A stretch of DNA of 32,000 bases from Candidatus Mediterraneibacter norwichensis. Lineage in GTDB: Bacteria; Bacillota; Clostridia; Lachnospirales; Lachnospiraceae. The stretch is taken from NCBI GenBank assembly GCA_019112765.1, contig DXIU01000112.1, positions 1 to 32,000 on the forward strand, in the 5' to 3' direction. Made by a program: the position numbers and the translations under genes. The first letter of the stretch is position 1, and the number at the start of each line of letters is the position of its first letter. This document shows, piece after piece, positions 1 through 32,000 of the stretch. Below the pieces are notes generated by a model. The model worked only from the letters and a program-made list of their open reading frames with translations. It was not told the origin of the DNA and searched no databases.

Positions 1-148
1 GAGGAAATTCGGTCATCAGGGCCTTAAAAGTGAATAAGTTCGGAAGAAAAACCAGTGTTGTGGATAACTTATTTTTTCTTAGAAATTCATTGGCATATGG
101 CAGGCAAATATATTTTTACCGTTTAAAACTGGGCAGTCTTCCAGGATC

Positions 149-177
149 TTGACATGCGGTTATTTTTGTGCTAATTT
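149..177 (+). promoter_or_regulatory. Candidate sigma-A promoter, TTGACA-N17-TAATTT with a TGn extended -10
   Basis: TTGACA lies at 149-154. A 17-nt spacer ends in TGc, and TAATTT lies at 172-177. This is motif reading only, and the -10 is weak. Confidence 0.35.
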
Positions 178-210
178 TTATGGAAAGAATTTATAACAGA
201 TAATCTGAAA

Positions 211-243
211 AGCGAATAAAGCAATTTATTCGCTATGTTTTTT
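211..243 (+). terminator. Intrinsic-terminator-like hairpin in the lon upstream region
   Basis: A 10-bp stem agcgaataaa (211-220) pairs with tttattcgct (225-234) around a gcaa loop. A run of 6 T follows at 238-243. Confidence 0.4.
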
Positions 244-251
244 CAGTTGGA

Positions 252-278
252 TTAGCACTCGTTTGATTTGAGTGCTGA
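252..278 (+). promoter_or_regulatory. CIRCE operator (HrcA binding site) upstream of lon
   Basis: TTAGCACTC-N9-GAGTGCTGA matches the CIRCE consensus TTAGCACTC-N9-GAGTGCTAA at 17 of 18 positions. It ends 25 nt before the lon start codon. Confidence 0.8.
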
Positions 279-303
279 CAAGAAAGTAAAGGAGGAATAC
301 TTC

Positions 304-2610
304 ATGATTATACGTCCCATTTATAATATACTGCTTCTTCCGGATGTCACATATTATTTTAAAGCAGACTTTTTCAGCGAATCTGCCGGCGGACAGCTGG
401 AAGCGGGAACAGATATCATTTTCGCCTTTGTGAAGGAGGATATCGGGGATTCCTCCCTTCAGCCGGGAGATTTCTACCCCATAGGGCTCTCTGCGAGGAT
501 AGAAAATATCGGCGAGGATGATGCCGTACAGGTACGTACGCTGCACCGTGTCGTCCTCACTGACATTACAGTGGATCAGGATGAGGTCCGTGCATCCGTC
601 TCCCTGCGTCCGGACATAGAAGATATGACGGAAGAGCAGCAGAAAGAAGAATTTTCCCGTCTGAGGGGCTCTCTCCTCAAGTTTGTCCAGGGCTATCAGT
701 GGGGCCTCTGGGCAAGAGGATTTATCCTGCAGCGGAAAACAATGTCTGATCTGGCCTCCTCCCTGTCTGACTATCTGAATCTGACGGCAGAGGAAAAATA
801 CGCGATTCTCGCATGCGACTCAGTACAGAACAGATACCGCCTGATTGAGAAAGCGGTGCAGGAATTTATGGAAGTGGCAAAAGTTGCCGCGGAAGCACAG
901 GACGCGCAGAAAAACAATCAGGAGCAGCTTTACCGGGAAGCCGCCCTGAAAAAGCAGATTGACTATCTGCAGAAAGAACTGGATGACATGCACCCGGAAA
1001 ATATATCTGATGTAAGAAAATTCGAGAAAAAGATCGAAGCCTCCGGCATGAATGAAGAAGCCCGCAAAGAGGCGGAAAAGGTCCTGAACCGCATGCGCCA
1101 GGAAGGAAAGGAAAGCCATGAGTACGGGCTGCTCTACGACTATCTGGACTTTGTAACCAGCCTGTCCTGGAAACCTCCGAAATTTGAAGCCATTGATCTT
1201 ACCCGGGCCGAAGAGGTTCTGGACGAAGACCACTACGGCCTGAAAAAAGTCAAGAAGAGGATCATTCAGCAGCTTGCCGTTATGGCTCTGAACAAGAAAC
1301 AGTACGGTTCGATCCTGCTCTTCGTGGGCGCGCCCGGGACCGGAAAAACCAGTATCGGCCAGAGCATTGCCCGGGCTCTCGGCAGAGAGTACGTCCGCAT
1401 CAGTCTGGGCGGCATCCGGGACGAGGCGGAAATCCGCGGTCACCGCAGAACCTATATCGGCGCCATGCCCGGAAGAATTATGGAGGGGATGAAACGGAGC
1501 GGAGTTTCCAATCCTGTCATGGTTCTGGATGAGGTAGATAAACTGGCCAGGGACTACGGCGGCGACCCGGCCAGCGCGCTTCTGGAAGTACTGGATCCGG
1601 AACAGAACAACACCTTCACCGACCATTATATGAATGTGCCCTACGACCTGTCCAATGTGCTCTTCGTATGTACGGCAAACACTACGGATACCATTCCGGA
1701 AGCTCTGCTTAACCGTATGGAAGTCATTTCCTTCCCGGGCTATACCGCAGTTGAGAAATATCAGATCGCAAGGAAGCATCTGATTCCGAAAGCCATGGAA
1801 ACCATGGGCATTCAGAAAAACCAGCTGAAAATCTCAGACAGCGCACTCCGCCGGATCATCGAAGAATACACCATGGAATCGGGCGTCCGTGATCTGAAGA
1901 AAAACATTGAGACACTGTGCCGCACTGCCGCTGTTCAGCTTGTAAAAGGCAGCGCTCCCGGCTCTGATTCAGATGCCCCGGCATCATCCGCGGCATCTCC
2001 GGTGTCCGTAACCAAAAATAATCTTACCGGGTATCTTGGCCGGCCGGCCCTCCACCGGGAACGCCGGCTGACCACATCCACCCCCGGCGTTGTTACCGGA
2101 CTTGCCTGGACGCGGGCCGGCGGCGAGATTCTGTTTATCGAGAGCCGTCTCACCAAAGGCAAAGGCCGTCTGACAATCACCGGCCAGCTTGGAGATGTGA
2201 TGAAAGAATCGGTGCAGATCGCCCTGACGCTTGTGAAGTCACTCTACCCGAAGGAATGCAAAGTATTCGAAGACCATGATCTTCATATTCACGTTCCCGC
2301 AGGCGCCGTACCGAAAGACGGTCCCTCCGCAGGCATCACTCTGGTTACCGCCCTTGCCTCTCTTATTACCGGAAGGCCGGCGGATCCGGACAGCGCCATG
2401 ACCGGAGAAGTCTCCCTGCGGGGCGGCGTAATGCCAATCGGCGGTCTTCCCGAAAAACTGATGGCTGCCCAGCGCGCAGGCATTAAGCGGGTATTTATCC
2501 CTTACGATAATGTGGAGGATCTGGAAGACGTGGCAGAGGAAGTAAAAGAAAAACTGACCATTGTGCCGGTGAAAAAAGTAAACGACGTGCTGAAAGCCGT
2601 CCTGGAATAG
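304..2610 (+). CDS. lon: ATP-dependent Lon protease (LonA type)
   Basis: The protein has an N-terminal LON domain, the Walker A motif GAPGTGKTS, and a C-terminal protease domain with PKDGPSAG (catalytic Ser) and a downstream Lys. I moved the start from the track's TTG at 268 to ATG 304, which sits 8 nt after the AAAGGAGG Shine-Dalgarno (SD) sequence at 288-295. Confidence 0.95.
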   Translation: MIIRPIYNILLLPDVTYYFKADFFSESAGGQLEAGTDIIFAFVKEDIGDSSLQPGDFYPIGLSARIENIGEDDAVQVRTLHRVVLTDITVDQDEVRASVSLRPDIEDMTEEQQKEEFSRLRGSLLKFVQGYQWGLWARGFILQRKTMSDLASSLSDYLNLTAEEKYAILACDSVQNRYRLIEKAVQEFMEVAKVAAEAQDAQKNNQEQLYREAALKKQIDYLQKELDDMHPENISDVRKFEKKIEASGMNEEARKEAEKVLNRMRQEGKESHEYGLLYDYLDFVTSLSWKPPKFEAIDLTRAEEVLDEDHYGLKKVKKRIIQQLAVMALNKKQYGSILLFVGAPGTGKTSIGQSIARALGREYVRISLGGIRDEAEIRGHRRTYIGAMPGRIMEGMKRSGVSNPVMVLDEVDKLARDYGGDPASALLEVLDPEQNNTFTDHYMNVPYDLSNVLFVCTANTTDTIPEALLNRMEVISFPGYTAVEKYQIARKHLIPKAMETMGIQKNQLKISDSALRRIIEEYTMESGVRDLKKNIETLCRTAAVQLVKGSAPGSDSDAPASSAASPVSVTKNNLTGYLGRPALHRERRLTTSTPGVVTGLAWTRAGGEILFIESRLTKGKGRLTITGQLGDVMKESVQIALTLVKSLYPKECKVFEDHDLHIHVPAGAVPKDGPSAGITLVTALASLITGRPADPDSAMTGEVSLRGGVMPIGGLPEKLMAAQRAGIKRVFIPYDNVEDLEDVAEEVKEKLTIVPVKKVNDVLKAVLE

Positions 2611-2621
2611 AGGAAGACATA

Positions 2622-2664
2622 AACCGGGGAGGCAGTCAGAGTTTATCTGACTGCCTCCCCGGTT
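2622..2664. terminator. Bidirectional intrinsic terminator between convergent lon and metG
   Basis: A perfect 19-bp stem aaccggggaggcagtcaga pairs with tctgactgcctccccggtt around a gttta loop. Confidence 0.75.
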
Positions 2665-2737
2665 ATAATTTATCCTCTCTCCGTTCCATACTGACCGTTC
2701 ACTGATCCGTGCTGATCTGGTTCCGGAATCTCCTGCA

Positions 2738-4645
2738 TCAGCAGATCTCGGCGCCTGCCGGCATATCTTTTTCCGGAACAACAAGAGCCAGATTGCCTTT
2801 GTCGTCTTCCGCGCAGAGAAGCATTCCCTCTGAGAGAACTCCTGCCAGTTTCGCCGGTTTCAGGTTCACCAGCACCATGACTTTCTTGCCGACCATCTCT
2901 TCCGGCGTGTAGTGCGCCTTGATGCCGGATACGATCTGTTTTACCTGGCTTCCGATCTTTACCTGAGAGCAGAGAAGCTTTTTGGACTTTTTCACTTCCT
3001 CGCAGGCAATGATCTCTCCGACCTGGAACTGCATTGCGCCGAACTGGTCAAATGTAATTTCCGGTTTCGCCTCAATGTCGATCACCGGTTCTTCCTCTTT
3101 GTTTTCTCCGGAAACTTCCTCTGTATGCGGATGAAGTTCTTCCACTTTTTTCATAACTTCTTCAACATCCAGTCTCTGGAACAGAATCTCCGGCTTATCG
3201 GTTACATGTCCGCCGCCCAGCTGTTCCAGAATCTTTTTGCTGGTTGAGGGCATAAAGGACTCCAGAAGCTCCGCGCCCACGGAGATGGACTGAATCAGAT
3301 TCCACAGCACTGTCTCCAGCCGGTCTTTCTTCGCCTCATCTTTTGCCAGTACCCACGGCATTGTCTCGTCAATATATTTGTTGCAGCGTTTGAACAGGTT
3401 GAAGATCTCGGTTATGGCGTCCGCCACTCTCAGGCGGTCCATCTTCTCCTCTACTGCCTTCGGTGTGTTTTCCGCTACCGCTTTCAGATCCGCGTCTACA
3501 TCCTCTGTCACATTCTTGTCTGTCACTGTGCCGCCGAAATATTTATTTGTCATGGAAACCGTACGGTTTACCAGATTGCCCAGCGTATTTGCCAGATCGG
3601 AATTCAGACGCTCCACCATCAGCTCCCAGGTAATCACTCCGTCATTTTCAAAGGGCATCTCGTGAAGCACGAAATAACGCACCGCGTCAACGCCGAAGAA
3701 ATCTACCAGTTCATCTGCATAGAGCACATTTCCCTTTGATTTGCTCATTTTTCCGTCGCCCTGGAGCAGCCACGGATGGCCGAACACCTGCTTGGGAAGC
3801 GGCAGGCCGAGCGCCATCAGGAAGATCGGCCAGTAAATCGTATGGAAACGGATAATATCCTTTCCGATCAGATGCAGGTCTGCCGGCCACAGTTTTTCAA
3901 ACTGCTCTGTACTGTTTCCGTCCGCGTCATAGCCGATTCCGGTAATATAGTTGGTAAGGGCGTCAAGCCACACATATGTGACATGCTTCGGGTCAAAATC
4001 AACGGGAATTCCCCATTTGAATGAAGTTCTGGATACGCACAGATCCTGCAGGCCCGGGAGAAGGAAATTGTTCATCATCTCGTTTTTCCTGGAAACCGGC
4101 TGGATAAACTCCGGGTGTTCGTTGATATACTCGATCAGACGGTCTGCGTATTTGCTCATTTTAAAGAAGTACGCCTCCTCTTTTGCCGGCTGTACTTCCC
4201 GTCCGCAGTCCGGACATTTTCCGTCCACAAGCTGGGACTCGGTAAAGAATGACTCACATGGCGTACAGTACAGTCCTTCATAGTATCCTTTATAAATGTC
4301 GCCCTGGTCATACAGTTTTCTGAAAATCTTCTGCACCTGGCGCTCATGGTCCTCGTCTGTGGTGCGGATGAATTTGTCGTAGGATGTATCCATCAGATCC
4401 CAGATTCTCTTAATCTCCGCGGATACATTATCCACAAACTCCTTCGGTGTGACTCCGGCCTCCTCCGCTTTCAGCTCGATCTTCTGGCCGTGCTCGTCTG
4501 TGCCGGTCTGAAAGAACACATCATACCCCTGGCTTCTTTTGTATCTTGCAATCGCGTCCGCCAGCACAATCTCATACGTATTGCCGATGTGGGGCTTGCC
4601 TGAAGTATAGGCAATGGCTGTTGTAATATAATACTTCTCTTTCAT
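2738..4645 (-). CDS. metG: Methionyl-tRNA synthetase with C-terminal EMAPII/Trbp111-like tRNA-binding domain
   Basis: The HIGH motif (PHIGN), the KMSKS motif, the Cys knuckle CTPC...CPDC and the C-terminal OB-fold tail (LVNLKPAKLAGVLSEGM) are all present. A GGAGGA SD sequence precedes ATG 4645. Confidence 0.97.
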   Translation of the reverse strand: MKEKYYITTAIAYTSGKPHIGNTYEIVLADAIARYKRSQGYDVFFQTGTDEHGQKIELKAEEAGVTPKEFVDNVSAEIKRIWDLMDTSYDKFIRTTDEDHERQVQKIFRKLYDQGDIYKGYYEGLYCTPCESFFTESQLVDGKCPDCGREVQPAKEEAYFFKMSKYADRLIEYINEHPEFIQPVSRKNEMMNNFLLPGLQDLCVSRTSFKWGIPVDFDPKHVTYVWLDALTNYITGIGYDADGNSTEQFEKLWPADLHLIGKDIIRFHTIYWPIFLMALGLPLPKQVFGHPWLLQGDGKMSKSKGNVLYADELVDFFGVDAVRYFVLHEMPFENDGVITWELMVERLNSDLANTLGNLVNRTVSMTNKYFGGTVTDKNVTEDVDADLKAVAENTPKAVEEKMDRLRVADAITEIFNLFKRCNKYIDETMPWVLAKDEAKKDRLETVLWNLIQSISVGAELLESFMPSTSKKILEQLGGGHVTDKPEILFQRLDVEEVMKKVEELHPHTEEVSGENKEEEPVIDIEAKPEITFDQFGAMQFQVGEIIACEEVKKSKKLLCSQVKIGSQVKQIVSGIKAHYTPEEMVGKKVMVLVNLKPAKLAGVLSEGMLLCAEDDKGNLALVVPEKDMPAGAEIC

Positions 4646-4786
4646 TTTTCCTCCTTCCGGGACGCCGTCCGCTTCGTTTTCACCGCGTCCCCGTTTCTGA
4701 TTTACTCTGTCCTTTTCTTCTGCTTTTGTTCCTTCCGACCATTTTCATATCCTGACATGGATTTCAGCTAAACAAAGTTTTCTGCC

Positions 4787-5158
4787 AAATAAAAACCCGT
4801 CTTCCTGTAATTAAGAAGACGGGTGATTGCCGTGTTACCACTTCTCTTCGTCTCTCCCTCACGGCAGAGACCTCAGCAAGTGCCTGTCAGCACTTCTCCG
4901 CTGTAATGGGCGGACCCATCGCAGCCTTACTGTAAGCATCCGTTCCTTTTGTCCGGAACGTTTATCACAAGATGCGCGCCTGCACATCTGTCCGCTTCGC
5001 AGTTCGGTGCGCTGCTCGGAAGCCATTTTCGCCTGCGTTCCATCCATCCCTCGCAGCATGGGATATGGCCTTCATATCCCCGGGATTTCTCTGTAGAATA
5101 TCCGGCAGGTTACTCTCTTCGTCGTCGCTTTTCCAACTATCCTGATCTGTTCTGGTCT
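4787..5158 (-). promoter_or_regulatory. T-box leader riboswitch, probably Met-specific, controlling metG
   Basis: The minus strand reads AGAAGUGGUAACACGGCAAUCACCCGUCUUC...GAAGACGGGUUUUUAUUU. This contains a T-box-like GUGGUAAC-CGG element (plus 4830-4847) overlapping the 5' arm of a 10-bp terminator (4795-4804 with 4815-4824) plus a U-run. A candidate specifier GAAA-AUG-G lies at plus 5024-5026. The 5' boundary is inferred from a candidate promoter. Confidence 0.7.
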
Positions 5159-5165
5159 GATAAAA

Positions 5166-5194
5166 AGGTTAGCACAGGCGCGGAGAAATGTCAA
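5166..5194 (-). promoter_or_regulatory. Candidate promoter for the metG T-box leader
   Basis: The minus strand reads TTGACA-N17-TAACCT preceded by TGn. TTGACA corresponds to plus 5189-5194. Confidence 0.35.
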
Positions 5195-5266
5195 CCGCCG
5201 GATTTCCGCGTCTGCCGGATTTCCGGCCGCCTTTCCTCTTTTACGGATATGCAGGGCAAACTCGGT

Positions 5267-6442
5267 TTAAAGCCTGCATCTGAAATCTTCATATCCGAAC
5301 TTCCGGATCGCCTGGCAGTCTCCGTTTTCCCGCTCCAGTATAATATCCGGAAGTTTCATTCCGTTAAAAGTATTATTTTTCACCATTGTGTAAATGGCCA
5401 TATCCTGGAACTCCAGCCTGTCTCCCGGCTGAAGCTGTTGTCTGAATGTATAGTCTCCGATCACATCCCCGGCAAGACAGGTGGGTCCGGCCAGCCGGTA
5501 TACATAAGGCCTGTCTGCCGTTCCCCTGGCCGGCGCTCCTTCCGCCTCCCCTTTCTCCGGCTCTCCCGCGTCTTTCAGCGGCGGACGGTAGGGCATCTCC
5601 AGAACATCCGGCATATGGCAGGCCGCAGAGGTATCCAGAATGGCGATCTTCATGCCGTTTTCCACAATCTCCAGGACCTGCGTCAGCAGGATGCCGGCGT
5701 CCAGCGCCACGGCTTCCCCTGGTTCCAGATATACTTCCACATCATAGGTTTCCTTCACATGGCGGATGCATTTCTCCAGAAGAGCTCTGTCATAATCCTT
5801 CCGTGTTATATGATGGCCGCCGCCGAAGTTTACCCACTTCATATGATAAAGATAATCACCGAACTTCTCTTCCACTGCTTCCAGTGTCTCTGCCAGTGCA
5901 TCCGCGTTCTGCTCGCACAGGGTGTGAAAATGAATTCCGTCCAGGCTCCGGATCTCCTCATCTGTCAGTTCCCGCCGGAACTGTTCCGCCGTGGTTCCGA
6001 GTCGGGAAAAGGGCGCGCAGGGGTCGTAGATGGCATGGCCTTCCTGGGTGGAGCGCTCCGGATTTACCCGGAGTCCGATGCTTCTTCCCGCCTGTTTTGC
6101 CCGCTCCCTGTACTTCTTCAGCTGGGCCGGGGAATTAAAAACCACATGGCCGCAGTATTTCAGGATTTCCTCCATCTCCTCTTCCCGGTAAGCGGGAGAG
6201 AAGATGTGATTTTCCCGGCCCATCTCCTCATAGCCCAGCCGCGCTTCGTAAAGCCCGCTGGCAGTGGTTCCGTCCAGATACTCACCGATCAGCGGATAGA
6301 CGCTGTACATGGAAAATGCCTTCTGGGCCAGCAGGATTCTGCATCCGGTCCGCTCTCGGAGATCTTTTAATATCTGCAGATTCTCTTTTAATTTCTCTTC
6401 CTGTATTACATAACAGGGGGTTCTCAGTTCTTCTCTTCGCAC
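5267..6442 (-). CDS. nspC: Carboxy(nor)spermidine decarboxylase (CANSDC/CASDC)
   Basis: This is a 391-aa alanine-racemase-fold PLP decarboxylase. Its N-terminus (TPCYVIQEEKL...ILLAQKAFS) and length are typical of NspC, and it lies immediately after the dehydrogenase partner. It uses a GTG start with a GAGGGAAG SD sequence. Confidence 0.88.
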   Translation of the reverse strand: MRREELRTPCYVIQEEKLKENLQILKDLRERTGCRILLAQKAFSMYSVYPLIGEYLDGTTASGLYEARLGYEEMGRENHIFSPAYREEEMEEILKYCGHVVFNSPAQLKKYRERAKQAGRSIGLRVNPERSTQEGHAIYDPCAPFSRLGTTAEQFRRELTDEEIRSLDGIHFHTLCEQNADALAETLEAVEEKFGDYLYHMKWVNFGGGHHITRKDYDRALLEKCIRHVKETYDVEVYLEPGEAVALDAGILLTQVLEIVENGMKIAILDTSAACHMPDVLEMPYRPPLKDAGEPEKGEAEGAPARGTADRPYVYRLAGPTCLAGDVIGDYTFRQQLQPGDRLEFQDMAIYTMVKNNTFNGMKLPDIILERENGDCQAIRKFGYEDFRCRL

Positions 6443-6454
6443 GTTCTTCCCTCT

Positions 6455-7657
6455 TTAGTCCACCAGTTCCGGATTCTCGCTGATCTTCCAGGGCAGCCCC
6501 CACTTATTCAGCGCGTCCATAAACGGATCCGGATCAAACTCTTCCATGTTGTAGACGCCCGGCTTTCTCCAGGTTCCGTTCATCACCAGCATGGCGCCGA
6601 TCATTGCCGGAACTCCTGTTGTATAAGCCACCGCCTGGGACTCTACCTCCCGGTAGCACTCCTGATGGTCACAGGTATTGTAGATGTACAGTTTCTTCTC
6701 TTTTCCGTCTTTCTTTCCGATAAAGATACAGCCGATATTTGTCTTTCCTTTTGTCCTCGGTCCCAGCGTAGCCGGATCCGGAAGGAGCGTCTTTAAAAAC
6801 TGCAGCGGAACGATGGGTCTTCCCTCGTACATAACAGGCTCAATGGACGTCATTCCCACATCTTCCAGACAGCGGAGATGGTTCAGATAGCTCTCTCCGA
6901 ATGTCATGAAGAAACGGATTCTCCGGATTCCCGGAACATTCAGCGCAAGCGACTCGATCTCCTCATGGTGAAGAAGATACATATCTTTCTTTCCGATCTC
7001 CGGGAAATTATAGACACGCTTGATCTCCATGGGCTCTGTTTCAACCCAGCGTCCGTTCTCCCAGTAGGATCCCTTTGCAGATACCTCGCGGATGTTGATC
7101 TCCGGATTGAAATTCGTGGCAAAGGGATAGCCGTTGTCTCCTGCATTGCAGTCAAGAATGTCGATATAGTTTATTTCATCAAAATAATGTTTCAGCGCGT
7201 AAGCGGTAAATACATTCGTCACGCCCGGATCAAATCCGCTTCCCAGAAGCGCCGTAAGTCCGGCCTTCTCGAAGCGCTCCCGGTATTCCCACTGCCACTT
7301 GTATTCAAACTTCGCCGTATCCTCCGGCTCATAGTTGGCTGTGTCAATATAGTGCACGCCTGCTGCCAGACACGCTTCCATAATCAGCAGATCCTGATAG
7401 GGCAGCGCCAGATTCAGCACCACGTCCGGCTTTTCTTTCCGGATCAGGGCAGTCAGCACTGCCGTATCATCCGCGTCCACCTGCGCGGTTGTAATCTTTG
7501 TTTTCGTCTTTCCCTGAAGCTTCTCCTTCAGCGCGTCACATTTTGACACAGTTCTGCTGGCAATACACAGCTCGGAAAACACATCACTGTTCTGACAGAT
7601 TTTATGAATTGCCACACCGGCCACGCCTCCGCAGCCCACTACCATTACTTTTCCCAT
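6455..7657 (-). CDS. Carboxy(nor)spermidine dehydrogenase/synthase (saccharopine dehydrogenase family)
   Basis: The protein has an N-terminal Rossmann motif VVGCGGVAG and is 400 aa long. It is in the saccharopine dehydrogenase-like family and is paired with nspC. A GGAAGGAGA SD sequence precedes the start. Confidence 0.88.
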   Translation of the reverse strand: MGKVMVVGCGGVAGVAIHKICQNSDVFSELCIASRTVSKCDALKEKLQGKTKTKITTAQVDADDTAVLTALIRKEKPDVVLNLALPYQDLLIMEACLAAGVHYIDTANYEPEDTAKFEYKWQWEYRERFEKAGLTALLGSGFDPGVTNVFTAYALKHYFDEINYIDILDCNAGDNGYPFATNFNPEINIREVSAKGSYWENGRWVETEPMEIKRVYNFPEIGKKDMYLLHHEEIESLALNVPGIRRIRFFMTFGESYLNHLRCLEDVGMTSIEPVMYEGRPIVPLQFLKTLLPDPATLGPRTKGKTNIGCIFIGKKDGKEKKLYIYNTCDHQECYREVESQAVAYTTGVPAMIGAMLVMNGTWRKPGVYNMEEFDPDPFMDALNKWGLPWKISENPELVD

Positions 7658-7742
7658 TTTTTCGTCTCCTTCCTCCCGCGTCCCGCAGGATGTACTTCTT
7701 TCTGTACCTTATTTATTTCTCTTTTCTCTGTTATTCTCTGTT

Positions 7743-8612
7743 TTATTTATTTTTTCTCTGTCCGGCCAGCGCGATAAGCATTTCCCTTACAATCTTGCAC
7801 GCCGCCGCCGTGGACGCTCCGGTGGGATCGCAGGGCGGACACAGCTCGGTTACGTCACAGCCGATAATATCCGCCCGGCCGCACACAGCCGAAGCCCCCT
7901 TCATCGCCGTCAGGAAATCCACGCCTCCCGGTTCCGGAGTTCCCGTTCCCGGGAATACCGAAGGATCCATAACATCCAGATCCAGGGTAAAATACACCGG
8001 TTTCCCTTTCAGTTCATCCAGCACCTGTTCCAGACCGTCCAGGGTAAACGGATGGAAATCCGTGTGTCCGCTTTTCGCCCAGTCAAATTCCTCTTTCTCG
8101 CCGGACCGGATACCGAACTGATGAATCCGCCCGTCGCCCAGTATTTCCCAGCATCTTCGGATTACACAGGCATGGGAGAGCTCCACTCCCAGATAATCCC
8201 TGCGCAGATCCGTATGGGCGTCAAAATGGATCATATGCAGATCCGGATATTTCTCCGCGGCCGCCCGGATACTTCCCAGAGTGACCAGATGCTCCCCTCC
8301 GATCAGGAAGGGCAGTTTTCCGTCCTTCAGAATCTGCGCCGCGCAGGCTTCTATCTCCTCCAGAGATTTCTCTGAACTGCCGATGGCCAGTTCCAGATCT
8401 CCGCAGTCACAGACCAGGTTTTCCGGCAGTTCCAGGTCCTGATACGGGCTGTACAGCTCCAGTCCGTAAGAGTCATTGCGCATGCTCTGACCTGCGAACC
8501 GGGTTCCCGGCCGGAAGGATGTGGTGGAATCAAAAGGCGCGCCGAAGAGGACGATCTCCGCCTCATCATATTCCGCGTCACATCCCATAAAATTGGTTAC
8601 ATTTTTCTGCAT
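7743..8612 (-). CDS. speB: Agmatinase / ureohydrolase family protein
   Basis: The arginase-family metal-binding motifs GGEH, FDAHTDLR and LDLDVMDP are present in a 289-aa protein. Confidence 0.9.
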   Translation of the reverse strand: MQKNVTNFMGCDAEYDEAEIVLFGAPFDSTTSFRPGTRFAGQSMRNDSYGLELYSPYQDLELPENLVCDCGDLELAIGSSEKSLEEIEACAAQILKDGKLPFLIGGEHLVTLGSIRAAAEKYPDLHMIHFDAHTDLRRDYLGVELSHACVIRRCWEILGDGRIHQFGIRSGEKEEFDWAKSGHTDFHPFTLDGLEQVLDELKGKPVYFTLDLDVMDPSVFPGTGTPEPGGVDFLTAMKGASAVCGRADIIGCDVTELCPPCDPTGASTAAACKIVREMLIALAGQRKNK

Positions 8613-8631
8613 CTTTTCTTCTCCTGTTCTT

Positions 8632-9498
8632 CTACTCTTCTACGTCCTCAAGCAGTTCTTCCACATAGACCGGAAGCGCGAACACTCCCGCATGGAGCCG
8701 GGGCTCGTAGTATTTTGTACGGATGCCCCGGAGTTTCCATCCCACTTTGTCCAGATCATCCAGCGGATGATATTTCTTTGAGGCGAATCCGAACAGCCAG
8801 TGTCCCGACGGATAAGAGGGAATATGCGCCTGGTAAACCCGGCAGATCGGAAACGTCTCCACGATTCTCTTGTGCATCCTCTGGCACTGGAAAGCCTCTT
8901 CTGTATAAAACGGACTCTCATTCTGATTGATCATGATTCCGTCTTCGTGAAGGGCATTGTAGCAGTTTCCGTAAAATTCCTTTGTAAAAAGGCCTTCGCC
9001 CGCTCCGAAAGGATTCGGCGAGTCTATAATAATCAGATCATAGGCGTCCCCTTTGGACCGGATAAACTTTACGCCGTCCTCATGAAAGATCTGAACCCTC
9101 TCATCGGTCAGACTGGCGGCAATCTCCGGAATGTATTTTCTGCACACTTCAACCAGAAGGGGATCCGGTTCAACCACATCGATTTTTTCTATCGTATCGT
9201 ATTTGATCAGCTCCCTGACCACGCCGCCGTCTCCTCCGCCTACGACGAGAACCTCTTTCACATCGGGATGCACCGCCATAGGGACATGCGTAATCATTTC
9301 GTGATAAATAAATTCATCCCGCTCCGTAAGCATCAGATCCCCGTCCACTACCAGGATCTTCCCGAAATCTTTTGACTCCAGCACGTCGATCCGCTGGACT
9401 TCACTCTGGGAACTGAACAGCTGCTCCTCAATGCGGATCGACAGCTTCACACCGTCTGTATGAATATCTGAAAACCACATTTCCATCTCTTTTGTCAC
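8632..9498 (-). CDS. speE: Spermidine synthase-type aminopropyltransferase
   Basis: The motifs VLVVGGGDGGVVRE and IIIDSPNPFG are present, along with an N-terminal MWFSD tetramerisation-domain start. The true start may be ATG 9486 rather than the track's GTG 9498. Confidence 0.9.
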   Translation of the reverse strand: MTKEMEMWFSDIHTDGVKLSIRIEEQLFSSQSEVQRIDVLESKDFGKILVVDGDLMLTERDEFIYHEMITHVPMAVHPDVKEVLVVGGGDGGVVRELIKYDTIEKIDVVEPDPLLVEVCRKYIPEIAASLTDERVQIFHEDGVKFIRSKGDAYDLIIIDSPNPFGAGEGLFTKEFYGNCYNALHEDGIMINQNESPFYTEEAFQCQRMHKRIVETFPICRVYQAHIPSYPSGHWLFGFASKKYHPLDDLDKVGWKLRGIRTKYYEPRLHAGVFALPVYVEELLEDVEE

Positions 9499-9591
9499 AC
9501 TCCTTTATCAATCAGGCCCGCAGAATCCGCTTCGCGCTTTCCGCGCGCTTCCGTTTTCTATATATACTTCTATATAAGCTCTGCCGGAAAT

Positions 9592-11046
9592 CTATCTGTC
9601 CCGCAGCACATTGAGACGCTCGATCTTCTCATCTTCCGGACCTGTCATGGAACATCCTTTTTCTTTTGCGTACACAATATACTGTATGATCTCGTCCGTA
9701 ATCTCTTCCCCGGGCGCCAGCACCGGAATTCCCGGAGGATAGCACATAACAAATTCCGAGCAGACGCGTCCTCTCGTCTGTTCCAGCGGCAGAGATTCCT
9801 TCTCCGCATAGAAAGAATCCTGAGGTGTCATGACAACCTTCGGCGAAATATATTCCTGGGAAAGCATTCCCGTCTTATCTTTCTTGTAACGGCGCTTTAA
9901 GTCCGCAAGGGCAGTTACAAGCCGCTCCACTTCCCGGATCCTGTCGCCGATAGACAGATAGGCCAGAATATTGCCAAGATCCCCGAATTCGATCTGAATG
10001 TCATATTCGTCCCTGAGAATATCGTAAACCTCGATCCCCGCAAGACCGATATCCAGCGTATGGATCGACAGTTTCGTGGGATCGAAGTCATAGATGCTGT
10101 CTCCGTTTATCATCTCCCGGCCGAAGGCATAGTAATCCCCGATCTGGTTAATCTCTCCTCTGGCATATTCTGCCAGAGCCGTCACCCTCTGGAAAGACTC
10201 CTCTCCCCGAAGCGCAAGATTCCTTCTGGATATATCCAGGCTTGAAAGCAGCAGATAGGATCCGCTGGTCGTCTGGGTCAGATTGATGATCTGGCGGACA
10301 TACCCCGGCTGCATTCCCTCTCCTGTAAGAAGAAATGAACTCTGGGTCAGGCTTCCCCCGGACTTATGCATGCTGACCGACGCAATATCCGCCCCTGCTT
10401 CCATTGCTGATACCGGCAGATCCTTTCCGAAATAAAAATGAGTGCCGTGGGCTTCGTCGGCCAGCACTTTCATCCCTTTTGCATGAGCCGCCTTCACAAT
10501 CGCCTTCAGGTCGGAACAGATCCCGTAATACGTGGGATTATTGACAAACACAGCTACTGCGTCCGGATTATCCTCAATGGCCTGAATCACATCCTCCCGT
10601 TTCATTCCCAGGGAAATTCCAAGCCGCTGATCCACATCCGGATTGACATACACCGGTTTTGCCCCGCAGAGAACCATCGCGTTAATGGCGCTGCGGTGCA
10701 CATTCCGCGGCAGTATAATTTTGTCCCCTTTCTTGCAGCAGGCCAGAATCATAGTCTGAACCGCTGACGTAGTACCTCCCACCATGAGAAATGCATGGCT
10801 GGCTCCAAACGCGTCTGCGGCAAGTTCCTCCGCCTCCTTGATTACGGACACCGGGTGGCACAGATTATCCAGAGGCTTCATGGAATTGACGTCAATGCTG
10901 ACGCATCGCTCTCCAAGAAGCTGTACCAGCTCCGGATTGCCTCTGCCGTGTTTATGTCCGGGCACGTCAAATGGCACGACCCGGTCCCTTCTGAATCTTT
11001 CCAGCGCTTCATAAATAGGCGCTCTTGTCTGTGATAATTTTCCCAT
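9592..11046 (-). CDS. speA: Arginine (Orn/Lys/Arg family) decarboxylase, PLP-dependent fold type I
   Basis: The protein has OKR_DC_1-type architecture with the PLP-lysine motif SMHKSGGSLTQSS. Its size and context match Bacillus-type SpeA. I moved the start to ATG 11046 (MGKLSQ), which has a GGGGAAGGA SD sequence upstream. The track's ORF, starting at 11118, runs through a terminator hairpin. Confidence 0.85.
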   Translation of the reverse strand: MGKLSQTRAPIYEALERFRRDRVVPFDVPGHKHGRGNPELVQLLGERCVSIDVNSMKPLDNLCHPVSVIKEAEELAADAFGASHAFLMVGGTTSAVQTMILACCKKGDKIILPRNVHRSAINAMVLCGAKPVYVNPDVDQRLGISLGMKREDVIQAIEDNPDAVAVFVNNPTYYGICSDLKAIVKAAHAKGMKVLADEAHGTHFYFGKDLPVSAMEAGADIASVSMHKSGGSLTQSSFLLTGEGMQPGYVRQIINLTQTTSGSYLLLSSLDISRRNLALRGEESFQRVTALAEYARGEINQIGDYYAFGREMINGDSIYDFDPTKLSIHTLDIGLAGIEVYDILRDEYDIQIEFGDLGNILAYLSIGDRIREVERLVTALADLKRRYKKDKTGMLSQEYISPKVVMTPQDSFYAEKESLPLEQTRGRVCSEFVMCYPPGIPVLAPGEEITDEIIQYIVYAKEKGCSMTGPEDEKIERLNVLRDR

Positions 11047-11095
11047 ACCAAATTCCTTCCCCATATTCCGGTCTTTTATCTGACACATGTATAAT

Positions 11096-11134
11096 GCGAA
11101 AAACACAGGCATGCACATACGTCATGCCTGTGTT
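11096..11134 (-). terminator. Intrinsic terminator or attenuator hairpin about 50 nt upstream of the speA start
   Basis: The minus strand reads AACACAGGCAUG-acguaugug-CAUGCCUGUGUU followed by UUUCG. The stem is 12 bp and perfect, and its base merges into a 5-U run. Confidence 0.55.
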
Positions 11135-11518
11135 CATATCACGTTATTATCCTCTCAGTAAAACCTGACAGCAGTTTATTCTTTTCAGATAAAACAGATA
11201 TTGGACTTAGAGTCTATATAGCAAATATTTTTACTTTTACTACTCTTATTGACCGTTTCACAAGTTTCGTATGCCCTATGCACACCGGTTATAAAGTAAC
11301 CAACTTATAAAATTTGAGCTCCTAACTCAATCAATAATGCAGCTTGACGCCGCGTAAAATATTTGCATGGAGAACTTTCCCTATACCTGCTTTCCATACA
11401 CCAGATATGGTAACACACTATATCCGTAAATTCAAGAAATTTCTGTTTTGTCAGACGGAGATCCGCAGTCCGCTTCGCTGCCTGCCCGTAACCGGACAGC
11501 CGCATCCCTGCTTTCCTG

Positions 11519-12742
11519 TTACAGTCCGCTGCTGAACTCCTCAATCTTCTGCATAACCCGGTCCTTCTCGCTGCCCTCCAGCGGAGTAGGCTGATAATTG
11601 TTATAGCCGGAAACGGATGACACGGAACAGGGAATGATATTTGTCACGTCGTCTTCCACCAGCTGTCCGTTTTCTATGGTAAATGTCTGCTGGAAAATCA
11701 TCGTATCTTTATCCGATGGATTGCTGTTTCCTCCGAAGCAGAAATTTCCCAGACTGTAAACAATATTTTTTCCCTTATATTTCTCAATTCCCTGAAGCAC
11801 ATGGGGATGATGCCCGAGAACCAGATCTGCCCCGTTGTCAATGGCGGAATGAGCCAGGTTCTTCTGGTTGTCATTCGGGTAATTTTCTCTCTCCATTCCC
11901 CAGTGGAAACTGACAATTACAACCTGCGCTCCCTCGGACTCCACTTTCTTAATGTTCTCAATCATCCCGGCCTCGCAGCCCATGCCGTCAGCCAGTTCGT
12001 AAGTTCCGACCAGCCCCACTTTCACGCCGTTCACATCCACTACAGCAGTCCGGTCGTATCCGAAGGTGGTTATACCTGCCTCTTCCATATAGTTGATCGT
12101 ATCCGTGTAGCTCTGTTCCCCGTAGTCACGGCTGTGGTTGTTGGCCAGATTGGCTGTCTCCACACTTCCGGATGTAAGAATCTGCGTAAACTCCCCGGGT
12201 CCTTTAAATGCAAAGGTCTTATCCTGCCGGGAATCCGACTCCGTCAGCGTCCCTTCCATGTTTACGATCGTCAGGTCATCTGACTCAAAAATGGGCTTTA
12301 CATTCTGCAGAAAATATGCCGCCCCATTGCTGTTATAATAGGCGTTCAGACTGGTACTCTGATTAAAACTTGAATCCGTCCCCAGAGTGCAGTCTCCTGC
12401 CGCGCTTATGGTAATGGATACCGGAGGCTGCTGTTCCGGCTCTGCCTCCTGTTCTTCTTCTGTCTCTCCGGCAATTGTAAGATCCTGTGCCTGCTGCCGC
12501 GCTTCATTTTCTCTTTCCGCGCCGCCTCCTGAAAAGTGTCTTGCCAGAGCCGCAATTCCCGCAATTATCAGGCCAATACATATCAGCCCTCCGATCATCG
12601 CGGCAATCAGAATACGCCGTTTCCTCCGCCGTCTCTGCATCTCAAGACGACGCCTTTCCGCGCGGCTCATTCTTCTGCGGGGCGCCCCTGTACCGTCTGT
12701 ACTGCGTCTGCGCTGTTCTTCCCCCTTGTTCACTTTTATCAC
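11519..12742 (-). CDS. CapA/PGA_cap-family metallophosphoesterase-like protein, membrane anchored
   Basis: The motifs AAGDCTLGTD, VNMEGTLT, ANNHSRDYG, SFHWGMER and LGHHPHVLQGIE are present. The N-terminus is an Arg-rich segment followed by one transmembrane helix. The start may be GTG 12733, which follows a GAGGTGA SD sequence, rather than GTG 12742. Confidence 0.85.
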   Translation of the reverse strand: MIKVNKGEEQRRRSTDGTGAPRRRMSRAERRRLEMQRRRRKRRILIAAMIGGLICIGLIIAGIAALARHFSGGGAERENEARQQAQDLTIAGETEEEQEAEPEQQPPVSITISAAGDCTLGTDSSFNQSTSLNAYYNSNGAAYFLQNVKPIFESDDLTIVNMEGTLTESDSRQDKTFAFKGPGEFTQILTSGSVETANLANNHSRDYGEQSYTDTINYMEEAGITTFGYDRTAVVDVNGVKVGLVGTYELADGMGCEAGMIENIKKVESEGAQVVIVSFHWGMERENYPNDNQKNLAHSAIDNGADLVLGHHPHVLQGIEKYKGKNIVYSLGNFCFGGNSNPSDKDTMIFQQTFTIENGQLVEDDVTNIIPCSVSSVSGYNNYQPTPLEGSEKDRVMQKIEEFSSGL

Positions 12743-12831
12743 CTCTCATTTGTAAAAACTTTTCCATAAACAGATTCTGTCCGCTCTGCCCTTATGGTAT
12801 CATCTGAGAGGCTGTTTTGCAATCACGCTCT

Positions 12832-15465
12832 TTATTTTACCCGCGGGAAACATATATTTACCCGGAACAGGTCTCCATCCAGATAGAGGTCAAATGTTCC
12901 GCCCTGCATCACCGTCAGGCTCTTGGCAATAGACAGGCCCAGTCCGCTGCCCTCTGTACTTCTGGAAATATCGCCCCGGATAAACCGCTCCGTCAGCTCA
13001 TCCGCTGAAATGTTGAGCTGCTGTTCCGATACATTTTTCAGTGAAAATTCCACCTTGTCGTCTCCGATCCGCAAATCCGCATATACACGGGTTCCCGACA
13101 TGGCATATTTCACCGCATTATTGAAAATATTTTCCAGTACTCTCCACATGCGGCGTCCGTCTACGCGGATAACCGCAGGCTCCTCCGGAAGATTCATTAC
13201 AACCATCAGATTTCTTGCAGCAAATTTCTCTGAAAATTCTCCTTCTGTCTGCTGGATCATCTCAGTAAAATTCACATCCATAAACTCCAGGCTGATATTG
13301 CCGCTGCTGACTTTGGATGCTTCAACCACATCTTCCGTCAGTATCTTAAGGCGCTGTGCCTTGGATTCCAGAATATCCAGATATCCCCGGATTCTTTCAT
13401 CCTGTATATTTTCCCGTTTCAGAATATCCACATAATTGATGATGGAGGTAAGCGGCGTCTTAATATCATGTGATACATTGGTAATCAGATCTGTTTTGAG
13501 ACGCTCATTCCGCATTGCATCGTCCACGGCACGATTCAGGCCTCTTCCGATGTCATTCACTTTTTCTGCCAGCGCCTTGTCCTCACCGCGAATCCCTTCT
13601 GTGGCAATCTGGTAGCTCATATTTCCCGATGCGATTTCTTCGATTCCTTCCTTGATCCGTTTCTTTGCAGCCGCGCGGTTCAGCACAAACCAGACCGCCG
13701 CCGCGTCTGCCGCAGCTGCCAGAATAGCCAGCGGAAGACTGCGCCAGAGAATCGCCGCCCACTGGCACGCCAGAAACGCTGTAAACAATACTGCTGCTCT
13801 GGCAGACAGCGCTTTTGCCTCAAATGCTTCATTTCCAAAGACCAGTACCGCGCGCAGCAGACTGTTTTTCCAGAGCGTTTTCCCCTTGAGACGTTTTATA
13901 AAGCTGGCATATCCCGCGAAAAAACATCCGAAGGAAAACAATCCGTAGAAAAATGCAGCCAGTACATCCAAAAACCGCAGTGTAGTGCCGGTCAGAGTAG
14001 AATAAACATTCATATTCGTTTGCTCAAGAAGCCTGGCACCATAATATGAGAGCTCGGCTGTATCCCAGCTGTCTGTCACGCTCCAGTTTTCTATCCCGAA
14101 CAATGCCGTTGTCAATCCCAGCAGCAGCAGAGTCACCCCCAGCCATATTCCGATAATCAGAACCGCCGCGATCTCTGTTTTGCATCTGTCAAATGATGTA
14201 AGGTGTACTTCATTATCTTCCGTTTTTCTTCCTGCTGCCATAGCAGTCCACACAACCGATACAAGAAACAGAATTCCGAAAATAAACATGCAGCGAAGCG
14301 CGGCCTTCAGGAACGGGACATTTTCCCCGTAAGACATACGTGCCTCATAGAACTGATCATTTATAGGATAACTGGTATCTACCGCAATAGCCACCACACT
14401 GTCCATTTTCCGGTCTCCCTCATAGGCCCGTACCTTATCCCATTCTCCGGATTCCGAGATATTCATGTTTGTTTCAAAATCCTTCAGCTTCGGATGGATG
14501 ATCATATACCGCACAGATTCTCCGGATTTCATCTCCCGGATATTATTTTTCAATTCATCATAATTACTGTACTCCTCTTTATTTGTGGCTACCTTTCTGG
14601 TTGCTTCATTTGCATAAATATAAGTAAGATTTGTATTGCCTTCTTCCAGGTACTCCCACCCGTTTTCATATACCAGCAGCTCATCATACAGGCTGCTCAG
14701 AGTGGACGCAATATTTTCATATATAATCGACAGTTTTCCGTTAAGCTGAGGCGTCTCATTCACCACCTGAAGCAGATTGTCCGCGCCGGCCGGAGCATAT
14801 TTTTCGCGCAGAGATTCTCCAAAATTCCAGCAGTCCGTGTAAAGGATATTCCCCTCCGGATCTGTGATGCGCATCCGGTAAAAACCGGAAGTTGTAAGCG
14901 TACCGTCCTCCAGCTGCTGAAGATACTCATCCTGCGTTATCTGATATTCTTCATTATTATCAAACTCTATCCTGAGCTCCCCCCTGTCAAACAATGCCAG
15001 GAAGTCGTCAAGATAATAGTAATAATAATTTCCATCCGGCTGTTCACAGACAATTACGCTGTTATCATCATAGAGCTGCCCCTCGCCTGCATAAAAATCC
15101 TCACCCCAGTCTTTCAGCTCATCCAGTGTATATGCCACGCCGGAATGATTATCCCCTGTTATAACCAGGTTTCTGGAATAATCCATAATGTCCACAAGCT
15201 TATCCGGATTGTAAGCTCCGTCTGTCTCAAACATCTGTTCCAGCCGGATCCGGTTCATGATCTCATACACACTGTTTTCTACTGACATATTAAAGTCTTC
15301 GGAATCTTCATATTCCTGAGTCAGAATCCTCTGGATATCTGACGGATTCACCGTTCCCGCAAGGGAAATCGCTGCCAGAAGTGACGCGGCAAATACCGCG
15401 CCGCTTACAATTCCCACAATTACAGCGACCACTTTCACCACTGTTTTTCTGTACCATCGTTTCAT
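12832..15465 (-). CDS. Sensor histidine kinase with a large extracytoplasmic domain and multi-pass membrane region
   Basis: The H-box VSHDIKTPLTSI, the N-box NAVKYA and the G-box GSGLGLSIAKS are present. The N-terminus has one transmembrane helix, then a ~370-aa hydrophilic domain, then several more transmembrane helices. Confidence 0.92.
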   Translation of the reverse strand: MKRWYRKTVVKVVAVIVGIVSGAVFAASLLAAISLAGTVNPSDIQRILTQEYEDSEDFNMSVENSVYEIMNRIRLEQMFETDGAYNPDKLVDIMDYSRNLVITGDNHSGVAYTLDELKDWGEDFYAGEGQLYDDNSVIVCEQPDGNYYYYYLDDFLALFDRGELRIEFDNNEEYQITQDEYLQQLEDGTLTTSGFYRMRITDPEGNILYTDCWNFGESLREKYAPAGADNLLQVVNETPQLNGKLSIIYENIASTLSSLYDELLVYENGWEYLEEGNTNLTYIYANEATRKVATNKEEYSNYDELKNNIREMKSGESVRYMIIHPKLKDFETNMNISESGEWDKVRAYEGDRKMDSVVAIAVDTSYPINDQFYEARMSYGENVPFLKAALRCMFIFGILFLVSVVWTAMAAGRKTEDNEVHLTSFDRCKTEIAAVLIIGIWLGVTLLLLGLTTALFGIENWSVTDSWDTAELSYYGARLLEQTNMNVYSTLTGTTLRFLDVLAAFFYGLFSFGCFFAGYASFIKRLKGKTLWKNSLLRAVLVFGNEAFEAKALSARAAVLFTAFLACQWAAILWRSLPLAILAAAADAAAVWFVLNRAAAKKRIKEGIEEIASGNMSYQIATEGIRGEDKALAEKVNDIGRGLNRAVDDAMRNERLKTDLITNVSHDIKTPLTSIINYVDILKRENIQDERIRGYLDILESKAQRLKILTEDVVEASKVSSGNISLEFMDVNFTEMIQQTEGEFSEKFAARNLMVVMNLPEEPAVIRVDGRRMWRVLENIFNNAVKYAMSGTRVYADLRIGDDKVEFSLKNVSEQQLNISADELTERFIRGDISRSTEGSGLGLSIAKSLTVMQGGTFDLYLDGDLFRVNICFPRVK

Positions 15466-15507
15466 AAAAGTCCTCTTTCCCTCTGAAGCGGCTCTCCCTG
15501 CCGGAGG

Positions 15508-16203
15508 TTACAGCTTCTCAATTTTATATCCCACTCCCCAGACCACTTTCAGATATCTCGGGTCTTTCGGATTAATCTCAATTTTCTCACGGATGTGGCG
15601 GATATGTACCGCAACGGTATTATCCGCGCCGATTGCCTCTTCATTCCATATTGATTCATAGATCTGGTTAATTGAAAATACCCTGCCCTGGTTTTTCATA
15701 AGCAGACGAAGAATATTATATTCAATCGGCGTAAGCTTCACCGGTTCTCCGTCGACGGTAACTTCCTTCAGATCATCATTCATCCGCAGGCCGCCCACCT
15801 CATATACTTTGTCCTCATCCTTCTGCACGGTTCCGCCAAGCTGGGTGTACCGCCGGAGCTGGGATTTCACCCTTGCCACCAGTTCAAGCGGACTGAACGG
15901 CTTTGTCACATAGTCGTCCGCCCCTACATTCAGCCCCAGAATCTTGTCCGCGTCCTCAGATTTGGCAGACAGTATAATAATGGGAATGCTGTTCTTCTCA
16001 CGGATCTTAAGGGTGGTTCTGATTCCGTCCAGCCGGGGCATCATCACATCCAGAATCAGCAGGTTCACTTCCTCAGACTCCAGAATCTTTATGGCCTCCA
16101 TACCGTCATACGCTTTTAAAATATGGTACCCCTCCTGGGACAGATATATCTCAATCGCTTCGACAATTTCTTTATCATCATCACATACTAAAATATTATA
16201 CAT
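15508..16203 (-). CDS. OmpR/PhoB-family response regulator
   Basis: The receiver domain (ILVCDDD...LDVMMP...LSAK) is followed by a winged-helix C-terminus (VWGVGYK). I moved the start to ATG 16203, which follows a GGGAGGTG SD sequence. Confidence 0.95.
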   Translation of the reverse strand: MYNILVCDDDKEIVEAIEIYLSQEGYHILKAYDGMEAIKILESEEVNLLILDVMMPRLDGIRTTLKIREKNSIPIIILSAKSEDADKILGLNVGADDYVTKPFSPLELVARVKSQLRRYTQLGGTVQKDEDKVYEVGGLRMNDDLKEVTVDGEPVKLTPIEYNILRLLMKNQGRVFSINQIYESIWNEEAIGADNTVAVHIRHIREKIEINPKDPRYLKVVWGVGYKIEKL

Positions 16204-16280
16204 TCTCATCACCTCCCTTACAGTATACATGATATGGGGAAATTTTTAAGAGGGAAGCAGGGAAAATCTTAGGATTTTAT

Positions 16281-16343
16281 GAATATTCAGACAGCTTGGG
16301 CAAAAGGGGACAGTCCCCTTTTGCCCAAGCTGTCTGAATATTC
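16281..16343. terminator. Perfect 30-bp inverted repeat with a 3-nt loop downstream of xylB
   Basis: gaatattcagacagcttgggcaaaagggga-cag-tccccttttgcccaagctgtctgaatattc. The T-run is clear only on the plus side (ctgtttt). The likely role is terminating xylB, but the stem is atypically long. Confidence 0.5.
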
Positions 16344-16409
16344 TGTTTTGACAGAACAACAGCGCTCCACCTGAACTGTGCAGCGCTGTCACCTTACATG
16401 TATGTTCTT

Positions 16410-17867
16410 TTAAAACATCCCTTTCAGCGCCGGATACAGCTTTCTGAACTTCTGATATCTTTCTTCGTACTTCGCTGTAAGTTCCGGATCCGGCTCTTCT
16501 GTTGCCACGACTTTCACCAGCTTTTTCGCCGCCTCTTCAACAGAAGAGAATACGCCGCAGCCTACTGCCGCCAGAATGGCCGCGCCGTAGCCCGGTCCTT
16601 CTTCGCTTTCAATGATGTCAACTTTCATATTCATAACGTTCGCAATAATCTTTCTCCAGAGCGGACTCTTTGCTCCGCCTCCGCAGATTTTGGTACGCTC
16701 CGGGCTGACGCCGATGCTGCGGGCCACTTCGAGGGAATCCCGCAGGCCGAATGCCACGCCTTCCAGCACCGCCTGAGTCATATCTTCCCTGGTTGTGTCC
16801 ATGCTCATGCCGATAAACGCCGCTCTTGCGTCCGGATCATTATGCGGAGAACGTTCTCCCATCAGATAGGGCAGATAAAACACCCGGTTCCCGCCAAGTT
16901 TCGTAATTCCCGCCTGTTCTTCCTGGTAAGCCTTTGTTTTGAGTATCTCATCCATCCACCATTTATTGCAGGATGCCGCGCTTAACATGCATCCCATAAG
17001 ATGATAATTACCGTCCGCATGGGCAAAGGAATGCAGCGCATTGTTCTCATCCACGCCGAACTTTTTGCTGGAAATAAACAGAGTTCCTGATGTACCAAGG
17101 GAAATATTGCAGCCTCCGTCTCCTACCGTGGCTGTTCCCACAGCGGCAGCCGCGTTGTCTCCCGCTCCGGCGATTACTTTTACGCTTTCCGGAAGGCCCA
17201 GATCTTCCGCGATCTCCTTCTTCAATGTACCCACAACTTCCCAGCTCTCATAGAGTTTCGGAAGCTGTTCTTCTGTAATGCCGCAGATTTCCAGCATTTC
17301 TTCCGACCAGCATTTGTGCTCCACATCAAGAAGCAGCATGCCGGATGCATCGGAATATTCTGTGCAGAAGGAACCTGACAGTTTATATGCGAGAAAATCT
17401 TTCGGCAGCATGATTTTGCATATTCTCGCGAAATTTTCCGGCTCATTTTCCTTCATCCAGAGAATTTTCGGAGCCGTAAATCCCGCAAACGCAATATTGG
17501 CCGTATATTCGGACAGTTTATCTTTTCCGATCACCTGATTGAGATAATCCGTCTGCTTACCGGTGCGCCCGTCATTCCAGAGAATAGCCGGACGAATTAC
17601 CTGATCCTGGTCATCCAGCGCAACGAGGCCATGCATCTGTCCTCCGAAGCTGATTCCCTGCACCTGGCTTTTATCACAGTCCGCGGTCAGTTCTCTGATT
17701 CCTTCCATACTCTGAGCGAACCAGTCTTCCGGATTCTGCTCGGACCATCCGGGATGCGGGAAATACAGCGGGTATTCCCTGGATACGATTTTACATATTT
17801 TCCCATTTTCATCCATCAGCAGCAGCTTTACTGCCGATGTGCCAAGATCAACTCCTATAAACAGCAT
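16410..17867 (-). CDS. xylB: FGGY-family carbohydrate kinase, xylulokinase-like
   Basis: The N-terminal motif GVDLGTSAVK, the FGGY N- and C-terminal domains, the motif GGGAKSPLW and a length of 485 aa all fit XylB. Confidence 0.85.
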   Translation of the reverse strand: MLFIGVDLGTSAVKLLLMDENGKICKIVSREYPLYFPHPGWSEQNPEDWFAQSMEGIRELTADCDKSQVQGISFGGQMHGLVALDDQDQVIRPAILWNDGRTGKQTDYLNQVIGKDKLSEYTANIAFAGFTAPKILWMKENEPENFARICKIMLPKDFLAYKLSGSFCTEYSDASGMLLLDVEHKCWSEEMLEICGITEEQLPKLYESWEVVGTLKKEIAEDLGLPESVKVIAGAGDNAAAAVGTATVGDGGCNISLGTSGTLFISSKKFGVDENNALHSFAHADGNYHLMGCMLSAASCNKWWMDEILKTKAYQEEQAGITKLGGNRVFYLPYLMGERSPHNDPDARAAFIGMSMDTTREDMTQAVLEGVAFGLRDSLEVARSIGVSPERTKICGGGAKSPLWRKIIANVMNMKVDIIESEEGPGYGAAILAAVGCGVFSSVEEAAKKLVKVVATEEPDPELTAKYEERYQKFRKLYPALKGMF

Positions 17868-18013
17868 GCCTTACCTCCTGCTTTTGCCGCGGATGCGGCT
17901 TTTTTCAGAAACGGCCGCGTCGCTTCTCAAGCTGACGCGGCCGGCCTCTTATCTTTTATTTTTTCTGTTTCAAATGTCTCCTGCAGATTCTCTCTGCCGA
18001 ATTCCCTTCAGAA

Positions 18014-19498
18014 TTATCCCCACGGATTCTCTGTCGGGTATCTTACGCCTGCCGGCTGATTGTATCCGATCTCGTCTACCGGAACTCCAATGTATTTGAA
18101 TACTTCAAACAGAGCTTTTCCGTAGTGACCGAAAGCAACTGCTCCGTGGTGCGGATAGTTCTTCTCGATCAGCACGTGACGGTAGAATCTTCCCATCTCC
18201 GGAATTGCGAATACGCCGATGGAACCGAAGGATTTTGTAGCAACCGGAAGGATCTCGCCCTGTGCGACATATGCGCGCAGCACATTGTCAGATGTGCTCT
18301 GCAGACGGTAGAATGTGATATCGCCAGGTTTGATGTCGCCTTCCAGTGTTCCCTGAGTAACTTCCTCCGGAAGTGTTCTTGCCATGATCTTCTGGTATTT
18401 CATCTCGCAGGATGTCAGCTTGCTGGAAGCTGTATTTCCGCAGTGGAATGCCATGAATGTATCTTTGTGTGTATACGGGAACTTGCCTTCGATGCTCTCT
18501 TTGTACATGTCAGCCGGTACAGAGTTGTTGATGTCAAGAAGCGTTACAGCATCCTGGCTTACAACTGTTCCGATGAACTCGCTTAAGCATCCGTAAATAT
18601 CAACCTCGCAGGATACCGGAATACCCTGAGCTGTCAGACGGCTGTTAACATAGCAGGGAACAAATCCGAACTGTGTCTGGAATGCCGGCCAGCATTTTCC
18701 AGCGATTGCCACGAATTTGCGGTATCCCCTGTGTTCCTCTACCCAGTCTTTCAGAGTCAGCTCGTACTGAGCAAGTTTTGCAAGAACTTCCGGCTTCTTG
18801 TTGCCTTCGCCCAGCTCTGCTTCCATGTCTTTTACAACTTCCGGAATTCTCTCGTCGCCTGCATGGTTGTTGTATGCCTCAAAAAGGTCAAGTTCTGAGT
18901 TCTCCTCGATCTCAACGCCGATGTTGTAAAGCTGCTGAATCGGTGCGTTGCATGCAAGGAAGTTCAGCGGACGGGGGCCGAAGCTGATGATCTTCAGGTT
19001 GTTCAGAGCATATACCGCACGTGCGATGGGCTCGAACTCGTGAATCATGTCAGCGCATTCCTCAGCTGTTCCTACCGGATACTCCGGAATATATGCCTTA
19101 ACGCCTCTGAGCTTTAAGTTGTAGCTTGCGTTGAGCATACCGCAGTATGCGTCTCCACGTCCGTCAAGCAGATCATTCTGTGACTCCTCAGCTGCTGCGA
19201 TAAACATCTTCGGTCCTTCAAAGTGCTTTGCAAGCAGAGTCTCGGAAATCTCCGGTCCGAAGTTTCCAAGATATACAACCAGTGCATTGCATCCAGCTTT
19301 CTTAACATCCTCGAGAGCCTGTACCATATGGATCTCGCTTTCTACGATACAGATCGGACATTCATAAACTGTTCCCTCGCCGTATTTCTTTGTGTACGCG
19401 TCAATCAGCGCTTTTCTCCTGTTTACGGACAGGCTCTCCGGGAAGCAGTCTCTGCTCACTGCAACAACTCCGATTTTTAATTCAGGCATATTGTTCAT
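18014..19498 (-). CDS. L-fucose/L-arabinose isomerase-family sugar isomerase
   Basis: This 494-aa protein has an N-terminal Rossmann-like segment (IGVVAVSRDCF...) and a C-terminal region resembling the FucI/AraA superfamily. The substrate cannot be told from the sequence. Confidence 0.7.
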   Translation of the reverse strand: MNNMPELKIGVVAVSRDCFPESLSVNRRKALIDAYTKKYGEGTVYECPICIVESEIHMVQALEDVKKAGCNALVVYLGNFGPEISETLLAKHFEGPKMFIAAAEESQNDLLDGRGDAYCGMLNASYNLKLRGVKAYIPEYPVGTAEECADMIHEFEPIARAVYALNNLKIISFGPRPLNFLACNAPIQQLYNIGVEIEENSELDLFEAYNNHAGDERIPEVVKDMEAELGEGNKKPEVLAKLAQYELTLKDWVEEHRGYRKFVAIAGKCWPAFQTQFGFVPCYVNSRLTAQGIPVSCEVDIYGCLSEFIGTVVSQDAVTLLDINNSVPADMYKESIEGKFPYTHKDTFMAFHCGNTASSKLTSCEMKYQKIMARTLPEEVTQGTLEGDIKPGDITFYRLQSTSDNVLRAYVAQGEILPVATKSFGSIGVFAIPEMGRFYRHVLIEKNYPHHGAVAFGHYGKALFEVFKYIGVPVDEIGYNQPAGVRYPTENPWG

Positions 19499-19602
19499 AA
19501 TTCTTATCCTCTCTTTCTTTCCTGCCTGCGGCTTTCTTTCTGAACCGCTCTGCCTATTTTGTTTTTAAGACGGTGTATCCGTCTTTTCCTTCTGCCGGCA
19601 GC

Positions 19603-20217
19603 CTATACGTGAGGATTCTCGCCCTGCAGTCCGCAGAAAGCGCCTTCGATTCCTGCTTCCTCATGAGCAATCAGCCACTTGTTTACCGCTGCGAGCAGAC
19701 GGTTTTCTCCTTCTTTGGATGTCTCAAAGGAAAGCTCGTCATTGGTTCCCTTCGGCAGGATAATCGCGCAGCGGAATCCGCCTTCCCGGGCCGTGCACGG
19801 CGCATAGTGGAGAGTCGTCGCATAGAGCTCCACCGCTGTCGCGGCAGGCACGAAAAATGCTTCGATCTTCGATGTGTCATACACGTCCCCTTCCTGGATA
19901 TCCTGCTGGCATCCAAGCAGAAGAATCAGATCTGTGACTGCGATGTCGATCTCCGAACTTCTGTGGTATTCCACCGCATTCAGTCTGTAGTTATCTCCGT
20001 TGCAGTAACCGATCTGGATTGGCAGTCCGCCAAAACCTTTCTGGCTTACTGCCTCAGCCTCGGGCAGAGCTTCCAGCTCTTCCACTGAGGCCACATAGAT
20101 AACATCCTCCGGAAGCGGCGTATGCTCCATTTCCTTTAAGATTTTCTCAAAAGAAAACTCTGTCAGCACTCTTCCATACTTGCCAAAGGACGCATCTGTC
20201 AACTGTTTAATTTCCAA
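19603..20217 (-). CDS. Small cupin-like / ureidoglycolate-lyase-like protein of unknown function (DUF4867-like by recollection)
   Basis: The ORF is well formed. I moved the start to TTG 20217, 8 nt after an AAGGAGG SD sequence. The family assignment is from memory and is not verified. Confidence 0.6.
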   Translation of the reverse strand: MEIKQLTDASFGKYGRVLTEFSFEKILKEMEHTPLPEDVIYVASVEELEALPEAEAVSQKGFGGLPIQIGYCNGDNYRLNAVEYHRSSEIDIAVTDLILLLGCQQDIQEGDVYDTSKIEAFFVPAATAVELYATTLHYAPCTAREGGFRCAIILPKGTNDELSFETSKEGENRLLAAVNKWLIAHEEAGIEGAFCGLQGENPHV

Positions 20218-20360
20218 TTTTCTGACCTCCTTATGTATACGGTGTTTTTGTTTCCGGTCTGTCATATTCCGGACAGATCCGGTCCGCGTTCCTGCATCTG
20301 CAGGTTTGTGAGGTCATTTTATCAACTTAAGGGCATCTTTTCGACCAAAAAATTAGCCAT

Positions 20361-21191
20361 TTAATGCCCATTTCCTGTCTTTTCGCGATATTCGCTCGGC
20401 AGCATTCCATATTTTTTGCGGAATGCCCGGGCCAGGCCTTTGCTTCCTGAAAATCCGTTCCGAAGAGCAGTTTCCGTAATACTGTACTTCCCGCTCTCCA
20501 GATCTTTCAGGGCATACCCCAGCCGGATGCTCTGAAGATAACTCTTGAATGTAATCCCGGCATACTTCTGGAACATCCTGGAAAGATAGGTCGGCGAATA
20601 CCCGAACACCCGGGCCACAGACTCAAGCGTCATCTCTCCGGCATAATTTTCCTTCATATAGGAAGTAATGGACGACAGCCGGTTCAGGTTTCTGTTCTTC
20701 CTTACCGAATCCTGATCGATCTGTGTCAGCCGGTACTCTTTTACAAGGAAATACATGATATTATAGAAAATACTTTTCACCTTCAGATTATAGCCGATTT
20801 GCTTCTCCGTGTAAACCCGGAACAGATCTTTTATCAGTTCCATGAAGCGCTCATCTTTTTTCCCGGGCTCATGGGTGAACCAGATAAACTGCTCTTCCGT
20901 AAAATATTCCTCAAACATCTTGAGGGGGATCTGAAGAACAATCGTCTCATTGGGCCGGGGCGCGTCAATCGAGTGAACTTCATTGGAATTTACGATGATA
21001 AATTCATCCGCTGTCAGCCGCCACATTCTGTCGTCAACAAAAAATCCCAGTTCTCCCTGGCACACGGCAAATATTTCTATAGAGCGGTGCCAGTGCTTCT
21101 CCCGGAAATAATTTCCGTTCCACCCTTCAAACAGGAAGAGCTTGAAGGGCAGTCCCTCCTCCGGAACAATCAGCTCATGCGAAAATCTCAT
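20361..21191 (-). CDS. AraC-family transcriptional regulator (N-terminal cupin, C-terminal double HTH)
   Basis: The cupin segment (HWHRSIEIF...VHSI) is followed by an AraC-type HTH region (SVARVFGYSPTYLSRMFQK...GFSGSKGLARAFRKKYGMLPSEYR). Confidence 0.9.
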   Translation of the reverse strand: MRFSHELIVPEEGLPFKLFLFEGWNGNYFREKHWHRSIEIFAVCQGELGFFVDDRMWRLTADEFIIVNSNEVHSIDAPRPNETIVLQIPLKMFEEYFTEEQFIWFTHEPGKKDERFMELIKDLFRVYTEKQIGYNLKVKSIFYNIMYFLVKEYRLTQIDQDSVRKNRNLNRLSSITSYMKENYAGEMTLESVARVFGYSPTYLSRMFQKYAGITFKSYLQSIRLGYALKDLESGKYSITETALRNGFSGSKGLARAFRKKYGMLPSEYREKTGNGH

Positions 21192-21206
21192 AGGCTCCCT
21201 CTTTTC

Positions 21207-21235
21207 ATGCCGCGGCGTCTTTCACACCGCGGCAT
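21207..21235. terminator. GC-rich hairpin between the hydA stop and the araC-family start
   Basis: A 9-bp stem atgccgcgg pairs with ccgcggcat around an 11-nt loop. The T-run is on the plus side only, so its role on the minus strand is uncertain. Confidence 0.3.
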
Positions 21236-21249
21236 TTCCGTCTTTTTGT

Positions 21250-22953
21250 TTATTCATTATGAAGAAGCTTGTGTTCCTTTCCTTTCAGGATGCCGTCATA
21301 TACGCTGGCCACAATGGGATTTTCATTGGACAGCCGGATCTGGGCCATATTGTCGATCTTATAGATGCCTTCCAGTCTGGCTTTTTTCGTCCGCGGTCCA
21401 ATGGGAACAGGCTGCCCGCCGCCGGCAATACAGCCTCTCTTGCAGGCCATGACCTCCACGAAATCATAGTGGGCCTCTCCTGCCTCCATTCTGTCCAGAA
21501 TGATTTTTGCACAGTGCAGTCCGTTTACAACCGCGATCTTTACGGTCCGGTCTCCAAGCTCAATCTGAGCCTCCTTGATTCCGTCCACGCCGCGGATTCC
21601 CGTAAAACTGATAGCTTCCAGATCTTCCTCCCGGTTGCTGCCGACGAGCCGGCGGAGCACCGCTTCCGTTACGCCTCCGGTTACGCCGAAAATTGCTCCG
21701 GCTCCGGACGCCAGTCCGAAAGGCATATCCAGCGACTCCGGCTTTACCTGGGACAGGTCAATGCCTGCCTCCTGGATCATGCGGGTAATCTCTGTAGTAG
21801 TAAGAACATAATCCACGTCCTGCTCGCCCTCGGTAAAATGTTCCGGTCTGCGGATCTCTGCTTTCTTTGCCGTACAGGGCATAATGGAAACGACTACAGT
21901 CTTTTTCACATTCTCTTCCCCGTTTTCCGCCGCTTTCGCGGCATTCATCCGCGCTTCCTCTTTTATCAGAGCGCCGAACATCTCCTGGGGAGACTTGCAG
22001 CTTGATATATTTTTCCGGAACCGGGGATACCGGTTCTCGCAGAATTTCACCCAGGCCGGACAGCAGGAGGTAAACAACGGCAGATTTTCTCCGGATTTCA
22101 GCCTCTCTACCAGTTCTTTTGACTCTTCCATTACCGTCAGGTCGGCGCCGAAATTTGTATCGTATACTTCATCAAATCCGATTCTTCTGAGGGCTGCCGC
22201 CAGACGTCCCAGCGTATTTTCCCCTTTCTTAATGCCAAACTTGTCTCCTACTGCCACACGGACCGCAGGAGCGATCTGAGCTACTACACGGATATTTCTG
22301 TCCGCCAGAGCCGCCCACACCGGAGCCACATCCTGTTTAATGCTGATCGCGCCGGTAGGGCAGACCGCACGGCACTGTCCGCAGCCCACACAGTCTGTCT
22401 GCGCCAGATCCCTGTTAAATGCCGGCATAACCTGCATCCTGGAACCGCGGAAGGCAAAATCCAGAATTCCCAGTCCCTGAATCTCTTCACAGGTACGCAC
22501 ACAGTCTCCGCACAGAATACATTTGTTCGGATCCCGGATGACACATTCCGAAGAGGTATCCAGCGGAAGCTGTTTCTTGTTGTTTTCAAAACGGACTTCA
22601 GTAATGCCCAGCTGACGGGACAGTTTCTGCAGCGTACAGACGCCGTTCTTCGCGCAGGTTGTACAGTCTCTGCAGTGGGAAGCCAGCAGCAGCTCGATGA
22701 TCATCCGTCTGTGATGCTGCAGCCGGGGCGTATTGGTATAGATCACCATGCCGTCTCTGGGCACCTCAGAACAGGACGCGAAAATTCTTCCCCGTTCGTC
22801 CTCCACTACGCACATACGGCAGGCTCCGTATGTAGACAGTTCCGAGTGATAGCAGAATGTGGGCAGGTCGATTCCTGATTTCCGGATTACAGAAAGAACA
22901 TTTCTCTCGTTTGTAAACGCAACCCTGCGGTTATTGATTGTCATATAACTCAT
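21250..22953 (-). CDS. hydA: [FeFe]-hydrogenase catalytic subunit (HydA/HndD type)
   Basis: An N-terminal 2Fe-2S ferredoxin domain is followed by several Cys clusters. The H-cluster motifs TSCCPAW, MPCTAKK and EVMACKRGCIAGGGQP are present. I moved the start to ATG 22953, 8 nt after an AGGAGG SD sequence. Confidence 0.93.
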   Translation of the reverse strand: MSYMTINNRRVAFTNERNVLSVIRKSGIDLPTFCYHSELSTYGACRMCVVEDERGRIFASCSEVPRDGMVIYTNTPRLQHHRRMIIELLLASHCRDCTTCAKNGVCTLQKLSRQLGITEVRFENNKKQLPLDTSSECVIRDPNKCILCGDCVRTCEEIQGLGILDFAFRGSRMQVMPAFNRDLAQTDCVGCGQCRAVCPTGAISIKQDVAPVWAALADRNIRVVAQIAPAVRVAVGDKFGIKKGENTLGRLAAALRRIGFDEVYDTNFGADLTVMEESKELVERLKSGENLPLFTSCCPAWVKFCENRYPRFRKNISSCKSPQEMFGALIKEEARMNAAKAAENGEENVKKTVVVSIMPCTAKKAEIRRPEHFTEGEQDVDYVLTTTEITRMIQEAGIDLSQVKPESLDMPFGLASGAGAIFGVTGGVTEAVLRRLVGSNREEDLEAISFTGIRGVDGIKEAQIELGDRTVKIAVVNGLHCAKIILDRMEAGEAHYDFVEVMACKRGCIAGGGQPVPIGPRTKKARLEGIYKIDNMAQIRLSNENPIVASVYDGILKGKEHKLLHNE

Positions 22954-22965
22954 GCTCATCTCCTC

Positions 22966-24852
22966 CTACCCTTCTACATGTATTGCGCCGAATGCACAGG
23001 CGCTCTCGCAGGCGCCGCACTTGATGCATTTTTCCGTGTCAATTACATATGGTTCCCTGAGCTGTCCGCTGATGGCTCCCACCGGACAGTTCCTTGCGCA
23101 CTTGGAACATCCCTTGCACCGCTCCGGACTTATGATAAAGCGCCTCAGAGCCGTACAGGTATGGGACGCGCATTTCTTGTCCACAACATGTTCCATATAT
23201 TCATCCCGGAACAGCTTCAGTGTACTCATAACCGGAAGAGCCGCGCTCTTTCCAAGACCGCACAGCGCTGTCTCCGTAATCGTATTGGCCAGTTCTTCCA
23301 GAAGATCCAGGTCTTCCACCTTTCCGTTTCCGGCAACAATCCGTTCCAGAATCTCCAGCATCCGCTTCGTGCCTTCCCGGCAGGGCACACATTTGCCGCA
23401 GCTTTCATTCTGTGTGAAATTCATAAAGAACCGGGCGACCTCAACCATACAGGTGTGATTGTCCATAACAACAAGACCGCCGGAACCGATCATAGCTCCC
23501 ATTTTCTTCAGAGAGTCAAAATCAAGGCTTACATCCAGATGAGGCGTAACAAGACATCCTCCTGACGGACCTCCGATCTGTACCGCCTTAAATTCCCCGT
23601 CCCCCTTGATGCCGCCGCCGATATCGTAAATGACTTCGCGGAGGGTAGTTCCCATAGGCACCTCGATCAGTCCGGTATGCTTCACACTTCCCGTCAGGGC
23701 AAAGGCCTTGGTTCCCGGGCTGTTCTCCGGTCCGATACTCTTAAACCAGTCCGCGCCGTCCATGATAATCATGGGAACATTGGCAAATGTCTCCACATTG
23801 TTCAGAACCGTAGGCTTGCCGAACAAACCCTGTTCCACGGTACGGGGCGGTTTGACTCTGGGCATTCCCCGGTTGCCCTCAATGGACGCGGTCAGAGCGC
23901 TTCCTTCCCCGCACACAAACGCGCCGGCTCCCCGGTTGATATGCAGCCGGAAGGAAAAATCTGTTCCCAGAATATGGTCTCCCAGAAGTCCGCACTCCTC
24001 CGCCTGGGCAATGGCCAGCTTCAGACGGCTGATGGCCAGCGGGTACTCTGCCCTTACGTAGATGTATCCTTCCTGGGCGCCTACCGCGTAAGCCGCGATC
24101 ATCATGCCCTCGATCATCTTGTGGGGATCTCCCTCCATGATGCTCCGGTCCATAAACGCGCCCGGATCGCCCTCGTCTCCATTACAGACAACGTAACGTT
24201 TTTTCTCGGCCTGTCTGGCCACCTGGGACCATTTATAACCGGTGGGGAATCCGCCGCCTCCCCTTCCTCTTAAGTTGGACTCGGAAATCTCCTGAATGAT
24301 TTCCTCCGGAGTCATTTCAAACAGCGCCTTTTCCAGGGCCTGATAGCCTCCGGTTGATATGTATTCCTGAATATGCTCTGCGTCGATATGTCCGCAGTTT
24401 TTCAGCACATTTCTGGTCTGCTTTTTATAGAAAGGAATCTCTTCCTGCTTCTTGTATTCGATTCCGTCCTGCTTGAACAGCAGATGACGGATAATGTCGC
24501 CTTTTTCTATGGTTCTGTGGAAGATCTCGTCACAGTCTTCCGGCTGTACTTTCGTGTACAGAATCCCCTGGGGCTCAATCCGCATAAGGGGTCCCATCTC
24601 GCAGAACCCGTGGCATCCGCTTTTCTTAACGCTGATCTCCCCGTTTCCATGGGCGATCTCCGGCCCGAAATGTACTTCCACATCCGGATGATCTTTCACC
24701 AGCGCGCACATTCTCTCATAGATTTCGCCGGATCCGCCTGCCAGGCATCCTGTCCCGGCACAGATCAGAATCCTGCATCTGCTGTCTGCAACCTGTGCTT
24801 TCGAAGCTTCCCGTACCTGTCCGAGAGCTTCTCTGTCTGCAATTCTCTCCAT
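22966..24852 (-). CDS. hydB: NuoF-like flavoprotein subunit of bifurcating hydrogenase (HydB/HndC)
   Basis: The FMN/NADH motif GRGGGGFPTGYKW and the 4Fe-4S motif ESCGKCVPCREG are present. There is an N-terminal thioredoxin-like 2Fe-2S domain and a C-terminal pair of ferredoxin motifs (CKGCSKC...CIKCGAC). Confidence 0.93.
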   Translation of the reverse strand: MERIADREALGQVREASKAQVADSRCRILICAGTGCLAGGSGEIYERMCALVKDHPDVEVHFGPEIAHGNGEISVKKSGCHGFCEMGPLMRIEPQGILYTKVQPEDCDEIFHRTIEKGDIIRHLLFKQDGIEYKKQEEIPFYKKQTRNVLKNCGHIDAEHIQEYISTGGYQALEKALFEMTPEEIIQEISESNLRGRGGGGFPTGYKWSQVARQAEKKRYVVCNGDEGDPGAFMDRSIMEGDPHKMIEGMMIAAYAVGAQEGYIYVRAEYPLAISRLKLAIAQAEECGLLGDHILGTDFSFRLHINRGAGAFVCGEGSALTASIEGNRGMPRVKPPRTVEQGLFGKPTVLNNVETFANVPMIIMDGADWFKSIGPENSPGTKAFALTGSVKHTGLIEVPMGTTLREVIYDIGGGIKGDGEFKAVQIGGPSGGCLVTPHLDVSLDFDSLKKMGAMIGSGGLVVMDNHTCMVEVARFFMNFTQNESCGKCVPCREGTKRMLEILERIVAGNGKVEDLDLLEELANTITETALCGLGKSAALPVMSTLKLFRDEYMEHVVDKKCASHTCTALRRFIISPERCKGCSKCARNCPVGAISGQLREPYVIDTEKCIKCGACESACAFGAIHVEG

Positions 24853-24856
24853 ACGC

Positions 24857-25330
24857 TTATGCTCCTCTCAACTCTCGAATCAACTCCGCCGCGGCGTCCG
24901 GGGTCATGGCCGGATATACCTTGTCATTTACCGTAAGAACCGGCGCAAGCCCGCAGGCTCCCAGACAGGAAACTGTCTCCAGCGTAAACAGCATGTCGTC
25001 GGTGGTCGCTTTTTCCTCAGAAAGGCCCAGTTCGCTGTACAGTCTCTCCAGAATCGGAATAGACTTACGCACATGACAGGCCGTGCCGTCACAGACTTTA
25101 ATGATGTATTTTCCCTTTGGCTCAAAGGAAAAATTCTCATAAAAAGTAGCCACACTGTAAGCTTTCGCCTCATTGATTCCCAGTTTCTCAGCAACATAGC
25201 TGAGAAGCTCCGGAGGCAGATACCGATATTCCGCCTGGATATCCTGAATAATAGGAATAAGGGCTGCCTGCTGTGACCCGTGTTCCGCAATAATTTCATC
25301 AGCCTTGTCATAGTAGGTCTGTTCTAACAT
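24857..25330 (-). CDS. hydC: NuoE-like 2Fe-2S subunit (HydC/HndA)
   Basis: The protein is 157 aa with the Cys pattern VCDGTACH...SCLGACGLAP. An AAAGGAGG SD sequence precedes the ATG. Confidence 0.9.
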   Translation of the reverse strand: MLEQTYYDKADEIIAEHGSQQAALIPIIQDIQAEYRYLPPELLSYVAEKLGINEAKAYSVATFYENFSFEPKGKYIIKVCDGTACHVRKSIPILERLYSELGLSEEKATTDDMLFTLETVSCLGACGLAPVLTVNDKVYPAMTPDAAAELIRELRGA

Positions 25331-25382
25331 GAAATACCTCCTTTTTGTATAATCTGCTTTGATAAAAATACCGTTAAATAAT

Positions 25383-25411
25383 ATTATATTGGGAAATCAA
25401 AAAGCACACAA
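25383..25411 (-). promoter_or_regulatory. Candidate sigma-A promoter of hydCBA
   Basis: The minus strand reads TTGTGT-N17-TATAAT, about 45 nt upstream of the hydC ATG. Confidence 0.4.
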
Positions 25412-25530
25412 TAGAAAAAACTCTGAGCTTTTTATAATTTTCTCCACAGGTTACAGTCCGCCGTTCATCCAGGCAGCAGTTCCGTCACATATACCGGATT
25501 TCAGATGTTTCAGCACTCCGGAAAGCATAC

Positions 25531-25576
25531 AAAAAGAGACCGAAGCGCTGTCTGACTTCAGACAGGCCTCCGTCTC
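25531..25576 (-). terminator. Intrinsic terminator of the amidase gene
   Basis: On the minus strand a composite hairpin has outer stem GAGAC/GUCUC and inner stem CUGUCUG-AAGU-CAGACAG. It is followed by CUUUUUGU. Confidence 0.55.
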
Positions 25577-25592
25577 CTCCTGAACGGCAGTC

Positions 25593-26420
25593 CTAATAGC
25601 CGAAATACTGATCGATTCCATCTGCGATTCCCCGGACAATTTTATTCTGATAATCCTCCGTCGCCATAAGAGCGTCCTCCTCCGGGTTTGTCATATACCC
25701 CATCTCTACAATTGTAGCCGGGACCTGGCTCCAGTTATTGCCGCTCATGGAATCCGTCTCCCACACGCCGTCATTTTCGCATCCGGCAGATTCACTCAGC
25801 TTATTAATAATACAGTCGGACAGGGCTCTTGCCTGTTCGTAAAGTTCCGGATAGAACGGATTGTCCGGCGTAATACAGATCGTCATGGCGCCTTTCACCG
25901 AAGAATCCTCCGATCCGTTCGCGTGGATTCTGACAAATGCGTCCGCTTCTGCATTATTGGCTACGTCCGCCCTTTCAATACAGCTCACCGGCACATCATT
26001 GGATTCCCGGGTCATAAGCACGGTATACCCCCTGTCCTGCAGCACGTCTCTGAGCTTCTGGCTGACCGAAAGCGTCAGCTCATACTCTGCAAGTCCGCTG
26101 ACAGTTCCCGATGTTCCGGAAGTATCTGCCGCCTTGTTTTCAGTAGAGCCGGGGCCGAGAGGCTCTGTCCCTTCCGCAACCACAGCCGAATGTCCCGGAT
26201 CAATTACAACTGTCTGGGTTCTCTTCTGCTGCTCCGGCTCTTTTTCTTCCTCTTTTTCTTCCTCCGGTTCAGTTTCCTGTTTCTTGTCCTGCTCATCCAG
26301 TTCGATTACCAGATCCGCAACCTTCTTTTCCGGCTGTTCTTCTGTCTCTTCCCCTGAGGAACAGCCTGCCGCGGCCAGCGCGAGAACCGCCGCAGCCAGA
26401 ATCACTTTCCACCTTTTCAT
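25593..26420 (-). CDS. N-acetylmuramoyl-L-alanine amidase (Amidase_3), probable lipoprotein
   Basis: The signal peptide has the lipobox LAAAGC. An acidic low-complexity linker (EEEKEEEKEPE) follows. The catalytic motifs VVIDPGHS, RIHANG and VEMGYMTNPEED are present. Confidence 0.88.
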   Translation of the reverse strand: MKRWKVILAAAVLALAAAGCSSGEETEEQPEKKVADLVIELDEQDKKQETEPEEEKEEEKEPEQQKRTQTVVIDPGHSAVVAEGTEPLGPGSTENKAADTSGTSGTVSGLAEYELTLSVSQKLRDVLQDRGYTVLMTRESNDVPVSCIERADVANNAEADAFVRIHANGSEDSSVKGAMTICITPDNPFYPELYEQARALSDCIINKLSESAGCENDGVWETDSMSGNNWSQVPATIVEMGYMTNPEEDALMATEDYQNKIVRGIADGIDQYFGY

Positions 26421-26581
26421 ACAATCACCTTTCCCCTCTGCTTTACATATAATATATCATAAGTAATCCAGCATCTCTGCAAAACATCCGTTGATGCGGC
26501 ATCTCACAGAACCGTATCACTGATTATTATACACTAACTTTTGCCAAATGTGATGCTGTTTATTCAAAAAGAGGGATTTCA

Positions 26582-27397
26582 ATGAGTATACAAGGACTTG
26601 ACGTCAGCGAATTTCAGGGCGAAGTGGACTGGGAACGGGTAAAAGCAGCCGGTTTTCAGTTCGCCATGCTCCGCGCCGGATACGGCGCCGGCACAGAAGA
26701 CCGCCGTTTCCGGCGCAACGCCTCCGAATGCGGCCGGATCGGGCTTCCTTTCGGCGTGTACTGGTTCTGCTATGCCGCGACTCCCGCCGAAGCAGCCGCA
26801 GAGGCCGACAGCTGCATCAGAACCGTTTCCTCCTTCCGGCTGGAATATCCGGTATGCTATGATATCGAAGAGGCTTCCGCCGATTATGTCCGGAAGCAGG
26901 GGGCTCCATTTAACGCTTCGCTGGCCCGGAAGCTGGTCCGGAGCTTCTGCAGCCGCGTGGAAGAGAAAGGATACTTTTCCATGTTTTACAGCAGCCGCAA
27001 CTTTATAGACACCTACCTGGGAAATGATCTCCGGAAGCGCTATGCACTCTGGTACGCCCGATACAGTGAACGTTTCGATGGCACCGGCTGCGGCATATGG
27101 CAGTACACCAGCCAGGGCAGTGTACCCGGAATCAGAGGGGATGTTGACCTGGACCGGGGATTTACGGATTACCCTTCCATAATCAGAAATGCCGGGCTGA
27201 ATCATCTCTCCGGAAGGCCTTCCCGGCCGGAACCGGACTATGTTACCTATGTCCTCCGCCCGGGAGATACCCTGAGTGAAATTGCCGCCAGATTCGGAAC
27301 AACTGTATCCGAGCTTGCCGGGCTGAACCACATTTCCAATCCGGACCAGATCTATGCCGGGGATACCATTCGTATTCCGGAAAAAGACGCGACTTAA
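26582..27397 (+). CDS. GH25 muramidase (lysozyme) with C-terminal LysM domain
   Basis: The N-terminus GLDVSEFQGEVDWERVKAAGFQFAMLRAGYG is a typical GH25 start. The C-terminal LysM domain reads YVLRPGDTLSEIAARFGTTVSELAGLNHISNPDQIYAGDTIRIP. No signal peptide is visible. Confidence 0.88.
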   Translation: MSIQGLDVSEFQGEVDWERVKAAGFQFAMLRAGYGAGTEDRRFRRNASECGRIGLPFGVYWFCYAATPAEAAAEADSCIRTVSSFRLEYPVCYDIEEASADYVRKQGAPFNASLARKLVRSFCSRVEEKGYFSMFYSSRNFIDTYLGNDLRKRYALWYARYSERFDGTGCGIWQYTSQGSVPGIRGDVDLDRGFTDYPSIIRNAGLNHLSGRPSRPEPDYVTYVLRPGDTLSEIAARFGTTVSELAGLNHISNPDQIYAGDTIRIPEKDAT

Positions 27398-27420
27398 GAA
27401 AATCATAATTTTTTTTCGAT

Positions 27421-27620
27421 TTCTTTTAGAGTTTAATCATATTTTTGACACATTTGGTTATTATACTTAGAGCCAGATAGTTGATAAACAACTATCTCCC
27501 CCCTCATAAAGTAATGGCATCCCGGGGGACCGGGATGTCGCACTTTACTCTCATTCCTTTAATAACTATAAAAACAACGGAAACCCGTCAGTCGAGAGGC
27601 TGACGGGTTTTCGCTGTCTC
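27421..27620 (+). ncRNA. Copy 1 of a tandemly duplicated ~200-nt element, a candidate structured RNA with its own terminator (class unknown)
   Basis: Copies 1 and 2 share colinear sequence at a 334-nt offset. Blocks at 27474-27512 (39 nt) and 27539-27560 (22 nt) are identical in both copies. Between them copy 1 has the hairpin catcccgg-ggga-ccgggatg. Hairpin P1 is gatagttg-ataa-caactatc (27476-27495). The terminator stem pairs 27574-27591 with 27600-27617. The strand call is tentative because the terminator looks bidirectional. Confidence 0.5.
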
Positions 27621-27625
27621 TTCCC

Positions 27626-27654
27626 TTGAAATAACAGATGCTCTGATGTATAAT
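27626..27654 (+). promoter_or_regulatory. Near-consensus sigma-A promoter, TTGAAA-N17-TATAAT
   Basis: TTGAAA lies at 27626-27631, the spacer is exactly 17 nt, and TATAAT lies at 27649-27654. The promoter points toward copy 2 of the repeat element. Confidence 0.6.
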
Positions 27655-27754
27655 TTATTAAGAATTTATTTATTAAGGAGTTAAATTTTAAAAAGTCAAT
27701 AGTGTGCCTGTTTTTCCTTATACTTTCTTTATCAATGCTTTATAATTTTCCTTT

Positions 27755-27950
27755 TTCTTTTATAGTTCACTCATATTTTTGTCACATTTTCCCTTTATAC
27801 TATGTATCAGATAGTTGATAAACAACTATCTCCCCCCTCATAAAGTTCAGACGCTGCAGGGCGTCGCACTTTACTCTCATTCCTTTTTAGATAACCAATA
27901 AAACAACGAAAGCCCGTCAGTGAAAGCTGGCGGGCTTTCGTTGTTTCTCT
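27755..27950 (+). ncRNA. Copy 2 of the tandemly duplicated candidate structured RNA element
   Basis: The identical blocks lie at 27808-27846 and 27865-27886. The central hairpin is replaced by an unrelated one, gacgc-tgcagg-gcgtc. The terminator stem aacaacgaaagcccg (27902-27916) pairs with cgggctttcgttgtt (27931-27945) and carries compensated differences relative to copy 1. Confidence 0.5.
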
Positions 27951-27982
27951 GCGTTCTTCTGTGATTCGTTTTTTATTTGTGA

Positions 27983-28011
27983 TTGTATTTCTTCGGGCAG
28001 ACATTTATAAT
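27983..28011 (+). promoter_or_regulatory. Candidate promoter of the methyltransferase gene, TTGTAT-N17-TATAAT
   Basis: TTGTAT lies at 27983-27988, the spacer is 17 nt, and TATAAT lies at 28006-28011. It sits just upstream of the GGAGGA SD sequence (28019-28024) and ATG 28033. Confidence 0.5.
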
Positions 28012-28032
28012 ACAGGCTGGAGGATTTTTGAC

Positions 28033-30918
28033 ATGAACAATTTTACGGTTTTAAACTATCAGGGCAGTAAAAATAATCTGCGGGATTTTATATATAAAAA
28101 TCTGAAACCATATATTCAGGAAGGAAAAGCCGTCTTTGATATCTTTTCCGGTTCCGCGTCTGTCAGCAGTATGTTCGGGCAGGAATACCTGGTATATGCC
28201 AATGACGCGGAGGCATACGCGTCTATTATCGCCGATGCTTTACTGAATCCGGCAGACATCCCCTCTCCTTCCGCTTTTCTGGAACAGATTGAAGCGGATT
28301 ATGCTGCCATAAAGCAGGCCCTTTGTATCCCTGTTCTTGATTTTATAAATCGGGAAAAGACTGCGCTGAAAGAAAACAATTACCGTGAGCTGAGCGCTGT
28401 TTATGATTCCTATCCTACCGTGTGGAATCAGAAATACTCAGATATTATTCAGAAAGAACTGACTGTTGAAAATATAAGGGCGGCAGATAACTACTATCTT
28501 TTCACCACGTATTACGCATCCAACTACTACGGGATCGGACAGGCACTGGAAATTGACTGTATCATCAAACTGATACACACACGCTTTCCTTCCTGCAGAA
28601 ACGCCCTTCTTATGTGCCTGTTTTATGCCATGAAGGAAACGGTTTTCTCCAAGGACGGACATATGGCGCAGCCCCTGAATCCGGAAAAAAATCAGCGCCG
28701 GCTGTTTCTGCAGCGCAGCAAATACGTATATGAGCTTTTTATAAGAAAGCTTCGGGAATATCTTGCCCTCCCGCTTCCGGAGTACTCCGGAAAGAACCGG
28801 GTCTTTAATAAAAATTTCGAAGAACTCCTGACCATGAATATTTTTTCAGATGTGGGACTTGTATATGCGGATCCGCCTTACACGGATATGCAGTATTCGA
28901 GATATTATCATCTTCTCAATGTTGCGGTCAGATATGAATATCCGGATCTGACCCGCTCCAGAAACGGATATACAAAGGGGCTGTATACCGAAGGCCGCTA
29001 TCAGTCAAAACTGAGCCAGCGCAGTTCTGCCGGAAAATCTCTGGAACGTTTAATCTCCTTCTGCGCCGGCGCCGGGGTCAATCTGGCGTTAAGCTACGCC
29101 TATCCCCAGGACAGAAAGAAACAGGCGACAGACCGCTATACCATTTCCATTGACGAATTAATCCGGCTGGCCCGGAAACATTTTTCACCGGAACGGGTTA
29201 CAGTAGCCGCCCAGTCATACAGCCATGCGAACCACCGCAACAGCACCCAGAAAAAGGTTGTGGAATATCTGATTCTCTGTGGAGATAAAACCGGAAAAGA
29301 GCTGAATTATGATACGCTGAAAAAGCAGATCGCCAATGTTGTCCCCAGCAAGAATAATGCCATGTATAATTCTCATATGTACTGGTCTCAGAAAGCCTAC
29401 AATATATGCGATATCCTGATTCAGACATTATCAGACAGGGGCGGGGTTGTGTTTGATCCTTTCTTAGGCTCAGGCGTTACAGCACTGGAAGCCATCCGTG
29501 ACGATACAGGTAGAAAAGCTGTGGGCTGTGATATTAACGACATGCCCGTCTTTATTTCCAGAACGCTGCTGTCTGTAAACAGCAGCGGAAATATCCGGGA
29601 AATTCTGGACGATTTTCTGGAAAAGCTGACGCCTTTGACAAGGTATTATCGGACAACCTGTCCGGTCTGTCACAAAACAGGAACCATATCCAAAGTTCTG
29701 TTTGATAAGCCGGACCGGCAGAAAAATGTATTTAAAATCAAGACAGTCTATTATTCCTGTCCGTGTACAAAAAAAGGCGTGAAGGAGCCGGACGAAGAAG
29801 ACCGCCGCCTTATGCAGACAGTCCCTGTCCTGGAAAATATAACGGATACCGCTTTACTGGCGAATTCAAAAATCGCGGTCAGTGAAAATGATGATATCAG
29901 AAACATTTTTACCGGAAGGAATCTGGCGGTACTTGATGAAATCCTGACAATCATCCGCGGGTACGAAGACCGTTATCAGAATATATTAAAATACATCCTG
30001 ATGTCCGTGCTTCACCTGTGCAAGATAACAGACAGACATTCCAATTCACAGTGGCCTCTGTGGATTCCGAAGACGGACTGTGTTGAAAAGAATATTATTG
30101 AAATCTTATCAAAAAAAGTTCATAAATTTAACGATGTAATTGCGTTTATGAAAGAGAACTATTCTCATGCCCGGATTGTCAGTTCCTACGATGAACTGCA
30201 GCCCGGCAGCTGTCTTCTGCTGCAGAAAGGCTGCCAGAACATTACCGGAGATGACATTCCCGACGGCGGAGCCGACCTGATCATTACGGATCCCCCGTAT
30301 CTTGAACAGGTCCTGTACTCGGAATATATGCAGTTATACAAACCTTTCCTGGGGTTCGGCTACAATCTGGCGGATGAAATCGTAGTCTCTTCCGCGCCTT
30401 CCAGAGACAAGAACAGGGAGGACTATTTCCGGCTGCTGGACCAGGCCTTTGACATGTGTTCACGAAAACTGAAGCTCCACCGGCATATGTGTCTGTATTT
30501 TCACGACTGCAGCCTGGACGTCTGGAACCGTCTCATCACCATTCTGGAAAGCAGGGGGTTCCGGTTTATCACACAGATTCATATCCGGAAAACTGTTACG
30601 CTGAAAAATATTATAAGCCCGAAAAAATCGCTCAACGGCGACTCCATACTTATTTTCTCAAAGGAGGACGCCCCTGTCGTTCATCACACGGAGACGGAAG
30701 ATATTGCTGAAATTGAGACAGCTATTATCCGGCAGAGCAGAGCTATGATCCGGGCAGACGGCCCCCAGTCCACCCCCGAGCTCTATGACAACGGGCTTAT
30801 GGAACTTCTGATTCAGAACGGCTGGCTGGCCGGACTTTCTCAGAAATACTCTTCCCTGGTCGATATTTTTGAAAAGCATCTGACCTGGGATTCTCAGACC
30901 GGAAAATGGATGATCTAG
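28033..30918 (+). CDS. Fused two-module DNA methyltransferase: N-terminal Dam-like (D12-class) N6-adenine module plus a permuted N4/N6 (DPPY) module containing a Cys4 zinc ribbon
   Basis: Module 1 has NYQGSK (28054-28071), FDIFSGSAS (28135-28161) and ADPPY (28870-28881), the same motif order as Dam (KWAGGK...EPFVGAGS...DPPY). Module 2 has SQK...VFDPFLGSGVT (29452-29475), CPVC...CPC (29659-29766) and IITDPPY (30289-30300), followed by a motif V-VIII-like segment. I moved the start to ATG 28033, which follows the SD sequence. Confidence 0.88.
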   Translation: MNNFTVLNYQGSKNNLRDFIYKNLKPYIQEGKAVFDIFSGSASVSSMFGQEYLVYANDAEAYASIIADALLNPADIPSPSAFLEQIEADYAAIKQALCIPVLDFINREKTALKENNYRELSAVYDSYPTVWNQKYSDIIQKELTVENIRAADNYYLFTTYYASNYYGIGQALEIDCIIKLIHTRFPSCRNALLMCLFYAMKETVFSKDGHMAQPLNPEKNQRRLFLQRSKYVYELFIRKLREYLALPLPEYSGKNRVFNKNFEELLTMNIFSDVGLVYADPPYTDMQYSRYYHLLNVAVRYEYPDLTRSRNGYTKGLYTEGRYQSKLSQRSSAGKSLERLISFCAGAGVNLALSYAYPQDRKKQATDRYTISIDELIRLARKHFSPERVTVAAQSYSHANHRNSTQKKVVEYLILCGDKTGKELNYDTLKKQIANVVPSKNNAMYNSHMYWSQKAYNICDILIQTLSDRGGVVFDPFLGSGVTALEAIRDDTGRKAVGCDINDMPVFISRTLLSVNSSGNIREILDDFLEKLTPLTRYYRTTCPVCHKTGTISKVLFDKPDRQKNVFKIKTVYYSCPCTKKGVKEPDEEDRRLMQTVPVLENITDTALLANSKIAVSENDDIRNIFTGRNLAVLDEILTIIRGYEDRYQNILKYILMSVLHLCKITDRHSNSQWPLWIPKTDCVEKNIIEILSKKVHKFNDVIAFMKENYSHARIVSSYDELQPGSCLLLQKGCQNITGDDIPDGGADLIITDPPYLEQVLYSEYMQLYKPFLGFGYNLADEIVVSSAPSRDKNREDYFRLLDQAFDMCSRKLKLHRHMCLYFHDCSLDVWNRLITILESRGFRFITQIHIRKTVTLKNIISPKKSLNGDSILIFSKEDAPVVHHTETEDIAEIETAIIRQSRAMIRADGPQSTPELYDNGLMELLIQNGWLAGLSQKYSSLVDIFEKHLTWDSQTGKWMI

Positions 30919-30923
30919 AGCAG

Positions 30924-30957
30924 GAAAAGGGGGTTCTCCGAAGAGAGCCCTCTTTTC
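30924..30957. terminator. Bidirectional terminator between the convergent methyltransferase and nuclease genes
   Basis: A 15-bp stem gaaaagggggttctc pairs with gagagccctcttttc, including two G-U pairs, around a cgaa loop. A/T runs flank both sides. The 3' arm overlaps the stop codon of the nuclease ORF. Confidence 0.65.
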
Positions 30958-31502
30958 TATGCATTCCGGCTGCCGTTATAATACTGCCCCGGAAAATACT
31001 TATCCAGCTTTTTCATCAGCTCTGTTCCGTCTGTTGTTCCCACTTCCAGGTCCCTGGCAACTTTTTCGCCGTCCTTTGTATAACCGGAGGTAGTGATACA
31101 GACGGCCGCGTCAAATCCTCTTCTTTCACGCTCCGCGTACAGCCGCTGAACAGGTTCTGAACCCACGTTGTGCACCCAGCGTTTGCACTGGAAAAGCTCA
31201 CGGCATATTCTGCCGTTTTCCTGCCTGGAGGCCATAATATCAACGCCCAGATCTCCGGCGCCTCCGATTCTCACCACATTTTCATATCCCTCTGCCTTCA
31301 GCAGCCGGACAATCAGCTCTTCAAATTCCGTTCCGGTCAGCGTGGAAATATCAACAGCGTCCTCATTCGGTTTTGCAGTGTCCTTCCTCTCCACATAATA
31401 TTTATCTTCTATTACGCAGTAGTTTAAAATCAGGCGCTCAATTTCACTCTGATGGCTTCCTCTTCCAGAATCTGAATGATTGTTTTCGGATTTCCGTCGC
31501 AC
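30957..31502 (-). CDS. Mrr_cat-type (PD-(D/E)xK) restriction endonuclease domain protein; start uncertain
   Basis: GTEFEELIVRLLKAEGYENV...GGAGDLGVDI...LFQCKRW...CITTSGYT matches the Mrr catalytic-domain pattern (D...D...QCK). The track start, GTG 31502, has no SD sequence and overlaps the upstream ORF by 73 nt. The only other candidate start is GTG 31394. Confidence 0.75.
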   Translation of the reverse strand: MRRKSENNHSDSGRGSHQSEIERLILNYCVIEDKYYVERKDTAKPNEDAVDISTLTGTEFEELIVRLLKAEGYENVVRIGGAGDLGVDIMASRQENGRICRELFQCKRWVHNVGSEPVQRLYAERERRGFDAAVCITTSGYTKDGEKVARDLEVGTTDGTELMKKLDKYFPGQYYNGSRNA

Positions 31503-32000
31503 AGGGCGTTTACCAGTTCAAAACAGATATCTTCCAGAACAAATTTCCCTTTCCTCTCCAGAATCCGGCGGATAAATACCGGCATCAGATCATAAATCTT
31601 CGTGTACAGGGCGTCCGAGTCTTCAATATCCAGATAGAGCCGGTTGTCACTGATCTGAATCACTCCTGCGTCCACACTGAAATATTCCAGAAGCAGACGT
31701 CTGATTTTTTCATTATCACTCTCTGAAGCAAGATACTGATATCTGATTCTCAGATCGTCACGCGCCAGCTTTACCGCTCCCGAAAGGGTTACGCAGTCTT
31801 TTGCGTCAAGCAGATGAAAGTATATTTTCCTGACCAGAAGGAACTCATAATTGTCATTTCCTATGTACCAGTATCTGTCCTTCTCATCCAGTTTATAAAA
31901 TGCCGCGATTATTTCATTCATAAATGTATTTGTAAAAGCGGCCTGCTTCCGTATCGTAGGGTCCGTTTTGACAAGATCCGTCTGGTATGCGTACTCAAAT
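31430..32000 (-). CDS. Protein of unknown function, 3' part only
   Basis: The frame stays open upstream of ATG 31921 all the way to position 32000, reading FEYAYQTDLVKTDPTIRKQAAFTNTF before MNEII. ATG 31921 has no SD sequence, so the gene probably starts beyond the window. I recognise no motifs. Confidence 0.6.
   Translation of the reverse strand, partial: FEYAYQTDLVKTDPTIRKQAAFTNTFMNEIIAAFYKLDEKDRYWYIGNDNYEFLLVRKIYFHLLDAKDCVTLSGAVKLARDDLRIRYQYLASESDNEKIRRLLLEYFSVDAGVIQISDNRLYLDIEDSDALYTKIYDLMPVFIRRILERKGKFVLEDICFELVNALCDGNPKTIIQILEEEAIRVKLSA

Follow-up and report, generated by a model that had tools for sequence, protein, structure and literature searches.

The window, by which we mean the whole 32,000-nt stretch of DNA analysed here, reads as chromosomal DNA of a Clostridia-type anaerobe. 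Toward its right end, a hydrogenase operon and an amidase gene on the minus strand are followed on the plus strand by a muramidase gene and two tandem copies (A and B) of a repeated element, and then, with genes on both strands, by the left part of an island of methyltransferase and nuclease genes. The nearest syntenic genome found was that of an uncultured Mediterraneibacter (locus L151), whose hydrogenase genes are 83% identical at the nucleotide level. The features discussed below are as follows (window coordinates).

21250-25330, minus strand: HydABC-type hydrogenase operon (Pfam)
25593-26420, minus strand: Amidase_3 gene (Pfam)
26582-27397, plus strand: GH25 muramidase gene with a LysM domain (Pfam), followed by copies A and B
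27393-27474, plus strand: promoter region of copy A, with CTTAAGA at about -82 and T-tracts, and without a canonical -35 (matrix of 132 members anchored on the hairpin)
27437-27445 and 27448-27455, plus strand: 11-nt direct repeats of copy A, TCATATTTT (degenerate) and ACACATTT
27462-27467, plus strand: -10 box of copy A, TATACT
27475-27497, plus strand: likely start of copy A (A at 27475) and its 5' hairpin, AGAUAGUUG-AUAAA-CAACUAUCU (MFE fold; family matrix)
27498-27506, plus strand: C-rich single strand of copy A, CCCCCCUCA within UCUCCCCCCUCAU, the proposed seed (unpaired in MFE and centroid folds)
27507-27547, plus strand: helix of copy A, UAAAGU (27507-27512) with ACUUUA (27542-27547), around the variable hairpin (27515-27540)
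27548-27573, plus strand: second CU-rich single strand of copy A, CUCUCAUUCCUUUAAUAACUAUAAAA (unpaired in the fold)
27574-27620, plus strand: terminator hairpin of copy A, then UUUUCGCUGU (terminator scan)
27727-27808, plus strand: promoter region of copy B (alignment with copies A and C; family matrix)
27771-27779 and 27782-27789, plus strand: repeats of copy B, TCATATTTT and TCACATTT
27796-27801, plus strand: -10 box of copy B, TATACT
27809-27947, plus strand: predicted RNA of copy B (covariance-model match, fold, inverted repeat)
27809-27831, plus strand: 5' hairpin of copy B
27832-27840, plus strand: C-rich strand of copy B
27841-27846 and 27868-27873, plus strand: UAAAGU and ACUUUA of copy B, around the variable hairpin at 27850-27865
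27874-27900, plus strand: CU-rich strand of copy B
27901-27946, plus strand: terminator of copy B
28033-32000, both strands: left part of the island between copies B and C (Pfam, PADLOC)
28033-30918, plus strand: gene for a 961-aa DNA methyltransferase (Pfam, PADLOC)
30957-31502, minus strand: Mrr-like nuclease ORF (Pfam, PADLOC)
Start only in the window, minus strand: second methyltransferase-like gene (Pfam, PADLOC)

Two tandem cassettes in the window

Copies A (27393-27620) and B (27727-27947) both lie on the plus strand, and each comprises a complete gene cassette. A repeat search of the window placed these colinear copies at an offset of 334 nt, and MAFFT alignment of 27393-27640 with 27727-27970 gave 84% column identity over ~245 nt, bearing out the initial annotation of two diverged tandem copies. 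Of the two identical blocks it reported, the 39-nt core (CAGATAGTTGATAAACAACTATCTCCCCCCTCATAAAGT) was recovered with exactly two occurrences in the window, at 27474 and 27808 (none expected from shuffles), while the second block, given as 22 nt, measures 24 nt (GTCGCACTTTACTCTCATTCCTTT, at 27537 and 27863). Homology begins at ~27393 rather than at the proposed left limit of 27421, taking in a promoter region of ~80 nt that is conserved family-wide, and on the right each copy ends with its terminator (27620 and 27947). What had been described as a ~200-nt element corresponds to promoter plus RNA, the predicted transcripts themselves being 146 nt (copy A) and 139 nt (copy B) long.

A single three-hairpin MFE structure is common to both copies on the plus strand (copy A: -64.2 kcal/mol, z = -8.0; copy B: -59.0 kcal/mol, z = -8.7), and in each copy the minus strand folds 5 kcal/mol worse. 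The order of parts is 5' hairpin, C-rich strand, helix enclosing a variable hairpin, CU-rich strand and terminator. The 5' hairpin has 9 bp and a 5-nt loop, not 8 bp and a 4-nt loop as first drawn. It is followed by a single-stranded C-rich stretch, UCCCCCCUCAU, with nine unpaired bases (CCCCCCUCA), and the MFE and centroid folds of both copies agree with the earlier view of this strand as unpaired. The proposed UAAAGU/ACUUUA helix is likewise present in the predicted fold of both copies, and the central hairpins inside it are, as had been noticed, unlike in sequence at the same position (GGCAUCCCGG/CCGGGAUGUC in A versus GACGCU/GGCGUC in B). The unpaired CU-rich stretch reads CUCUCAUUCCUUU...AACUAUAAAA in both copies, and the long terminator hairpin is followed by UUUUCG. 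Compensated changes had been claimed for the terminator stems; one such pair (A-U to G-C) distinguishes A from B, and the other difference is a G.U wobble. The covariance model scored 155.3 bits for copy A (27475-27620) and 126.3 bits for copy B, with no other match in the window.

A conserved RNA family in Lachnospiraceae

A scan of one genome per species with the pattern GATAGTTG-N4-22-CTATCTCCCCC-N0-2-TCAT, for which we estimate ~1 match by chance, returned at least 119 genome stretches, nearly all from Lachnospiraceae. Carriers include Dorea, Mediterraneibacter, Coprococcus comes, Fusicatenibacter, Acetatifactor, Oliverpabstia, Eisenbergiella, Butyrivibrio, Bariatricus and Extibacter, among others. 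A blastn search of a phage collection added four human-gut contigs with relatives, and true members were found in IMG/VR with a pattern anchored on the C-rich core, giving at least 143 instances in all, 138 of them unique. Two forms can be distinguished. In the short form (at least 95 instances; median predicted length 84 nt), the 5' hairpin and UCCCCC(C)UCAUAAGAAA are followed directly by the terminator. The long form (at least 41 clear and 7 probable instances) is built like copies A and B, and its covariance model also recovers diverged copies in these loci that the pattern missed. Among the stretches listed, genomes carry several copies, with up to three in tandem (L112).

These data define a predicted small RNA (sRNA) family in more than 100 Lachnospiraceae gut species that has no Rfam entry. 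At the gathering threshold, Rfam 15 gave no match in the 32-kb window or in 12 related loci covering both forms, in line with the initial annotation, which had recognised no Rfam family. At E up to 10, the interval 27300-28100 yielded terminator look-alikes only (Thr_leader, 26 bits against a gathering score of 55). No paper describing the RNA of copies A and B was found in open-access full text, and the core motifs are absent from the first 200 of the 408 supplementary files of the Fremin & Bhatt candidate-RNA catalogue; given this coverage (open-access text and 200 of 408 supplements), an unnamed prior listing is possible.

Covariation was counted in 40 long-form members aligned to the covariance model. 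Bases paired in 93.9% of cells, and double (compensatory) changes occurred in 30 of the 45 base pairs (232 cells). The covariation score of 0.399 (against 0.142 in shuffles) was reached by none of 500 shuffles and fell to 0.065 or less when partners were slid by 1-3 columns. Covarying pairs made up 11 of 11 in the central hairpin and 18 of 19 in the terminator (15 of 16 in the main helix, 3 of 3 in the basal extension), and the inner hairpin (helices 3 and 4) had double changes at every pair. Covariation thus supports two hairpins, the central hairpin and the terminator. The initial annotation had held that RNA structure is under selection, as opposed to recent duplication, and had named covariation among homologues as the check; both the compensatory changes and a score that no shuffle reached agree with it.

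The 5' hairpin and the UAAAGU/ACUUUA helix showed no covariation in the 40 members. Save for a few G.U pairs, neither varies in sequence, and covariation is therefore silent on both; in the case of the 5' hairpin, part of this invariance comes from the search pattern, in which GATAGTTG and CTATC were fixed. While the stem sequence of this hairpin is conserved, its loop length differs by upwards of 10 nt between listed members, a spread compatible with an RNA stem but not with a dimeric DNA operator. Between UAAAGU and ACUUUA, 33 different sequences occur among 35 long-form members; the inserts span ~20 to 37 nt, and all 35 fold as a hairpin closed by the helix at the same place (mean z = -3.7 versus shuffled inserts). 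Columns of the second CU-rich strand are nearly invariant among 31 long-form members. RNAalifold on a plain MAFFT alignment recovered the 5' hairpin alone because the variable hairpins were misaligned, and the covariance-model alignment was used instead.

Within the helices, G.U pairs outnumbered A.C pairs by 101 to 30, which indicates the plus strand, with the caveat that an alignment fitted to the plus-strand structure favours both pairing and G.U. Two other strand comparisons were uninformative: whole-molecule energies and G.U counts in 130 members, since the G-rich minus strand makes many G.U pairs, and the count of U-tracts after MFE stems, since the U-tract pairs with the A-tract and becomes part of the stem. 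The C-run is 5, 6 or 7 nt long in 42, 77 and 11 members, respectively. A coding function was rejected because neither this variation (5 to 7) nor the insert lengths keep to multiples of three, and small-ORF readings on both strands were rejected because insertions and deletions break the reading frame.

Promoter, gene context and mobile elements

With the hairpin as anchor, 132 members can be aligned gap-free over the 90 nt upstream. The predicted start, an A directly before GAUAG (GAUAGUUG), is present in 120 of these members, and TATAnT lies 7 nt upstream of it. The family promoter also includes two phased direct repeats, T-tracts and a TTAAGA-like element at about -82. The repeats occupy -39 to -31 and -28 to -21, the -10 box lies at -14 to -9, and no -35 hexamer is found at the canonical distance. 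Refined, the repeat motif reads T.aACAcA.TTTggACACATTT, in two 11-nt units. A scan of 1.3 Mb of retrieved DNA with its matrix gave 126 sites scoring above the 10th percentile of true sites, and every one of them precedes an sRNA copy.

Promoters activated by OmpR/PhoB-type regulators carry direct repeats with ~11-bp spacing that replace the -35 and end ~10 bp upstream of the -10. By analogy, the geometry here would recall that type, set against the pho, WalR and PhoP boxes as they are generally known. The repeat motif matched no binding site that could be verified. Control of the sRNA by a response regulator is a tentative assignment to which we give somewhat less than even odds. Standalone Spo0A_C-domain proteins were considered as the dedicated regulator and dropped, being present in 4 loci only.

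Neighbour orientation was taken from a simple ORF call in 130 cases. The downstream gene is convergent in 89 of these and on the same strand in 41, and upstream genes divide 66 to 64 by orientation. Short-form copies usually sit between recJ and murE, in the order murE<- sRNA-> <-recJ in 24 loci with both neighbours called and in the inverted order recJ-> sRNA-> murE-> in another 6. Long-form neighbours comprise upstream GH25-LysM genes (as in the window), tyrosine integrases, an AraC-type response regulator, a Hydrolase_4 gene and small Spo0A_C-domain ORFs. Throughout, the order of promoter, hairpin, C-run and terminator is constant and the orientation to neighbours is variable. Each copy has its own -10 box and upstream motif at a fixed distance, its own terminator, and a position independent of its neighbours; copies A and B are very probably paralogous small RNA genes, each predicted to be independently transcribed. 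Nor do the copies behave as a repeat dispersed at random, an outcome considered alongside the initial annotation: they occupy few conserved loci, each with its own conserved promoter.

The element had been placed at the border of the methyltransferase/nuclease block, and longer contigs of the same region, found through the window's methyltransferase, bear this out (window coordinate = L168 coordinate + 18032). They carry a third long-form copy, C, at about 36201-36342 in window coordinates (outside the window, ~8.4 kb to the right of B), on the same strand as B and convergent with a Hydrolase_4 gene. Copy B is most closely related to C and vice versa, with compensatory changes setting their central stems apart, and the two flank the island as direct repeats. 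Between them lie the methyltransferase, the Mrr-like nuclease, the second methyltransferase-like protein, a zinc-ribbon protein and a second GH25 gene. No integrase occurs in the B-C island, so homologous recombination between copies is an alternative to integration. We found no crossover core, no precisely empty site and no integrase for this island; the window itself holds no copy of the sRNA 3' end (as attR), the flanking copy C lying beyond it.

Other long-form loci adjoin mobile elements. Tyrosine integrases stand next to long-form copies in nine loci (L001, L007, L010, L021, L035, L036, L038, L079 and L151). In L151, GH25-LysM is followed by one sRNA, a truncated integrase and a second, diverged sRNA. 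The sRNA downstream of GH25-LysM in L166 and L167 has a siphophage-type prophage end (tape measure, Dit, tail fibre, endolysin) directly against its 3' end, and in L007 a prophage junction lies on the 5' side, at -82. Between the integrase-bearing L035 and the Dorea locus L085, identity is 100% from -92 to +99 of the cassette and no further; the terminator and both flanks differ. Integrases are repeatedly accompanied by one identical terminator sequence in more than one sRNA background, which suggests that the inserting element supplies a replacement 3' end. Taken together, the integrases, prophage ends and island suggest that the long-form gene is a recurrent insertion point.

Proposed action, alternatives and known counterparts

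The exposed C-run, the CU-rich strand, the multiple copies, the promoter motif and the peptidoglycan-related neighbours lead us to propose a trans-acting, regulator-controlled, C-rich sRNA that blocks ribosome-binding sites, an explanation to which, as a whole, we assign a probability of about 0.6. A transcription factor, most simply a winged-helix response regulator, would bind the two 11-bp repeats (ACACAnTTT), which take the place of a -35 box and stop ~6 bp short of the -10, and the bound factor would switch the gene on. The ~140-nt transcript would begin at the base of the stable 5' hairpin, which would protect the 5' end, and would display UCCCCCCUCAU as a single-stranded seed, with the second CU-rich strand downstream. 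The central hairpin may act as a spacer whose structure is kept and whose sequence is free, and an intrinsic terminator would end the transcript of each cassette. The exposed C-rich strands could then pair in trans with G-rich Shine-Dalgarno regions and block translation initiation. Exposure of the C-rich motif, as in sRNAs of the UCCC class, is seen in the folds, where UCUCCCCCCUCAU is unpaired in both copies and in the family consensus structure. Complementarity to the seed in the window and near neighbouring start codons consisted of ordinary Shine-Dalgarno-like matches only, in a search that covered ~41 kb of this genome at most and had no background control. Argued by analogy, action through pairing with Shine-Dalgarno regions has, in our estimate, roughly even odds.

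A real small RNA might also act without base pairing, as a platform for an RNA-binding protein (a KH-domain or poly-C-binding protein, or Hfq via the AAYAAYGAA tract) or in some other non-antisense role. Protein recognition would produce the pattern seen here, in which the sequences of the 5' hairpin stem, the C-run and the second CU-rich block stay fixed across genera while the structural hairpins drift freely, and the local scans found no mRNA target. Yet UCCC-type motifs of Firmicutes sRNAs have repeatedly proved to be Shine-Dalgarno-binding seeds (PMC4132741), and a C-run whose length is not constant (5 to 7) is easier to reconcile with flexible pairing to G-runs than with a fixed protein site; we consider such a platform unlikely. 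The association with mobile elements raises another reading, that the repeats are attachment or recombination sites, or their scars, conserved at the DNA level for integrase recognition with no RNA involved. The integrases beside nine long-form loci, the prophage abutting a copy, the terminator shared among different sRNA backgrounds, the L035/L085 module identical only from -92 to +99 and the island between direct copies B and C would all suit such sites. Against this, ~40 short-form copies lie between recJ and murE with no integrase nearby, compensatory changes keep the hairpins, G.U is tolerated on one strand only, and the hairpin is preceded by a conserved -10 box and upstream repeats at constant spacing. 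An RNA gene can also serve as an insertion site, as tRNA and tmRNA genes illustrate, and purely DNA-level sites are in our judgement very unlikely.

The least probable explanation, and one we hardly credit, is a cis-acting leader, attenuator or riboswitch of the downstream gene (here the methyltransferase) or a minus-strand element, either a G-rich murE leader or a tiny ORF behind the Shine-Dalgarno-like run GGGGGGAG. The next gene does lie on the same strand in 41 of 130 cases, the recJ-murE locus has the element just upstream of murE in either orientation, and the minus strand reads GAGGGGGGAG and then GUG or UUG. However, each copy ends in its own strong terminator. The convergent downstream genes (89 of 130) and the varied neighbour families argue against a cis-acting leader, and the orientation to murE flips, whereas the internal order of promoter, hairpin, seed and terminator never does. 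The two forms have different minus-strand mini-ORFs, which are interrupted by register shifts of plus or minus 1 upstream and by the variable C-run.

Lachnospiraceae rank with the most abundant bacteria in human and animal guts but are poorly studied, and our search of open-access literature found no sRNA described for them. The RNA represented by copies A and B very probably makes up a new family within a familiar class of element, the small regulatory RNA. It offers an entry point into post-transcriptional regulation in Lachnospiraceae, in which the promoter motif could lead to the signal and regulator and the seed to the regulon, and the recurrent murE and muramidase neighbours hint at control of the cell envelope. 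The insertion of prophages and a restriction-modification-type island would make the gene a new class of RNA-gene integration hot spot, and this role helps to delimit mobile elements in Lachnospiraceae genomes. A broader reading, which we regard as speculative and rather improbable, is a family-wide, signal-controlled regulon of C-rich sRNAs, similar in kind to LhrC or RoxS though evolutionarily unrelated to them, whose long paralogues double as attachment sites and cargo. If it were true, the recJ-murE copy would be the core copy, and phages and defence islands would carry the long-form paralogues as cargo. Mobile elements would then not only insert into a regulatory RNA of their host but also duplicate it, and might even re-supply or rewire it; the hypervariable central hairpin could be a determinant of specificity or immunity instead of a neutral spacer.

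Several known systems bear comparison. Like tRNA and tmRNA genes used for attachment, this is a small conserved RNA gene found beside integrases and prophage ends, with an island bounded by direct repeats of the gene; unlike them, whole cassettes including the promoter are repeated, not a 3' fragment, and insertions occur on the 5' side (L007) as well as the 3' side. CsfG, the reverse strand of the ylbH motif (RF00516), is a sporulation sRNA of endospore formers (PMC3574147). It too is a conserved Firmicutes sRNA, with CU-rich stretches in loops and between helices (PMC3574147). In contrast to CsfG, our copies gave no ylbH match on either strand. CsfG promoters depend on the forespore sigma factors F and G, whereas the Lachnospiraceae promoter has a sigma-A-type -10 box and direct repeats. 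RsaE/RoxS (RF01820, Bacillales) resembles the new RNA in size and in its C-rich single strands, which in RsaE/RoxS pair with Shine-Dalgarno regions, and RoxS is under an OmpR-family response regulator (ResD or SrrA). The RsaE model gave copy A 19.5 bits against a gathering score of 79 (E = 1.3) over 27509-27612, a match that runs from the central hairpin through the terminator without the C-rich seed; motifs, fold and taxonomic range differ.

The UCCC-motif sRNAs of Firmicutes offer the nearest functional model; one of them is LhrC of Listeria, whose five copies depend on the two-component system LisRK and are induced by cell-envelope stress (PMC4132741). Three redundant UCCC sites, in loops and a single strand, bind a G-rich sequence upstream of the lapB start codon and thereby block translation, and the UCCC motif is also used by RNAIII, RsaE, SprD and FsrA (PMC4132741). 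The Lachnospiraceae RNA differs in its invariant 5' hairpin, its hypervariable central hairpin and its host (Clostridia versus Bacilli), and the LhrC model is not among the 20 matches that the interval 27300-28100 gave at E up to 10. Like LhrC1-5 of Listeria monocytogenes, it occurs in several near-identical copies per genome, each with a predicted promoter and terminator, and it shares with LhrC a size of ~100 nt, a G-poor composition and redundant UCCC-type motifs in single-stranded regions. Its conserved promoter elements point, as in LhrC, to a single dedicated regulator (LisRK for LhrC), and its cell-envelope gene neighbours (murE, GH25 muramidases and an amidase) extend the likeness.

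Genomic contexts of the window's locus

Features outside the window that bear on its locus are as follows (L-numbers denote genome stretches with members of the predicted sRNA family, and L168 is the extended contig of the window region).

L168:18169-18310 (window coordinate ~36201-36342, outside the window), + strand: copy C, a third long-form copy
L151:215-1841, - strand: locus syntenic with the window
L166:10994-13354, also in L167: prophage end with genes for tape measure, Dit, tail fibre and endolysin

On the extended contig, copy B of the tandem pair and copy C, which is convergent with a Hydrolase_4 gene, form direct repeats at both ends of a ~8.2-kb block. This block has no integrase; besides two methyltransferase-like genes, it carries a zinc-ribbon protein, an Mrr-like nuclease and a second GH25 muramidase. 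In L166 and L167, this genuine prophage end is ~200 nt away from a long-form sRNA, on its 3' side; that sRNA is itself downstream of a GH25-LysM gene, and this prophage site is the window's locus, carrying a different insert. The order in L151 is GH25-LysM, sRNA1, a tyrosine integrase (truncated, encoded on the opposite strand), a small ORF and sRNA2, which is diverged and has the seed CUUCCCCCUUAU.

A terminator with the sequence CCCGTTAGCCCTTGTGGTTAGCGGG adjoins integrases in L001, L035, L036 and L151, and is also present in L071 and L155. Between L035 and L085, cassette positions -92 to +99 (relative to the likely sRNA start) form a 190-nt module that is 100% identical in two contexts; this module comprises the promoter and the RNA body without the terminator, while the terminator and both flanks are unrelated.

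Features around the long form

Window 27626-27654, + strand: predicted sigma-70-type promoter between terminator A and promoter B, near-consensus (TTGAAA-17-TATAAT, 11/12)
L061:4196-4594; L072:4900-5370; L089:3987-4340; L153:1082-1450: standalone ORFs (~135 aa) encoding a DNA-binding domain of the Spo0A C-terminal type

The extra promoter is followed by AAGGAG, after which there is no ORF, and transcription from it could read through into copy B. Each Spo0A-domain ORF immediately precedes a long-form copy in the same orientation, and standalone ORFs of this kind were found beside the sRNA at these four loci only among the matches listed.

In the long form, the 3' linker (window 27560-27573; family consensus AGAUAACUAUAAAA) resembles the 5' hairpin AGAUAGUUG...CAACUAUCU minus its middle. 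The linker could pair with the 5' arm of that hairpin in an alternative structure, or may be a relic of internal duplication.

Orientation and repeats of the short form

L112:5978-6467: three tandem short-form copies, spaced by exactly 229 nt

The recJ-murE intergenic region houses a short-form gene in ~40 loci among the matches listed (e.g., L055, L084 and L130). Both orientations occur at this one site, and the cassette was therefore inverted in place during evolution. Tandem sRNA pairs are found in L004, L010/L038/L079, L056, L142, L156 and L161. For some short-form copies (L049:2843-2960 and L144), the terminator lies within a longer inverted repeat that places a G-rich seed complement, UUUCUUAUGAGGGG, immediately 3' of the terminator; in read-through transcripts, this complement could sequester the seed.

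What the first reader, a model, noticed from the sequence alone, without database searches (positions are those of the whole stretch)
27961..32000. Candidate type IIS-like restriction-modification or defence module, cut off by the window edge
This AT-richer block carries three parts. The first is a 961-aa fusion of two methyltransferase modules. It converges on a small Mrr_cat PD-(D/E)xK nuclease ORF, which is preceded by an unknown ORF that runs off the window. Fusions of two methyltransferase modules are the classic solution for asymmetric recognition sites, with one module per strand, as in M.FokI. The minus-strand partner would then supply recognition (the unknown part) and cleavage (the Mrr_cat part). 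I cannot match this combination to a named system, so it may be a new R-M variant or a larger defence system whose other genes lie beyond 32000.
Basis: partly seen in the sequence, partly recalled or inferred. Interest (0 to 1): 0.75.

Follow-up and report, generated by a model that had tools for sequence, protein, structure and literature searches.

The report
Restriction-modification system with broken nuclease gene

Summary
The ORFs are real. The block is modestly AT-richer than the rest of the window (45.9% vs 50.5% GC). The plus-strand 961-aa protein fuses two adenine methyltransferases: M1 (D12 class) and M2 (N6_N4 class in alpha order). Each has motif I and DPPY.

The two minus-strand ORFs are not two genes. 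They are one 794-aa gene broken by a 1-nt deletion (AAA to AA, window 31457-31458). Intact alleles sit at the same chromosomal site in sister strains and in 12 other genomes.

The intact protein has four parts:
- an M2-like methyltransferase module,
- a linker,
- two winged-helix-like domains,
- a C-terminal Mrr-type PD-QxK nuclease.

The only named Type II enzyme described with this layout is BtgZI. Homology to BtgZI could not be tested here.

M1, M2 and this R/M protein are always adjacent, whether M1 and M2 are fused or separate. This holds from Lachnospiraceae to Leuconostoc and Photorhabdus.

Extending the contig shows nothing further belongs to the system. Beyond 32000 there is only the rest of the R gene, then unrelated genes.

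In this strain restriction is probably lost and methylation retained. One sublineage has also begun to lose M.

Verdict: the type IIS-like reading is essentially right. The "split recognition and cleavage subunits" and "larger system" readings are wrong. This is a new member of a known kind, of modest interest.

The parts
28033..30918 (+). M gene: 961-aa fusion of two adenine methyltransferases (M1.M2). It is intact.
   Evidence: ORF. Pfam PF02086 and PF01555. PADLOC MTase_II hits. An identical protein is found on 22 public contigs. It is orthologous to separate M1 and M2 genes in L023-L026.
28033..29289 (+). M1 module (aa 1-419). D12/Dam-like alpha-class N6-adenine methyltransferase. YQGSK at 28057-28071, motif I DIFSGS at 28138-28155, motif IV DPPY at 28870-28881.
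   Evidence: Pfam D12 hit at residues 9-160. Motif coordinates. Aligns to the stand-alone M1 proteins of L024 and L026 over aa 1-419 at 40-43% identity.
29308..30918 (+). M2 module (aa 426-961). N6_N4-type methyltransferase in alpha order. Motif I DPFLGSG at 29455-29475, Cys-rich insertion (CPVC 29659-29670, CPC 29758-29766), motif IV DPPY at 30289-30300, then a C-terminal tail.
   Evidence: Pfam PF01555: profile positions 132-213 match residues 412-503. PADLOC PDLC03319 covers residues 448-896. Motif coordinates. Aligns to the stand-alone M2 proteins at 48-50% identity.
30919..30956 (.). 38-nt spacer between the convergent stop codons. It holds an imperfect inverted repeat (GGGCTCTC-TTCG-GAGAACCC on the minus strand) with T-runs on both sides. 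Probably a shared bidirectional terminator.
   Evidence: Read directly from the sequence. The terminator scan did not list it, so this is an inference.
30957..32000 (-). In-window 3' part of the R/M gene. The full gene would span window-equivalent 30957-33340. It is 794 aa when intact and is frameshifted here.
   Evidence: Contig extension L001 is identical to the window over the 13,968-nt overlap. Homologs are single 794-aa chains carrying PF01555 and PF04471. An intact allele sits at the same chromosomal site in L021.
31430..32000 (-). End of the truncated 636-aa product (residues ~447-636). It covers the end of the methyltransferase module, the linker, winged-helix-like domain 1 and half of domain 2, then 7 out-of-frame residues (AIRVKLSA) and a TGA stop.
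   Evidence: Translation. Domain limits from the AlphaFold model of the intact protein.
31457..31458 (-). Frameshift site. The window has GAGGAAGCC where intact alleles have GAGGAAAGCC: one A is lost from an A3 run, at codon 629/630.
   Evidence: DNA alignment A1 of the window and L001 against the intact alleles L021, L022 and L008. Protein comparison.
30957..31456 (-). Coding sequence for residues 630-794, now out of frame with the upstream part. It covers the rest of winged-helix-like domain 2 and the Mrr_cat nuclease. FEEL at 31314-31325, GDLGVD at 31239-31256, QCK at 31182-31190. It is translatable only from the weak internal GTG at 31394 (145 aa).
   Evidence: Pfam Mrr_cat E 2e-23. 100% identical to the P0001 C-terminus. 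E674, D697, D701, Q718 and K720 are invariant. Motif coordinates.

Best explanation
This is a two-gene Type II restriction-modification system for an asymmetric site (subtype IIS/IIC, 'combined' enzyme), in a Lachnospiraceae chromosome. The products are identical to those of a MAG named Candidatus Mediterraneibacter norwichensis.

The M gene. It encodes M1.M2, two complete N6-adenine methyltransferases in one chain. They would methylate one adenine on each strand.

The convergent R gene. When intact it encodes a 794-aa single chain with:
- an N-terminal alpha-order methyltransferase module, paralogous to M2, that reads the site and probably binds SAM and flips the target adenine;
- two winged-helix-like domains;
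- a C-terminal Mrr-type PD-QxK nuclease that would cut at a fixed distance outside the site. Two molecules are probably needed to cut both strands, as with FokI.

Methylation by M1.M2 would block this.

The window strain. A 1-nt deletion at codon 629/630 cuts the nuclease off from the recognition module. The strain is most likely restriction-negative but still methylating.

Shown: gene structure, domain content, motif conservation, the frameshift, co-conservation, and population polymorphism.

Inferred: adenine specificity, an asymmetric site, cutting outside the site, dimerisation, and loss of restriction.
For: One gene, not two:
- Homologs are 794-aa chains with PF01555 and PF04471. P0001 is 99% identical.
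- DNA alignment shows a single missing A.
- tblastn joins the two window ORFs at residue 629.

The frameshift is real and lineage-linked:
- The same deletion occurs in 7 contigs from several samples and assemblers and in an NCBI MAG.
- Intact alleles at the same site differ by 9-13 other substitutions.
- A split-allele sublineage (L031) also carries a 29-nt frameshifting deletion in M. That is expected only if restriction is already dead.

The R methyltransferase module is conserved:
- Motif I (D62-P63..G66) and motif IV (T343-D344-x-P346-Y347) are invariant or nearly so across 21 proteins down to 24% identity. Most have DPPY; this clade has DFPY.
- It is collinear with M2 at 25% identity over 470 aa, E 8e-20.

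The nuclease:
- E674, D697, D701 and Q718-x-K720 are invariant.
- The C-terminal model (pLDDT 88) matches FokI, the MspJI nuclease domain and the Mrr-like AF1548.

Co-conservation:
- The R gene is convergent with an M1.M2 fusion in 12 of 12 genome loci.
- In Photorhabdus, Leuconostoc and two metagenomic relatives, separate M1 and M2 genes lie next to R.
- Small HTH controller-like genes are present in several of these loci.

Nothing else is shared in the flanks.

Literature: BtgZI is described with exactly this N-terminal alpha-class methyltransferase plus C-terminal PD-QxK layout. Eco57I and BpuSI are combined enzymes with separate companion methyltransferases (PMC4081073).
Against: - No biochemical or methylome data exist. 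The recognition sequence, cut position and SAM dependence are unknown.
- Sequence homology to R.BtgZI could not be tested.
- Motif IV in this clade is DFPY rather than DPPY, so the R methyltransferase module may bind but not methylate.
- PADLOC and NCBIfam have no model that recognises the whole R protein. It hits only MTase_II models and Mrr-type nuclease models.
- Whole-chain structural matches are weak (TM about 0.1-0.3).
- A 145-aa nuclease fragment could still be translated from the GTG at 31394, so residual activity is not excluded.
Confidence: 0.8

Rival explanations
1. A naturally two-subunit type IIS enzyme. A 636-aa recognition subunit would recruit a separate 145-aa Mrr_cat cleavage subunit, in the manner of BtsI or BspD6I, and the split form would be functional.
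For: - Both ORFs are intact as such, lie 35 nt apart on the same strand, and are seen on 19 and 34 contigs respectively.
- A similar split is annotated in Halonatronum saccharophilum, as 548 aa plus 161 aa.
Against: - The split arises from loss of one A relative to 99%-identical sister alleles.
- Nearly all full-length relatives are single chains of 780-820 aa.
- The break falls inside a predicted folded winged-helix-like domain, at helix 628-639.
- The GTG at 31394 has no good ribosome-binding site.
- One split-allele lineage is also losing M. That would be lethal if restriction were active.
Confidence: 0.07
2. Part of a larger multi-gene defence system (BREX-, MADS-, Hma- or DUF1156-type) whose other genes lie beyond base 32000.
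For: There are weak PADLOC and NCBIfam hits of the methyltransferase modules to PglXI, mad2, HmaB and DUF1156 models.
Against: - The extended contigs show only the rest of the R gene, then a zinc-ribbon protein, a GH25 lysozyme, a hydrolase and citrate synthase.
- No helicase, ATPase, PglZ or similar gene is present.
- Flanks are not conserved among 13 loci, apart from an HTH gene and a 315-aa nuclease-like gene in some. Both are absent here.
- The defence-system hits are to the shared methyltransferase fold and fall far below the curated cut-offs.
Confidence: 0.03
3. A Type IV, modification-dependent Mrr-like nuclease that merely sits beside an unrelated orphan methyltransferase.
For: - Mrr_cat is the domain of E. 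coli Mrr.
- PADLOC gives mREase_IV hits at E 6e-9.
- The nearest structural matches to the nuclease domain include MspJI and AspBHI.
Against: - The nuclease is covalently fused to a methyltransferase module paralogous to M2.
- It is always adjacent to M1 and M2 across phyla.
- A methyl-dependent nuclease permanently linked to two adenine methyltransferases would be self-toxic.
Confidence: 0.04
4. The frameshift is an assembly or sequencing artefact, or a programmed or phase-variable switch, and R is functionally intact in the cell.
For: - The change is in a short homopolymer (A3 to A2).
- Both alleles coexist in the species.
Against: - The same deletion appears in independent assemblies from different samples and assemblers.
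- It is linked to other substitutions: 0-3 differences among split alleles, against 9-13 to the intact alleles. It therefore marks a clone rather than a flipping switch.
- A 3-nt run is too short for efficient slippage, and there is no slippery heptamer near the site.
Confidence: 0.05

Closest known systems
BtgZI (Type IIS/IIC, GCGATG 10/14), as described in PMC4081073
   Same: - One chain with an N-terminal alpha-class methyltransferase.
- A C-terminal PD-(D/E)xK nuclease variant in which Q replaces E. Here that is D697...Q718-C-K720.
- Both features were checked on the sequence.
   Different: - Homology to R.BtgZI itself is untested, because its sequence was not on hand.
- The recognition site and cut geometry here are unknown.
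- The companion methyltransferases are fused here.
- The window copy is frameshifted.
Eco57I and BpuSI (Type IIG/IIC combined enzymes with one or two separate methyltransferases)
   Same: - A restriction protein that carries its own methyltransferase module.
- Separate methyltransferase activity that protects both strands of an asymmetric site (PMC4081073).
   Different: - Those enzymes have an N-terminal nuclease, a gamma-class (NPPY) methyltransferase and a C-terminal specificity domain.
- Here the order is reversed.
- Here the methyltransferase is N6_N4-type in alpha order with a Cys-rich insertion, and the nuclease is Mrr-type.
FokI system (Type IIS; M.FokI is a fusion of two adenine methyltransferases)
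   Same: - A fused two-module methyltransferase.
- A restriction protein with DNA-binding winged-helix-type domains followed by a single non-specific PD-ExK nuclease domain.
- FokI is among the top structural matches for the C-terminal 321 residues (E 2.6e-5, probability 1.0).
   Different: - FokI has no methyltransferase module in R.
- TM-scores are low (0.17-0.28).
- The nuclease here belongs to the Mrr_cat family, not the FokI cleavage-domain family.
- That M.FokI is a double methyltransferase is from general knowledge and was not tested here.
E. coli Mrr and other Mrr_cat proteins (Type IV)
   Same: - Mrr_cat domain with the D...QxK active-site variant (Pfam E 2e-23).
- A winged-helix-like domain precedes the nuclease.
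   Different: - Mrr is modification-dependent and has no cognate methyltransferase.
- Here the domain is fused to a methyltransferase module and is always linked to M1 and M2.

Membership tests
BtgZI-like Type IIC/IIS combined enzyme | N-terminal alpha-class methyltransferase: motif I, then a long insertion, then motif IV | tested here: met
   Motif I is at residues 62-68 and motif IV at 344-347, with a ~230-residue Cys-rich insertion between them. The Pfam N6_N4 profile end (positions 141-202) matches residues 18-77.
BtgZI-like Type IIC/IIS combined enzyme | C-terminal PD-(D/E)xK nuclease in which Q replaces E | tested here: met
   D697, D701 and Q718-C-K720 are invariant in 21 family members. 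Pfam Mrr_cat E 2e-23.
BtgZI-like Type IIC/IIS combined enzyme | Sequence homology to R.BtgZI | not testable with these tools
   No BtgZI sequence was available in any reachable source. Only the description in PMC4081073 was available.
BtgZI-like Type IIC/IIS combined enzyme | Cleavage at a fixed distance outside an asymmetric site | not testable with these tools
   This needs biochemistry.
Type II R-M system (general) | A restriction gene and its cognate methyltransferase gene(s) are adjacent and co-inherited | tested here: met
   12 of 12 complete genome loci, plus 4 of 4 distant relatives, keep R next to M1 and M2.
Type IIS with a double methyltransferase (FokI-like logic) | Two complete methyltransferase modules, each with SAM-binding and catalytic motifs | tested here: met
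   DIFSGS/DPPY in M1 and DPFLGSG/DPPY in M2. Both modules exist as stand-alone genes elsewhere.
Classical Type IIG (Eco57I/MmeI-like) | N-terminal nuclease, gamma-class NPPY methyltransferase and C-terminal specificity domain | tested here: not met
   The domain order is reversed and the methyltransferase class differs. There are no hits to type IIG models in PADLOC.
Classical Type IIG (Eco57I/MmeI-like) | Cleavage requires or is stimulated by SAM, and R methylates one strand | not testable with these tools
   Conserved motifs suggest SAM binding. The DFPY variant leaves catalysis open.
Heterodimeric Type IIS (BtsI/BspD6I-like) | Large and small subunits are conserved as separate genes | tested here: not met
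   Relatives are single chains. The split is a 1-nt deletion in one lineage.
Type IV Mrr | A stand-alone modification-dependent nuclease without a cognate methyltransferase | tested here: not met
   It is fused to a methyltransferase module and always linked to M1 and M2. Modification dependence itself is not testable.
BREX / DUF1156 / MADS / Hma defence systems | Accompanying signature genes (PglZ, BrxC, DUF499, helicase, ATPase) | tested here: not met
   None is present in 10-kb flanks of the extended contigs. Hits to those methyltransferase models are weak.

The most novel reading that the evidence does not exclude
This protein family, about 20-25 clusters at 50% identity and almost all from uncultured gut and environmental bacteria, could be a distinct and structurally uncharacterised class of combined restriction enzymes. 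In it, a duplicated copy of the system's own M2 methyltransferase would serve as a base-flipping, methylation-sensing recognition module for an Mrr nuclease. The naturally split allele in this strain might even retain a function, for example as a third strand-specific methyltransferase or a regulator, rather than being a dead gene.
Probability: 0.12. Interest if true: 0.5.

Novelty: new member of a known kind. Interest (0 to 1): 0.3.

Why it matters
- For restriction-enzyme specialists, this is an uncharacterised family of single-chain, outside-the-site cutters. The intact allele is available (P0001, on contig L021) and could yield new type IIS specificities.
- The family gives a clean example of a restriction protein built from a paralog of its own methyltransferase.
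- For gut microbiology, one chicken-gut species carries both intact and frameshifted alleles. That is a natural experiment on loss of restriction while methylation is kept, with one lineage caught starting to lose the methyltransferase too.
- It does not open a new kind of defence mechanism.

Tried and rejected
- Sequence searches of the PDB with all three products gave nothing useful.
- Rfam found no known RNA in the window or in the upstream repeats.
- NCBIfam has no model for the R protein.
- PADLOC gives only generic MTase_II and Mrr-type hits, with no type IIG or type II REase model.
- Whole-chain Foldseek gave only low-TM matches. Re-modelling the C-terminal 321 residues sharpened the nuclease assignment but not the domain arrangement.
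- Literature searches for BtgZI returned almost only cloning applications. The supplement of PMC4081073 gave only the year it was cloned.
- Looking up cluster names for 20 distant representatives did not turn up a Parageobacillus member that could be BtgZI.
- I looked for an 'empty site' in conspecific contigs, to show insertion of the island. None was found: all 8 contexts carry the system.
- I did not attempt to infer the recognition sequence from k-mer avoidance. Only about 60 kb of unique host sequence was on hand, which is too little.
- My first reading of a TTGACA/TATACT promoter in the upstream repeat was wrong. The spacer is only 11 nt, and the scan does not list it.

Full report
**Observation**

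The ORF listing shows a plus-strand ORF at 27961-30918. It is 985 aa from the GTG.

On the minus strand there are two ORFs:
- an ORF ending at 30957, which is 181 aa from the GTG at 31502;
- an ORF ending at 31430.

Translating 31430-31999 shows no stop up to the window edge.

Pfam gives three strong hits:
- MethyltransfD12, E 6e-17, on the large protein;
- N6_N4_Mtase, E 4e-19, on the large protein;
- Mrr_cat, E 3.5e-23, on the small one.

The in-window piece of the third ORF has no credible hit.

GC is 0.459 for 27961-32000 and 0.505 for 1-27400. That is below every equal-sized comparison window (minimum 0.472).

**Extending the contig**

An exact look-up of the 961-aa protein found it on 22 public contigs. 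L001 is an ENA chicken-gut metagenome scaffold of 51.9 kb. It is identical to the window over the whole 13,968-nt overlap.

Beyond base 32000 the minus-strand ORF continues to a start codon at window-equivalent 33340, giving 636 aa. After that come:
- a divergent zinc-ribbon protein,
- a GH25 lysozyme,
- a hydrolase,
- citrate synthase and other housekeeping genes.

No helicase, ATPase or other defence gene is present. The same products are annotated in an NCBI MAG named Candidatus Mediterraneibacter norwichensis.

**The 'unknown' ORF is a methyltransferase module**

The 636-aa protein hits N6_N4_Mtase (E 1e-9) and several PADLOC MTase_II models. It aligns collinearly with residues 431-854 of the 961-aa protein at 25% identity, E 8e-20. 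The alignment includes motif I (DPFMGSG), a Cys-rich insertion and motif IV, which here is DFPY.

**Two ORFs, one gene**

Homologs of the 636-aa protein are almost all 794 aa and carry both PF01555 and PF04471. P0001 is 99% identical. It reads ...ILEEESHQSEIERL... straight across the point where the window ORF ends ...ILEEEAIRVKLSA*.

A DNA alignment shows the cause. The window and L001 have GAGGAAGCC where the intact alleles (L021, L022, L008) have GAGGAAAGCC. One A is missing at window 31457-31458. tblastn joins the two pieces at residue 629.

L021 is the same chromosomal locus in a sister strain. It has the same flanking genes, an M protein 98.75% identical, and an intact R gene.

**Is the frameshift real?**

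- The same deletion is in all 7 displayed contigs that carry the identical M protein. These come from different samples and assemblers. It is also in the NCBI MAG.
- A look-up with the neighbouring lysozyme shows 8 distinct conspecific contexts. Five have an intact R gene (L027, L028, L030, L033, L034). Three have a split one (L029, L031, L032).
- Split alleles differ from each other by 0-3 substitutions. They differ from intact alleles by 9-13 substitutions plus the indel. The deletion therefore marks a clone, not a switch.
- L031 also has a 29-nt deletion near codon 14 of M, which removes the start of M1. This suggests that restriction is already lost in that lineage.
- An independent split of the same family is annotated in Halonatronum saccharophilum.

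**Anatomy of the intact R protein**

An alignment of 21 full-length family members, down to 24% identity, shows the following conservation:
- Motif I: D62, P63 and G66 are invariant.
- Motif IV: T343, D344 and P346 are invariant and Y347 nearly so. Most members have DPPY; the window clade has DFPY.
- Four Cys residues are nearly invariant (129, 130, 171, 174).
- Nuclease residues E674, D697, D701, Q718 and K720 are invariant.

An AlphaFold model (pLDDT 86, pTM 0.78) gives this layout:

| Residues | Element |
|---|---|
| 1-457 | methyltransferase module |
| 460-473 | disordered linker |
| 476-565 | first helix-helix-helix-hairpin (winged-helix-like) domain |
| 575-651 | second helix-helix-helix-hairpin (winged-helix-like) domain |
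| 665-794 | nuclease |

The frameshift at residue 629/630 lies inside the second of those domains.

A separate model of residues 474-794 (pLDDT 88) was searched against the PDB. It matches:
- FokI (E 2.6e-5, but TM 0.27);
- the nuclease domain of MspJI (rmsd 4.3 Å over 135 columns);
- the Mrr-like protein AF1548 (rmsd 3.4 Å over 126 columns);
- AspBHI.

**Co-conservation**

In 12 of 12 complete loci from the species-level genome collection, the R gene is convergent with an M1.M2 fusion 63-88% identical to the window's, about 40-55 nt away. These loci come from Lachnospiraceae MAGs, Bovifimicola, Petralouisia muris, bacterium D16-50, Ruminococcus sp. UMGS1662 and Pseudobacteroides cellulosolvens. 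The wider flanks are not shared.

Four distant relatives have R proteins 27-42% identical. In these, M1 (412-426 aa, D12 class) and M2 (505-549 aa, N6_N4) are separate adjacent genes next to R. The four are Photorhabdus heterorhabditis, Leuconostoc mesenteroides and two metagenomic contigs.

The separate genes align to residues 1-419 and 426-961 of the window protein, and all carry DPPY. Small HTH_3 genes, resembling controller proteins, are present in two of the four. The three modules thus stay together across phyla and across fusion and fission of genes.

**Mechanism (inferred)**

- M1 and M2 each methylate an adenine, probably one per strand of an asymmetric site.
- The R protein reads the same site through its M2-like module. 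The conserved SAM-binding and catalytic motifs argue that this module at least binds SAM and engages the target base.
- The Mrr-type nuclease then cuts nearby.
- With one nuclease domain per chain, two molecules are probably needed, as for FokI (PMC3273807 abstract).

In the window strain the recognition module (636 aa) is severed from the nuclease. The only possible restart is the GTG at 31394, which has no convincing ribosome-binding site. Restriction is therefore probably lost while M1.M2 is kept.

**Comparison with known systems**

The review PMC4081073 says most combined (Type IIC/IIG) enzymes have an N-terminal nuclease and a gamma-class methyltransferase. It singles out one exception. 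BtgZI (GCGATG 10/14) has an N-terminal alpha-class methyltransferase and a C-terminal PD-(D/E)xK variant in which Q replaces E. Both features are met here.

The same review notes Eco57I with one companion methyltransferase and BpuSI with two. I could not obtain the BtgZI sequence, so membership by homology is untested.

The family is small. A search of 1.84 billion representative proteins gave 41 hits below 1e-30, including fragments, of which about 20-25 are full-length. Only a few members carry a name, and those names are generic, such as 'restriction endonuclease'.

**Rivals**

- Two-subunit type IIS enzyme: rejected because the split is a derived 1-nt deletion inside a folded domain.
- Larger defence system: rejected by the extended contigs.
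- Type IV Mrr beside an orphan methyltransferase: rejected by the fusion and the strict linkage to M1 and M2.
- Artefact or phase variation: rejected by independent assemblies and by linkage to other substitutions.

**Verdict**

This is a real Type II restriction-modification system of the rare BtgZI-like layout, with a fused double methyltransferase. In this strain the restriction gene is broken by a frameshift. It is a new member of a known kind, of modest interest.

Noticed in passing
window 27393-27625 and 27727-27955 (+); third copy at L001 18098-18312; copies in L008 at 13415-13643 and 4525-4741: A ~220-nt repeat unit, 76-85% identical between copies. It has these conserved features:
- an invariant hairpin (AGATAGTTG-ATAAA-CAACTATCT);
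- an unpaired C-rich stretch (CTCCCCCCTCATAAAG);
- a second stem with a variable tip;
- a conserved GTCGCACTTTACTCTCATTCC;
- a terminator hairpin.

RNAalifold on 5 copies gives 40 pairs, 7 of them with compensatory changes. There is no Rfam family at gathering score. The copies bracket the block M, R, zinc-ribbon gene, GH25. It may be a small RNA gene family or a repeat involved in how the block arose.
   Followed up: partly
L010-L014, L016 and L020 (e.g. L011 6594-7541 and 7529-8020); L015 and L017 have the HTH gene only: In many other genomes the R gene is preceded on the same strand by two overlapping genes that are absent from the window species.
- A ~315-aa protein with two internal repeats, each carrying a D...E-Y-K motif. 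It has weak Pfam hits to PvuII endonuclease and DUF6998. It looks like a single-chain tandem PD-ExK nuclease.
- A ~163-aa Cro/C1-type HTH protein that overlaps the R start, resembling a controller protein.

   Followed up: partly
L031 around 11480-11500 (equivalent to window ~28072-28100): One frameshift-allele lineage also has a 29-nt deletion in the M gene, near codons 14-23. M is then called as 915 aa from a downstream start and lacks the N-terminus of M1. This looks like step-wise decay of the system after loss of restriction.
   Followed up: partly
Cluster of P0165 (Halonatronum saccharophilum WP_027340453 and WP_027340451): The same gene family is split independently in another genus. 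It is annotated as a 548-aa 'DNA methyltransferase' plus a 161-aa 'restriction endonuclease', while a cluster mate is an intact 801 aa.
   Followed up: no
L001 15510-16658 and the equivalent gene in L002-L007 and L027-L034 (just beyond the window's right edge): The zinc-ribbon protein gene next to the R gene varies in length between otherwise near-identical strains: 263, 267, 368, 372, 378 and 382 aa. This suggests an internal repeat or a hypervariable region. It has weak PADLOC hits to PD-T4-6 models.
   Followed up: no
L024 1035-1280 and L025 2708-2941: Distant relatives carry short (77-81 aa) HTH_3 genes. In L024 the gene overlaps the R start. In L025 it lies upstream of M1. This is the usual position of Type II controller (C) proteins. 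No such gene exists in the window locus.
   Followed up: no

Follow-up and report, generated by a model that had tools for sequence, protein, structure and literature searches.

Two class-alpha methyltransferase domains in one polypeptide beside a methyltransferase-like/Mrr gene in a Lachnospiraceae genome

How many active sites does a protein have when two DNA methyltransferase modules are joined in one polypeptide, and what might such a protein do for the cell? Gene A, on the forward strand at 28033..30918 of the window (the whole 32,000-nucleotide stretch analysed here, from contig DXIU01000112.1 of Candidatus Mediterraneibacter norwichensis), raises both questions. A preliminary description, made from the letters of the DNA, saw in it a Dam-like module fused to a circularly permuted N4/N6 module, called this architecture unusual and left the number of active sites ambiguous. 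The gene begins with an ATG at 28033, 9 nt downstream of a ribosome binding site read from the sequence (GGAGG, 28019..28023, forward strand), and runs in a single unbroken frame to a stop codon at 30916-30918, encoding a tandem DNA methyltransferase of 961 aa. Every motif of both modules lies where the preliminary description had placed it, and its spacings hold: 278 aa from motif I to the DPPY of module 2, which it had put at about 280, and 195 aa from the DPPY of module 1 to motif I of module 2. In an alignment of 34 full-length homologues, with identities reaching down to 27%, motif I and DPPY of both modules do not vary. Literature searches found no characterised member of the family and no methylome assignment. 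One might suspect that so long a frame is an artefact, produced by a frameshift or by the joining of two neighbouring genes during assembly, as two-gene split versions occur in other genomes and a neighbouring gene of the same assembly carries an indel. We regard this as vanishingly improbable: the frame is continuous, the linker between the modules is conserved, and the same protein of 958-968 aa comes from hundreds of independent assemblies, including one 99%-identity cluster of 294 members. The family as a whole counts over 400 homologue clusters with proteins of about 960 aa.

Module 1 (residues 1-418; 28033..29286, forward strand) is a Dam-like N6-adenine methyltransferase domain of the D12, class alpha type. 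The D12 model PF02086 scores 62.6 bits on gene A against a gathering cut-off of 22 (Pfam, E 6e-17), and the YxGxK, FxGxG and DPPY signatures shared with Dam, T4 Dam and DpnM are present in alpha order: NYQGSK at residues 8-13 (YQGSK 9-13), motif I within DIFSGSAS at 36-43 (DIFSGS 36-41), a helical target-recognition domain (TRD) at about 61-255, and motif IV, DPPY-1, at 280-283 (28870..28881, forward strand; D280, P281, P282 and Y283 invariant). Aligned with VIA-align to the predicted model, T4 Dam matches module 1 with a Z of 15.1 over 230 of 249 residues and E. coli Dam with a Z of 14.7 over 220 residues, the two lying on residues 1-416/418; Dam, DpnM and T4 Dam are also the best Foldseek matches. 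The TRD of module 1, at about 195 aa, is unlike the shorter one of T4 Dam, which has about 80 aa. The motif I of gene A reads FSGSA, where the family majority has FSGSG. The Dam equivalog model TIGR00571 reaches 26.2 bits on gene A, against a cut-off of 114.85, with the DPPY region alone matching, and with a score so far under the cut-off GATC specificity should not be assumed for module 1.

A linker at residues 419-436 (29287..29340, forward strand) leads to module 2 and marks the point of fission or fusion, as judged from dips in pLDDT (at 402-404 and across 401-430 of the AlphaFold model), the starts of standalone homologues and the break in a split form of the gene. Module 2 (residues 437-880; 29341..30672, forward strand) is a second complete Rossmann methyltransferase domain by structure alignment and PADLOC, where it matches REBASE-derived Type II methyltransferase models, one of which (MTase_II, PDLC03319) is collinear with residues 448-896. 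Its motifs run X-I-II-[TRD]-III-IV-VIII, the class alpha topology: WSQK at 451-454, motif I DPFLGSG at 475-481 (29455..29475, forward strand; D475, P476, G479, S480 and G481 invariant), GCDIN at 498-502, the TRD at about 518-722, and motif IV, DPPY-2, at 753-756 (30289..30300, forward strand; D753, P754, P755 and Y756 invariant). [quoted passage not shown] The canonical-order Rossmann methyltransferases Trm11, Trm14 and TrmN are collinear with module 2 at Z 17.8-16.4 over about 175 residues within 437-878 of the predicted model, Trm11 being best (Z 17.8, rmsd 2.7). The C-terminus, after module 2, is a helical domain ending in a beta-hairpin, assigned from the secondary structure of the model (residues 881-961; 30673..30915, forward strand), which may be a DNA-binding accessory.

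The TRD of module 2 is an alpha+beta insert of about 205 aa (29584..30198, forward strand), nested between core strand 2 (495-500) and strand 3 (726-731) of the AlphaFold model. It carries a four-cysteine ribbon, C543-x2-C546 ... C576-x-C578 (CPVC at 543-546 and CPC at 576-578; 29659..29766, forward strand), set in a three-stranded sheet that includes strands 549-558 and 568-575, and 28 of 31 full-length homologues share the four-cysteine pattern. The preliminary description had suggested that this segment could be a TRD, and a match to the PglXI profile bears that out, as does its autonomous fold: folded by itself, the insert reaches a pLDDT of 92.1 and a pTM of 0.89. A comparison of the insert with 48,161 PDB representatives gave generic helical matches only, the best at Z 5.3, which does not make the fold new. 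We infer that the ribbon takes part in DNA reading.

Is module 2 really permuted? Class alpha is defined by the order motif I, TRD, motif IV, the last being the catalytic (D/N/S)PP(Y/F/W), and its enzymes are monomeric (PMC7544214). Both modules of gene A run in this order. The beta-class order is IV-TRD-I, and module 2, which runs I-TRD-IV, has it reversed. Even so, its strongest sequence similarity is to the beta-class enzymes of PF01555 (M.RsrI, M.MboIIA, CcrM), in the block of motifs X, I and II and in the strand before DPPY, and its motif I aligns to theirs. PF01555 scores 69.9 bits on gene A (Pfam, gathering cut-off 26.7), and its match falls into two stretches apart from each other; profile positions 132-213, at the C-terminal end, lie on residues 412-503, upstream of DPPY-2; alignments to the solved beta-class enzymes 9c3u, 8urk and 1g60 show the same segment swap. 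Module 2 thus appears permuted because its nearest Pfam model rests on beta-class enzymes. The reversed order also leads sequential structural aligners to prefer canonical-order enzymes, with beta-class enzymes at a Foldseek TM of about 0.25 against module 2, versus the Z of 17.8 for Trm11. Module 2 is a canonical-order class alpha domain, in the same class as Dam, and is permuted relative to PF01555 alone. The fusion of a Dam-like module to a second amino-methyltransferase module is borne out, and the layout called unusual is that of the class alpha definition and is found again in BrxXI/PglXI and the DUF1156 methyltransferases (PMC12839542).

We consider it settled that gene A comprises two complete domains, each with its own SAM site and DPPY loop, and so two active sites. 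The AlphaFold model (mean pLDDT 88.5) has two closed domains, 1-418 and 437-880, and the seven-stranded Rossmann-type fold is complete within each, as the collinear alignments to the predicted model indicate. Fold comparison by VIA-align gives two methyltransferase domains, as do PF02086 and PF01555, both above cut-off, rather than one methyltransferase joined to a domain of another kind. Nature also separates the two. Many proteins of some 540 aa consist of module 2 alone, its motifs in unchanged order, and start at the equivalent of residue 425 or so, about 50 aa ahead of motif I. And genome G103 encodes them as two genes with an ATGA overlap, translationally coupled and adjoining an intact 801-aa partner, the break between them falling at the linker.

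These observations bear on the other ways in which the active sites might be counted. A single beta-class site could be imagined across both halves, DPPY-1 pairing with motif I of module 2 as the preliminary description had allowed, since beta-class enzymes typically have a spacing like the 195 aa seen here and PF01555 and beta-class structures do match that motif I. The standalone and split forms together exclude this pairing, as one lacks DPPY-1 altogether and the other divides it from motif I of module 2, and each Rossmann fold in the model closes in its own half, so we give the idea almost no credence. It is also conceivable that a single module is active and the other is a DNA-binding or SAM-sensing accessory. 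Degenerate methyltransferase domains used for binding are known, such as MettL14 with its EPPL (PMC7544214), and module 1 has an alanine at the last glycine position of its motif I. But both motifs I and both DPPY loops are invariant or nearly so, to 27% identity, and in the model each module has the full fold of seven strands, which makes an inactive module quite improbable.

What are the two active sites of gene A for? The gene next to it offers a possible answer. On the reverse strand, the window holds the 3' part of a partner gene (31430..32000, continuing to the window-equivalent of 33343), which encodes a methyltransferase-like module paralogous to module 2, with 25-27% identity and collinear including the ribbon region. 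In intact form the partner is a 794-aa fusion of this methyltransferase-like domain with a C-terminal Mrr nuclease. Of 80 related loci, 61 have it uninterrupted and next to a gene A homologue, at identities as low as 26%, and its conserved residues include motif I, TD(F/P)PY and the Mrr D...D...QxK; NCBIfam has no family for it. Here the methyltransferase-like module comprises 628 aa plus 9 out-of-frame residues, with TDFPY as motif IV, and a 1-nt deletion parts it from the nuclease. One A has been lost from an A-run at 31457..31459 (reverse strand; GGAAAGCC in a relative, GGAAGCC here), as seen by protein comparison with an intact 794-aa relative (P0307) and by DNA alignment with a related locus (L005). 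The Mrr_cat frame, a PD-(D/E)xK nuclease (30957..31502, reverse strand; PF04471, E 3.5e-23), matches residues 629-794 of P0307 at 100% identity, and it is now out of frame, without a start codon or ribosome binding site of its own. The other neighbours of gene A are genes for a zinc-ribbon protein, GH25 muramidases and a hydrogenase, and Rfam at its gathering threshold matches nothing in the window.

We propose a two-gene restriction-modification system in which gene A does the modifying. Its two class-alpha amino-methyltransferase domains, each self-contained and joined head to tail, would by analogy with M.FokI each recognise and methylate one strand of an asymmetric target. In doing so gene A would shield the chromosome from the 794-aa partner, with its module-2-like recognition/methylation domain and Mrr-type nuclease. 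That gene A is a two-domain class-alpha methylase protecting an asymmetric site against the neighbouring enzyme is the best explanation we have, and we think it likely. On the same analogy, both active sites are most likely N6-adenine sites, and the target is probably asymmetric, with one strand per module. Against the proposal, the methyltransferase-like domain of the partner may already methylate one strand, and motif I of module 1 departs from the family majority. Because the nuclease is uncoupled by the 1-nt deletion in this genome, gene A would currently act here as an orphan methylase. The family is patchily distributed (among 400 genomes of the class, 5 carry it, and a genome of the same genus, G207, lacks it), which is consistent with a mobile restriction-modification module.

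Related loci come in three forms, namely gene A with the partner, gene A with the partner and a 341-aa open reading frame, and gene A with that frame alone. The 341-aa frame is conserved, bears two D..EYK motifs and is a putative PD-ExK protein; it occurs in a subset of loci, with or without the Mrr fusion, and searches of the PDB by sequence and of Pfam gave no match to it. Its presence in some loci means that the partner nuclease is not uniform, so the two modules could serve two nucleases, each guarding against a different enzyme at its own unrelated site, with the fusion a mere convenience. We think this unlikely. Whatever the nuclease gene at a locus, neither module is lost and the motifs of both stay invariant, the split form holds them translationally coupled beside a single partner gene, and the island in the window has the partner alone, with no match to the 341-aa frame in this genome with the query used. 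Protection of one asymmetric site by both modules remains the reading we favour. A broader suggestion, which we make tentatively and rate somewhat below even, is that gene A and its partner represent an uncharacterised restriction-modification family, widespread in gut Bacillota, with three amino-methyltransferase modules, one of them wired to Mrr. The modules would be one Dam-like and two paralogous nested-TRD/zinc-ribbon domains, and the nested-TRD module with TD(F/P)PY would serve as the DNA reader for the C-terminal nuclease. If this is true, a BREX type 3 recognition module has been put to use in a Type IIG/IIS-like enzyme, and the naturally occurring fusions, fissions and nuclease swaps might offer a model of how restriction-modification systems are assembled.

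Some implications are more immediate. Annotators who meet split PF01555 matches in swapped order should read them as a class-alpha enzyme with a nested TRD. The domain boundaries, together with the single-residue targets D280 and D753, can be used to assign the methylome motifs of Lachnospiraceae and other gut Bacillota, in which the gene A/partner system is common and would block transformation. Module 2 also ties the little-studied recognition module of BREX type 3 to Type II-like systems, which are far easier biochemically.

How does gene A compare with systems already described? Its two-domain architecture is of a known kind. M.FokI likewise has two complete amino-methyltransferase domains in one polypeptide, of 647 aa, and gene A is about 50% longer, with each of its domains separable. 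A PADLOC Type II methyltransferase profile (PDLC03287, 646 positions) bridges DPPY-1 to motif I of module 2 (E 4e-24). As in M.FokI-type systems there is linkage to an endonuclease, in the form of the adjacent Mrr_cat gene that is frameshifted here. The second domain of gene A differs from the M.FokI pattern in belonging to a nested-TRD, zinc-ribbon family and not being Dam-like, and its partner is a methyltransferase-like/Mrr fusion and not a FokI-type enzyme. Type IIG/IIC enzymes such as Eco57I combine a methyltransferase-type domain and a PD-(D/E)xK nuclease in one polypeptide with a separate methylase gene, and the partner of gene A, beside its own methylase, resembles them in this respect. 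In the classical examples the nuclease is N-terminal and the other domain is gamma-class, whereas the partner has its Mrr_cat nuclease at the C-terminus and a methyltransferase-like domain of nested-TRD alpha type, with TD(F/P)PY as motif IV. M.FokI itself methylates adenine with each domain, in one strand of the asymmetric site of a Type IIS system (PMC5974420).

The closest likeness for module 2 lies elsewhere. In BrxXI/PglXI of BREX type 3 and the DUF1156 'BR' methyltransferases, strands 2 and 3 of a Rossmann core flank an inserted alpha+beta TRD, about 250 aa long and topped by a 4-Cys zinc finger (PMC12839542). Module 2 has its insert between the same two strands, with C543, C546, C576 and C578 as putative zinc ligands. 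The PglXI profile matches residues 580-844 of gene A (E 2e-23) and scores more strongly on relatives, with 3e-30 for standalone proteins and 2e-65 for those of about 810 aa. We had considered whether these ~810-aa relatives of module 2 are nuclease fusions like the partner and rejected it: P0170 has no match to the Mrr part, and the ~810-aa proteins match PglXI strongly. Module 2 belongs to the nested-TRD, 4-Cys ribbon family that includes PglXI/BrxXI. It differs from those proteins in being fused to a Dam-like module, in having no BREX or DUF499 genes nearby, and in lacking the DUF1156 N-terminal domain (the NCBIfam model gives 15 bits on gene A, against a cut-off of 1000). Where BrxXI/PglXI have three HTH-like C-terminal domains of 280-300 aa, gene A has one helical domain of about 80 aa.

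The tandem DNA methyltransferase gene at 28033-30918 on the plus strand (gene A) is one open frame of 961 codons, with its ATG nine bases 3' of a GGAGG. Every motif in the preliminary description is present: YQGSK (residues 9-13), DIFSGS (36-41) and DPPY (280-283) in module 1, and SQK (452-454), DPFLGSG (475-481), GCDIN (498-502), CPVC (543-546), CPC (576-578) and DPPY (753-756) in module 2. Pfam matches both families that the description had named, PF02086 (D12/Dam, E 6e-17) and PF01555 (N6_N4_Mtase, E 4e-19), and shows the same swap in order: the C-terminal portion of PF01555 (profile positions 132-213) matches residues 412-503, N-terminal to the second DPPY. The swap is also directly visible when solved beta-class enzymes are aligned by phmmer, their DPPY residues 18-33 falling on 741-756 and their motif I residues 187-240 on 452-507. 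An artefactual frame, including a frameshift or assembly join inside the gene, is ruled out by more than 400 clusters of homologues (958-992 aa, aligned over 100% of the gene A protein; 294 members in one cluster at 99% identity), which the sources name DNA methyltransferases in Lachnospiraceae, Clostridium, Enterococcus, Pseudobacteroides and others, and by the invariance of both SAM motifs (D36, F38, G40; D475, P476, G479-G481) and both DPPY motifs among 34 aligned full-length members, the most distant at 27% identity.

The number of active sites had been left ambiguous, with a beta-class pairing of the first DPPY and the second motif I thought possible. A structural model and independent genetic evidence both give two sites. 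The AlphaFold model, based on the 34-member alignment, is confident (mean pLDDT 88.5), and its pTM of 0.61 is what would be expected of two flexibly linked domains. Its structural alignments form two sets without overlap: residues 1-416/418 align with T4 Dam (Z 15.1 over 230 residues) and E. coli Dam (Z 14.7 over 220), and 437-878 align collinearly with the canonical-order Rossmann methyltransferases Trm11 (Z 17.8, rmsd 2.7, 177 residues), Trm14 and TrmN. Foldseek places Dam, DpnM and T4 Dam at the top and matches beta-class enzymes only weakly. In the model, module 2 runs from an N-terminal helix (456-466) through strand 1 (472-475) into motif I, strand 2 (495-500), a helix (503-517), an insert (~518-722), strand 3 (726-731), strand 4 (747-752) into DPPY, strand 5 (813-822) and strands 6 and 7 (843-850, 871-877), followed by a helical C-terminal domain (881-961). 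This strand order and the two separate match sets indicate that the fold closes separately in each half. Residues 401-961, searched against 1.84 billion representatives, have 2247 relatives (139 at E<=1e-30), many of them standalone proteins of ~540 aa that start near residue 425 and show the same split PF01555 pattern (P0125, at 50% identity, is an example). In another genome, G103, module 1 (419 aa, 44% identical) and module 2 (535 aa, 55% identical) are separate genes, joined by an ATGA overlap of stop and start codon, beside an intact partner gene. The standalone proteins and the split genes therefore contradict the cross-module pairing, as do the two self-closing folds, and that pairing is rejected.

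Class alpha methyltransferases have the order motif I, target-recognition domain (TRD), motif IV, and class beta the order IV, TRD, I (PMC7544214). Because its order fits this definition, module 2 is class alpha, like Dam, and appears permuted only against PF01555, the nearest Pfam model in sequence. Nor is the architecture unusual, for BREX type-3 BrxXI/PglXI and DUF1156 methyltransferases have, between the second and third core strands, an alpha+beta TRD of ~250 aa capped by a four-cysteine Zn finger (PMC12839542), and module 2 shares this layout, with a nested TRD between strands 2 and 3 and four cysteines. The PADLOC PglXI profile matches residues 580-844 (E 2e-23), a PADLOC Type II methyltransferase profile is collinear with 448-896, and the standalone and ~810-aa relatives match the PglXI profile at E 3e-30 to 2e-65. 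The cysteines are kept in 28 of 31 full-length homologues, and motif I to motif IV spacing is 261-291 aa throughout the wider family. Modelled alone, the insert is a compact, confident domain (pLDDT 92, pTM 0.89), with no convincing structural match among 48,161 PDB representatives (best Z 5.3). The proposed fusion of a Dam-like and a second methyltransferase module, and its ribbon-bearing recognition region, are thus borne out. A different fusion, P0148 (870 aa), uses the same building block, joining HTH_17, a module-2-like nested-TRD methyltransferase (78-579) and a complete canonical beta-class PF01555 domain (611-838).

The partner gene faces gene A in convergent orientation. Its methyltransferase-like frame (637 aa, motif IV TDFPY) is a paralogue of module 2, at 25-27% identity and collinear through the ribbon region, and overlaps an Mrr_cat nuclease frame (181 aa) by 73 nt. 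In homologues the two frames form a single 794-aa protein, and residues 629-794 of the closest (P0307, 99% identical) are exactly the Mrr frame. Protein and DNA comparison with 99%- and 88%-identical relatives shows 1 nt missing from an A-run at 31457-31459 (minus strand), a loss that leaves the nuclease part out of frame and without its own start codon. The missing base may be a genuine inactivating change or an error in the assembly; unless it is the latter, the nuclease is uncoupled here, and the methylase is effectively an orphan. Across 80 related loci drawn from 185,579 species genomes, an uninterrupted full-length partner adjoins the methylase gene in 61, convergent in most and co-directional in a distant clade. 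Most loci are from Bacillota, with a few from Gilliamella, Aggregatibacter, Veillonella, Gastranaerophilales and Saccharibacteria. The partner family conserves motif I (DPFxGSG) and motif IV (TD(F/P)PY; 39 sequences have F, 22 have P), and its Mrr catalytic residues (GDxGVD...QxKR) are invariant or nearly so. Distribution is patchy: of 400 genomes sampled from the class, 5 have the system, and a same-genus genome, G207, lacks it.

The window (contig C49:1-32000) belongs to a 2.6-Mb genome. The 36-nt core of an sRNA-like repeat occurs in three exact copies, at 27476-27511, 27810-27845 and window-equivalent 36202-36237 (L004:9203-9238). Copies 2 and 3 enclose the genes for the methylase and the restriction enzyme, together with a Zn-ribbon protein and a GH25 gene. 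In G207, two copies of the repeat stand ~0.9 kb apart, and two flank queries did not find the island DNA there. The restriction-modification module is therefore in a variable island bounded by sRNA-like repeats. Two GH25 muramidase paralogues (38% identity; 26582-27397 and window-equivalent 34694-35614, L004:7695-8615, both plus strand) each stand just upstream of a repeat copy, one per island side; a minus-strand ORF overlapping the first (26579-27406) has no Pfam match and is probably not a gene. Elsewhere in the genome, a weak match to the module 2 motif I (G000:C14:12447-12680) lies inside a 705-aa open frame that is probably another DNA methyltransferase.

From partner linkage, partner conservation and patchy distribution, we read gene A as the methylase with the protective role in a Type IIG/IIS-like system. 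Our literature search found no experimental data for any member of the family. DPPY and the kinship with Dam and PglXI favour an N6-adenine target. It is also possible that the two modules serve two sites and two nucleases, as in some related loci the Mrr fusion is replaced or supplemented by an ORF of ~341 aa with two internal D...EYK motifs. This ORF, conserved in 17 related loci (L042:10936-11958, minus strand; L035:13789-14724; L046:10869-11855; others), has no Pfam or PDB sequence match and looks like a tandem PD-(D/E)xK nuclease; a search of the window's genome did not find it. By analogy with M.FokI, whose two domains methylate one strand each of GGATG/CATCC (PMC5974420), we infer that the target would be an asymmetric site and that the two class-alpha modules would modify one strand each; enzymes of this class work as monomers (PMC7544214). 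Gene A joins known kinds of enzyme, as a tandem methyltransferase and as one with a class-alpha domain that carries a nested TRD.
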